Assembly (NCBI GenBank): GCA_010093705.1
Contig: MU006100.1
Location: 594,745-658,744 of the forward strand
Direction of reading: 5' to 3'
Source: Patellaria atrata CBS 101060
Taxonomy: Eukaryota
Length of the DNA stretch: 64,000 bases
The translations under genes were made by a program, and so were the position numbers. Numbering within the stretch: the first letter of the stretch is position 1; each line of letters starts with the position of its first letter. Below are positions 1 to 64,000 of the stretch, piece by piece. The notes under the pieces were generated by a model, which saw only the letters and a list, made by a program, of their open reading frames with translations, had not been told where the DNA came from and ran no database searches.

Positions 1-1641
1 GCCTGTAACTTTAAATCAGCAGAGTTCCTGTACGATTAGACTCAGTATTCATATCTCTAGTGGCCCTAAGGTTTAACATAAGTTGAAGGAGTTCATACCG
101 TCAGATTTGCTTCTCATAGGATGATAAGTACCTCCTCGATCAACTCTTACGAGTAAGCGTCGCGTGCTATACATCAAACATTGACTTACCCTCTTAATGA
201 GAGCTGCATTATCCACAGGCCTCGAGTCGATCAACGCATAAGCACCTACGGTCGTTAGAATTCCTAGGTTATATGATGTATTAAAAGCAGCCTAGAAACT
301 TAGCATCGCGACAGCACGGTCGAATTAATGCTTACTTTGACAATAATTGGTATGCCATGTAAAGGTCTTCTAACCTCTCCTTTAGCGTGCTCTTCATCTC
401 AAACTTTGGCGGTATGCATTAATTGCTCCCTCGGCGCCAGTGATGGCCGTGGATTGGATTCAGGTGGATCTGGACTGGATTTTCAACGCGATTTGACGTG
501 GATTTGGATTCGATGCTCAAAAAATCCAGGAAATCCAGATCCATATTATAGTTGTAGATATCTTAAAAAAAATGGTGTTGTAGGTGTTGTTTTGGGTAAT
601 GTAATGGGGGAAGTAGGCCAGAGCATCAGCCATATGGTGCTCTCTGCTTGAGTTTTGACTGTAAATCTCCCAAACCAAATCTTCAAAATTCCTAAATCTA
701 TTGTATACCAACTATCTCATCTCTAATTGATATGAACCGCTTTGTTACTACTCGTTCGTCTGCCCGGGCTGCCGTACCATCGAAGAAGCTTAGAGAGACT
801 CTAGAGGATGATACAGAAGCTCTTCGGCCTACCAAAAGACCTCGTCGTCAGAAGGGGTCGAAGATTCAGCATACTCAGGCTACAGCCGAATCTTCGACTA
901 GAGAGCCGGAGGAAGGTCCGGCTGGTGATGCTGAGAGCGGTGGCGAATCTTCCCATCAATTTCCTGAATATATCGAATCCTCAGAGTCCTCCGACGAGAT
1001 CCCTCACCCCACCTCCCCCCAGAACGAATACGGATCCGCAGCAAGTGGTATTTAAAGGGCTCGGGGGCTACAATGGTAGATCGGAAGAAGAAGAGGACGT
1101 CGCATATATGGTCAAAAGGCTACGAGATTATTAGCGAGGTCAATAAGAATTCGTATTTCTACTGTACGTTGTGTCTTGATATCAAGAAGGACTTTACGTA
1201 CGAGCCAATCTAGATCTATAAAATCTCTAAAATCATCCCGATCGCCCCGGGATAGCTGAGTGTTAGTAGGTACTCAAAACGGACGAACACCTATACTCAA
1301 GCACTTCGAACGGGCCTATCGAATAGAGGAACGGATTCCTCATACAAAAAATCATGGATTTGATGGATTTGGACTGGATTTGGATTGGATTAGAGGCCAA
1401 GACCTGGACTGGATCTGGATCAGGGGTCGATCCAGTCCAGATCCAATCCACGGCCATCACTGCTCGGCGCTGCTGGGATCATAGTTCGCAACTTTGCACC
1501 TGAGGAGTTATGTTCTGAGATTTGCTGAAGATATCCCTCAATGATCTCCATGCTCGTCAGCCTGCCAGTTGCCAATAAGGCCTGAAGGGATGAAGGCGTT
1601 GCAGTGAGGACATCAAAAGGATCATTTTTCGAAACGGTCAT
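1..1641 (-). pseudogene. Amidase-signature family pseudogene, interrupted by a hAT element; runs off the left end of the window
   Basis: Exon 1 from ATG 1641 reads MTVSKNDPFDVLTATPSSLQALLATGRLTSMEIIEGYLQQI...PAAP. Removing 438-1470 (element plus one TSD copy) rejoins it in frame to REQLMHTAKV*DEEHAKGEVRRPLHGIPIIVK (the amidase LHGIPxxVK motif). Later intron-separated pieces read TTVGAYALIDSRP and LIIL*EANLT. There are in-frame stops (e.g. 399-401). Confidence 0.85.
438..1462 (+). mobile_element. Non-autonomous hAT-superfamily DNA transposon (internal deletion derivative)
   Basis: Perfect 22-bp TIR CAGTGATGGCCGTGGATTGGAT at both ends. 8-bp TSD CTCGGCGC at 430-437 and 1463-1470. Subterminal TGGAT/TGGAC repeats. 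Relic BED-finger-like peptide inside (RTSHIW...YCTLC...TQNGRTPILKHFERAY). No DDE core seen. Confidence 0.92.
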
Positions 1642-2897
1642 ATGTACTGGGAGGAGCAAGATCGTGAATCTCTTTCGAAGTTTCGGACGCTCTATTACTT
1701 TCCACTCCCTCAAAGAAAGATATAACGTTTTCCGTAGAAAAGACTAGAACAATTTACGGAAGATCAACCGTCATGTAATGTGATAACGGAAGTGATAACT
1801 GACCTGGGAAGAGTTTTTTGAGTGCAAAATCAAACTATTTTATGCAATGTAGTACAGGCCGCGTTCGAATTAACCCCCTCCCGTCCTCTTCTGTTGCCTC
1901 CTTTGTTCTTGTTCTTTCATAACTACTCGATTGGATTCATACCTAACTGTCGATTGCATCCCACAATCTCAAAATGCCTTTTTCTCCAGGATAAAGCTGC
2001 GCCTACGGTTGTTTACTTAGCCATTTTAGTCTATCTTTTGCAACTTTGCTAACTTTTGCTTGTAGACCCGAAACTAGGGGTGGTATACATGCCGACATCC
2101 ATCAATGGGAAGCTCAATGAGAGAGCGGAGATATTTGTCTTCAGTTTTCGGGATGGCTCACTCTTCTTTACATCCCGAACATCGAAGAGAATGTTGATGC
2201 CTCAAACATTCAAATTCCATCAGGGTAGAGCGCAACAGGCCACTCTTCAAAATCGTTACCGTTTTCAATCCCCTGAGAGCGCACATAAACGGGACAACAC
2301 TACTGCCAACCACCCTTTCGGTCAAAATTCTTCTCAATAGTAGATCATACATGGAGGATCGTTCACACTTGGGGCTATAGTTCTAAGAACCCTAGGAAAT
2401 GGCATTGGTTGATACTATCAAACTCGCATCTCGGTCTAGACGCGCGAAACAAAAGATTATTTTTACTCTTACGTCAGAGCAACTGTATGGCTTCGAAGAT
2501 AGCAATGGAAGACTCCATTCCAAGTACTCCATACTATAGAAGTATTCGGACGTTCCATTACTTACCTTATAACTCTATTGTTGGATAGAGAGCTCTTCGG
2601 CGAACTCTTTTAGGAAATTCGGCGATGCCAGTATCTGATTGGTCGGACACCGGCTCGGCTTAGCCCGCCCATGAATGTATACCAAACCTTTCGTCTGGAT
2701 ATTTCGTCTACTATTCACTGTACTTCAAGTATTTATGGGCATGTATTTATATTTCCTTTCTCATTACCACTAATGTTCCACCAGTATTTGAGGAGGTTAC
2801 AAAATCTTCTTTTTTGTTCAAAAGTGTTTAGTATTTTGAAGCGGAATTCCGTCGAACTCGCCATATTTTGCTATATCTAATCCCCTTCGAGACCAAG

Positions 2898-4626
2898 ATG
2901 AAATCGCCGAAGTTGCGTAAAAGATCATATCGCATTTTCCGTCCTAGTAATACCCGAGATCCATGCACTGAGTTGAGGTTCTCACCGCCAGCTGATTCGG
3001 ACGATCTTTATGACGCTCTTAGGAAGGAATATCCTGAGGGTAAATCCCATGACGTTCGAAAGCGGCTAGCAATTTTGACCCATATCAGGAATGAGAGTAT
3101 GGAAGATCTTGCGAAGGGTTTAGTCTCGGATAAAGATGCAATATCCAGAAATATTAACGTCGAGGCCGAAAAGGAAAGGAGCTCCACGTCTATCTCAACC
3201 ACGATCGATAATGTCTTTCACCCGAATACTGGAAGCCAGAACTTAGAATAAGACGCTTTACGACTATTTTCTGACGATATTCACGCAGCGAGTTCTGTAC
3301 ACTCCAAGATTAAAAGTTCAGTCTCTGAAATCACGAACTTGGGCGCGAGAAATTCCTTTCAAATTCCTACTAGTGCTGATGGCATCGTAAGCAATCAGAA
3401 TACTGACCTTTTTACTAGACCTCAAATTCTGGTGCAGAAACCGTTGGTACCATCACGTGAAGAAAATCAATATCGAAAACTGTGAGCCAACCTCTAAGGC
3501 GGAAAACCTCGATTCACTCTCTAAGGCAGAAAGCCTCGGCCCAGGCTCCAGCACGCAAACCCTCAACCCAGCTTCATCAATTAGAAGGTCCCGAAACTGA
3601 AAAGTTACCCGAATGGATGCATCAAATGAGTAGTGTGTGGCGTGCTTCAGACCCTGCGCCAGGGGAATTACGTCGAAAGCGTCCCATGAACGCAGCTGAA
3701 AGAGCACAGTATCGGAAAAAACGTAAAACAGGCGCCTGTAATGAATGTAAGCGGAAGAAGATAAAGGTAATTTATATTCCCTCAATCAGTTCCTTGAGAG
3801 GACTATGGCCTAATTCCAATAGTGCAAGCATGAGTTCACCTTGGATCCTGAATCTGCATCGGAGCCCGGGTCCGTATCTACCATGGGGAATACGTCGAAG
3901 CCTAATTTGGCATCAGTACCTCGTCAGGAATCAGAAAGCGAACTTAGATCAGAGCAGCTATTTGGAGCATACCCTGAACCGGTTTTAGAGCACACACCGT
4001 CAAGCGATTTACCCTGCCGTAGTTCCCCCGGAGATTATCTCGCGGTTTCTCCAAGGTATCAAACCTCTACTTCTCCTGGAGTATCTTTTCCGGGACATAT
4101 GGATTGGAACGGATGTGAATTCCTCAGTTTTCCCGAAGATTATACCCGCACTCGCGGAAGATATCCTCACGAAGAAGACTACGATGTGTCTGCTGTGAGT
4201 TTCTCTTCTACCACGATTCCCCCGGAAACCTATACTCTACCTCCTTCCAATTTCTTAAGCATCAGTCCCCAGCGATATGAGTTCTTTGACTATTTCCCCG
4301 ACAACATACCGTGTTCGACTGGCCTCGTAACTCACTTGGAAAAGTTACCCCCACTAGCCTCTAAATCCCCCCCATCAACTTCCATGTCGAATTCACCAGC
4401 CGCCACTATATGTTCAGGAGCTAAGATACCTGGGGGAACTGCACCTGCGGAAGCTGGGAAACCTGCGAGAGCTGAAGCTGGGGGAGCTGCGATGCCCACG
4501 AGAGCTAAGGCTGCGAGATATGTGATGCCTACCGGTCCCGGGATCTTTGAAAGTGCCTCTATTCGTGGTCAGCTGAGCACAGAGATCGAAAAATTGGTAA
4601 CTGCCACCAGAGCCCTCACTACGTAA
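2898..4626 (+). pseudogene. Degenerate fungal protein gene with a partial Zn-cluster-like motif (putative transcription regulator)
   Basis: N-terminal FSPPADSDDLYDALRKEYP block. In-frame TAA at 3249-3251 and a frame change before about 3482. Splicing intron 3767-3822 gives RKKRKTGACNECKRKKIK|CKH, in frame with ORF 3841-4626. Confidence 0.5.
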
Positions 4627-6362
4627 CCGAGTGGTCATGAAACTAGAAACTCCTAAAGTCGAACTTAATAAAACCATAGCGCCAAAATACAGCCAAAATG
4701 TCGTTATTCTAGGGTTACCGTAATTCATGACGTTTGTACCGGATGCTTCCACCTGACATGTCGTTATAGACTGGACGAAGGAGGGGAATAGGATGGTAGC
4801 AGGATTAGGAATTTTCTCTACGACCGAATTCTGAAACTTTCTGGGAAGCAAATTCCTCATCATATATACAGCAATCACTGATCCAATTCATTACTGGCTT
4901 GATAGGAGGTAACCTGACAGATGCAACTGCACTTAATCGATCGGGCGAGACGAGGGTTCTAAACTTGGACTTAAAGGTTTGTTTCCCGATGGAGATATTC
5001 CTATTTCCATGTTATGCACCAAAGTCACAGCGCTGGCAAGCGACCTATGATGAACAAGCTGCACATAGAATTGATATCCCATTACTCTTATGAAGAAGAC
5101 TGGATGCTACAGAACAGGGACTGGTCAAATTGACGGCTGACTCAGATCCACGGAAACCAGCCCCGTCCCATTCAAATTTTCCAATGGACCTTCCCTATAC
5201 TCTACCACCGTTGCGAACCCTCAACCCACGAAACTCAACAGCCTGCGCATCAGAGATACCGCGCCCACGAACTTGCACTAGGACTTCGCGCACGGGGGCG
5301 ATTGTTTCACTCTCTAAGCCACTCACATAAACATGTCTCTTTGTATCCACGTCTATGAGCGCAGTGTCTCCAAACTAAGAAACAGCAAGTTCATGACTTA
5401 TGAAAGATTTCGCGGAGCTAATCTGGTCTCAAAGAATATCATATTCTAAGGGCAGGAAAAACAGATCCCATCGGGTGCAACTATTGCTCGCTCAACGCGA
5501 ATATCAAGGGGTCGGAAAAGATATACAGAGGCTAGATACAACCTTACCACACGACTCATCACAATAGAATCGCAGCAAAAACTATTGGAATCCAAAGGTA
5601 AGAAATCCTCCCCATTGGCCACCGCTTCAACAAAAGATGAACGTGGGGAAAATCAAGCCTCCAAAAAATCTAGGTATTTCAAGCTAGTTTAATATATCCT
5701 AAACTATCATACGAAGTTTTGACCACAAACTAGGTCTAGCACATCGATTTGAGCTTGCCGAAAATTGCTGCCGAAGATAAAAACCTGGGTTTTGCTTGCC
5801 GATTAAAGTTTCTGACTTCAAGAACTGGAATGCGAGTTGTTCTGAATGTCTTGATCTCTTATTAGGTTCTCATTCTAGATATTGCTTGACTCCAAGGGCT
5901 GCTTTTAAGGAAATATTTCGTCATGTGAACTTGGTTTTACCGGCCAATATACAGTATGCTCCCGATCCTCCACCACCACAAACAAAGTCTCACTCCTCAT
6001 ACTAATTGCCCTTGAGGTTCTCTTTTATCGTATCCATTCAACCTATCGGTATACTAATGTGTACTTCCCTAGAAACCCTTTAATGTTAATGGGGTTGAAA
6101 ACCGCTTGCAATCTCGACATCATTGGGAGTAGATCCATTCTGCTCTTCCCATCCTTATTTGACACTATGAGCATACATTATGAGATATGAGCATCTTGCC
6201 ACCTTCCGTGGACTCTCACTTGGCCTCGATTGATATAAAATCCACAGCTCAACCTCAAGGTATAAAATCGTAGTTGTCGCTCAGATTTCCAAGTCTTCCC
6301 GGCAGAAGAAACCGTCACGCAGCGCAGTTCGAGAATCGAGTTAAAGTTCACTTTCGGGCGAA

Positions 6363-7298
6363 ATGCACTTCAGCAACCCTTCATTAGCAGCCTAGCTGTC
6401 CTCTCCACCCTCGTTCTCCCTGCCTTCACCGTCCAACTTGAATCTGTGTCCAACTGGGGCGCCAATCCAGCCAACATCCAAATGAACATCTACCTCCCTG
6501 ATCATCTCGCTACCAGCCCTCCCGTCATCCTCGCTGTAACACGCCCCTCTCCTTTCTTCCTCCTAACTTAAAAAGCTAACCAAAGTCCTCAGATGCATCC
6601 CTGCGGCGGTAACGCACAGCAATACTTCCAAATGACGCGTCTCCCTTCCTACGCCGACCCCCTCGGCTTTAGCCTAATCTACCCGCAAACTCCCCACTTC
6701 AGCAACTGCTGGGACTGCTACGACGCCAAAACCCTCCTTCGCAACGGCGGCGGTGACTCCACCGGCCTGGCCGCCATGGTCAACCACACCCTTGCCACCT
6801 ACGACGGCGACCGAGCCCGCGTCTTCGTGACCGACTCCTCCGGCGCCGTGATGACCTCCGTCATGGCGTCCACGTACCCGGATCTCTTCGCGGCGGGATC
6901 CGCCTTCTCGAGCGTCCCGACCGGCTTCTGGAAGGGCGCGCCGCGGGCGACGCCCTTTAGTGCCGGCGTGTCGTGTTCGATGGACCGGAAGACGCTCTCG
7001 GGGCGCGAATGGGGAACCCTCGCCCATGCCGGGTACCCCGGGTACAATAGCACGAGGCCCCGCATGCAGATCTGGCATGGGCAACGTGGATACGCTGGTT
7101 GTGATTAAGAATCTGGCGGACCGGTTAGCGCAGTGGGCGGATGTGTTTAGGGTGCAGTGGACCCAGAATAGTACGGATACGCCGCTGGAAGGGTATACGG
7201 AGATGGTGTATGGAAACGGGTCTAGGTTGCTCGGGTATAGAGCCCAGGGCGTCGGACACATTGCGCCGTTTCAAGAGGAGAGTGTGTTGAGGTTTTAG
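6363..7298 (+). pseudogene. CE1 acetylxylan/feruloyl esterase (PHB-depolymerase-like) pseudogene
   Basis: Motifs WGANPANIQMNIYLPD, intron about 6536-6592, MHPCGG, NCWD, RMQIWHG and GVGH are present. Lesions: a frameshift/stop in the signal peptide (about 6393), nucleophile motif eroded to VTDSSGAVMT, and a frameshift at about 7080 (the WHG-NVDTLV continuation is in another frame). Confidence 0.8.
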
Positions 7299-7851
7299 GG
7301 GTTGAATCAGGTGAGCGATATGGTGGGTTGCCACGGTGGCAGGATGATGGTTTATTGTATCCGGTATCGAAACTGAAGTAACAGATATTTGATGGGAGCT
7401 TGGGGGGAGGTTGTTCCCTCACATCTCTCACAAAATCCTCGCTCGCGGCTTGTGGTCACCTCGTGTTAATATACCCCAGCTTTGCTGCTATCCTCCACTT
7501 GTGGCACTTTGCGTCTCTTAACTTTATCCCAACCCGGACGTAACACACTTGGAACAGTAACCCAGTCTCAGAGCGCTCTTCATTCCTCCTAATACGGCGG
7601 GCGTGCTCAATCCTCGTTTTTCACATCCATCATCACTTTTGGGACTTGTGTTGGTTGAAATGTGCTGTCTTTTGAATTGGTATGATGTTGATACGGAGAA
7701 ATGTGCGGCTAGTCCGTCTTCAGCACATACAACTCGCGAGAGAAGTTGTTAACTTGTCTAAATCAGCCCGATATAAACGTGGATCTACAATCGAAACAAT
7801 AGGTATAATATCCTATTCGATTAGCTCTCAACTACATATACTGTACTTCCA

Positions 7852-9489
7852 TCATAACCTCCAACCCCTCGGATGTCTCTTCCTCAGCGTCCTATTCCCC
7901 TTCAACGTCTCCCACCCCTGGATCTCATCCAGCGTGAGCACATACTCACTCTCGTAAATCTACCAACGGTTAGTAAACCCGACCACATCCAATCGACCAT
8001 TTAGAAGTATTTACTCACCTTTTTCAGGACTTCGATAGAGTTCCACTCCGCATTATTGATAAACGTGTCTCCCCAAACAGCAAACCACAGCCAGTGCGTC
8101 TCATACGCCTGCAGCAAATCGGGATCAGGCGCTGCGCCGACCTCGGTAGCCGCGATGAGCTTCTTGTCTTTCCCGAGCTCGACTAGTTGGTTGTACTGCG
8201 TTGACATGGGCTATAGCAAACATCAGCACCAGATCGAAGGCCTCCAATAACGACTTTCCAGCTATTTTGAAATCACACTTACACCATGACCCTGCGCATA
8301 TACATCCGCGCTCAAAATATCCACCGTCTCGTCCCCGGGATACCAGTCCGGCAACACCGAATTCCACACCCAAACCAGGTTATTAAGCCGATGGTAGTCC
8401 GTCAATCTCTCATACAGAATCCCCCACAGTTTCTTCGCTGGCTCCGCTCCTTTAGCGCCCCACCAGAACCAGCCTCCCTCGGCCTCGTGCAGCGGCCTGA
8501 ACAGAACCGGGATATCTGCGTCCTGGAGACGCTTGAGCTGGACGGCGATGGCGTCGATGTCCCGGATCAGGAGCGTGTAGTTCGCGTTGGTCGTGTCGGC
8601 GAGTGCGGCTGCGATATCGAAGTCCGTGGCGCGGGTGTAGAAACCGCTCCACCAGGGGTTCTCCTCCGTGTCGTAGAGGCCCGTTGGGGCATTCCAGTGC
8701 CAGAGGACGGAGATGATACCGCCTTTCTTTGCGTGGCTGATGGCGTCTTCGATGGCGGTGGAGGTGGTGCCGTGCTCCACGCGCGAGGGTGAATAATCCA
8801 TCAGATCGACGGAAACCAGGGCGGGAGTCTTTCCGACTCTTTCGGCGATCCAGTTGGCCCAGGAGAGATCTTGCTGGCCGGAAAGGATCTTCTCGCCGTA
8901 GATCGAGATGAGGTAGCGGTAGAGCGCAACTGTTTTTGAGCTGGCTTTGGAATTGACGAGAGACGAGCTGATACTGTGAGGTGCGCGAGGCGGAGACGGC
9001 GTCAAGGTGATCGAGTCGATGAGATACCATCCCCAGTTACTGACGATGTCCAGTGTGTTTGCTCCCTCGTTTAGCAGAACCTGGCCAGCGGAAACGTCGG
9101 TGAAGGCGTCGGTGGCTGGGAAGTACACTTCGCTGCTTGCGCCGCCGTTGACGACTACATATGTTCGTTTCTCCCCGTAGATACCAGCGTAGCGGATCGA
9201 CAGATCGTAAAGCTTTACGCTATCGCTTGAGACGGTGAAGGTGATTTTGTCAGCGGACTCGTCGAAACCCGTGGCATATCCAGTTCCTGTAAAATAAGTC
9301 AGAATCGGACCATCCATAAAAACGACTACAGATCGTTTTGGCACAATGCATCGTACCAGAGTAGCCGGCGACTGCCGTATCCACGGTGGTCCCACTTGGA
9401 GTAGCATCTTCTGCTTCGAGAGTTATCTTCTGTGCTGCAACGATCGCTGCGAAACAGCTAAGAGCAATCTTGAGCCTTGAAACTAGCAT
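7852..9489 (-). CDS. Secreted GH26 endo-beta-1,4-mannanase with N-terminal CBM35-like module
   Basis: Signal peptide MLVSRLKIALSCFAAIVAA. EAED...NWGWYLID CBM region. GH26 motifs WHWNAP, FRPLHEAEGGWFWWG, WYPGD and AATE. Introns 9356-9287, 8282-8211 and 8018-7960 give a continuous frame to TGA 7852-7854. Confidence 0.93.
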
Positions 9490-12400
9490 TTTTGTCAGTC
9501 GCCTCAAACGAAACTATCACTGATACGACTACAGAGGTACTGACGACGAGAAAAGCAGCTATATATGAATTGAAGAAACAATGACTCGCGACATGGTAGA
9601 GAGATATAAAATGTAAGGGCGTGTCCCTAATATTTGCTCAATTAGACTACGGAAGAATTGAAGTATAGTGTGAAGAATAGATTATCCCAAGCACTTAAAA
9701 GTTGAGATCTTGGGTAGAGCCGCATTCAAAACCTGGTGTAAGGTGGCCAGAAGAAGCTCTTACCCTTGTTCTAGCCCTCCAACTAGAGAGCGGAATAAGC
9801 TTTCCGCAACAGAGGCCCGCCGTAACGCCGGCTTTATTTAAATTCAACATTGTCTATAACATGCTTAAATGATGGAATCTAAAAACACTGGGAATTTTTC
9901 TTGAAAATCTGTCGCGGCGGAAACCCTTCACCATGATACCTTTATGATAACTATATCAGTAGGAAATATGACCTTAACAGACAGATTTTCTGATAGAATG
10001 CATCGCCCATCCCTATAGCGACTGAAAGTTGGAGAGATACCTAAAACGAGGGAGTAAGCTTTGCGTTAGATTTGGTTTTAGGGAGCCTGAGATGTTTGCA
10101 CATCCAGCGTTAAGAGAACGTTTTACTGGCTCTATAAGGTAGAACTATCGAAAATAGTTTATGCAATAGATCGTAGTTTCTTCATAGAGTTAAGATATTG
10201 ATACTACGTTGAATGCGGAATTCATCTACTTGATCTTGATCTTAGACCATAACTCATACGGAAGAAAACTGCAACTTGACCTTCGACTCTAGTAATACAT
10301 GTAACCTTGAGCTATGACGTCTGTAATGTGAGATTGTCGATCCTGCTGTATCCCCTGGCCCCTGTCTACCTATATAGTAGATCCGTCTACCAGGTGATGT
10401 AGTACCCGACTGTGCTCGGACGATGTAAAAACTAAATAAACGTGGGAAGGAGGGGAGTGAGTATTCTTGGCAATAGAGAGAGAGATATCACATCCGAATG
10501 ATCGATGCCCCCACCCTTCACTAGACCGCAGATCATGGGGGTTTTACTCTTTTACTCATTATCATTAACCTAACGACGTCACGAAGGAGCGATTTTGCGC
10601 TGATCGAAATGTTGCGCTCGAAATGAATACTAGAATCGACTGATAAATAACAGCTGCGAAGAGATGCATGTTCTTACTTTTGAGCGGCGGACTGGCTAGC
10701 TAGGTGAAGGATACTGCCGAAGAGTATTGACAAGCACTGCTTCGGACCCCGAGCAAACAGAGATGACTGAAGATGCTAAAGAAAGTATTTTGAGGAAAAC
10801 TGTAGTGAGTGTTTGTACCTGAGCAGTCGGTTCGTTATTCAGGTCTGGAGAGAGTAATAGAGTGGGCAAACGATGTGCATTTCAATATTATCCGAACAAC
10901 GGAAATTGCCGTACTTGTACGGTACGTCAAGCTTGTGCCATGTGATATTTGACAATGTGCTCGATTCCCTTTGGATCCGTTGATATACGAAAGGTAACTT
11001 GCTCAATTTGAGATGCCGTCGCGTAGTCGGCACTCCCGATGAAGCTGTACAGTGCTTCTAGAGAACCGATCGGTATGAGATCGAGAATGCAAAGAGTGTT
11101 AAGACCTGTCCACGGTCACGCAGGTTCCTGCATGTCGAATCTAAAACTTACCCAATAGAAAGGTTTAAGAATCAGAGAATCAGAGAAAAACATAGAGCAT
11201 AATTGTAACTTGCATGACAGGCTCCATCAGTCTTAACTCCAGGTCGACGGTCATACCTCGAGGGTTACCATACCGCAGGAGAAACTGACAGAAAATCATA
11301 GTAAAGGTTGGCTTACTAATCTTGCTGGATGCCGCGGCTTTTCGGCCTGTTCACCTCATGGGGACATGGTCATTCAAATAGCTGTATCCAGGACAAAGGT
11401 AAGTCAAGGAGGGCCTCACAATCTTACAGGAACGCATGGAACTCAATCAATTGCTGTCTCCAGGGTAAGCAGAGACCTTCTCGACCTCAAGTCTAGAGTC
11501 AGAGTAGCTGAGAAACGGGAGCAGCCATGTCTGTTTGAGCAGGAGATGATGATATAGAATGGTCGAAGCGGATATGTCGTCTTTGACGCCTCTCGGACAA
11601 CATTTGGAAGTGGCAAGAGCGCGACAAGTTATCGATCTCGAGGAGGGGTGCTGGTATGTACGCATAGGTCATGGCGCCGTGATTTTGAGCTCTTTCCATG
11701 TTCGCCTAAGATAACCGTTGGTGATCGAATTTCAAGGGCCATGGAACTCGGCCGGTCGATAGAGCAGTGTTTTTCCAAATGTCCATATAATCGTGCTTGC
11801 CACTTGAGGCAGGACAGTTGCCTGTATCCATGGATGGAAGGCGTGACCGGTGCAAGGGGGGAAACCGTGCGGAGAAGAAAGGAAGATGAGCATGATGAGA
11901 GGGAAGTCCTGGAAGCGCAAGGTCCGATAACGATTTTGCGCTCTTGGTATTCTTGGGACTCTTGGCGGTTGCTGGCCTTCCTTGAAGTTCCAAGGGTTCC
12001 TTCCTCTCTTGAAGGGCAGGAAGTCGCTGCGAGATAGTTTCCGCCTTGTTGCCTTCCATGAATAGTTTAGCCTGATAGAGCTCTTAATAAACATTTACTG
12101 CTTTTACCATCATCTCCCTCAGCCGCCGCTCTATACACCCCTCACATACTCTATCTTTCCCACCGGCGCTTCAACGTCGGCCAAGCTGGGTGCATATCTA
12201 TCGTCAGGGCATGATTCGCCATTCTATTCATGCTCATTCGTTTCTCTCCGATCTTCTATGCCGTTCGTACATTGTACCTGCCGTGTTACCAAGGGCCATC
12301 TTGGATGCTGTGCAGCACCGATAGGTAAAGCCCTGCAACGGGACCTACCTCGTTGGGTAGAGTCTCGTCCGACAGGAACACAAGATGGCAAGAAAATATC

Positions 12401-12692
12401 AGAAACATCCTTGCCTTCTGGTCGCCTAAGCTTTGATATCACTGCATCATAGCTCCCCGCATCTCAGTTCGTTCACAGTTCACAGACCGCGGCAGTACAG
12501 TTTCCAGGTGCAAGAATCCAGGCTCGTTCGTATCCTGACTATCAGCTTACTCTATTGCCTCATTGATGCTGGTTGTAATGTACTTTGGGAATTGGCTGCT
12601 GAAGATCCCTTCCCGGTCTCGAGGGAATATAAAAAGAGCAGGCCTGTCTCCCTTGCTCATTCCCACTTTACACTTTTTCGAGCATTCTCAAC

Positions 12693-14442
12693 ATGAAGTT
12701 TCTCGCAGTATCCGCTGCCGTTGCCGCTCTGGCCTCGGTGGCTTCGGCTAACACTCCGTTTGACGCTCACCACAAGGCTCCTACAGCTCCAATTGAGGCT
12801 CGGCAATTCCATTCCTTCCCCAAGAACTGGAGGCCGAAGTTTCCACCTCTTCCCCGCCTTCCGTGGCACAAGCGTCCTGGTCACGGCCCGAGATCTAAGC
12901 CTCTCGTGAGGTCGGTACGTTGTTTTCCAGTCTTTGAGCAGTTCATAGCACTTTGACGGGTCCGATTGACATCCAGCGTTGCTATGGACGTCCATTGATG
13001 ATTGCACTCCGTAGTTACCAACCGATTGCTGACATAATGAATAGGACAAGCTTCAATCCACCATCAAGGCTAAGAACCTGCTTGAGCATGCTGAAAACTT
13101 GCAAGCAATCGCATACGCGACGACTGCACGCAATCGCGTGTTCGGTAGTCCGGGCCACAACTTCACCGCCCTGTACATCTACGAACTCCTATCCGAGCTC
13201 GATGAGTACTACACAGTCTCATATCAGCCATTCGTAGAGCTCTGGTCCGGCGGTGGTGCTGACGTGATTGTCGAGGGCACTGAACTGACATCCGTTTCGA
13301 TGTTCACCTACTCGCCAAACGGTGAAGTAGAGGCGCCGATTGTGCAGGTTGCTAACCTTGGCTGTGAGGCGGCTGATTATCCCGCTGAGGTTGAGGGAGC
13401 TATTGCTCTCATTTCCCGTGGTACCTGTGAGTTTGGTCTCAAAACCGCGCTTGCTGGTAGTGCCGGTGCAGTTGGTGCCATTATCTACAACAACGTCGAG
13501 GGTCCAATTGCAGGTGGTACCTTGGCCACCCCTACCCGACCGGAGGGTCCCTATCCTCCCGTCGCAGGTATCAGCGGCACTGAGGGTGCTGCAATCATCG
13601 AACAACTGGCTGCAGGTCCAGTGTCCGCTATTCTCGACGTCGAGGCTCTATCAGAAAACCGTACGACCATGAACGTGATCGCCCAGACCAAGGGTGGCGA
13701 TCAAAATAACGTTATCATGGTTGGTGCTCACGCCGACTCCGTCAACGCCGGTCCCGGTATCAACGACGACGGTTCCGGTACCGTCGGTATCCTCGAAGTC
13801 GCCCTCCAACTGGCCAAGTTCAAGACCAAGAACGCCGTCCGCTTCGGTTTCTGGAGTGCCGAAGAATTCGGCCTGCTAGGATCAGAATACTACGTCTCCC
13901 AACTGTCAGAGGCGGAGAAAGACAAGATCAGACTGTATCTCAACTTCGACATGATCGCCTCACCAAACTACATCTACTCCATCTACGACGGCGACGGCGA
14001 CGCATTCAACATCACCGGTCCCCCTGGCTCCGCAGAAGCCGAGGCCCACTTCGAAGCCTTCTACGAAAGCAAGCGTCTCCCCCACCAGCCCACCGCTTTT
14101 GACGGCCGCTCCGACTACGGTCCCTTCCTCGACGCAGGCATCGCCGCCGGCGGCATCTTCACCGGTGCCGAACAGGTCAAGACTGAAGAGGAGGCGGCAC
14201 TTTACGGTGGCGAGGCAGGCGTCGCGTACGATATCAATTACCATCAAGCGGGCGATACCGTCGATAACCTCAATATGGACGCTTTCGTCACCAACACCAA
14301 GGCCATCGCCGACTCCGTTGCTTTCTACGGCAGGAGTTTCTCTAGCTTGCCGGCCAAGGCGAAGAGGGTTAAGCGCTCCGTACCGCTCGTTGTGGGAAGG
14401 CATGCTGGGTGCCACCATGAGCATGTGGATTTGGCTGTGTAA
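12693..14442 (+). CDS. Secreted M28 aminopeptidase (aminopeptidase Y-like, PA domain)
   Basis: Signal peptide. Intron 12915-13044 joins SKPLVRS|DKLQSTIK in frame. PA domain ALISRGTCEF. Metal-binding motifs GAHADSV, GINDDGSG, AEEFGLLGS, NFDM and YHQAGD. Confidence 0.93.
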
Positions 14443-14519
14443 TCTGATAGATGGTTGTGTAGTAGAAGTGGGTGGGTGTTGATGCAATTCAAATACGTAG
14501 ATTTAGTCGAAGATGAAAA

Positions 14520-14547
14520 GATGATGATGATGATGATGATGATGATG
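14520..14547 (+). repeat. (GAT)n microsatellite
   Basis: About 9 tandem GAT units just downstream of the aminopeptidase stop codon. Confidence 0.9.
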
Positions 14548-15001
14548 TGTATAACGCTTGTAGAAGTATAGTTATAGTTATAAGGATGTAGTTACAAAGA
14601 ATACAGAAGTCGTTCAGTTAAAGTATGCACTTCCCATCACGGTACTCATATTCCGCAAATGTACTTTTTCTTGTATTTTTTTTTTTTAACCCGTCTGTGC
14701 TCACTAACCATCAACCGGCTCCCGTCATCTTTCCGTCAAACCTTCAAGTTGCCTTACCGGGTCACGGACGCGATCCGAAGTCATTCACCCTGGACCTTAT
14801 GCTGACAATGGTTTTTGGAATAGGAATGGAGGCCTGGTAGGCCTTATCAAGGGTCGATATGCTAAGTTTTTCTCTTATTCAACGCTTCGGATCGCTCCGG
14901 AATCCCTCTTGATAAGCGTTTCAAAGGGGAGGGAGAAAGTAAGAGCATAAAGTGTTATGACCCCCTCGTCTGTGATTATATTATTGGGTATCTACGTTGC
15001 C

Positions 15002-15047
15002 ATACTACATATACTATACTATACTATACTATACTATACTATACTAT
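15002..15047 (+). repeat. (ATACT)n pentanucleotide microsatellite
   Basis: Run atactacatatactatactatactatactatactatactatactat. Confidence 0.85.
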
Positions 15048-15278
15048 ATATCCGGTATCACTACTTTGTACTCACCACTATACATATTTCCAACGTATCG
15101 GGGCTGACAAGGCAGTGGTCAAACCCACCGTTTCCACATCATATAAAACCGTCATCTCAACGGCGAGAGAGAAAGATTTACCTCTACGACTCTCTCCAAT
15201 CTCAAACATCATAACATATCCACAACCCGCCAAATATAATATCCCACCTCGACCGCGCTTCCCCCTCTCACCCAAACC

Positions 15279-15878
15279 ATGCCAACAGCCTCCGAGATAA
15301 TCTCCGCCCTCAACCTCTCCCCCCACCCCGAAGGCGGCTACTTCATCCAAACCTTCGTCGATTCTAGTCCCACCCCCACCTCATCTTTCTCTCCCCCTTC
15401 CTCTTCCGCATCCACCAACACTTCCTCCTCTTCACCTAGCCCTTCGGCCCCCCCAACCCCTCCCCGCCCCGCAAGCACCTCAATATACTACCTCCTCCCC
15501 CGCCCCCAGACATCCCTCTGGCACCGCATCGACGCCGTCGAGACATGGCACTTCTATACCGGGTCCCCGCTCCTCCTCAGCCTCTCGCACAACGACGGCA
15601 GCCCGACGCGACATCATGTCCTGGGGCCGGACATCCTAGGTACGGGGGGCGAGGCGATGAGACCGCAGGTTGTGGTGGCGAGGGGCGAGTGGATGGCGGC
15701 GCGGAGTTTGGGGGACTGGACGCTGGTGGGGTGTACGGTTGCGCCGGGGTTTAGGATGGAAGGGTTTGAGATGCCGGGAGGGCGGTGGAAGCCGCTTGGG
15801 GATGAGGGGGATGGAGTATATGGGGGAGGGAGCTTGGTGGGAGGAATGGAGAAGCGGAGGGTGACTGGAGCAAGATGA
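15279..15878 (+). CDS. Cupin_5 / DUF985 family protein
   Basis: Motifs LNLSPHPEGGYF, TSIYYLL, WHRIDAVETWHFY and LVGCTVAPGF. A Ser/Pro-rich insert follows the first motif. Confidence 0.9.
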   Translation: MPTASEIISALNLSPHPEGGYFIQTFVDSSPTPTSSFSPPSSSASTNTSSSSPSPSAPPTPPRPASTSIYYLLPRPQTSLWHRIDAVETWHFYTGSPLLLSLSHNDGSPTRHHVLGPDILGTGGEAMRPQVVVARGEWMAARSLGDWTLVGCTVAPGFRMEGFEMPGGRWKPLGDEGDGVYGGGSLVGGMEKRRVTGAR

Positions 15879-16130
15879 GGACTGCGTAGAGGGAAAGGGG
15901 GGCAGCTGCTGGCTTTCTTGAAGTTTGTAGTATCTTCAGGAGACGTTTTGGGGAATAAGTTTTAGGTAGCGCATCAGGGCGCGAAGAGAGCGTGTATGCT
16001 CGAGGCTATTTTGGACTAGGTCACTTTGAACAGATGTTACGTGGAGAGGTATAGACTGTATATAACTTACCTCCTGCGCTGTCCTAAAGGATCCCGCGTG
16101 CTATTTGACCTTTCACTTTGGGACCGAACA

Positions 16131-16357
16131 CCAATACACCAAAAATACAATGAGCCACCCCAATATCCAGCTCAATGTCACATATATCGTTACGGCCTTG
16201 CTCTTCTGCGCTTTTCCGACTGTCTCCGTTTTTGTGACACATACCAAAATACCAAAAGCACAATGAGCCACCCAAGTATCCAGCTCCATGTCACATGTAT
16301 CATCACATCCTTGCTCTCCTGCGCTCTTCCCAGTGTCCCCGTTTTCGTGACCCATAC
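16131..16357. repeat. Diverged 113-bp tandem duplication at the 3' end of the CorA-like gene
   Basis: TGAGCCACCC at 16151 and 16264. Both units translate on the minus strand to similar peptides (VTKTGTLGRAQESKDVMIHVTWSWILGWLIV vs VTKTETVGKAQKSKAVTIYVTLSWILGWLIV) but in different frames. Confidence 0.9.
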
Positions 16358-19300
16358 CATTGTCGGCCACCATGCGACAATCGTCAGCCATCCCACCACC
16401 CACGCGAGCTTCGCATAATCGGCATTCAGAATATACTTCCTCTTACTCACAACAATGATAATCACACAATAGAGCACTATACAACCAAAAGTCACACAAA
16501 GTTGGGCCCAGAGCGGAATCGGATCTCCGCTCCATCCGCCGCTGGCGAAGTATGTCCATACAAGATCAATAGGCACACCGACAAGGGCAATAAATAAGAT
16601 AACCGCTGTAGGGAAGTCCTTACTTGTCATCTTCTGGATGTATAAAGCGCCTGTGAATAATATAAAGGTGCCGAGGGACACGAGGATCTGGGCGTACAGA
16701 GGTACATGATCTCCGTTGACTGGGCTCCAAGCCCAAACGATCGTGAGCGGGATACCAACAGTGGCGATCGAGATACCGAGGAATTGAGGCCATCGCCCAT
16801 AGAACTTCAGCTCTAAAACCGCGACGAAGGACATGAAGCCGTAAAAAATGCCTTGGATGGCGAATGCAAGCTTCCACGAGTCCCAGTGAGGGTTGGCAAT
16901 ATGGTAGTAGTGTGCTACTATGGCCACTGGAAGTACGATAAGCCACAAAGGTAAGAGAATAGCGAAAGCTCGTTTGAACGGGTGATCGACAACTCGTTGC
17001 GGTATGGATGCCAGGGCCATGGCGCATGTTGTTGTAAGCAGAATGCAGGCTGTCGCCATGACAGCTGGGTTTAGATAGTGTGAGGGGCCAAGTGCCACGG
17101 CAAATATAGACATTAGCCAGATTACAATGACTGTTGACCGGAGTGCGCGAATATAGCTTTGTAGAGCTAGAAACACAAGGACTATCATTGACCCGATAAC
17201 CATAATTATGGTGCTTAGGATTCGGAAATGAAGGTGATTGCAGAAAGCCCATATGAGAGACACGGTGAGGGCAAAAAATGGAAGAACGATGAGGACGGCG
17301 CGTGGTATGATGCCAGTTTTTTGCCAGATGAAGGAAATCATGACCCGTGTGGGAATACTCGACGAGCCAGGTACTCTACTGACTTCTCGAATAGTCTTAT
17401 CCATTCGGTCTGCCACATTTGCAAGAAGTCTAGATCGTATGAACCCTCGAAGTAGGTATAGACATACTAGTAGAGTGACAGCGAGGGCGAAGAAGTTTCC
17501 GAGTGATGGTTGATTCTCGCCATCAAAATCCTAAGATTTGTAGTAAGTACCTTAGAAACTACAACCGATTTGTTTTCTAGAGAGGTTTAATGGATAGGGA
17601 TGAATATATGATGAAACGATGCGTACCTTGATCTGCATGGAGAAGAATGTACAAGCAAAGTTGAGAGGAATAAAGAAGAAAGCTAGCTCAGTAAGTCGCC
17701 CGATATTGACCCCCTGCCCAATTGCTTTCTCGCTTTCTATGATAGACATAGAGGACATAAGGGCCTGAAATGACCGATCTACGCGAGACTCTATCTTTTC
17801 CAGATTCTCTTTTAATGTGGAGTAGAGTTTCGCTATTTGCACGGGTTGCAGACTTAGTCTATACATGAAAACATTGATTTGCTCGCTGTCAAGCTGTACC
17901 TGGAGCCATTCCTGGGTCTCAGTCAATCGTGTGTTGTAATCGCTGATACTGACTCTCCATGAGCATAGTAACCGTCGCCACTCCAAGACATGCTCTCGAA
18001 GCATTGCGTTGTCGGACATTTTTCCATCGATGTCATTCAGCGTGTGGACCATTTGAGATAACACGAGATTCCAGTCATCCGCAAGCATTTGGGCAACCAT
18101 CATGTTAATCTCATACTTATTGAAAGGGGTTTGAGCTGTTTGCCAAAACCAATTGTTCTTTAGCGTTTGGATGAATTTTTGACGAAATGACGGAAGTGGA
18201 TCAGAATTCCAAGGGTTTTTTCTCTCTGGAAGGTTGTTGCTCTTGTGGCTGAGTACTTTTGAAGTTTTTTTGGAAGTGAATGTTGATGATCGAATGGGAC
18301 TCTTGAGCATATTCCGCGTTAAAAACGTAGAGGAAATTATACTTTGTTTCTCTTCCTGGACAAGTTGAGAGCTTGGATCATCCAAGTCAATATCGTTCAA
18401 CACTTTATCTGCCCAATCGGAGATAGAGTTGGTAGGAATATCGAGTTTGAATACTTGATGATACTGCCTTAAAGAGCGAGGTTTATCGAAGAGTATAAAG
18501 GAGTATGCCGAATTGGCTTTCTCAAACTTGAAAAATGAGATGCGTTCTTCTGCTGCGGTACCCCATACATCGTCGTCCTTTACCTCAGTGATGACTTGAT
18601 GCGGTCGGTAGGTCTCACAGTCTAGTTTGTACACGGAACGTTTAACGACGTCTTCTTTCTCTTCACTTTTGTCTCGGTTTGTCGGCCCCTTTTTCTGAGC
18701 TTTCCGCCACTGCCTTGCCATCATTTTATTCATACTACGCTTGACATCTTTGAGGTCCACCGGATCGGTTGCGACATCTTTTTGGGTATCGGATATCTGG
18801 ACAGCAAAATGCGGTACAACAAATTTGCTTGTATCCGCATGTGCCTCGTCCAGGGCTTGCTTTTCGTGCGTATATAAGTCTCTTCTGTGGGAGAATAACC
18901 TCCACCACGTCAGAGATCGATGTTCTCCTTTTTCCCTGATCGTGTCGAATATGGTGGAAGACAAACTGTGCTCCACGAGTTTGCACTCGTTTTGCGGAGT
19001 AATCGGATTGTTGACACGTCCATCGGTGTGTTCCAGTTTAGGAAACTCTCCAGGCGATATATGTTCTGCGATTTGGAAATATACCTCAGGAGAAGGATCC
19101 TCGATTAGAAACAGATAGTCTGCTTTTTGTGAACTCGATGTAATACCCTCAATAAAATAGTCCAGGTCCAATAAGTTCGTTATATGTGTTTGCTCTCTCA
19201 GTCGTTTCCCATAGTTCGATATCAATACGATGATGTCTACTCGCTCATTGATTGGATTCACGTTTTGTTTGCTTTCTGCATCATCCTTTTCAACCTTATT

Positions 19301-19486
19301 ATCGCCAGGACTTCCCGTGCCGGCGAGTTCCGTAGTTTCCTCCTGAGGTTCTTTCCCTTCGCTATCTGATCGGATCTGCAAATTTATGCTCCCTGACGAA
19401 CGCCTTGAGGGAGTAATGATGGATGGAAGACCTTGTTCTGGATCATCCTGCGGTGCAATGTGTCCACGACTGAGAGGTAAAGCCAT
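16190..19486 (-). CDS. CorA-like Mg2+ transporter-domain protein with a long multi-TM C-terminal extension
   Basis: Fungal CorA-like tail ALMSSMSIIESEKAI...RLTELAFFFIPLNFACTFFSMQIK. Intron 17626-17531 joins in frame to ORF 16190-17416, which carries many hydrophobic segments. Confidence 0.75.
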
Positions 19487-20046
19487 TTGAATTGAACTTC
19501 ATAGAGCCGGCAATGAAGGGAAAGCAGAAGGATAAGAATGAAACGGACGCAACCTACCTTATTTACATGCTACATTGCCACAGAACTCGCACAAGGCTGT
19601 GAAAAGCTATACTACAAGGACAGGACAATGCTTCTCCCATTATGGAGGGTGACTGGGGAACCTCGATAGACTCGGAAGTTTTTGACTGGGTCAACCTGCG
19701 CCTCCAAGCCTCAGATAGCGAGCTGGTTAGAGGTTCCATTCGTTCGACAGCCGTGATGGCGCCTGCATTGTGCTGCATACGGAACCGCTACCAATGAATA
19801 TGAGCCGGCATGCTTGGTGCGAGATAGCAGCTGAACAAGTCTTTGAAGTTTGATCGTACAAAAGATTTGGATGGGAATAAGAAGAATTTCCCGAGAGATG
19901 AGATGGAATATGTTCGGCAATAAGTAAGATTAGTCATACATACTCACTTATCACTTTAGGTCAGCACGAAAAGCTGTCGTGCAGGATACAAAATAATTTA
20001 ACATATATACAACGTGTCATACCATGTCTCTGAAAATGATACACGA

Positions 20047-23000
20047 TTACATCTTTAACTCCATCTCCTGCACCTTATCATGGCTTACCGGAAGATCGCT
20101 TACCGCCCCGACGGTCCTGGGAGCGATGCTTCTCAGTTGTGTCATCCCGAATCTCATCCCTCTAATCTTCTCACCCCTATTGTCTGCTCTTCTCACACGT
20201 CTCGCAGCTCCAGTCAGACAAACCATGGTCTTATATGTCGGCAGCAGAGTTCCTGGCTTGACTCGTCCTCGCGTGCAGATATGATCAAACCCTCGGAAGC
20301 CTGGTGTATCGGTATTCTTGAAGAATAGGTTACTTGAGAACGTCTGAGGTTTCCATCCTGGCCAATTTGGTATGAGATACTCTTCACACGTCCGAAAAGC
20401 AAGAATAGCATACTGTGCGCGGGCCATAGTCTGGATGTAGAAGTTCCAGATGCGGTTGTCTATTATATATCCGCGCGACATCACATCTGAAATCACTTCC
20501 CCCATCTTCGCATACTTGCGGTTTCTCGCTAGACACCTGAGGTTAATATACAACGGATACGCCAGAATCCCCGCGCGATTACGAGAAATTATGGGGTCAT
20601 GCACGTTGAGGCGGGCGGGATCTATCTTAGGGGGGTAAAGAAGACTTGGTGGAAGGGATTCCTTATGCTCGTTATCTTGACCCGTTGAGGTTATGACCTT
20701 AGTGAAAATTTTGTTGCTCGTACTCGGGACTGGCTTAGTTACAGTCGGAAGTGAATAAATACTCTGCGTCGGTAGTTGTATTAATGGCTTGTAGATAGAC
20801 GTTCCGTCCTCGGGCGCAGACATGTCTTGCATTTGAGACATATGTTCCGTTGTGGATTGTACGTCACCACTGCTAATCTCGGACATTGTGGATTTCTCGT
20901 TAACACTGTTAAGCTCGGAGGTTCGTTCATTTCGTTTCATAAGCTCGAATGTTCGTTCACTCCGTTTCAAAATGCTGAACTTGCGGGCGAAGAGTTCCGC
21001 TTCAGACAAAACCAGGTTCCATAGCTCTTCAATCTGCCGATAACGGTTCTGACGGAAATGGGATGCCATTAAAGCGGAGATAATGCGTATTGGAGGGAGA
21101 ATATCTCTATCCTGGCCCCCTTTAGCCTCCACGTAAACATCAAATAAACTCTTAACGGCGTGGTAAACATCCTTATCACTAAAAGCAGGGTTAATCCTTT
21201 CGAATACATATTCAAAATATGTGTCAGGAAAACCAATCGGGGTCATACGGCCTTGTAACCCAATACTGGGTTGCTTAGAGGCGATATCTAGATATCCTGA
21301 CGTCAAGACGCGTTTTAGACTCCTGTGCAGTACTCTCAGAGCAAAGCCTCGCCGCTGGAGGGGTTCACTGGGTTGCATTCTAAATTTTTCTTGTATACGC
21401 GCTTGCAGATATGCCATTTCTATCGCCGCGGTAGGTTGTGTTCGCGTGTATTTTTTCATGTCATGGTATACTTCAATTGCGCTGAGTGGCCGCCCTGAAC
21501 TGACAAATCCGAGAATGATTATGGTCCAGTGGAACGCAAGGATTCTGAATCTGTTCCGTCTCATTGTTTTGCGGAGAATTTTATATGCCTTTTCCACCTG
21601 TCCGAGCATGCAGAGCGCCTGGATTAATGCTGCATATGTAAATGTATCGAAGGGTACATTCGCATCTTGCATACGGCGATATACCCTCAAGAAAGATATC
21701 ATATCTCTTCGTAGAGCATATGCTGTAAGCAAGATATTCCAGGTGGTTGTAGTAGACTCCACTCGATGAGGATCCCAGTGTTCCTTTATCGCCATCATCT
21801 GCGCAGCGTCATCAGCATAAGCTTCAGCACTGACAAGATCATCCTCATTCACGTATGCTAGCACTATGCTACTCTGCATCGCAGACGTTATAGGGACTCC
21901 TTTGTTATGAGCCAAGTCGAGAAGTTCACGAACACCTTCAACGTCTCCTCTGCGAGCGCACAAGTCGAGCACCGGACCGAACGAAAATGGGTCTAGTTTG
22001 TTAGTATTCACAATCCGTTCAAACCACCTGGATGCTCCATCAATGTCATCAGCTCGGGCATAAGCGTGTAGAACAATATTCCAAGCACCCTTTTCAGGAG
22101 TTATCCCAAAATCTGTGGACATTCGTTCGAAGAATTGGACAGCATCGTCAACTCGACCAAGCCTTGCATTGGCATACAGTACAGTATGTGCGCTCACATA
22201 GTCCACTTGTGCCCCTGACTCTCTGAGCTGGTTGAAAAATTTGGTGACGCTCTCAATATCACCGGAACGAGCAAATGCTCGCATCAGAGTGTCCGTGGTA
22301 TGCTTAGGTAGAACACCGTGGAAATTGCGCCAATCTTCTAAAAGTGTTTGTACTTTAGGGCGCGACCTATTATCGATAGCAAACCGGCACGCATCCTTGA
22401 TTAGGATATGTAGAAACCAGGGAGATGGCTCGAAGGCGTCAGATGCCCGATATAGTCGGTACAACCACCGAGTCATTGCCCTTTTACTCTTCTCGTTATA
22501 ATCTTTGTCAGGTGCCGGGTTTTGCGCATAACTCATCATTGCTTCTTCATAATGACTTGCTCGAAATTGAGCTCGGTGGTTGAGAGACGACCGGGGAAGC
22601 ATGTACATGGTAAATAAGGTCTGGACACTTTTGTAATCAGCATAAGCCGCCTGTCTACAAGCGCGCATTGTAAGTTCGTGTGTGAAATGATCATAAGCTG
22701 CAATGCGGATTGGCGCCCATTGCTCAGACTGAAATGTTACGAAAGGGGCAATGTGCTTTGAATAGGAGAGAGCAAGCTCAACCACATCCGGTAACTCTCC
22801 CACCTCATTCCACAAATCAAGAAGGGCACCATATAGTTTTTCGCCCTTTTCTTCGCGCTGAAATCTCACAAATGATTCGTTAATATCTACGGCAGCTTCC
22901 CAGTTCTCTGTTTGAATCAGACGCGCGATTAACGACGATGATCCGAAGTTCCCATGAACATTTTTGGATATTGCCAATTCGTGGGCTTTTATGGCATCTT

Positions 23001-23790
23001 CGAACTCATTTTTATATATTAAAGACTTTATCGTAGCCCTATAAGTGGACGCATCTATGTCGTGGTCTTTCAGAATGTGAAATAATGCTTTTGTCCGGTG
23101 ACGGTCTATATGGCGACGGGACTGGGCCAGATATCGGAGAAGCTGTTCTTGCATTCGAGGATTCTTCTCATCTTCTCCTAGTTGGCAGTACAAGCTCCAC
23201 GCTTCGTCCTGATCTTCCTTGCCAGGCGATTGCAAGATAGCATCGAGTTCTTTCCCAGGATTTTCACTGCTAAAATTTGACTTTGAGGTATTCCAATCTT
23301 CCAATTCAGCAAGAACACGGGCATCAGAGGAAGAGGTTTCCGTGGAGAGAGGAATTTCTAAGAAGGGAGGAGTTTCTGGGGAGGAAAGGGTTTCTGAGGA
23401 AGGACGGTTTTCTGAGGAAGTTTCCGAGCACGAAGAGTACGGCCGTAGTGGAGCCAACGCTACACCATTCTTTCTCCAATGCTCCAGGTTCTTTCGAGAT
23501 ATTCGGTTTATAAATGCGATTGTCTGCAAAGGATAGAGGAAATCGAGGAAGGGAGAGTCGTAGATCCAGGAAGGGTTATTGATGGATGAATCCCGTCGTC
23601 TGGGCTGGTACTTCGGGTCGTGTTGGAGGATAGAAGCCCACCATGAAGCTGATCCTGGGAGATGAAGGTCACCTGCTCCATGATGCCAAAATGCGGAGTG
23701 CAACTTTCGACGAGCCTGGTATTGATGGCAAGACTTGCGCAGAAGGGATCGTCTACCTGAATCGAGACATGCTGAAGCTCGCTCGAACAT
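20047..23790 (-). CDS. cya5: Mitochondrial PPR protein, COX1 translational activator CYA-5/Pet309-like
   Basis: 1247-aa intronless ORF. N-terminal RRKLHSAFWHHGAGDL and FLDFLYP blocks. Multiple PPR repeats (WNIVLHAYARADDIDGA, TYAALIQALC). C-terminal WNFYIQ..AF..CE.YLIPNWPGW. Confidence 0.85.
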   Translation of the reverse strand: MFERASACLDSGRRSLLRKSCHQYQARRKLHSAFWHHGAGDLHLPGSASWWASILQHDPKYQPRRRDSSINNPSWIYDSPFLDFLYPLQTIAFINRISRKNLEHWRKNGVALAPLRPYSSCSETSSENRPSSETLSSPETPPFLEIPLSTETSSSDARVLAELEDWNTSKSNFSSENPGKELDAILQSPGKEDQDEAWSLYCQLGEDEKNPRMQEQLLRYLAQSRRHIDRHRTKALFHILKDHDIDASTYRATIKSLIYKNEFEDAIKAHELAISKNVHGNFGSSSLIARLIQTENWEAAVDINESFVRFQREEKGEKLYGALLDLWNEVGELPDVVELALSYSKHIAPFVTFQSEQWAPIRIAAYDHFTHELTMRACRQAAYADYKSVQTLFTMYMLPRSSLNHRAQFRASHYEEAMMSYAQNPAPDKDYNEKSKRAMTRWLYRLYRASDAFEPSPWFLHILIKDACRFAIDNRSRPKVQTLLEDWRNFHGVLPKHTTDTLMRAFARSGDIESVTKFFNQLRESGAQVDYVSAHTVLYANARLGRVDDAVQFFERMSTDFGITPEKGAWNIVLHAYARADDIDGASRWFERIVNTNKLDPFSFGPVLDLCARRGDVEGVRELLDLAHNKGVPITSAMQSSIVLAYVNEDDLVSAEAYADDAAQMMAIKEHWDPHRVESTTTTWNILLTAYALRRDMISFLRVYRRMQDANVPFDTFTYAALIQALCMLGQVEKAYKILRKTMRRNRFRILAFHWTIIILGFVSSGRPLSAIEVYHDMKKYTRTQPTAAIEMAYLQARIQEKFRMQPSEPLQRRGFALRVLHRSLKRVLTSGYLDIASKQPSIGLQGRMTPIGFPDTYFEYVFERINPAFSDKDVYHAVKSLFDVYVEAKGGQDRDILPPIRIISALMASHFRQNRYRQIEELWNLVLSEAELFARKFSILKRSERTFELMKRNERTSELNSVNEKSTMSEISSGDVQSTTEHMSQMQDMSAPEDGTSIYKPLIQLPTQSIYSLPTVTKPVPSTSNKIFTKVITSTGQDNEHKESLPPSLLYPPKIDPARLNVHDPIISRNRAGILAYPLYINLRCLARNRKYAKMGEVISDVMSRGYIIDNRIWNFYIQTMARAQYAILAFRTCEEYLIPNWPGWKPQTFSSNLFFKNTDTPGFRGFDHICTRGRVKPGTLLPTYKTMVCLTGAARRVRRADNRGEKIRGMRFGMTQLRSIAPRTVGAVSDLPVSHDKVQEMELKM

Positions 23791-24235
23791 GCCCCGAACT
23801 ATACACGATAGCAGATTGGGACTGCTTCACTGTAAATGGTATAAGACAAATTTCAAAAATCTTTGATCGTTGAACGCGTCAATTCATGTTAGGTAGTAAT
23901 TCTTGATTGTGGCGCAACGTGCTCCCTATGAAGTTAGGAAGCTAGATGGAAGGCAGGGTGGAACTATAGATCGCAAAGAATAGAGAAAGCATTAAAGAAA
24001 GCACAATATAGAGACGAATATGAAAGAGGGAATTTGATCGGTAGCAGGGGCGACAGAGGGTTAAATTGATGATATTTGCTCCTCACGGCAATCTCCTTTT
24101 CCAGAGCTCGTCGGCGAAATGCTCGCTACGGTGCACCACAACACCTCCATTTGTTATGTCACCCCACCACAATTACATGAGCACTGTGGTGTCTCTGGCA
24201 AATATTAAACAAATTGACATTCGAGAGATAAAGTC
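23791..24235. promoter_or_regulatory. Short bidirectional promoter region between cya5 and SRP68
   Basis: Head-to-head start codons are separated by 445 bp. No specific element was assigned. Confidence 0.5.
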
Positions 24236-26204
24236 ATGGATATCACAAGCTTCGTGACAGCTCAAAGAGACGCTGCCCTCTTGATTGGCGACTATAACAC
24301 ATACCGAGAAAAACTATCCCGCCGAATTTTGACAATCAGAAAGAGATTAGGACGGACAACTCCAAAAAGCGGAAAGTACACCACAAAAGCTCCAATAACT
24401 GCGGAGAATATCGGAAGCAATCATGAGTAATATATCATTTCTGGTAAAAGAGAGATTGATCTAACATGTACCGTACAGATACCTCCATCTGCTCCTCCTT
24501 ACTGCCGAACGAGCCTGGGCGAACGCGATGCAGATGAAATCAGCACATGCAGAAGAAAATGCAGAGAAAGGGATCACGGGGTCTACCCGCAGTCATATAA
24601 TTTCTCGTCTGAACAAAGCTGCGAGGATAGCAAAAGAGTTGGTTGTATTGCTTCAGGACAAGGGAGCATCAAGGGCGACTGATATTGATATCCTCGAAGG
24701 CCAAGCCTACGCATACTCCCTTTCCGGGTCAGAAGAGTTTGAGAAACAATCTGAGGGGGTTAGATCAAGGAATGCTCAGGTTCAAACGAAGAAGTGGGAA
24801 CCATGTCTGAAGTACTTCGCCGTCGCCCGCATCATCTATAATTCGTTACTTCTGCACACGAAAAAAGATGTTTTCAAGGAGGTAATAGTAGGGACGACTG
24901 ACCCTAGTATACGATATGGAGCCTACCAAGCACATCTTCCGCGTACCGTAGCTGTGTCCACGGTGGCTAAACAATTCTTCCCGAAAGAAAACGTCGAGTT
25001 AGTGAAAGCGGTTGAGGATTTAGATCCCTCCGCATTAAGCAGCGATAAAGAGACTACATCTACCAAGGGCACAACGGTCGAAAGCATCCCTAACACTATT
25101 ACTTGGCGTAGCCGGACCGCTAATATCGCTGATGCCGCGATCGGACAAGCTCTTGCATCTGTTGAAGTGGCAGAAGCTAAACTCTCCTCCTTCCTCACCT
25201 CGGCAGACCCTAGCACCACCTCCAAAGAAAGAGCAGCAGCATACGATGATATTCTCATCGCAAGCCAGGACGCCGCCGACGGGACGCGCCACGCAATCGA
25301 AGAGTTAGAGAAAGAAGGCATAAACGAAGGCGACCCGCGCATGCAAGACCTCCGAGTCACGAGTCTCGCAGTAAACTACGCGCAGATCAGCTGGAGAGTT
25401 GGCCGCAACCGTGTCCTCATCGGCGAAGATGATGGCGCCGACCTAAAAGGCGAAAGACCACGGAAGCCGAAGCGACCGCGCAAGGACGGAAAAGAGTGGG
25501 TAGAGAAAGAAGAAGGAAACGGACGGAAGCTAGCGAGGTTGCGGGAACGAGTCGTACTCTACGACGCCATCCTGCAGAGCATCGACTCAATCAAAGAACT
25601 CAGGGGTGCGGTGCGCGACGAAGCATTCGTGCGGGAACTCGACGGAAAGAGAGCGTATTTCCAGGCTTTGAAGTGCCTCAATATAGCTTACTCCCATGCC
25701 CTCCTCTCCTCTCCCACCAACGCCCTCGCCCTCCTCTCTCGCTCCCACACCCTCGCTACCAACGCTTCCGACCTGCTCAGATCCTCCTCGCCAGCATCAA
25801 CTTCCACCCCGCCTCGCTTAGACCTCTCCTCCACCTCCGTCTCCTCACTCCAAGACCGTCTCACCCGTCTCCTCTACCAATACCGCGGCATCGTAACCCT
25901 TTCCCTGCCCACAAAAACCACCACCACTTCCTCAACCCCTGCCGCCACGGCTCCGCTCGTCGAGAATCTCATGGCCTATCCCGAACCGGGGAAGTTGGTC
26001 GATCTGAAGAATCTGGTGCAATACCCGCCCAAGCTGCAGCCGGTGATGGTGAAGCCGCTGTTCTTCGATGTCGCGTGGAATTATATCGAGTATCCCGGAC
26101 GTTCTACGCGTGGGAAGGCGGGTGTGCAGGAGGAGAAGGAGGAGGAGAGTGAGGAGAGGAGGGAGACACCGAAGAAGAAGGGGTGGTTTGGCTTTGGAAG
26201 GTAG
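24236..26204 (+). CDS. SRP68: Signal recognition particle subunit SRP68
   Basis: MDITSFV..RDAALLIGDYNTYR. Intron 24427-24478, then YLHLLLLTAERAWANAM. Also TITWRSR, YPPKLQPVMVKPLFFDVAWNYIEYP and a KKGWFGFGR end. Confidence 0.93.
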
Positions 26205-26825
26205 TAGGAAGAAGTGGTTGAGAGGGGAGCTTTTGTAAGGGCAGTGATAAAGGTGTTTGACAGTTGATGGTGGTCATTTGACTCACGTATGAGATGGGAA
26301 TTACTGGAAATGAGGCGCTATTAGACGCCATTTTGGTATGGAATAACAATAGTTGTCAAGTACAGGATCCTCTGATAACTGGTCTTGGTCCACCAAATGG
26401 AAGCACTTGATAGACAAAGATTATAGATGAGAGAGCCCGACGTTGTGGTGTCATTGCCCCTGGCTCAATACCTCGACTATCTTTATAACCGCTACAGTGA
26501 TGTTCATAGGGGGTTATGTTAGTCCACACGAATTTACCACAGGTAGCTTTACGAGGTCAGAAAATTGAGCAGTAGCAGAGTCGACGAAGAACAATTCAAT
26601 TGCTCACGCAGAAAGCATCTCAGAGAGTATCTATGCCGGAATTGAGATTTGTGCTACATACACGTCTTCCAACGAGAAAGATCATGGGACAACTTCGACC
26701 AGAGATAACAGAGAGTATAAAACCCAAGAGTAGAGATCCACAACGCAGGAATGAATCGCAAGACCGCGAAGACCACGAATGAAACAAACTGAACCAAGAA
26801 TCTAAGTCGCTATAAGAGTCCTACT

Positions 26826-27944
26826 CTATTTCTTCGGGTACTTATGCTTAAAGAGGTATCTGTAAGAGTAATTAGTGATCGTTCTCAGATAGTTTAGAGC
26901 GAATTGGATAACTTACTGGCTGAAGTAATAGTCACCAGCAGCAAACAAACCAATAAAGCCTGCCCACGCTCCTGCAACCTTCCACGTCAACTCCCCAGCT
27001 GCATACTTCCTGTACGCTCCGAATCCTATGACACCCGCGATCGCAGTAGCCACCACCGCATTACCAATGATGACTGGGTTATCGCTGTTCTCTTGGAGAG
27101 TCCTCTTCTCCTTCTTAGCTTTCTCCTTCGCAGATTCCTTTGCTTGTTTAGCCTTGGCTTCAGCGTTATAGGCCTTTTGCTGGGCTTCCCGCTCAAGACG
27201 CTCAGCTTGCGTGTCGGTCTTCACGGACTGCGATTCGTAATCTGATGGTACAGAGGAAACGTGGGGGCTGTCGACGTCGACAAGGGAGGAAACGGATTCC
27301 TCGGTGCGCTCGACTTGTGGCATGGCAGGGGCCCGTCTACGGTAGAAGTTAGTTGCCGAGGTTTGCAGCAGAGCCGTGACAATTTGATTTGATAAAGTAC
27401 ATGGACGGGAACAACGTAATGATGGTCTGGAGAACGATGAGGAGTATTTGTAGTAGTCTTTTACAGCCATTTTTGAGGTGCTCATTAATCATATCGCGCG
27501 CTTCTAGTATGATGTGCATAGAAGTTGTGTAATAACAGAAGATCAACTGTGAAATTCAATGCTCGGAAAGAGATACTTGTGCGTAGCTGACGTCCCGCTG
27601 ATGAGATAACAAGTATGGAAGCTGCACAGGAGGGAACAGCATAGGTGTTGGCGCATGCTCCATGAGTCTTTTTAGATATGGTGAACATTCTTCCCAACGG
27701 TTCAACAAATACGGAAGTCGCACTATGGAATCTTATCGGCTCCGGATCACGCTGCTTCTTTATGGAAACCTCATAGTGGGGATTGTACGATACTGGTGCG
27801 CACTGAGAGGAGAGGGAAATAGGAATATAACTCACGCCTATACAAAGTTAGCACCTTACTCTTCATCTACCCATGATCAGAAAGACCTACTTCTTCAGGC
27901 GACTGCTTCGGACCACTGGAAGCTACATCTGCGTACGATGCCAT
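26826..27944 (-). CDS. Mitochondrial outer membrane protein OM14-like (4 exons including a 2-nt micro-exon)
   Basis: Exon 1 27944-27891 (MASYADVASSGPKQSPEE), micro-exon GC 27837-27836, exon 3 from 27336 (RAPAMP...SLVDVDSPHVSSVPSD...VKTDTQAERLERE...NPVIIGNAV), last exon YLFKHKYPKK* ending at 26826. Confidence 0.8.
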
Positions 27945-28553
27945 CTTTAAACTTTTTGTGGTCTAGAGTCAAAGATAAAGCTGCGGACAAGACGATGGTA
28001 TGCTCTTGTTACAGAGGATGAGAGGGGCAACAGGAGGTGTAGAAACTGTAGTAGATGGGTGAAGCTTTCAAGAAGAGATGTTCGTGTGACTGGTGCGGGA
28101 GAAGTAGGATGGAGAGAGCTTGTCACTTGTCCTTGGTTCACATGTTGGATGAGACGAGGTTAGAGCAAGCTACGGCCGTCCGAAGAGACACACTTGGCTG
28201 ATACGTCATTCTTGGTGCACAATAAAACAGCATACAAAACAATCAGAAGTTTTATATGCACGTTAGTTTTGTTCAAGGTATCAGATAGTTAGAATCGTCA
28301 TTTATATTAGATCTTAAGACTTATATTCTTTGTACATTTTCACTCCAGATTGGAGAGTATGCCCTTATCGACAAGAACGATAAATTCCCCTCCACTGAGT
28401 CCAGCCTTTAATATACATATGTTACAAGGTGCGCACTAACGGCAGCTTCAGAAGTCCAAATAGTTCCCAATTCACCCCTTCAGCGCCCATGAATGCAGTC
28501 CGTGATAAATCTTGTCAGATACATTTCCCTGAACCAACGTCCTGTCTAGAGGC

Positions 28554-29625
28554 CTAATGGTCGGACTTCGAGCTCGGTGCGGCATCCGACGCGTCATATG
28601 ATTTCTTAGGAACCACCGAATCGGCCACAGGCATTTCGTGATGCCTTGCTCTAACATTTTGCGCCGGTACATCTGCCAGAGCTGAGTCCTCAGTGTGTTC
28701 GTTGTTGACATCCGAGACATGTTTCTCCGCAGAATCCCTTGCTGATGTTGCTGGTTGAGAAGATGAAGCTGTCACCTCTTCCGGTTGACCCCCTTCCGGA
28801 TGCCCCGTTACATCGAATTCATCCTCCCCTTCTGAATCATCGTCATCCAGCTCCGCACCATAGATATCAGGGTATTGTCTAAAGCATTCCTGCATACCCC
28901 TATATATTGCAGTCAGCATTTGTTTATAGTTAATTATACTTGCTTTCCAAGCTGAACAACATACTTGAATTTATCAATGCAATCCATCCCCTTCGGATCC
29001 TCCGTTGAGAATACGAAGCAGCTAAATGCCGTCTTAAACTCTTCTCCACAGGGTCCATTCGCCATGCCTCCAAGGCAAGGACAGTCCCAATTAATCTCGC
29101 CCGTCTCAGGGTTGAAAGCGCCTTGTTGACCTGCCTCCTCTTCCAACGCCTCGGGACTGCCTGACTCGGGATTACTAGGCTCATGTGTCGTCTCTAGACT
29201 AGGTTCCGCAAGTGCCGATCGTTCCGAGTTTGTAGAGTCAGGGCTCGTTGGAGTAGATTTCGATTGCTTGGCTATCCTTTCGTGTCGCTGAGCGGCAATT
29301 GCGTCGACGGTGGGAAGTTGTTGGACTTCTGCTTCAGTCTCAGGAACGCGGTGGATGTCTTGTATAATAGTCAACTCTACGCCCAAACAAGAATGAAGAG
29401 TATGTTCTCACAAGCTGGCTCCTCTGCAAACACATTGGTCGTATTATACCAGTATACCGCGCCAACAGCTAACCCCCATCTTAAAACCGAGCTCTTCCAA
29501 CTCCGCGATTTATCGACCGGGGAAGCTGAAGTTAAATATCTCCTGGGGGTGGCGCGAGCTGCGAAGCGGGTTGTGGAGGGTGCTGCTGCGGCGCGGAGTC
29601 CGTTTTTAGACGCTATACGAAACAT
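28554..29625 (-). CDS. MIA40: Mitochondrial intermembrane-space import oxidoreductase Mia40
   Basis: Presequence-like N-terminus plus TM segment. [33 protein letters not shown]...[19 protein letters not shown] gives CPC plus twin CX9C. Two introns. Confidence 0.95.
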
Positions 29626-31250
29626 TATAGAGGTAAAGAAAAGAAACCGTGAATTAAAAGAGGTTGATGGAAAAGACTGTTGTGATGATGGTTTGGATCC
29701 GTAATTCAATGGCAATGTCACGATTATTTCGCGGGATTTGTAAGCCAGCAAGGGGAACCGATAGCAGCTATCCGTGACTGCAATCCGAACCGAGACCGGG
29801 AGTCTTCTATAACCTCACTCTCGCTTTGTTCACACGAAATGGAAACATATAATTCTCGGCTGTTGATAAAGCATTAATTTCTGCTAAGCAGCTTGGTTCT
29901 ATATTATATGTACAAATTTCTGCTCCAGCACTCGTCAGAATTTGCTCAAGCTGTCAATCCATTATTTTACCTATTTGACGAACCTGTACCATGACTTTTA
30001 CAACTACAAGTTCTCCATTATCCCTATAAGAAAACTAGGGCGATTCAACAAATATGTCTCCTAGCTTTGTATCACGTTTCTCACTTCTCGTGCTGTAATA
30101 TTCTATACACTCTGTAGTGTATAGTCAAAGACAAATCATGGTATTTGCCAGTTCTGTACAATACAGTTAGGAGAACCTTTCCCATCACCCACTTTTCGCT
30201 TGACCTATACACTACGAAGAAGGGCGAGATATCATTCAAGAAAAGTCAAATTTACACCTCTCCAACAAAAAGTCCTAAATTCGCCTTCCCATATTATTCA
30301 AAGACTTTCGTACAGCAGTTGAGTAATATGTTACACTCAATTCCAGCTATCCAACGGTACGTCACCAAATTATGTCCATCCGTCAGAGAGAGAAATGGCA
30401 CTCCGGCAATTCTGTACGCTAGCTGTACAAACAACACATCCTCTGCAATTGCCCTGTTAATCAAGTTCCAAACAATCGATACAAATTAGTTGGAACCTTT
30501 CATTGAGCACCCGTATGCCGAATCATTTTTTGATGATGTGGCAGAGATAGGCGCGTTATATGCTTCTCTATTCCCTCCGTTTCATTTTTTCGGTGGATAA
30601 AAGGTCAGTTCACCAAAAAGAAGCCTGGTCTCATAGATGCGATCTTCTTCCAAACAGTCATGGATCCCCATTCTAGCAGGTTTTTCCTATACAATATGAG
30701 GTGCTTCGCCTTCTTGGTACAATTGTCACCAGACCTGTCATTTGCCAAAAGTCAATCCGTACATCTCCATTATATCTGTTGACGCCAAATATCACCTAGG
30801 TGCTATTGTTATTTACAATAGTACAACTCTTTGATCAAGTCATGGATATTACCCCCATTATAGTAGAATGTCTCTCACTTACTATCATCTATTTTCCACC
30901 AAACTATAAACCGTCCTCCAACCCACGATTTCTTTGTCTCTTTCTTTCTAATCATCGCAATTTTTGATCCTCCTTGCTAATAATATTATTGTCATCTTTC
31001 TCAACAATCAACACAAGGCAAGCGCCCCCCTTCTACAATTAGAACAAAGACAACCAATACACGTCTTATCACTCCCGCAATCCCACTGATTGTGTACCAT
31101 TTCCACATTACACCACATCGTCTCATCCGCCTGAGCTCACCGGTTGAGCTCGTTTCTTACAGAACATCAATCACTCCCGTCCATCCTTACACAGTACGAA
31201 CTACTCATATCCACTCCCCGAACATCATTATATCGACCCCCTACCCCAAA

Positions 31251-32344
31251 ATGCCACCCCACACTAGAGCGATGGCCGGTACCAGCGCCGATCCTGACCC
31301 ACAAAACCAACCCCACATCATGGACGAAACGAACACCCACATCCAAACCCAAGACCCTTTCCACGACCAAGATGACGAAACCCTACCCAACGAAGACCTA
31401 ACCCCCTCAATGCTCGCCGGGACCCGAACCGACGGCATCACCCCAAAAATCCAGTGCGTCCACCCCATCAATCCCTATCACCAAACCCCAACGAACTAAC
31501 GCACTGCAAATCAGGAACGTAGTAGCAACCGTCAACCTAAACTGCAGACTCGACCTCGTCCTCATCGCCCAGCAAGCCCGCAACGCAGAATACCAACCCA
31601 AGCGCTTCGCAGCAGTCATAATGCGGATCCGACAGCCGGCCACGACGGCGCTGATATTCGCGAGTGGTTAGTTGTCCCCATTCCCCACTTCCCCTCTTCT
31701 CCCGTTCTCGTCCTTTTGTCCCTAACCTTACCGTATCCCTTCTTCTTCCACATGCCCTTCCCAATCCCATATACCCCATTTTTGTCCCCCGGCATGGTCA
31801 AGCCAAACTGACACCCCCACCCCTCAATAGGCAAAATGGTCGTCACCGGCGCGAAATCCATCGCAGACTCCAAACTCGCCTCCCGCAAATTCGCCCGGAC
31901 GCTCCAGAAACTGGGCTACCGGCCCTCCTTCACCGAGTACAAAGTGCAGAACATCGTCGGCGCCGCCGACGTCCGGTTCGACGTGCGGCTCGAGGGGCTC
32001 GCGCGCGAACACGGCCAATTCGCCGGTTACGAACCCGAGCTCTTTCCGGGTCTGGTGTATCGGATGTGAGGTATTTATATATATATATTTCCTTTTCTAG
32101 ACTACCCGATCCCCCCAAACCTTGGTAAAGGCCTGTGGGGGATATGTGGGATATGTGCTAATTGTTCGATAGGATGAAGCCGAAAGTCGTCCTCTTGATT
32201 TTCGTGTCCGGGAAAGTGAACCTCACGGGCGCGAAGACGAAGGCGGAGCTCTTCCGCGCCTTTGAACTGATATACCCCGTGCTTAAGGGGTTGAGATTTA
32301 AGAGACCTGAGATTGAAAAGGCGAAGAGAAAGGGGCGGGTTTGA
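31251..32344 (+). CDS. tbp: TATA-box-binding protein family member, unusually divergent (possible TBP paralog)
   Basis: Introns 31454-31514, 31667-31830 and 32066-32172 give a complete two-repeat TBP core: QNVVATVNL...[28 protein letters not shown]...QNIVG...[32 protein letters not shown]. Confidence 0.92.
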
Positions 32345-32723
32345 CGTATGGGGTTCTCCAAGTACGAGATATGGATGACTGTGACGGTATTAGCGAGCAT
32401 TGGATCAGTTGGTTACGCATAGTCCACGGGTGTTAGATTTAGTTTATTCGAGCGTTTGATTGTAGGATGTTATAGGGATTTTTAAAATTTGAGATGTCCT
32501 ATGCATATAACTTTTCAGTGAATATGAGCACATACGAGCTCTAACCGCAGATTGATACTGTTGGGGACTTTTGATTGATTGGATTGCTCTCTATCCGAAT
32601 ATGACAATGCTCCGGCGTCTTACCCAGAGACGAACATTCCGACCCCTATCCAAATCAGCCCTCATACTATCGTGCGTCTGCGGCAACATGTCCTGAAGAA
32701 TATGCCCCGCGATTAAACACCCC

Positions 32724-32823
32724 NNNNNNNNNNNNNNNNNNNNNNNNNNNNNNNNNNNNNNNNNNNNNNNNNNNNNNNNNNNNNNNNNNNNNNNNNNNNN
32801 NNNNNNNNNNNNNNNNNNNNNNN
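32724..32823. other. Assembly gap (100 N)
   Basis: Run of N. Confidence 1.
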
Positions 32824-33502
32824 CGAATCGAAAGATCCACGTGAACTCGAATATTGTCATCATCGGAATCCGCGCGAGAAACTGTATCGCAAGACAGTGA
32901 ACAAAGGTGACAGCAAAGGCACGGACAAAGAGGGTAAAGGAGTAAGCGAGCAACACCGCAGACCAACAGGTAGGTAGACGTCTAGCCAAGCCATCGGAAG
33001 AAAGAGAAGATACTAAAGATATGTGAGATGTGAGAAAGAAAAAAAAAAAAAAAGAGGAGAGCATCATAGCATACATCCGGCCGCCTCCCCTGACCCTAAT
33101 GTTAAGAACTGAAGAAAGAAGGAACTTAACTGGATTACATGTTGTTGTAGAGGTAAACTGATGGAGAAAGCGTCATACCTGAGACGAATCCACCACCTTG
33201 GACTTTTTTGCCTGACTTGAGACGAATCGAAAAAAGATATGAAAGACTCCCCTGCATGAGTAAAAAGTTTGAAGCCCCGGTAATTGCTCCTATTAACACC
33301 GTGACTCCAATGCTTGCTATAGACGAAGCGACCTCATGTCCAACCGTGGTAGCATGGTTAATGATATCAAAGAATAATTTAATAAGTTTCGTAAGGAAGA
33401 TGTTGATGTGGGCGAGTAATTGAGTTGGCTTGGAGAGGTGCAGTGGTGATGGTTATGCACATAGACTACGTTTTGGAGTTAGGCGACGTGATTGGTTGGC
33501 GT

Positions 33503-34835
33503 TTATAAGATGCCAGAATCTTTTAGAGCGTTTTGTAGGATTGTTTCCTTAACGGCGGCGAATACGAGACGGATGTTTGAAGTATCGGTAGCTTGCGTAA
33601 GACTTTACGGGGGTTTAGTGAACTATATCTCCGATGGGGTAACAACAAAACTTACTGGGGATATAGATTGAGATGCGCTCTGTTAACTTGGTTAAACCGC
33701 CAAAGTAGGTATTTGGCTGCTCGATTTACGTCGTTTCCGCCTGAATAGTCTGGGAAATAGTTCCCTAATGGTGATCTTGCTAGTTTTGCTTTGAATAGAT
33801 CGACCTTGTTCAAAAACAGAATGATACTAGTCCTCATAAACCATCGTGAATTGACAACAGAGTCGAATAATACTAGACTCTCCATCATGCGGTTCTAGGT
33901 TCTGATTAGAGGGCTGGGCGGCACGTGACGCGTGATGGGACGAATTACCTGACTACTCTCTTCCAAAAGGACCTGATCGTACTCGCTGAGTGCAACACAA
34001 AAGATGATCGATGTCACATTTTCGAAACAGTGTATCCATTTTTTCCGCTCACTTCGTTGTCCACCAACGTCGAACATACTGTGTTTGATTAGGAAAGTTG
34101 AGACGATATCATGCACCCGCAACTTACTGTATGCTTAACTGACCCATAGTGAAGCGGGTCTCGTAAATTCCCGTTGTCTTTGTTCTAGCGCGAAGTACAT
34201 CTGCTTCCTCGGGAATATATTCAGGTGCCGCAATTCGGTTGACTTCATCAAAGAAACTATAGATGAGTTAGCATCATATTAGCGTCCGCAAACATTGATG
34301 AATATTTACTATGGTGCTGAATCCATCAAGTAGAATTCGCTTGAGTGTTCCAGAACTTTGGGGACACACGAGTCGTGCCACAAAGAACTGACTGCCAATC
34401 CGACTTTAGATTCCAATGGCTTTTCCGGATCCGGATCGACGGTGTAATCCATGAGATATTCGCAGAAGGCTTCGTTGCCCTCATTTTCAGGCTCAATATC
34501 GAATTGCCGCATCGCTCCGATCAATGATTTCGCGCAATCGATGACGTTCTTGAATATTGTAAGCCGATACATGGTAAGCTCGTCCCTTGTGTAACCATTT
34601 TGATGAATGATTTTCATCTGCTTCACGATTGTGGATTTACCGCTCTCTCCGGAGCCTATAAGTCATTAGTATATGTCCAGTGATTCACTAAACCAACGGG
34701 TTGGGACGTGCCTAGTAGTAGTATCTTGCATTCTCGTCGTAATCGTCGCGAATCTTCCTCCAACTTCCTGTCGATGGCCTGGCTTCTTTTCTTTTGCTCT
34801 GCTTCATCATTGTTTGTGCTCATGCAAGCACCCAT
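33503..34835 (-). CDS. gna-3: Heterotrimeric G-protein alpha subunit, fungal class III (GNA-3/GanB/MagA type)
   Basis: MGACMS start, [10 protein letters not shown]-loop, [29 protein letters not shown] and KDSGIL* end. Multiple introns. Confidence 0.95.
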
Positions 34836-35574
34836 CTTGAATGATTGTCACCCCGAGCTCCTGCAACCGGGGAGCGGTTATGTATAGAAGGAGCGGCCAA
34901 TGCCAGCTGTCTTCGTCGCGAGGCTGGATCAGCTGGCTCTACTATGAAGCGCGGACTCACGGACGAGTGCTGTCAGTGAGTTGGAACGATAACGGCGATG
35001 TGGAGGATGCGGAAGAGGTCGGTATCGGATTGTCGGTGGTGACTGAAATGGGGAAGAGATGATGTCGACAAAGGACAACTGGTGCTGTCGTTGCACATAA
35101 GCCAAGGTGCGACGGCCTCTCAAAGTAAGGTACTTGAGTATAGGAAAGTATATTCGAGCTCATGCAAAGAGCAGAGTATCTTAAGGACTACCCCTCGGAG
35201 GATCAGAGGTTTGGGAGAAGGCTGCGTCGAGATGGGATGTCCAGGCGGTGATGTGCAGTAGTGGTCCCTGTTCGTTTCGCGTCGGTGTGGCCTATGCGCT
35301 GCCTTGCAAAAGCTCAGTTCAAGTCGGTATCCTGGACTCGCGGGTCGTTGTAGCTTTGTTGAGGCTCAAAGGAGGGAGTTGCGATGGTTCTGGTTCATCA
35401 AGAAATACGGACAATGGTCTGACAATGATGCAGCGGGAAGAGCAGCGTGGGCAGGATGCAAGAGATCTGGGGTTGAAGAGGAGTTGTGATGAAGGAACCG
35501 GATTGTTTCTCTTCAGGTCGCGGAGGAGCACCCCAAAGCCCAGACGAAAGCCACTGCAGATGCACCGGGGGGAA

Positions 35575-35674
35575 NNNNNNNNNNNNNNNNNNNNNNNNNN
35601 NNNNNNNNNNNNNNNNNNNNNNNNNNNNNNNNNNNNNNNNNNNNNNNNNNNNNNNNNNNNNNNNNNNNNNNNNN
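35575..35674. other. Assembly gap (100 N)
   Basis: Run of N. Confidence 1.
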
Positions 35675-38179
35675 GAGGGGCGGCGAGGCTGACTCTCTTC
35701 TCACCTATTTTTTCTTACTATTATAACCTTTGACCCGTTCAAAAGAAAAGAAAAAAAAAGCTTCAGAAAACGTCTGAGCAGTGACAATTTCTCCTGCATG
35801 AGGGCGGAAAATTTTGTCCTTGACCTCCTCCTGAGACCTTTTGCTGAAGACGATACGTTGCACAAGCAGACAAAGGGTTTTAAGTGACACTGGTCTACAC
35901 ATGTCTCTTTACTTGTCACTCTACAAAGGTACACCTCTACTCGCTGTATAGGGTACTTATAGGTACTGTCTTACTTACGGTAAGTACTTATAGAACTACT
36001 GTATGGTATGGTCCAACAATATGTTTCAGAATTACCCCACTGGGTATGTGATACTTGTAACCAAATATCCTCGACTTTGTGTGAGAGGAATACACCGAGC
36101 GACACCGTTCTCGTCCGAAAGTCAACTGGTAAATGAGGTACAGTACCTCTTTGAGATGAGAAGGGGCAAATGGTACCTTTTGATATTACAGTAGGTAGAT
36201 ATTGATGACAGCTCCACACCCAGCTGAAAATAGCTCTCTCGCATTATAATTTTTATTACCTTATGCTCCGCCACGACCGACATGAATGCCCAAGGTAAGG
36301 CCTTGCTCCGTATATTTAAGGACTACTCCTTGAACGGAACACAATGTAACCCAAGGTTCTGATTACTTCTTTATGCTGTAGACTAGAGAACCTTACGGTA
36401 GGGAAATGTTCAGATACTACGGACAGAGGTCGGTACTTAGGTCATCAGTATTAGTACTTACCAACCTAAAGCCCAAAGCCAAGGTAGCCCAAAAGGTAAT
36501 GTGGAAGTCAAGAGTGAAGGATTCCAAATCCCGTAGCACGAGGCAACAGGGAGTGGGATGTAGTCATCATCGTGGCTTCCGTCCAACGTGCATCAGCATG
36601 AGCATCACTCACTCTCCTTCCTCCTTCTCAGTCCGCTCGGTGCACCCGACGATAAAACCAATGGAAAGAATAAACAAAGCACGGCATCAGAGCGGGAAGC
36701 TTATAATTAGCGCTACTGTACTCCGAGTCTGGTTGCGTATCCCTCACGGTAGGTAAGATATGTTACACCACTTGGGAACTTTTTCTTTGAAGCTGCGTTG
36801 AGCCCAAAAGTTACTTGTCGAAAGGCGGCACTCCGACATGCATTGATTATACCATTCCAAGACTCCAGATGACCCCGGAGTGGTGGTCTACAGTATATAA
36901 GGATGACTTATCACAAGAGACTAGAACACAGATATCCTTATCCCAGCTATGGATGTTTATCTACTCCCGCGCTGGTGAAATATTAATGGCTTCTCACTCG
37001 GCTTGATTTCGCCGCTTGCGGGGCGAAAAAGGTGTTGCTCCTCTGCAGACACGAAACACGATCATCGAGGGGGAGATTATTGGAGATAGCTCTGTCGATG
37101 ATCGAGAGCTGACTGCTACTATTATTAGTGGAACCTAATGGCCGTCGGTAATCTGGTATCGATTCATTCGCCTGAATGGTGTCTTTTTGCTAATCTCAGA
37201 TCGGAGAGATATGTTAACCGTGTCTATGGGCCCGGTTAGGAAGGCCGAAATGGATTTATTTATACTCTGGAGAGATGCACTGTAAGAAGATCCGTGGGTG
37301 TTGATTGTTGTTTCGAGTGTTCTCTCGCTCGTTCATTTTCATCTTCTTGCTGATACCTTTGGGTCTGGATAATAAAAGCAAAGGGAGGCCTAATATGGCA
37401 TAACTCATGTTTTAACATCGTGAGCTGAATACGGTAGAACTAGAGTATACCCTTACAGTACCATTATCCTGGGGGCGAAAGTATTGGAACATGGTTTGGC
37501 TAGGACCAGAGCGGGATAAAATCCATTATCGTGCGCATCAAGTCTTCTCACGTGTACCTCTCTAGTAGCATGGGGGAAGTGGTGGTTATAAACGAACCAT
37601 GTGAGAGAATTGGGAACTGTTTGTTTTCCTTCCAGCGGAAAACCGGTCACAGTTTCAAAGAGTCATCCATGTGGGTTGAAGAGTAACTCGTACAAGATAG
37701 CAAGCCCCTTTTTGTCGGCAAGTCAGAGTGTCAGACGGAAGAGGTGATGGGATTCATGGACAAGGAAAGACGCAATTCGATAATAGCAAATGAGATTCAG
37801 AAATCGTACTTTGGAATATCCATCAAAGTAAGGTGACGTGCTGCGGCAGATTCAAGTTCTTCCAGTTTGACGGGGAATAAGTAATAATAAGCTACCTTTA
37901 ACTAGTGGAGTGACGCTGTTTTTACTAACTTTCTAGTAGTCGAGCACTGAGCATCTCATGCCCAAGGGCCCCCGTACTGTAGCCAGTACCCCTCTTCTTC
38001 CACCTTTTCCTAAATGTACTGTAGCCCTCAGGTCCTCTCTCGTACTTCTTCATCCCGCTTGACACTTTGACTTTACTTGCCTTCAAAGGAAACGATCTTC
38101 GTCACTCCCGTTAGATTGTTTACCAAAACTATCTAACGAGCTAATCAACCAATCAATTCAGCTCTCTTCATATCTAATA

Positions 38180-38279
38180 NNNNNNNNNNNNNNNNNNNNN
38201 NNNNNNNNNNNNNNNNNNNNNNNNNNNNNNNNNNNNNNNNNNNNNNNNNNNNNNNNNNNNNNNNNNNNNNNNNNNNNNN
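38180..38279. other. Assembly gap (100 N)
   Basis: Run of N. Confidence 1.
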
Positions 38280-38637
38280 CTCTCCTCTCCTTCATACCGT
38301 TGCCTTCGTTGAGGAATCGCGAATATAGCAAAGCCCGTTCTCATCCTCGATCGCAAGCAGCTTTCATCTACCCCACTACCGCTTCCAAAAAAAGGTCAAT
38401 TCTTGCAAACGCGGAAGGGTGCAACATCCATCTGGGAACCGGTGTTCTCTCCGCTGAAGATCCGTCACCTGTCTTGCACAAACGAGCTGTAAATCTCTGT
38501 CTCACAGCGCGGATCTTGATCGCCGCCACAACCTCAAATTCACGTCGTGTCAACTATTCTATCGTCAACGACGACAACCTCCTGCGTATTCGGTTAATCC
38601 CGTCGTTCGTCCCTCTATTTAATCGAAATTACCCATA

Positions 38638-40161
<1,524 letters not shown>

Positions 40162-40753
40162 CCATGTTAGGCATCTTTACGATTGATCAATATCAGACGA
40201 AGCTACGATGATTTTCTTATTATTCGGCGAAGGCTGGCCGCATGCTCAATAACCCTTGGCCGTCTATTACCCAGGTAATATATGGTAGTCCCGTCTCTGT
40301 TACCTATGCGGTTTAGAATGATTTATTGAGGTCACTGATGAGAAAGTGCGATTGGTATGTAGTGTGGTGGGCATAACCTGACTTTAGCAACTGTGGAGAG
40401 GTTGATGGTCAGGTCAGGCGTTTCGGCCAAGGCTCCATAGCATGAAACTCTCGAGGTACAGAAAATGAAGAAAACGTACATGATGTCAAAACATAGAATA
40501 CGCTCTTTCAATCTAATCCCTAACTTATGTACAGTGTTGGTTGTGATCGTGATATTCAGACCATTGGACCGCAGATCCACTAGATCGGTTTAAACTAGCC
40601 GGTACCGTAAGGCTGGGTATGGGGACATCCTGTCAGAAAATTGTCTGGTTCAACACTATATACTCTACCATAACGTTCACAACCTCCTTTACGTGATGGA
40701 CAGGTATCCCGCACGTATATATTGTACAATTACGCCTGTATGAGTCCATTGTG

Positions 40754-43573
40754 ATGGCATCCCAACACCCCTTCCAGCCGATCGTCTGCATTGTCGATTT
40801 CCACCACGCACGGTTCGTATCTCGCACTGGATTGTATGCGAAGTCTCGCTAATGAGGAGAGTGTACAGGGGACCTGAGGTTGAAAAATGGCTGGGTGTTT
40901 CAGATGAAGAGGATCCGGCGGAGGAGAATGACTGGTCCTTGTTACCGTTTATGGCGTTGAGCGATGGTGCGCACGCGTACGTCCCATAACCTCCCTCCGC
41001 AATCCTCCTATCGACCCGCTGTGCTATACTGAACACCCGACTGAATATACCGTATGCATACTGTAGCTCGGTAGAAGATTTCTCCTACTTCACCCTTCGC
41101 CGCGAAGCCACAGCGGAGCATCCCGCGGCAAGCCTCTTTGGTATATCGTGTACGAGACAACTGGATGCGAATGAGTTGATCAACCGCCCAAAGGAGGTTA
41201 CGAGGAGTACGGTACAGAAGGCCGTCGTGGTGATTTGTGATCGCCCACAGTGTTTTGGGAATTTGAGGGAGAGGTTGAGTATTGTGGTGAATGCTTGGTT
41301 TGCTCAGAGGGACTTTACGGATTTGGATATATTACAAAGGTTTCAGGAAAGTTTGGATAAGAGCTTTAAGGCCCAGGAGGAGGAGAGGGATCAGTATTTT
41401 GGTGAGTCCGGTCTTGTTGGATGGGGGGTCCCGGGGGGTTGCTGACATTCTGCTAGGCCTCTCGTTGAGGGAATTGATACATGAATTTAAGTATCAGACT
41501 TTGGTTCTTTTTAAGTGTTGTTTATTACAACCTAAGGTATGCTGCTCACTGCTCAGGGTATGTTCTGTATCCACACTCACTTCTCCAGATGCTGTTTTTC
41601 GGTTCGCATTGCGAACGAATATGCATGTTACAATTTTCTTTGATATCTTTGATACCCGGATTGATTCGCAATCTTAAAGATTGTGCTGATCCAACGTTTA
41701 ATTCTTATGAAAAATTTTTGGTTATGCCTACGTCTTTGAAAACGAGTGAACGACCATCTTGTAAGTATTCCTCTCAACCTGCTGTCGATAGTGCTAATGA
41801 GGTTAGTACTTGCATATATGGGATTACCTCTGCAACTATTCGGAACAGTAAGTTTGTTCGCGTCTCTAAAGGATACTTATTCACATATAGCATAGGGAAG
41901 TTTGTTCGGGCCATATACTCCCTTACAACAGCTTGATCTACTCGCCGATCATGGAACGAAATCTTATATAGTTGGATCCACGAATTCTCTTCTGCTACAA
42001 CAAAAGGATAGATATAGTGACATTCTAATCAATGTAGGATACCATTTTCCATTCTCTCTATTTCATTTTGTTGTGTACTTCTGGTAGGAGTGCTCTCAGT
42101 CTCTTTTCCCCTGTGGTGCAATCCTTACCTACTGTACGCTTGCTCTCAAGATGGTCCCAACTCAGTGTATAAAAGCGTGTCAAAAGGACGAACGATGGCT
42201 AAAGCGTGGTGTACGACCTGAATTTTACAGACAACGGTGATTGATTAACACGGCAGAATTAGCTCTCTCCCTGCTGTTGTCCGGCGAGCATACAAGGGTC
42301 TGGGGAGGTCATATGCACCCTTCACCGACCATGATGTGATGATGTCTTAATGTAGTCATGCTTATTCCTCACATCACTGACGCATCTTGTGGATAGCTTG
42401 ACGAAGACACGATCAATATCACTTCTCCTTCCCTTCGCGCTGCCTTGACGCTATCTACTCCCGATCGACGGTGGATTGACTTTCTCACACAAACAGTTAA
42501 TGATACTTGGGATGAATGTACGAGTTGATCCCTTCACTCAACGAGCTATCTCTAAACAATCTGCAGCAAATCCAAGTCGACCAAAAACCATGGGTTATGC
42601 TGGTAGCGAAGAGTTCATCCGGCTTCAGTTCGAAGAATACATTCTTGCGCTACTTGCAGCTGTCAAGTACAAACAGCATACAGGTCATAAAGATGACTCT
42701 CAGTGGGGTGGGTGATGAGACCGTTCGATTTCAATGGTCTGCTTGTTCTCGTCACAGTCAAGCTAATTCTCAACAGGAGAGGATCCATCCAGCGAGTTCA
42801 ATCCGGAGTTCATAGATGCGTGGATGAAAACAGACAATTTTAGGGTTTTCAACAAATATACTTGTAGGGCAATCGCTGTCTTCCGGTAACAGTGTAGATT
42901 CTGATCACTGCCTAGATTCCGATCTTTTTGATGTGGTCCAGCCACTCCATCCATGCAGCGGCGGGCTCTCTATTGAAGATGTCCAACGGCGTGTTGCACA
43001 GTGAGTATATGGATGAATCCTACTTCTTGCGGAACTAATGTTTTTATCCTTAGACAAATTAACGATCTTCATCTCGATGAACGCTTTCAGGCATCCCGTG
43101 AAACTATAGGAAAACACCTGGCTACTGGTCAGCAGAAAGTTTCAACAGTATTCAATAACTTGTGGCAAGACATTGAAGCTATGCGTGAGGCGCAAAAAAG
43201 GAAACATGAAGAACAGAAAGCGGCCCAGATAGCGGCCAATGCTTCAGGTCCATCATCACCGACCGAAAAGTCTCCCACCTCCAGATGTAAGTCGATCTAT
43301 CAAGCTTATCACTGCCAATTAAGATCTGGATGTGGTGGACCTACATTGCATGTCTATACTGATACTCTCGTAGTCGCCAAAGCGCCTGATTTCTCACAAG
43401 CGCAAGCATCAGTACAGGCTGCTGGTTCTCGCGCAGGTGCATATCTTTCATCGTGGGGTACGTGGGCGGCGGAGAAAAGAAAAACGGGATGGGGGAGAGG
43501 CTCGACGCCGGCTTCACCAACGACGGAGGAACCGAAGTTTGGGAGTCTGGGGAAGGAGGGTGGTGGGAAGTGA
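40754..43573 (+). CDS. AVL9: Late secretory pathway protein Avl9 (DENN-like)
   Basis: VDFHHARGPEVE, LPFMALSDGAH, LFGISCTRQ, VTRSTVQKAVVVI, FGPYTPLQQLD, GSEEFIRLQFEEY and HPCSGGLSIEDVQRR, spread over many introns. Confidence 0.92.
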
Positions 43574-43992
43574 GGGTAGCCAGCTATGATAACGTGAATA
43601 TGAGGTTAGATGAGCACCGGGTATAAGCAATAGGCGAATCGTCAATTCCAGGGCGCAATATGGGGCAGTGGGGGTATGATTTTGCATTATGGAGAATTTC
43701 AACTATCTAAGCAAGTAGGTAAACTTTTCTTTCGCCGATCCTGGTTCGTAATTAGCAGTCTTTCTGTACTATCTTCTTACTGGATACACACCGTCGTACC
43801 ACTCCAATTGATCACCGCAAAACATTCATCCAGTCGTACAAGATTGTCGAAGAATTATTGTACAGCTGGAATACCCTAGAGAGGGACGGAAGAACGCAGC
43901 GAGTCGTCTCTTATTCGTACAGTTGATAGGGGAGTGCTATACACCGTCAGTTCCACACAATCATGTTTTCAGAAGTACGTTTTTCGCATACC

Positions 43993-44157
43993 TTATTTTG
44001 CAGCTCCAAACTTCCACCACTTGCCCTTCGGGCGGTTTGGGTAGTGGACTTCCACGAGGCCCCGGACCGGGGACCTCCTGGTCCTGTCCCACTCCCGCTC
44101 CTGCCGGCGGTGTTTGGCCTTTCGGGCTTTCCGTACGATCTCCTTGATGATATTCAT
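43993..44157 (-). CDS. Possible 54-aa basic microprotein
   Basis: ATG follows a poly-A context. Reads MNIIKEIVRKARKAKHRRQEREWDR...KWWKFGAAK. No homology recognised. Confidence 0.25.
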   Translation of the reverse strand: MNIIKEIVRKARKAKHRRQEREWDRTRRSPVRGLVEVHYPNRPKGKWWKFGAAK

Positions 44158-45583
44158 TTTTTTTTTTGGCGATGCTGTACGGGGTTGTGGGTTGGTAGAG
44201 AGAGATGTGTGAGAGTGATGGGCTGGAGGATTGGGGTCAGTTCTGCAGCACCATTGCTGGGGGAGATATGGAAGATGCACGTACGGGTGAAGCTTGAGGT
44301 TGTGGATACTTTTGCTTCTGAGAGAGTTTTTACGTGCGGTTGAGGGGAGATAGGTGGGTTTTGTGTGGAGGACTAGCGTATTTTGGAAAGCAGGGGGTGT
44401 TGTTTGGTCAAGTGGTGATTTGGGCTGTTTGTGGCAGGAAAGGGGTGATAGTTCCACTTACACTGGATTTTTGAAGGATGGTTTCTCGAGATTACCCCCT
44501 CGTTCGGTTCTTCTACTACTTCATAGACACTTCGTATTATTAGTTCTTATCTTTGCCGTCTACTTTTTATGGTTCTATACGAAAGCGGCTCTGGCATTTG
44601 GCATATACTACACGTCTCTAAGTTCTCACATTGCTTCGTTGCCGCAGAGGCTTTCACGGTGACTGACAGAGAGGATGCCATCGAAGCTTTCAGGGGGAAG
44701 GTGGTCATGAATACTAGATAGTGAGCTATGTTACTGAACGATTGGGATAGAAGTAGGTTTTCTGCAGCCTCTATTCTACATTATGGGCTTGACTTCCTGA
44801 TCGCTAACTTTCTGGCCTGCAGTAATTGTCCATATGGACCATTTTCCCACCAATCGAAGAACCTGGCATCAAGCTTGACAAGAATCCTAACGCATCGAGT
44901 CTTTGGATCAAGGGTGGGTCTAGGGCTCTCTTCGTTCTACTGTATGGTATTGATTTGCTGGTTGCGAATGATATGATTTGCAGCAGTGGACCGTACAAAT
45001 ACCGCAGTAAACTAGCTATATTTCAATTTACGGCTGTAGGTTGCAAATATATAGACGTCAAACTTCAGGTCCGGAGTGTGAATGATCACAAGGTGGCCGG
45101 TAATACTGGGTGACTGTTTATAGACGTCTCTCTGGGAGCGTAGGTGTCTATTCTTGATATTTGACAAGCAATGAACGTTTTCCCCTCATATCTATTGCTT
45201 CACTCATGATTGTAGAACTTCATGTTGACCGTACTGATGCTTCACAACAACTTATAATGAACTTTTTTACACCTATTCGCTTCCCTGGGTAGACTTTGAG
45301 ACGTACGGTCCCAAAGCGACGTTGACAGTTGGGCGCTACCCCTGTCCACTCTAGCCAAACACTTCCATACAAGCCCTTTTTGCTCCACTTCCTTCTCGCT
45401 TCCGAACACCATCGTTAACACTCTAAATCTACTTCATAACTAATAATAGTAAAGACCACTACTCAAGAATTAAACCATCCCTGCGATACTACGCTATTTT
45501 TTGTACTGACGCTGATCCAAAGTATAACCACAATTGCGTATGAACTCCAGCGCTCGCCTATCAGACTTATTCCCAATAGTCCA

Positions 45584-46393
45584 TCAAACAATCCCCGGTT
45601 TCTTGACCTTAATCCCATCTTTAGCCATCCACACCCGAACCAGGATCCTCACAACTTTGTCACCAACCGCCGCATTCCCCTGCACTTTCCAGACCCTGTC
45701 CTGAGCAGCCAAAATGTCATACTCGTGATGCGTCGTAAAGCCCGCCTCGCGCAACCTTCCCAACTCCCCCGACTCCCTCTCGCGCTCCCTCACACAGTCT
45801 TCAACGAGACCGCGGACGACGCCGTACGCCGGATCGGGCAGGGGCGCCGCGCACCGCAGCCACTCGACCCTCCGCGGGATCCACGTCATGCCGGTGCTCA
45901 GAGCATCGAAGTCCAGCGTGAAGTAGACCGGCGGGGGTAGTGGCAGCATCCGTTCCGCTTCCGCTTCCTCGTCCAGATCCGGGGTCCGGGTTCGCTCGCT
46001 CGGCATAGGCGGGGGCAGGTCTCCGCGCGGTGGTCCTTTGAACCCGAAGCAGGAGTAGAGGATCAGGTTGTCCTGCTCGAAGTAGTCGCCGCGGTCGTAT
46101 TTGCGCGCGTTGAGCCGGGGCGTCGCGCATCGCTGCTCGGGATAGGTGACGTGGAAGTGGACGGGCATTGTGTCTTTGTAGTGGAAGGCGCGGACGAGAT
46201 CCTGAGGTGGGTACTTGGTTGGTATTGTTGTTGGAAAGGGGTGGGGATGATGGGGATGGGGACTTACGGTGTATTTTGGCCAGCGGGCTGAGCTGCCGTT
46301 TACGTCGTCGAGGAAGATGCGGTTGCGGACGACGGTTACGGTGGTTTCTTTCGTCATGGCTTCTTTGTTTGTGCTGTGGACTTTAAGTTTCAT
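45584..46393 (-). CDS. Hypothetical (orphan) protein, PVHFHV family member A
   Basis: GC-rich coding-like ORF. A likely 66-nt in-frame intron 46267-46202 (GTAAGT...CTCAG). Homologous to the spliced ORF at 52587. Confidence 0.7.
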   Translation of the reverse strand: MKLKVHSTNKEAMTKETTVTVVRNRIFLDDVNGSSARWPKYTVSPHPHHPHPFPTTIPTKYPPQDLVRAFHYKDTMPVHFHVTYPEQRCATPRLNARKYDRGDYFEQDNLILYSCFGFKGPPRGDLPPPMPSERTRTPDLDEEAEAERMLPLPPPVYFTLDFDALSTGMTWIPRRVEWLRCAAPLPDPAYGVVRGLVEDCVRERERESGELGRLREAGFTTHHEYDILAAQDRVWKVQGNAAVGDKVVRILVRVWMAKDGIKVKKPGIV

Positions 46394-46474
46394 GGATGAA
46401 GATGTATGGTTAGAGGGAGAGTGTGTGGCACGTAAGATAAGGGATCAGGCATACGTGATAATTGGGAAGTATGA

Positions 46475-46650
46475 GTGATAGGATGTGTGAGAGGTGGGAA
46501 ATGTAAACGTTGGGAAGTGTAGGACTTGAGAAGTATAGGACTTGGGAAGTGTGAGAGATAGGATGTGTATGAGGTAAGGTGTGTATGAGATAGGGTGTGT
46601 AGAAGATAGGATGTGTAGAAGATAGGATGTGTGGAAGATAGGGTGTGCGA
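46475..46650 (+). repeat. Degenerate minisatellite (AGATAGGATGTGT-like, about 14-17-bp units) upstream of orphan gene A
   Basis: Repeated gataggatgtgt / gatagggtgtgt and aggacttg(a/g)gaagt units. Confidence 0.75.
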
Positions 46651-48744
46651 CGCAAAGGCTGCGTGAGGAAGGAGATATGCAAGAAAAGGGACGTAGAAGA
46701 GACACCTCGCATGTTCAACTCAGGTGAGGAATCTAGGGAGGCAAAAGGCAAAGAGTGGAGTATCTTACCTTTCTTCCAAGAGATAGATGCTGTTCTGGTA
46801 GAAGAAAATAGAAAAAGAAGTGGTTGTAGGTGAGGTTGTCTTTATATTACCCCGAAGCGAGATTCAGAATTGTCCACCGGGACAGAAAAAACTGCAGCAA
46901 AAACGTGATCTAGGGCGGATTCTTTGCGCACTCAACTCTCTTACCCCCTCATTTGTCGAACAGGTTTATCTACTGGTCTGCAAGCAAGATACGACCATTC
47001 TTAGGAGAGCACTGAGCGGATTTCATACACTACCTTCGCCACTTAGGATCAACACCTTGCCATTGAGCTCCAATCCCGCAGCAGTTCCCTAACCAGATAG
47101 AATAAGCGAGAAAGAGGGTGAATATAGTTCACACAAGCAGCTCTGACCTTTGGAGCAGACTCTAAATCCCGATACGAACTTATGACAAAGGTCGAGAGTG
47201 GATAAAAGCTGAGCAGGTCTCTTCTTGTTACAAGTATTATCGGTTCTCGAGGTATCCATTAAGTGAGTACCTTTGAGAGAGCATAAGTATATATTCTAGA
47301 TAGCTGCCGTCAATGATCCCATTATGTCACTTGGTTTGCCCTCACAGTCTTACTTGGTGACTGCGTAGATATACTATGGGATAATCGAGAGTTAAGTGAT
47401 AGTTTTCAATTACTTGTAAGGAGTAAATGGATCTAAAACAGTCCTCCATCTTCCTAGAGGCAATGTATCCTTGAATCCGTTGCGTGGGTAGATTTGGGGA
47501 ACGTACCGGGCGAGGGTGCCGCTGACAAATGGGTTCCCCTAAAGTGCCCCTAAGACTGACCCTGTCGAACCTAACCAGACACACTTTGACAAACAACCTT
47601 GGTTCCACTTCCTTCTCGCTTCCTTGCACCGCCTGCTTTACTTTAAACTGACTTCACCCTTCCCTCTCCTTGCTGCTAAGAGAAATATTATTCTCCCTCC
47701 GATACGAGATCAATCGCTCCAAAGTCGATCAAGTTCAAGTATCGAACAGTCCAACTCTCTCTCTTTCTGCGATAACTATACATAACGAGTTGGGCTAGCG
47801 ATGATCTTCCACTACTCTCTCCCCCAAAAGATCCACCTCCGCCATAAGTAGCTCCACTATCCTAGCGAATTTGGAATGCTACTTATTGTCGAGTAACGCG
47901 CCGAGCAGCCCCACGGCGGCGTATTACTGTCAATCTCAATCAATCACGTCTAACTCGGATCTATACTAACAACACCTATTACTACCTTTACAAAATTCTT
48001 CGACGCGGGTGCGTCATTAATTGAAAGGGCAAGATGCCAGAAGATATCTATACCTAATGTTAGTCTCACCAGTTTGTCATCGATAGGCTATGACTTCAGT
48101 TCAAATTTTCAAATACCTCAACGTCGTTTATCCATGCTCTGCTTACAGCTACCTCTACCTCTGACGACGTCTCTTCTGCATATTTCCTTAGAGACGCGCT
48201 GCGGGAGTGACCAAACGCGCTGATTACATCCAAGAAGACATTTCGACACACTATCGCGCGTTACATCCTAAAATAACTGAGAGCAAGGTAGCTCATCATA
48301 GCTTTACGCTTGATCTGGAGCGCAAAAGGCCTGCTTGCACCGTTCAAAGTTTTCATCTATTACACTCTAGTATTTGCAATACCCTAGCTGCATTTTGTAA
48401 CGCGGAATCAAGAACTTTGGACAACACTGCGCGACTGTTATCTCTCACAAGAGTATTGCACCTTCCAGGCTGAAAAAAAACCGCGGGCTATCTGCCAGAT
48501 TGATAGAGAATAAGGGAACAACGAAAATTCTTCCGAGTATTTTTGAGCTTCACAGCACAGTGTTTGATGCATTCCTCACGGACTCCTTGATATCTATAGG
48601 AGTTCCGGAGGTGCTTGGGATCTCATTCCCACGAGGGAGCAAATTGATTGAAACTCCTCTCCAATCGCCCAACGGGATCTCTGGATGAACGCGAATACCT
48701 CTAGTCTGCTGGAAGTCAGATGAGATATATCCGCTGAAGATATT

Positions 48745-49312
48745 GGGTGTTTGATGTGGTCTAGTTCCAAGATAGTGGAGTCATGTTCGGGATTCGGACT
48801 GACAGATTGGTTGTTTGAAAGCAAGAATGTTTGATGTGGGCTGGTGGAACCATATCCGGGATTCGGACTGACACATTGGTAGCCGAAAATGTTGAGTTTG
48901 AAGATGGTGAACGAGTGCTGGAACTGGGACTGACATATATGACGAATGTTTGATGTCGGCTGGGTGGAGTCACGTCTGAGATTCGGACTGACATAATGGA
49001 AGCTGAAAATGATGAATTTAAGATGGTGGAAGCATACTGAAATTAGGACTGACAAATGGTAGCTGAAAATGATGAATGTTTGATGTGGGCTAGTTCCACG
49101 ACGGTAAGGTCACGTCTGGAATTCAGACTGACATATTGGTGGCTGGAGATGATGAGTTTCGGTACTTTGGAACCGTGCCGGAATTCAGACTGACATAATA
49201 GTAGCTGGAAATGATGAGTTTCAAGATGGTGAATGCATGTTGGAACTCGGACTGACAAATTGGTAGCTGGAAATATTAAACCTTTGTCTAGACCACTTGC
49301 AAAATGGTGGAG
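48745..49312 (+). repeat. Complex tandem array: 8 copies of a conserved core with variable interspersed segments
   Basis: GACTGACA at about 48797, 48866, 48928, 48986, 49047, 49126, 49188 and 49250 (periods about 58-79 bp). Core consensus GGAATTCGGACTGACAnATTGGTAGCTGAAAATGATGA. Confidence 0.9.
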
Positions 49313-52300
49313 CATACAATAGATAGTCTACAATTAATCATACACTTTACTCCATATTCCTCAGCTTTATTACTCTGTATGTCATAGAGTGATCTCTTAG
49401 AATTCTGTATAAAGATCTGATATTACAACTCCACTATATGGAATGTCTCCATTCATTTTTTCACCTGATAAGCTTTTCAGTAGCTATAAGATCGATCCCT
49501 TCCACAATCCCCAACTGATCAAGGAACATAAACCCAGGAAAGCTACCCACTCTTCAGTATTTCAGTATGTGAAGAGATAGAACCTGAATCTAGAAAAGGG
49601 AAAAGTGATTGCGAGGAATGAGATTGTTTCCGGGGAGGATTTTTCCAGGAGATTGAGGACTTGATTCTATAATATTGTGTTTGCTCTCTACATTAAACAC
49701 CTATCTTGAGCAAACTTCCACTCCGCTGTAGATAGCGTGTTAAATGACCCTGCTCCCTCTGGAGCAGCCCATGTGGGAAAGCAGGTATCTATCCTTATCC
49801 ATTGTATTTCGTTGAAGATTGGTTTACTCTCAAGGTATCTATTGGTTCTATCCATTTGCATATGTGAGGTTCCGTTTCTCTTTAACTCACTGTGCGCCAT
49901 TCAAACACTCCGCCATCCCGGCTCACATTGTCCTTAGCGCCAATGACTTTCTCTGTATTCCCCCTCATATTTGTTTCAATAATGACTCTAAGCGCTATGT
50001 CATCCATACCCAGCCCCAAAATGGCATTTTTACTCCTGTCCCCCGCGACAGCCGATGTACTAAATGTTCCCTTCACCGACTGCAAGCTCCAGAAATGAAA
50101 ACAAGTATCCCTTCGTTCAAACCATTCACCCTAAGTATTAATCCTGCTCCAAATTGATTTTCAATTTCATTCGTATAGTATTTTAGAGTATGTACCTTTC
50201 TTTTTTTTTTGAAAGAGGCCATTGCCATGGCAATCACCTCATCCCATCCTAGCTTTCCCTGAACCATACCATCGTTCCGCATCTCTCCTCCAATTCCTTG
50301 TTTCCCTTTGGTTTGAGCTTTATAGCCATCATATTAAGTCGTAAACTTTCTTACTGCCCCTGTGATCCCGAATGGTATCTTCATGACGTCCCGATTTCAC
50401 TCTTCTTGTACGGAATATTGTGGTACTGTTGTCCTCCTCTTTGGTCTGCTAAAGTTGAATTTCAATAATAGTATACGGAGTGCTTGGGTGATATGTTGAG
50501 CCGTAGGTCCGCTATTGCTGTGTAAAGAAGAGAAGTTGTTAGATGGTAGAGCTGTCGGAGTATTGGTCCTACTGGCGACCAGGGCTGATGTTGAACTATG
50601 GATCCTTTGGTGGATCTGTCAGCTGTCAGCCACGGAGTAGCATGGAGCACGAAAAAGTCTATCTTCAACAATTATCTGTTTCGTCCTCAACTGACTACAC
50701 TATCTCAACAGATATCTCAACGACTATTAGATATATTGAGATTTGGATACGTGTTCTCTGTAGCTCTTCAGTATATAGAAATTCCTTCAGTAGATAGAGA
50801 GAAAATCAAGCGATATATTCAGTGCACCTGCAGATCCAGTTTATCTAACAGATGTGCACTAAACGGACCAGGGAGGTTTCTGCTGGCATACCAGTTCAAC
50901 GCCGTATTTCCTATGAAACCAACCTTACTGTAGTTATTTCAAGCGTTGTATCTCTCGTAAAGGGGCTAGACTCTTGTATTCCCCATCTGCTCCAACCATA
51001 CCCCCAAACACTATCTCACCACCTCTGCTTTTTGAGCCCCCGTTATAGTAGTCTTGCAGAGTTAATATCTCCCTCTTATCCTACTAGCGGAGTACGGTTT
51101 TACCACGGTATAGGGGGTATCGGGGATGATTCGCGAGGTTGATGTCCGCTGTGCGCGTGAAGTGATGGGATAGATCCTTGGTGGATCGGTGGGTTTTCTG
51201 CTACAGGTTCAGTTACTTCTTGTATTTCTCGTATTACTCCTCCTTTTGTATTCGGTTGGGAGTTTAGCATCGTACCGAGTGCGCTAGATCCTTATTTTTC
51301 TTCCCGCCACCAGTGTAGTCTGCAACGATATGGATGCATTCCGTGGCACCCAAATGTGTGTGAGTACCCTGTAGAATCTTTATTCTCCTCTTATTTCCGC
51401 ATGCTGATTAGTTTTCGGCTACTGTCATAGGTATAGGGCTATGAATGGGTCTATTATTGATGGAGAAGCGTGGAATATGTTTCAGGTACATCAGGGAGGG
51501 TGACTCTGGGTTATAGGTAGAGTGGACTGGAGTTCTACCAGAAACGTGGGTTAATAGATTGTTCTATAGCGCTTATATGAAAAGTAGGTGTTTCTCTATG
51601 CGTTAAACATAGATTTCCATGATACCAGCCATATCTTGTGATTCTCAAACCGTGTTTTCGGGCCGTTAAGTATAGCGTTTCTTGAGATGATATAGGTGAA
51701 AAGGAACTAAAATGAAGTGTAAGTGAGTATAAGTAGCATTGAACTAGAATATAAGACTGATGTGCAACTAACTGGAAGTATAGTATGGTGGCCGTTAATG
51801 AAAGTGTCCTTTTACGTCTCTTTTCGGTTCAATATCTCGGAATTGATATACCTATGGCTATATTGTCTTTTCTCAAAGCTATATACGAGAATATATAGGA
51901 AGAATTAGATAGGATATCCGAAGATAGGTGAGACACCGGCTGCCATGTCCGAAATCCAAGAGAGTTACGATGAATATTAGTAACCTATAGAGCCCAAATT
52001 GGAACTATAGAGCGACCATGCATTATTAATTACTGTTTAAATCAACTAAATATTACTTGCAGTGACTGAATAAGCCGGCCAATGCTCTCCCACACAATGA
52101 ACTTATCTTGCTATCTACGTACTTTCCCCGAGAACCAATTGAGGGGCTAGTGGGCCAATTGTACGGGTAATTGCCGTAAGTTCTATCCGACCGCGCATCT
52201 TTTCTACTCCCGTGATCACTTCGAACTCGCTTAGAGGCATCGTGAGTTTATATTTTAAGACAGCCTTATCCACGACCACATATCTACACCAGCAACAGCA

Positions 52301-52586
52301 GATCTTGCAACAACCTCATGTTGCAAAAGTAAGGTCACTCCTCCGCATCTTCATTCTATTATGTCTTTTGCTTATACCAATTCATAGAACCTCTACTCGC
52401 TAGATCAGTATTCAACAGCAATAGCCAGAACTTCTTTAAGCCCTCACCACCTCATGCCTTAAAGTTAGTCAAATTTTTTCTCCTTTAACGCTCTATACCA
52501 CGGTGTTTCTCACTCAAGCGTATTTGAATTTAATCATATACCCTTCTCCAGCTATTACTCCTATTTAGCTAGCGATAATATAGACA

Positions 52587-52880
52587 ATGCCGACCGAAAC
52601 AACTCTCCTCATTAACATGCCGGAAGAGCTTCGCTTGGAGCCGGTTCCATTTGAGCGGGTGAGGACGTACCGTGTAAACGTGTCTCATATTTACGAGTAT
52701 TGATTATATAGCTAATGAAGAATACAGAAATTAATGGAACAAATGCGTGCTTGGGAACTCACGAGTCCCGTCCATTTCCACGTTGAGCAATGCGACGACT
52801 GCTCTACGGAGCGCGTTCAGAAATACCTGTATAACCAGGGTGTCAACTTTGAGGGGGCTGCCATTAATTACGCTTGTTAG
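52587..52880 (+). pseudogene. Truncated or pseudogenic paralog (member B) of orphan gene A; may encode a 74-aa protein
   Basis: Exon 52587-52658, intron 52659-52727 (GTGAGG...GCTAAT...CAG), exon 52728-52880. Reads MPTETT...|KLMEQMRAWELTSPVHFHVEQCDDCSTERVQKYLYNQGVNFEGAAINYAC*GPP. Confidence 0.6.
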
Positions 52881-55450
52881 GGCCCTCCAACAAACGCCTG
52901 GTGGTGATTATTGGGAAAGTCAAGATATGTTATCTTACCCTGTTACGAGTATATAGCACTAAAAGCAATTGAAGTCAATTCAAACTCCTTAAATTTCTCC
53001 ACTCCATGTTAAACTCAAACTAATCTGTGCTTATATATCCTTATAGGAGGATTTCTCAGAGTAAAGGGGTGTCCTATCGGTAATCTTGGACTGAAACTTC
53101 AGCTTTTAGCTGAGAACACGTTCGATTTTAAAGCATATTCTAGTATAGGCACTCAATATCTGAATTATCACCCGTTCGAAGCTATCTTACTGCCCGAATA
53201 TTGGTTTATCACCAAGCTATACCACTAGTAACACGGCCATTCACGCATATTTGGGCACCTTTTCTATATGTTCCCTTACCCTATATCGGCTAATACCGAT
53301 TCACCTTCCTTTACTATACACTCCAATAATAACTGTTATGCTCTTCATATTCTTTAACTTCCCTATTTTCCACCACGATATGAAACACCACTTGAAAACA
53401 CTCCGCTTACTAACTCTTCACCGAAGTTATTGCCAACCTGGGATGCTCCAATTCCCAAAGGCCGAATACAGGTAGGGCTTGTTTGTTGTGCAGTACAGAG
53501 CTAGTACTATAGTCGAGTTTCGAAGGGTGTAGGAGTAGAAAGGGGTAAGGTGGACCCGCTTCGTAGGCGTTAGATCTGTACATGATTGTAAGCGTTTATA
53601 CTATAAAATATAGAGACAAATATTAAAAAGATAAAGATTAAACTCACTAACTAATCATATTTGTTTAAGACCTAATAGACCTCGATGGATAACGTGAGAG
53701 TCGGTAAAGGATAGAGGGTAGGAATCGATTCGGCAAAGATATAGAAGTGATTCGAAATGGTTAAACGAACGTAGGAAGCCTGTATTAATTTAAGTGGTAG
53801 GAAGAGGACGTCGGTAAAGGGTATGTCTCGTTTAAATTGCCTATAGACAATTAGTTCTTAAACTGATACCGCATTGAAGAGTGCCTATATAGAGAAGAGC
53901 GAGGGAAAAAAAGATGAGAGGATATAGAGCGGATATGAAATTTGGCCCTATTCACCGTTAGCTTAAGAGAGGAAAAATAAATACGTTATCACTTACTACC
54001 TAAAAGATATAATAATATGGTTCCGGTTCTTCGTCCTGCCATTTGGAAGAGATTTTTTTTATCCATTGGAATAGATGCGAAGTGTGGCAGCTCTAGTAGA
54101 ATACAGTTCTGGGTAAATCCAACGGTTAGCATATACAATTCTTTCTCGTTTTACCCGTAGTCTCGCCCTATAAAGTAGAGGGGTGCTTATAGTTGATTTC
54201 ATTTCGTTGTTTGCTCACGCCTCACTGTTTGATGTTTGGACATTGGGTGACTTTGTAAAAAGGCCGACTGGAGACAATATTAGTTCGTGGAAAAACCATA
54301 GAAATGAGCTTCTAGGCACTCCTAGAAGACCACTTTTACAAGGAAGCTATTAGAAATAATATAGTTCATTATATCGCTACTAGCTATTGCTCTAAAGTTG
54401 TCCCTACTTCGAGTTTCCGGTCGCGGTGTATTTCCGAATTCCGATCAGCGAGACTAGGCTGTCTGTTGCCATTCGCGAGAGATGTAAATAAGACGATCCC
54501 TTATATACGCTTAGAAGTTTACGGCGATGGTTTTGGATTGCTTTGTAGTAGAACTAAAGATTGGGATTAGATGCAGAAGGTTTTCCAGGTGTTTCGAGTT
54601 TAGGACCGCCTATTGTAAAACACAACTGTTTCCGTGATTGTCCATACCTATTATACAATTGTTTAGTAGTCGGTACAGCACCTCCAAAGATACCTGGAGA
54701 TGAGTTTTGTATATAATAGAGAGAATCAGGAATAGTTAGATGCGCCATTGCCGTCCCCGGAGTTTGCGGAGCGCTGAAGCTGATGGAACACTTTTGAGTA
54801 TTGTAATGACCATTAAAGGACCACCATCCCAATCTTGCAGAATAAGCTTATAGTAATCTATGTCGCTATAGAGATGAATGCTGACCGAAAAGGAGAGATG
54901 TTTGGGGTGTTGTGTCTGGCTCTAGAACTGTGTGGAATTCGACTCTCATCAGAGTGCCATTCTACATCAATAGTAGCACACATCCCCAGTCCATTCTGAT
55001 AACACTAGAAGGTATACTAGGAGATATTAAAAGCGCAAAATAGAGAAATAAACCGTAAAATACTTCGAAAAGCAAGCAAATGCCCTCCCTCTAAAGCAGT
55101 TTCTGGGGGATGGAACTCTTCCCAGACCCCCAATCATAGCCGACTGGTTTGAAAAAGGGAATATCACATTTTGAGCATCAAATGCGAAAACATCATTACG
55201 GCTACCAAGAAGTCCACTTTCAAAACAATTTCTACAACCTCATTTTTCGACAACATCTCTCACCTTACATCATCATCCTGCCGCATACTCTACATCACAC
55301 ATCTTATCTCTCTTTAACCATCACATAACAAGCCACAATATTGCTGGAAAGTTATACGCTCAACCTTATATTTTTGCAGAGGCAGGAAATAACAATCAAA
55401 CCTGGCCTCCTACATACCTTACGAACCTTTTGCTTGCCGTCTTTGCAGAG

Positions 55451-56124
55451 ATGGGCAATAGTAACAACGGTCAGCAAGCACAGCCGTGGTGGGAGCGGTG
55501 GCACGAGAAGCTACTATATAATGTAGTGATCGTAGAGTACGCGCACGGAGGTGGTCCCCTTGATGCGAAGATAGTGCCTGGCGAAGAGGTACAAACGTTC
55601 GAGGTAAGATTTCTCCTTTGCGCTCTATTCCCTGGTAAAACCTGAAAGGTCTGGTTGTCATCTATGCATAATTCAAACTTCTGATTCAGCCTCACCTGTT
55701 TCATGGTCCTTCCTGTACACCGAGAACCCTTTTCTACCCTTTTCGAAACATACTGATCGCAAACCCGGCCCTAGGAACTCCGCAACAGAGCCTTCGCCGA
55801 GTACAGCAGGTCTGCGGCTACCTCGGAGATCCTCTGGAAAAAGTGGGGAGGAATTCCATTCACTAAGCCCCACGATTGGGAGGGAATTCTCGTCACTGTC
55901 GAGAATAGTGTCGATACGTTGGTGATAGTCCATATCGTCTTCGTGCATCTCGCCACAACTAACGATCAAGCGCAAGCTTTCGGTACGTACGTGTTTGTAG
56001 TATGGTTTTTCCGTTTTTGCTAACGCGTTCCTTTGCCATAGATATTCCCGACGGTACGACTTTGAAGCAAGAGGGAGAGGATGCGGAGGTCAAGCCAATA
56101 ATCAGCAAGAAGGAAAACGAGTAA
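55451..56124 (+). CDS. Hypothetical 147-aa three-exon protein (not present intact in the ORF track)
   Basis: Exons 55451-55603, 55775-55982 and 56042-56124, with canonical donors (GTAAGA, GTACGT), branch sites (ACTGAT, GCTAAC) and TAG acceptors. Open frame MGNSNN...TFE|ELRNRAFAEY...KKENE*. Confidence 0.65.
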
Positions 56125-58324
56125 GAAGTCCGTCAGTGGTATGGATTATACTAGCTGAAGTTTCGTGGTCTCAGGTGCTTCTTTGGGTTGTTATAAAGCG
56201 ACGACGAGTATGGAGTGCCAACACATATGATATAAAGGCGACGGTTGGTATGGAGTTCTGAACATTGGGGGAATACAAGTGAGATCTCTTCGCTTAGACG
56301 AATCAGGCGGAGGATAATCAATAAATTCACCATTAACTTCTAGCATATTGCACGTTGTTCCATAGCATAGGATTATATAAGATGAACTTCATGACCGGAA
56401 ACCATACTGTTATAACGACTACTTCTTTCTGATCGAGAACGTATGGGTGACAGCCAGTCTATCTGCAGGATTCTTACTATAATTAAAAGCAAATGATAGC
56501 AATAAAACACTACCAGATGAAAAGTTCCCCTCTCAATCTTTCACTAGATGTAAAATATAGAAGACTATGGAATATGGACAAGCAGAAGGACTAATCAACA
56601 ATTACCCCCTTCCAGCGCTTAGAGGGCGGTTAGCAAGCCGTAATTCAAACAAGGCCATATCTTCTTCGACCTTTATGGTCTTGTTAATTTTGTGAGCCTT
56701 TAACATGAAAAGTATGCTCTGTGACAATAGCGGAAAGCGCTATCTGAATGATAGGAAATCAGTCGTAGTTGTAGTACAGATTTTCTGTGTCCCCAAATAG
56801 CCTTGGCGCTTTGCTCCACTGTACCGCACTTGTTTCAACCTCACTGTACACTCTTTCTGTGGGATGAACTGCTCCAGACCAGAGCGGAAGCCCCTAGGAA
56901 TGCGTCGTCATGTTACGAATTAATTTTTTTGAGGTCTTTTCACGGCAGCGTCCTTGATGTTGAGGCGAGAAACGATGACCGCAACTTGCAGCACGCGCTG
57001 TCACTGGGGCGGAAATCCCGTCCTATCTGGCCCAGATGCGTGCTTCCTCTGAGTGAGAATCTGACATCGCTATCCAGCCCTGGAGAACAGCAGATATTCT
57101 ACTTAGATTTCGTCTCATTCGCGGTCGTAAGACATCTTCTTCTTCTTGGTTTGCCACGTTGATTCCTGTGATTGGGTTTTCTGCTTGACCGTCAAGTTAG
57201 GGCTCAAGACTCTTCTTTATCCTTTGCTTTTTTTCCTTCAAAATTCCGGTTATCTTTATGCACCATCAATGTCAACAGAGTGAGAGCACAGCGATTCTGA
57301 CCTCCGGAGTTGTTCTGCATGCTAGTTCTGCATCATCTCACTCGCTGTTGTTGTGTTGGATGACTGGATCTCCCAACCCACATGAACCGTTCAAACACAC
57401 AACCCTACGGATCTTGGATGGTACAGCGTCGGTTTTGCGTTTGCCCTAGAGGACTAGAAATACTGCAGGTCCTTGGAACAAAGGAAAGATCTGAAAAGAG
57501 TCCGGACACTTGCTAAAAAGGTCACGGAGATTTTGTTGATAGCTCTAGTCCAGGGACCGCCTACGTTGCTCTTGGCGAGCTCTAACATCATTCAGATACC
57601 AATATTATAGCGATGGAAAACTTGAAGGTCTGCGCTATTCAACTCGAATTGGGTTTATATCATCACGTTGTACGAAATTCCCATCGGCACTCCGCTCCCC
57701 GAGCGATGAATTATCGGAATTCGTGGAGAATTCGCTGAGCCTCAACTAAAATTCAGGGCTGATCAGAAAAGTCAGCACAGACCAAGGGGGTTAAAAGCAA
57801 CTTAGGGGCCGCCATTTTGTGTCAGGATTTCAATTGCCGTTAACTTGCTTTGGCAGAGATTAACGCGCTATGAGCCGTCCCCTTGACATTGTTTTGACAT
57901 GCTATTCGTCAGCAGGAAATTAAGAAAGACGTTTCAGCAACTTGTTCCTGATTAGCCATCTGGAACGGATTAGCGCAAATGTGTTGTCGCGAGCCCTGTC
58001 GGGGGTGCTGTTCCTGTTTCCTTTTCCCATTTCTTCTGTCGGGCGCCCGATTTTGAACCCTTCTCTTTTTTTCCTCTTCACGATATCCAGTGTCGAAGTA
58101 TCGTTAACATTTCTCAGAGAATTACGTTCACTCCTTTACGTAGTTCTTCTGCTGTCGCTCTCTAGTTAACTTTCTCCGATTACCGTTCGTCTTTTTTGAC
58201 TCAACTCGACTCATACCAAAACAAACCGTGTACCGTTTAGCGCTCGCATACCTGTTTATATAGCCAACGACCCTTAACGAACTCTTCGAACGAAACAATA
58301 GAAGAAACTTTCGCAAACACCAAA

Positions 58325-59146
58325 ATGCGCTGCTCAATCACTGCCATTGCGCTGGCCGCTCTTGCCATCGGCCAAGCCGCTGCTGGTCCTTTCAGGCATG
58401 CCCAACTCCACAGGAGAAAGATCACGATGCCGGAGAATATTCAGTATGTTATATCGCACTAATATTGAGAGCAGAACACTAACAGGTTTATTAGATACGC
58501 CGAAAAGCGTTCTCTTCTGAGCGCCGTTGATGAGGCCAACCTTATCGGTAAGCTTCAGTTGAAGCAGCTTGGTGTTAACGCTGTATCAAAGTGCGCACAC
58601 TCCTGGATCGGCAAGGACGGCCCCTATGTCAATGAGGTCGTCAATGAGTCTGGCGAAGATCTCACGGTCGTTGTCTGGGGTCCTATGGGTTCCTGGGTCA
58701 ATGCTGTTCAACCTCAGATCACCATCTCCCTCGCCAACGGTACTAGCACCCACATCTCTTTTGCCTCTGGTGCTATCGGCGCATTATCTGCCGTATATCC
58801 AGATACCACCAATGTCATGGGTCAGCTTTACAACACCTGGATCGAATTCACCTTTGCGCCTATGGGTGTTGTTGATGTCTCTCGCGAAGTCAACATGAAC
58901 GGACATGTAATGTCAATCGAGGGCCCTGACTGCGTATCCGACATGGACACCTGTGTTTTCAAGTGCAGCGTTGATCCTGCCACTGGTGTTGCTCCCGAGA
59001 CCTGCTTAGAGCCTTATGAACTCGTCAACTGCGAGAATGGCTCTCAACCCGGTGCTACGAAGGGTCTTCACTTTGGTGCTGAGACTGGTGGCTGTGGCTG
59101 GCTTTTCAAGGAATCTGCCAAGTTCAGGACCGTCTTCGGTGCATGA
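58325..59146 (+). CDS. Secreted Cys-containing protein, allergen Asp f4-like family
   Basis: Signal peptide MRCSITAIALAALAIGQAAAGP. Intron 58444-58494. KR processing site. Motifs WIGKDGPYVNE, VVWG..GSWVN, NTWIEFTF, DVSREVNMNG and CVSDMDTCVFKC. Confidence 0.75.
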
Positions 59147-62100
59147 GCGAGGGTTGTATTTTGACGTGGTGCATGTATATCCTGTAATTTCTATTCTTTT
59201 CGATTCTGTTCACCACCTCTGTTCTTCGACGCCCGGGGCAGAATTCTTTCGTTGAGCGGGGAACAGGTACCTGTAGACTTTCAATTGTGGGCACTGGTGG
59301 CTTGAAGACCATAGCAATGTAAGACCTGTATACATTGTAGTACATTTGAGATGTATAGAAGTCGTATTTGTTGATTGCAATAGAGCATGTAAATCTCATG
59401 GACGATTTTACGATTTCCATACCCATGTCCCTTCTATTGTGATTGTCGCTAGGTTACTGATATCTGAAATTCGATTTTGGTGAAACCTCAGGCCCCTTAA
59501 AATGACGGCGAATCAATCTTTACCTGTTCCTGAATTTTTCGGCTGATCTTGACTCATTATTTCCCTAAAATTAGGGTGTGCTTTAATACAGGAACGATAG
59601 CGATCGCCCGCTTAGGCCCTGAATCTGGGGTGCCGCCGATACGGACGCCACGCGAGCTTCCGTAGCAAGAGATGGCATCACGTTCATCGTACTCAACGAA
59701 GAAATGTTACATGTGTGTAGCAGTACTGTACAATTGTCAGGACCGCCAGTGTCAAAGATGAAGTTCGATGAAACCACTGTCTGATCGGAACCGCAGTACA
59801 TGTGCTATACAAAATCCGCTTTCCTGCACCATCAATTCTAATTACCGCTCAAATTGTTCTCCTAGCAGACCTGACGTTAATCCAGAATCACCTTTCTTTA
59901 TATCTATTGTAAGTCCCATTCACCGACACAACAAAATGAGTTGAGACGTATGATCTAGGGAGTACCATCTATATTCTTTCATCTATCATGGTTGTTGTTC
60001 ATCTACGGGGATCAATCACTGAAGGTCTTTTTGAACGAGCTGATGAATCCGCTGCATAGAGGTATATCGAGTTCGTGAAAGAAGGATGTAAGGTACTACT
60101 ACTAGAACAAATTATTTGCAATGGGATATCGTTGTGATCAAGTTAGAGTTAAAGTTTCCGTCCGTCGAAGCAGTCTCTCCCTTAGTTAGGAAGGAAAGGG
60201 AACATTCCTTCCACATTGAGTACGATATAACTGCAATGGGTCGCCAAGTATGTCAGGTTCTCTCAACGTAACGTATTTGCATCAGAACGGAGAGGAAATT
60301 CCAACCTGATTGCATAACATAGCCAGTTTGCATATCTATCTCTTCAACTACCACCATAGGCCTCTTCACTTGATCTTCTGTACATGACCTGGTGTATTTT
60401 CAAGACTGGCGTACAAAATGGATATATGAAATGTATAGTCAGTCTTTTGTACAATTATCGAAGTGCTGACACATGATTATTCGGTGACCATGTCTGCTTG
60501 ATTGTAACGATTTAATTCTTTGATTGCTATACACTTGATATACATATAACGGACATAGTATTAGGAATGCATGCTCACTGAATCGTACTGGTGTATATTT
60601 TTTAAACGAAAGATTTTAGTCATTAAATGCAAAAGGTCGTTGAGTTGACAGGTTGAAAGATAGTCGAGGCGTGCATCAAATCTTAAGAGGCCGGTGATAC
60701 TCATACCAACGTTCCTCAGACGTAATTACGTTATCAGATCCGGTTAACCTAAAGAGTTTATTATCGCCGAACTGGGATTATAAGAAGTGCAAACGATTCC
60801 AAATAGGAAAACATATAGAGTATAGTATCCATATGTGGACATATGACATATGAAAAACGCAATATGACGATATTACTGTACATATAAGTTGATCCATTAA
60901 TGCCAAGACCCCGCCTATGAACCGTTAAGAGATCACGGGTGGGATTGCGGGTCTATCTTTAGATCACATTCTTGGAATCATACCGACTTCTCATTCCCAG
61001 GTATAAACGCACAAAGTTATTGGTAATTCTTTAGATCAGCAATCTCTGAAATCGATTTACATCTGCCTGGGCTTTAGGGAGCGCCAGTATGATGTAGAAG
61101 GTGACCGTAATGTGGAGAGTAGGGGGGAAACTGAAGTTGTTTCATTCTGGAATCGATAAATCTTACCCAATAAAACAGGCGTAAGTGGGATATCGGAGCC
61201 TTACTCCGCATTCTAAAAATTACATACTGGAATCGTCACGGTATCCAGGTTACCGGTGTGCTCTCGTATCTCCCATGCAGCGTTATCTGGAACATAAGCT
61301 TCCTTATTCGCCTGGGAGTATGATTCCAACTCGGGAGAATACGATTTGTCGTCCTGGTTTCCAAATCTATTGCCGCTTTAGAGTTCATGTGAGATGCAAG
61401 TGCTTTCTGGCCCTAATGAGACATGGTCCAGCTCTTCTAAGCTTTCATGAAGCAATGCCAATCTCTTCTCTGTTTGTGCCCCAGATATTTTCCATCGTAG
61501 TCGGATCCGAAAGTGCGCGTAGAGAAAAGGCGAGGAACATTAACGAGTACCTAGCTTATGGAGAGATGGCACCATGGGTCTATATCGCGTCCCTTGTCAT
61601 AGCATCGCTAGCATGCTGACGGTTCTTAGGAGCGTGAACGACTAATTCTATTTAAATCTTGACTATAATATGCTGTTAGACGGTTTCGAGAATTCAGGAA
61701 GTCCGGGTAAGGGACATTCTTACACACTTCGAAGATTAATTGACTTTGGTAGTAGTAGAGACATTGAAAACGGCAAGGGGTAGCGTAGCCCCAAGGGAGC
61801 AGACGATGATGAGAGGAATAAACTCGCAGTATATGTCTCATCGCTGGAGAGTGATTCGAAGCTGTGATCTATATATACAATATACGTAGGTGAGTGAAAA
61901 TGCGATAGGAGATGATGCTGGTGATGGGATCGTCTCCCTTTACGTCAGCAGTTCTGCCGACGTCACTCGGCGACAGGAGAGATCAACTCAACGACTCATT
62001 TAATCCGACAGTGAACTTCATCTTCATGCAGCAAATGCATCTTTATATACGAGCTCAATAAAACAGGGTGATTATTTGTACCCTCACATCAATGAAAATG

Positions 62101-62230
62101 ACAAACATCTATGCCACAGTGTTTGGAAGCGTCCTACCCAGCGAGCTCGAAAGACCAGCTATAAATCCTTTCTTACCTTACTCCATAACTCCAAAATCGC
62201 TCCTGTATCATGCAATCGACTTTCAAGGAA

Positions 62231-63745
62231 TCAACGCACGCTACTAGAACCCAATGATTTCTTCGCGAAATTCCATACGTCAACTGCACATTCATAAAGC
62301 GACTTTTCGGCCTTCCAGTTCAGCTCAGTCTCAGCTCGTTTTACTTCAGCAATGCAGAAGCCAACATCTCCTGGGCGTCTACCAACTTCTTGGACGGGTA
62401 CTTCCATCGAAGATGCCCTTTGTAGGCAATCTATGACTTCGCGAACAGTATGGCCTTTCCCGGTCCCTTCAAACAGGACGTTAGTGCTTGAATAAGGACT
62501 CGATTAACAAGCATACTCACCAAGATTGAACGTTCGGAAAGGATCGGAGATTTTTCCGGACGCAGCAGCAGCGAGCGCTGCGATGTGCCCTCGGGCTAGA
62601 TCAACGACATGGATGAAGTCACGGACCGCTGTACCATCTGATGTGTTCCAGTCTGTTCCGAAAATGCTTAAGACCGGCATTTCCCCAAGCAGGACTTTCG
62701 TCACGACAGGAACCAAGTTAGTTGGCTTTTGTCTAGGATCTTCCCCTAGTAGACCAGATTCATGGCTACCGACCTGTGCTGAAATTAGCGCTCTGAAATC
62801 TCTCGAGGGGAGTTGATCACTTACTGGATTGAAATATCTCAAAGCAGTTATCTTCCATGTTGGATCTGAATAGGCAATATCTGAAAGAATACACTCGCCC
62901 ATAAACTTTGTTCGCCCGTACGGTGATGTTAGTCCAAAAGTTCCAGGTATTGCCTTTCGTTCCTCTCCATCATGATCAAAATAGGATTCTGGGGAATGAA
63001 CGCAATGTTCCTCCTTCAAAGGGATAGACTTGTTTGCCATGGATCCATACACAGTCGCTGAGGATGAAAATACAAAGTTCTTGACTCCGAACTCGTTCAA
63101 GAGATCAAGAAAGTTGACTAAGCCGCAGAGGTTGTTCTGGTAGTAAGGGATTGGTTCTCGGATACTGTTCTCCACGGACTTGAAAGCAGCGAAATGGATC
63201 ACACCGGTGATTCGACATATGCGTTGTCTGCTCATGGATTCAACGGATGGACTATTGCAGCAACTGTTACGGACAAGTCGAGGCCGAGTTGGACCCGCCT
63301 TTTCACATACGCAGTTCCATGGATTCACGTATGTCGTATATCTCGAGAGGATTTTCCGCATCATGGCACTCCGGTAGTCGAATGAGTAGAAATGAAGCGC
63401 TGGCATTTGTTCTCCAATTCGCTGAAAGTAGTTCTCCGCGAGCAACTTGAGCCTGTCAAAGACATTTTGGAAGGAGTTGCTGAGATCGTCTACTATGATA
63501 ACGTTGTATCCTTCTTTTAGTAACTCCAGGACCGTATGGGAGCCGATGTACCCAAGACCGCCGACAACTAGAATGTATCGGTTTCGATCAACAGCAAGAT
63601 CAAGAGGATTTTCTTCGATGTCATCGTCGAAGAGCACCGATACATCAGTATCGGGTGTGTTGATCGGATCAGTGGAGACAGGGGTTGCCAACGATGAGAC
63701 AGAAGAGGACGGGGATAGTGCCCCAAATTCGACAAGATCACTCAT
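62231..63745 (-). CDS. UDP-glucose/UDP-GlcNAc 4-epimerase (GalE family, Uge3-like)
   Basis: GGLGYIGSHT, HFAAFKSV, FSSSATVYG, PYGRTK (YxxxK), LRYFNP, DGTAVRDFIHV and RRPGDVGFC. Introns at about 62825-62774 and 62520-62468. Ser/Thr/Pro-rich N-terminal extension. Confidence 0.9.
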
Positions 63746-64000
63746 GATTTGCAGAGCCTCCAAGTGATTGCCAATGTTAGTCAAGATGCACGAGAAACAC
63801 GTCTTTATACACTTTCCGTGATCAAACCCCTTATATCATCATCTTCAATTTGGCAGAGCGAAATTTCTGAAATGCCCTGTTCCGCCCAAATTCAGTCCCG
63901 TTAAATCAACCCATACTCAACCGGCTAGTCAAACTTCAGTTCTCAAAAGGGTTTCATACATGCTATGCGGGCCCAAAATTCTGGATCATACTCTCGAAGG

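Follow-up and report, generated by a model that had tools for sequence, protein, structure and literature searches.

A strongly divergent TBP gene in Patellaria atrata CBS 101060, a probable lineage-specific paralogue of canonical fungal TBP

The window analysed here, a 64,000-nucleotide stretch of DNA from the wood fungus Patellaria atrata CBS 101060, contains an intact four-exon gene at positions 31251-32344 of the forward strand, whose 253-amino-acid product includes a complete two-repeat core of the TATA-binding protein (TBP). This protein is probably a lineage-specific TBP paralogue of P. atrata, a fungal 'TBP-related factor' that coexists with a canonical TBP encoded elsewhere in the genome. 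The gene would have a fungal TBP as its distant ancestor and, under purifying selection, would since have evolved about 80 times faster than the canonical cores. Its novelties comprise an asparagine in place of V213 on the DNA-binding sheet, altered convex and helical surfaces and loops, a replaced N-terminus and a basic tail.

TBP is among the most conserved of eukaryotic proteins. To our knowledge, specialised TBP paralogues have been treated as an animal innovation, and the duplicates found in plants are near-identical. An old TBP duplicate under constraint in a filamentous ascomycete would be evidence that fungi, too, vary their basal machinery; the finding presented here comes from one species.

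Gene model and predicted fold

An earlier note on this DNA described an intact, spliced gene with a full TBP core, and the gene model bears this out (Table 1). All three introns have GT..AG ends, and each contains a branch-site-like CTAAC, CTGAC or CTAAT. The translations of the three core exons all match the Pfam profile PF00352 (cut-off 22.9 bits) and together cover both repeats. Splicing gives back the exact canonical spacing, and the spliced frame yields a gapless TBP alignment over residues 2-172 of a 187-residue model. A partial NCBI protein model from Patellaria atrata CBS 101060, which does not include exon 1, matches the core and the C-terminal part exactly. The first ATG, at 31251, lies within a stop-to-stop frame that extends from 30984 to 31499, and M1, M8 and M24 are candidate start codons in exon 1. 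The junction of exons 1 and 2 (GITPKIQ-NVVATV) parallels the canonical GI(V/T)PTLQ-NIVATV, and in exon 3 a hand count from the alignment gives 53 of 77 residues identical to the yeast TBP chains. The genomic setting is ordinary: the neighbouring genes encode SRP68, a PPR protein, a G-alpha subunit, a kinase and Avl9, and no transposon domain was detected in the 20 neighbouring ORFs scanned.

Table 1. Exons, introns and distinctive features of the divergent TBP gene (window coordinates)
Feature	Positions	Strand	Description
Exon 1	31251..31453	+	67 codons + 2 nt; N-terminal region, ends ...DGITPKIQ
Intron 1	31454..31514	+	61 nt; GTGCGT...ACTAAC...CAG; phase 2, inside the Gln codon before N-V-V-A-T-V
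Exon 2	31515..31666	+	Repeat 1, S1 to S4; PF00352 E 1.5e-19, 70.1 bits
Intron 2	31667..31830	+	164 nt; GTTAGT...CTGAC...ATAG; between ASG and KMVV
Exon 3	31831..32065	+	End of repeat 1, linker, repeat 2 S1' to S3'; PF00352 E 3.6e-21, 75.2 bits
Intron 3	32066..32172	+	107 nt; GTGAGG...CTAAT...ATAG; within the second Met codon of YRMMKPK
Exon 4	32173..32344	+	Repeat 2 S4' to H2', tail, TGA stop; PF00352 E 1.3e-10, 41.4 bits
Asn codon (AAC)	32219..32221	+	Yeast V213 position, DNA-facing strand S5' (E145-151 in model), motif GKVNLTG
Basic C-terminal extension	32300..32341	+	14 aa, past the end of 24 of 26 aligned canonical TBPs

An AlphaFold2 model of moderate confidence (pLDDT 75.2, pTM 0.60) has the element order S1-H1-S2-S3-S4-S5-H2, twice; pLDDT is below 50 at residues 173-187, the region of the basic tail. 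When this model was used as a Foldseek query, the top 37 ranks were eukaryotic TBPs, with E values down to 3e-24 and TM scores of 0.62-0.71 (0.67-0.71 for the top hits). The positions of structural Gly, Pro and Phe residues are intact in the alignment and, as judged from the sequence, the saddle fold is kept.

In yeast numbering, which we take to be the chain index plus 60, the residues F99, F116, F190, F207, N69, N159, T124 and T215 are all kept, and the C-terminal stirrup, YEPELFPGL, is unchanged, including the positions of yeast E186, E188 and L189. The four intercalating phenylalanines, both asparagines and the YEPE TFIIB stirrup had been recognised as retained in the earlier note, and they are indeed identical in the alignments. 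The DNA-contact roles of the Phe pairs and of the minor-groove Asn and Thr residues are known from TBP crystal structures. V213, helix 2 and the stirrups presumably have the same roles in the window protein as those assigned by crystallography and genetics in the TBPs of yeast, plants and humans. Three helix 2 lysines that we take to be tied to TFIIA by genetics (K133, K138 and K145 in yeast numbering) are also kept in the alignment. With this set of residues, the window protein has most likely kept the ability to bind and bend TATA-like DNA and to recruit TFIIB or a Brf-type factor.

Divergence and possible function

The core is 67-72% identical to those of 26 canonical fungal TBPs, which span the Asco- and Basidiomycota, and is 70% identical to yeast TBP (1ytb_A), which agrees with an earlier by-eye estimate of about 70% against Spt15. 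Across the 26 sequences, 140 of the 171 core positions are invariant, and 27 of these 140 are altered in the window protein. Its terminal branch in a phylogenetic tree measures 1.37 substitutions per site, whereas canonical cores have a median of 0.017. Canonical ascomycete cores are thus far more conserved, as had been claimed, and the window protein lacks the near-invariant core of orthologous Pezizomycotina TBPs.

Residues absent from all canonical sequences occur at 11 of 64 strand positions (10 of the changes being conservative), 15 of 49 helix positions and 10 of 58 coil positions, and on the DNA-facing sheet most substitutions are conservative. Non-conservative changes are found in helix 1 (K83V, T84L, L87Q and H88Q), at the start of helix 2 (E129I and D130A), in the N-terminal stirrup and the loop that follows it (N95Q, E108Q and K110A) and in helix 2' (E221A and Q225R). 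The divergent surface motifs that had been listed previously, such as LDLVLIAQQ and KSIADS, are all present in the translation.

Three of the four DNA-facing valines (yeast V71, V122, V161 and V213) are kept, and the fourth, V213, is replaced by Asn, in accordance with the earlier reading. Among 246 matches to the C-lobe motif in 357 proteins, the residue at this site is Val in 239, Ile in four, and Cys, Gly and Asn in one each; the sole Asn is that of the window protein. A literature search concerned with what the DNA-facing valines do found nothing in the texts that it covered. The termini differ as well. Of the canonical TBPs, 24 of 26 end in ...DFRK plus zero to two residues, and the remaining two (P0126 and P0137) carry different tails of their own; the basic extension that had been read from the translation is present and begins beyond these 24 ends. 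Exon 1 has no significant similarity to a canonical N-terminus (BLASTP against P0150, best E 0.26), and the Pezizomycotina N-terminal motif (…THPS.A.QAK.F.APGSLSFP…), which every canonical row but that of Mycena shows (25 of 26), is lost.

The proposed role for this paralogue is that it would nucleate initiation at some promoters, or would compete there with TBP. Its base preference may be relaxed or shifted in the 5' half of the TATA element, and the identity of the changed surfaces suggests that sensitivity to TFIIA, Mot1, NC2, TAF1-TAND and Brf1 may be altered. A more ambitious reading, put forward only tentatively, is that the window protein is a TBP-related factor that uses a separate promoter code, the first of its kind in fungi. 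With Asn at V213, the C-terminal lobe would tolerate a G:C pair within the 5' half of the TATA element, or even favour one. The changes to the convex surfaces and to both termini would release the protein from Mot1, NC2 and TAF1, and it would drive a dedicated set of genes, for example for apothecium or ascospore development, in parallel to canonical TBP. If true, this would be an independent fungal re-invention of the role of the animal TBP-related factors (TRFs). A natural variant in which a base-discriminating residue and regulator surfaces are changed and the kinking and TFIIB residues are kept would also be useful for studying what determines TATA specificity and by what means regulators recognise TBP.

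Since the surfaces for TFIIA, TAFs and Mot1 are changed, the protein could instead be a functional decoy or repressor, which would sit on TATA-like DNA or sequester TFIIB but would not build a full pre-initiation complex. The retention of the DNA-contact and TFIIB-stirrup residues, the alterations in helix 1, the start of helix 2, the N-terminal stirrup and helix 2', and the loss of the Pezizomycotina N-terminal motif are all consistent with such a role. Nothing argues against it directly, but the lysines presumably linked to TFIIA (K133, K138 and K145) are kept, and we regard a decoy as not very likely.

A comparison with known systems helps to place the proposed paralogue. Canonical fungal TBPs (yeast Spt15; structures 1YTB, 7O4I chain O and Chaetomium 7Z7N) share with it the saddle fold, 67-74% identity, a core without indels, the Phe pairs, N69, N159, T124, T215, YEPELFPGL and the place of intron 1. 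However, the P. atrata gene differs from them in the 27 altered invariant positions (of 140), V213 to Asn, the missing N-terminal motif, the 14-residue basic tail and an intron complement with two new introns and without two canonical ones. Haloarchaea and other archaea have several TBP paralogues per genome, which are thought to partition promoters, but these belong to another domain of life, with other partners (TFB) and unrelated duplications.

The metazoan TRFs (insect TRF1, TRF2/TBPL1 and TRF3/TBPL2) are, like the window protein, TBP duplicates that stand beside TBP and have diverged surfaces. TRF3 and TRF1 keep the kinking Phe residues and TRF2 does not; the window protein keeps them, as do TRF3 and TRF1 and unlike TRF2. 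Core identity to TBP is about 90% for TRF3 and about 40% for TRF2, and the window protein core (about 72%) falls between the two. In the TRF reviews consulted, TBPL1 is described as having Trp at one Phe position (PMC7221094; bioRxiv 10.1101/2025.10.03.680374). Unlike the metazoan TRFs, the window protein is nearest to fungal TBPs and would have an independent fungal origin. Orthology to the TRF1, TRF2 or TRF3 clade is not expected, because the best matches are fungal TBPs and the tree places the protein among fungal TBPs as against a nematode TBP.

Constraint, age and origin

In comparisons with canonical genes, dN is 0.24-0.28 and omega is 0.08-0.16 where computable, an average over the whole path to the canonical genes in which a recent relaxation could be hidden. 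The dN/dS check suggested in the earlier note thus gives values far from 1. dS is at least 1.5, and saturated, in 11 in-frame comparisons and could not be computed in the remaining 25; one further locus, the 37th (L071), was read in the wrong frame and lies outside these comparisons. In the block compared, 102 of 139 residues (73%) are kept despite the saturated synonymous sites. The intact frame, an omega of about 0.1 and the conservative sheet changes support purifying constraint on the gene, and the window copy is, to all appearances, old.

Repeat-induced point mutation (RIP) was considered as a source of the divergence and set aside, since TpA/ApT (0.71) is not RIP-like and (CpA+TpG)/(ApC+GpT) (0.96) is borderline, with no clear signal. 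GC3 of the gene is 0.73, and that of neighbouring window ORFs is 0.43-0.71. These values also bear on whether the gene is a silent or decaying duplicate without function, with a frame that is intact by chance or under selection that was relaxed recently. Such a history would sit well with an orphan gene, an NCBI model that is only partial and a change of the DNA surface as radical as V213N. However, it is unlikely given the 102 residues and three splice junctions kept over saturated synonymous sites, the low omega, the intact structural Gly, Pro and Phe residues, a GC3 at the top of the local range and the lack of a clear RIP signature.

The introns tell a mixed story. Intron 1 has the canonical place and phase, between 'TLQ' and '(R)NIVATV', as in nine canonical loci (L049, L052, L056, L057, L060, L061, L064, L065 and L026). 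Introns 2 and 3 are at sites that are unused in any canonical gene examined, the nearest to intron 3 being in L051, four codons later, and the canonical exon of P. atrata itself (vide infra) is uninterrupted at both sites. Two canonical introns that flank this exon are missing from the window gene, and only intron 1 is shared with canonical genes. The earlier argument that the introns speak against a retrocopy therefore holds for intron 1, but is weakened by the two novel introns and the two lost ones, and the gene may have begun as a partly processed copy and gained introns afterwards. A search of the window for introner-like repeats found no other copy of the three introns.

No orthologue was found among full-length proteins, where identity is at most 74% in the best 120 of 7246 matches, or among metagenome loci, where it is at most 73% in the 80 retained of 508 relatives. 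Four exon-sized matches with 78-84% identity (P0277, P0299, P0303 and P0304) were rejected as orthologues, as they are fragments of canonical TBPs. In the best tree the window protein falls on the Pezizomycotina side with a support of 36; this placement of its origin is weak because of the long branch. The phylogeny with fungal TBPs that had been recommended thus returned a very long branch, but its support for the point of origin is low.

Several other Pezizomycotina have divergent TBP-like proteins, and the earlier statement that ascomycetes usually have one TBP needs to be softened accordingly. These comprise a Sordariales trio from Echria (P0051), Podospora conica (P0088) and Immersiella (P0111), together with proteins from Colletotrichum sublineola (P0096) and Vermiconidia calcicola (P0065). 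Their cores, like that of the window protein, are far more divergent than canonical TBP. However, they are only 52-62% identical to the window protein, which is 72% identical to canonical TBP. The greater proximity of the window protein to canonical TBP indicates separate origins. The Sordariales trio (52-59% identity to the window protein) forms its own starred clade, with the window protein outside. At V122, the symmetric DNA-facing valine, P0065-type proteins carry Gln, which is likewise polar; this hints that valine-to-polar swaps have arisen more than once. No fungal TBP paralogue is described in the limited collection of literature searched.

The gene might also have come from an unsampled fungal lineage instead of being duplicated inside the Patellaria line. 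Of 21 synonymous sites that could be used, the paralogue agrees with the P. atrata canonical gene at 5, with a canonical Dothideomycete TBP cDNA (L005) at 7 and with neither at 9. This pattern, like the sharing of intron 1 alone, speaks for an old copy. The lack of excess similarity to the resident canonical gene would also fit an acquisition, as would some states typical of non-Pezizomycotina TBPs (for example HG.F and DVRF), a GC3 above that of the neighbours and the low support for the tree placement. An acquisition is nevertheless quite unlikely, as RMMKPK and AFELIYPVL are common to the window protein and Pezizomycotina TBPs, the best tree lies on the Pezizomycotina side, albeit with a support of 36, no donor-like sequence exceeds 74% among the matches listed, and an old in-lineage duplication accounts for the same facts.

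A canonical TBP in the same organism

The preferred reading, a paralogue beside a canonical TBP, draws on two runs (X1 and X2, both labelled 'probably DNA') in which 0.98 of the words sampled from the window gene are present. Each of these runs has one canonical-type TBP contig (2201 and 2232 nt, with depths of 312 and 400), which was recovered via L005 as a heterologous reference. The contig aligns without gaps to L005:1025-1439 over 415 nt, with 69 differences (83% identity). The codon classification covers the differences listed, 40 of 64. Among these 40, 34 are at third codon positions, and 32 of 34 classifiable changed codons are synonymous, the other two being in the naturally variable SRHHM spot. 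The aligned block runs from NPK-RF to just after IYPVLS, and both of its ends are canonical intron sites; the loose ends of the contig resemble an acceptor and a GTAATT donor, and thus intron-like flanks. Against the L005 coding sequence, the window itself matches at 66-75% at best, and only within the exons of the paralogue.

The high depth of this contig, its near-all-synonymous changes and its intron-like flanks indicate that a canonical TBP very probably coexists with the window gene in P. atrata. The idea that the window gene is a second TBP is thereby strengthened: with a canonical-type exon at depths of 312 and 400 in the same runs that hold it, the window gene is very probably not the sole TBP gene of the genome. 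The canonical P. atrata TBP is not among the best 120 of 7246 protein matches, because canonical cores are too alike for the ranking to raise it. A contaminant is an unlikely source of the high-depth contig. That the window gene is a fast-evolving orthologue and the only TBP of P. atrata, with a canonical contig contributed by some other organism present in the culture or the library, is very improbable: X2 does contain low-level foreign fungal DNA, in the form of trace contigs of a further canonical TBP (depths of 2.8 and 4.7), but the canonical contig is about 100 times deeper than these, its 33 GC-to-AT against 13 AT-to-GC differences from L005 point to a lower GC3, near that of the window ORFs, its loose ends are AT-rich by hand count, and a protein that alters 27 of 140 invariant positions would have to serve all three polymerases.

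Gene structure and divergence of the window protein

Profile, fold and key residues place the window protein in the TBP family, and all motifs quoted for it in the earlier note were found in the gene, which confirms that observation. Three introns of 61, 164 and 107 nt, each GT..AG with a branch-site-like motif, separate the four exons, and the spliced product is 253 aa long. P0001, the partial NCBI model from Patellaria atrata CBS 101060, is 100% identical to window exon 3 and begins inside the intron-1 acceptor; exon 1 is therefore our own prediction, supported because its junction mirrors the canonical GI(V/T)PTLQ|NIVATV. The spliced core aligns with TBPs without gaps across residues 2-172 of the 187-aa model. 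In an AlphaFold2 model of P0001 (187 aa, pLDDT 75.2, pTM 0.60), strands and helices follow the TBP order two times over and confidence is low in the tail (residues 173-187); the model's top Foldseek matches are solved TBPs (E ~3e-24, TM 0.62-0.71). The C-terminus is a basic tail of 14 aa.

Features of the divergent TBP gene and its neighbourhood (window positions)
Feature	Position	Strand	Remarks
M28 peptidase	13045-14439	+	neighbour
PPR protein	20050-23826	-	neighbour
SRP68	24465-26201	+	neighbour
Exon 1	31251-31453	+	predicted; junction GITPKIQ|NVVATV
Exon 2	31515-31666	+	Pfam PF00352, E 1.5e-19
Exon 3	31831-32065	+	Pfam PF00352, E 3.6e-21
Exon 4	32173-32344	+	Pfam PF00352, E 1.3e-10
100-N scaffold gap	32724-32823
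G-alpha exon	34312-34662	-	neighbour
100-N scaffold gap	35575-35674
100-N scaffold gap	38180-38279
Protein kinase exon	39297-39818	+	neighbour
Avl9	40990-41933	+	neighbour

The neighbourhood (13045-46444) consists of ordinary housekeeping genes, and no transposon domains were matched in the 20 neighbouring ORFs scanned. Three scaffold gaps follow closely downstream of the gene, the first starting 380 bp past the stop codon, so that the 3' flank is incomplete.

The window protein is not a canonical orthologue: its core departs from canonical invariance, it lacks the N-terminal motif conserved in Pezizomycotina (best E 0.26) and it is very probably not single-copy. Its core shares 67-72% of residues with 26 fungal TBPs, which range from Dothideomycetes to Basidiomycota, and 70% with yeast 1ytb_A; among the best 120 of 7246 matches (8000 candidates scored), none exceeds 74% identity. 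No orthologue above 74% was found among the full-length proteins in those best 120, and none above 73% in the 80 metagenome loci retained out of 508 relatives; exon-sized matches at 78-84% are canonical TBP fragments. Of 171 core positions, 140 do not vary among the 26 fungal TBPs; the window protein alters 27 of these and, at 36 core positions, carries a residue found in none of the 26. Its end branch measures 1.37 substitutions per site in a core-only tree (median 0.017), and 4.84 (median 0.21) in a tree with N-termini and other divergent proteins.

By secondary structure of the model, these novel residues occupy 11 of 64 strand, 15 of 49 helix and 10 of 58 coil positions. The strand changes are conservative in ten of the 11 cases (I to V five times, F to Y, S or C to A, S to G). 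The sole exception is V213 to Asn in repeat-2 strand S5'. Among the 246 matches to the C-lobe motif in 357 fetched proteins, 239 have Val at this position (yeast numbering) and the window protein alone has Asn. In the minor groove, the four valines V71, V122, V161 and V213 pack against the edges of the central TATA base pairs and disfavour G:C. The other non-conservative changes are in helix 1 of repeat 1 (K83V, T84L, L87Q, H88Q), the start of helix 2 (E129I, D130A), the N-terminal stirrup and next loop (N95Q, E108Q, K110A), the S1'-H1' loop and helix 1' (P169D, S177R, R178E) and helix 2' (E221A, Q225R). TFIIB is bound by E186, E188 and L189, TFIIA is served by the N-terminal stirrup together with the lysines of helix 2, and Mot1, NC2, TAF1-TAND2 and Brf1 use the convex surface.

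Proposed role

Judged from its sequence, the window protein has a saddle fold, retains all kinking and stirrup residues, is under purifying selection and very probably stands beside a canonical TBP. Such a protein would still bind and bend TATA-like DNA and recruit a TFIIB-type factor; its choice of bases in the 5' half-site and its dealings with TBP regulators would be changed, and it may work, as initiator or competitor, at some promoters only. We infer a specialised TBP function, which would most resemble that of the animal TBP-related factors (TRFs) that keep the Phe pairs; the window protein, however, arose independently of these, since its nearest sequences are fungal TBPs. A variant of this functional reading, in which the protein is a decoy or repressor, is rather unlikely.

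According to a preprint (bioRxiv 10.1101/2025.10.03.680374), animals, unlike yeast, evolved multiple non-redundant TBP paralogues. TBP paralogues, or TRFs, are already known as a kind; the gene is a new, independently arisen instance in fungi, for which the literature searched gave no description of a TBP paralogue.

Age and constraint

The split between paralogue and canonical gene is old, as judged by synonymous sites compared with L005, a metatranscriptome cDNA that covers a canonical TBP of Dothideomycete type in full length and was picked because it had the top mean nucleotide identity to the others (0.824) among 18 canonical cores. At residues that the paralogue shares with both, the P. 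atrata canonical gene (below) and L005 differ at 21 synonymous sites. Of these, the paralogue carries the resident base at five, that of L005 at seven and neither at nine, and its third-position identity to L005 is 41/97; synonymous sites are therefore saturated. The gene structure agrees with an old split. Intron 1 matches canonical ascomycete genes in place and phase, which upholds part of the earlier argument from introns against a retrocopy; introns 2 (ASG|KM) and 3 (YRM|MK), however, are in none of the canonical genes examined, and the window gene lacks the two canonical introns that border the canonical exon of P. atrata.

Comparison with 36 canonical cores read in frame (L071, a 37th locus, was mis-framed and is left out) gives a dN of 0.24-0.28. 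In 11 of the pairs dS reaches 1.5 or more, whereas in the remaining 25 saturation prevents its calculation. Averaged omega, where computable, is 0.08-0.16. These comparisons indicate purifying selection. That the gene is a silent, decaying copy is distinctly unlikely: synonymous sites are saturated, yet 102/139 residues, three working (predicted) splice junctions and an open frame are kept, as would not be expected of a neutral copy, and the gene has no clear RIP signature, with a GC3 of 0.73 (C3 0.46) that exceeds all ten neighbouring ORFs checked (0.43-0.71). Its GC3 is probably also above that of the resident canonical exon, given the net GC-to-AT changes of the latter relative to L005. Foreign origin, from an unsampled fungus, is quite improbable and concerns origin rather than function; the trees do not decide between it and duplication within the lineage.

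A probable canonical TBP gene and other divergent fungal proteins

The single-copy question was approached by aligning to L005 the contigs of two sequencing runs, classed as probably DNA, that contain 0.98 of the window gene's sampled words, introns included. Each run yielded one canonical contig (2201 and 2232 nt, depth 312 and 400), matching L005:1025-1439 over 415 nt with 69 differences and 0 gaps. The block opens precisely at NPK|RF and closes just past IYPVLS, both of them canonical intron sites, and the loose ends are AT-rich and resemble an acceptor and a GTAATT donor. Among the differences listed, 34/40 are at third-codon positions and 32/34 changed codons are synonymous, both replacements being in the SRHHM spot, which varies among canonical TBPs. 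Compared with the L005 coding sequence, the 64-kb window holds nothing resembling this contig; its best matches are the paralogue's exons (75%, 66% and 69%), whose introns 2 and 3 split a sequence that runs unbroken in the contig. A canonical TBP gene elsewhere in the organism, with the window gene as its paralogue, is therefore very probable, and the second TBP proposed earlier gains support. One run, X2, also contains, beside the depth-400 contig, trace contigs of yet another canonical TBP (depth 2.8 and 4.7; L005:1045-1227 and 1298-1436; 88-90% like L005), which are the trace of a second fungus and thus low-level foreign DNA. That the window gene is a sole, fast-evolving TBP and the canonical contig a contaminant is highly improbable, since such foreign DNA occurs at trace level whereas the canonical contig is deep in both runs.

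Elsewhere in Pezizomycotina, unnamed divergent TBP-like proteins are present in a trio of Sordariales, in Colletotrichum sublineola and in Vermiconidia calcicola. They share 52-62% identity with the window protein, which is 72% identical to canonical TBP, and they therefore represent separate events. The trio (P0051 Echria macrotheca, P0088 Podospora conica, P0111 Immersiella caudata) forms its own divergent family, a starred clade in the tree with 64-67% mutual identity and 52-60% to canonical TBP, and appears uncharacterised. In the TBP-like P0065 of V. calcicola and two unnamed relatives, P0044 and P0076, Gln replaces V122 (motif GKMQVLG), the N-lobe position symmetric to V213, so that polar swaps of DNA-facing valines recur in divergent paralogues. 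The C. sublineola protein P0096, named 'Brf1-Tbp-Dna ternary complex', is a divergent TBP of 194 aa, 66% identical to canonical TBP and with its own C-terminal tail. With the 187-aa query, P0121 of Oryza punctata (321 aa) and P0122 of Linum tenue (305 aa) reach 362-364 bits, far above the ~275 bits of single TBPs, and probably contain more than one TBP core each. Finally, P0018 of Boothiomyces (523 aa) has tubulin-tyrosine-ligase domains besides its TBP domain and is likely to be a fusion of gene models.
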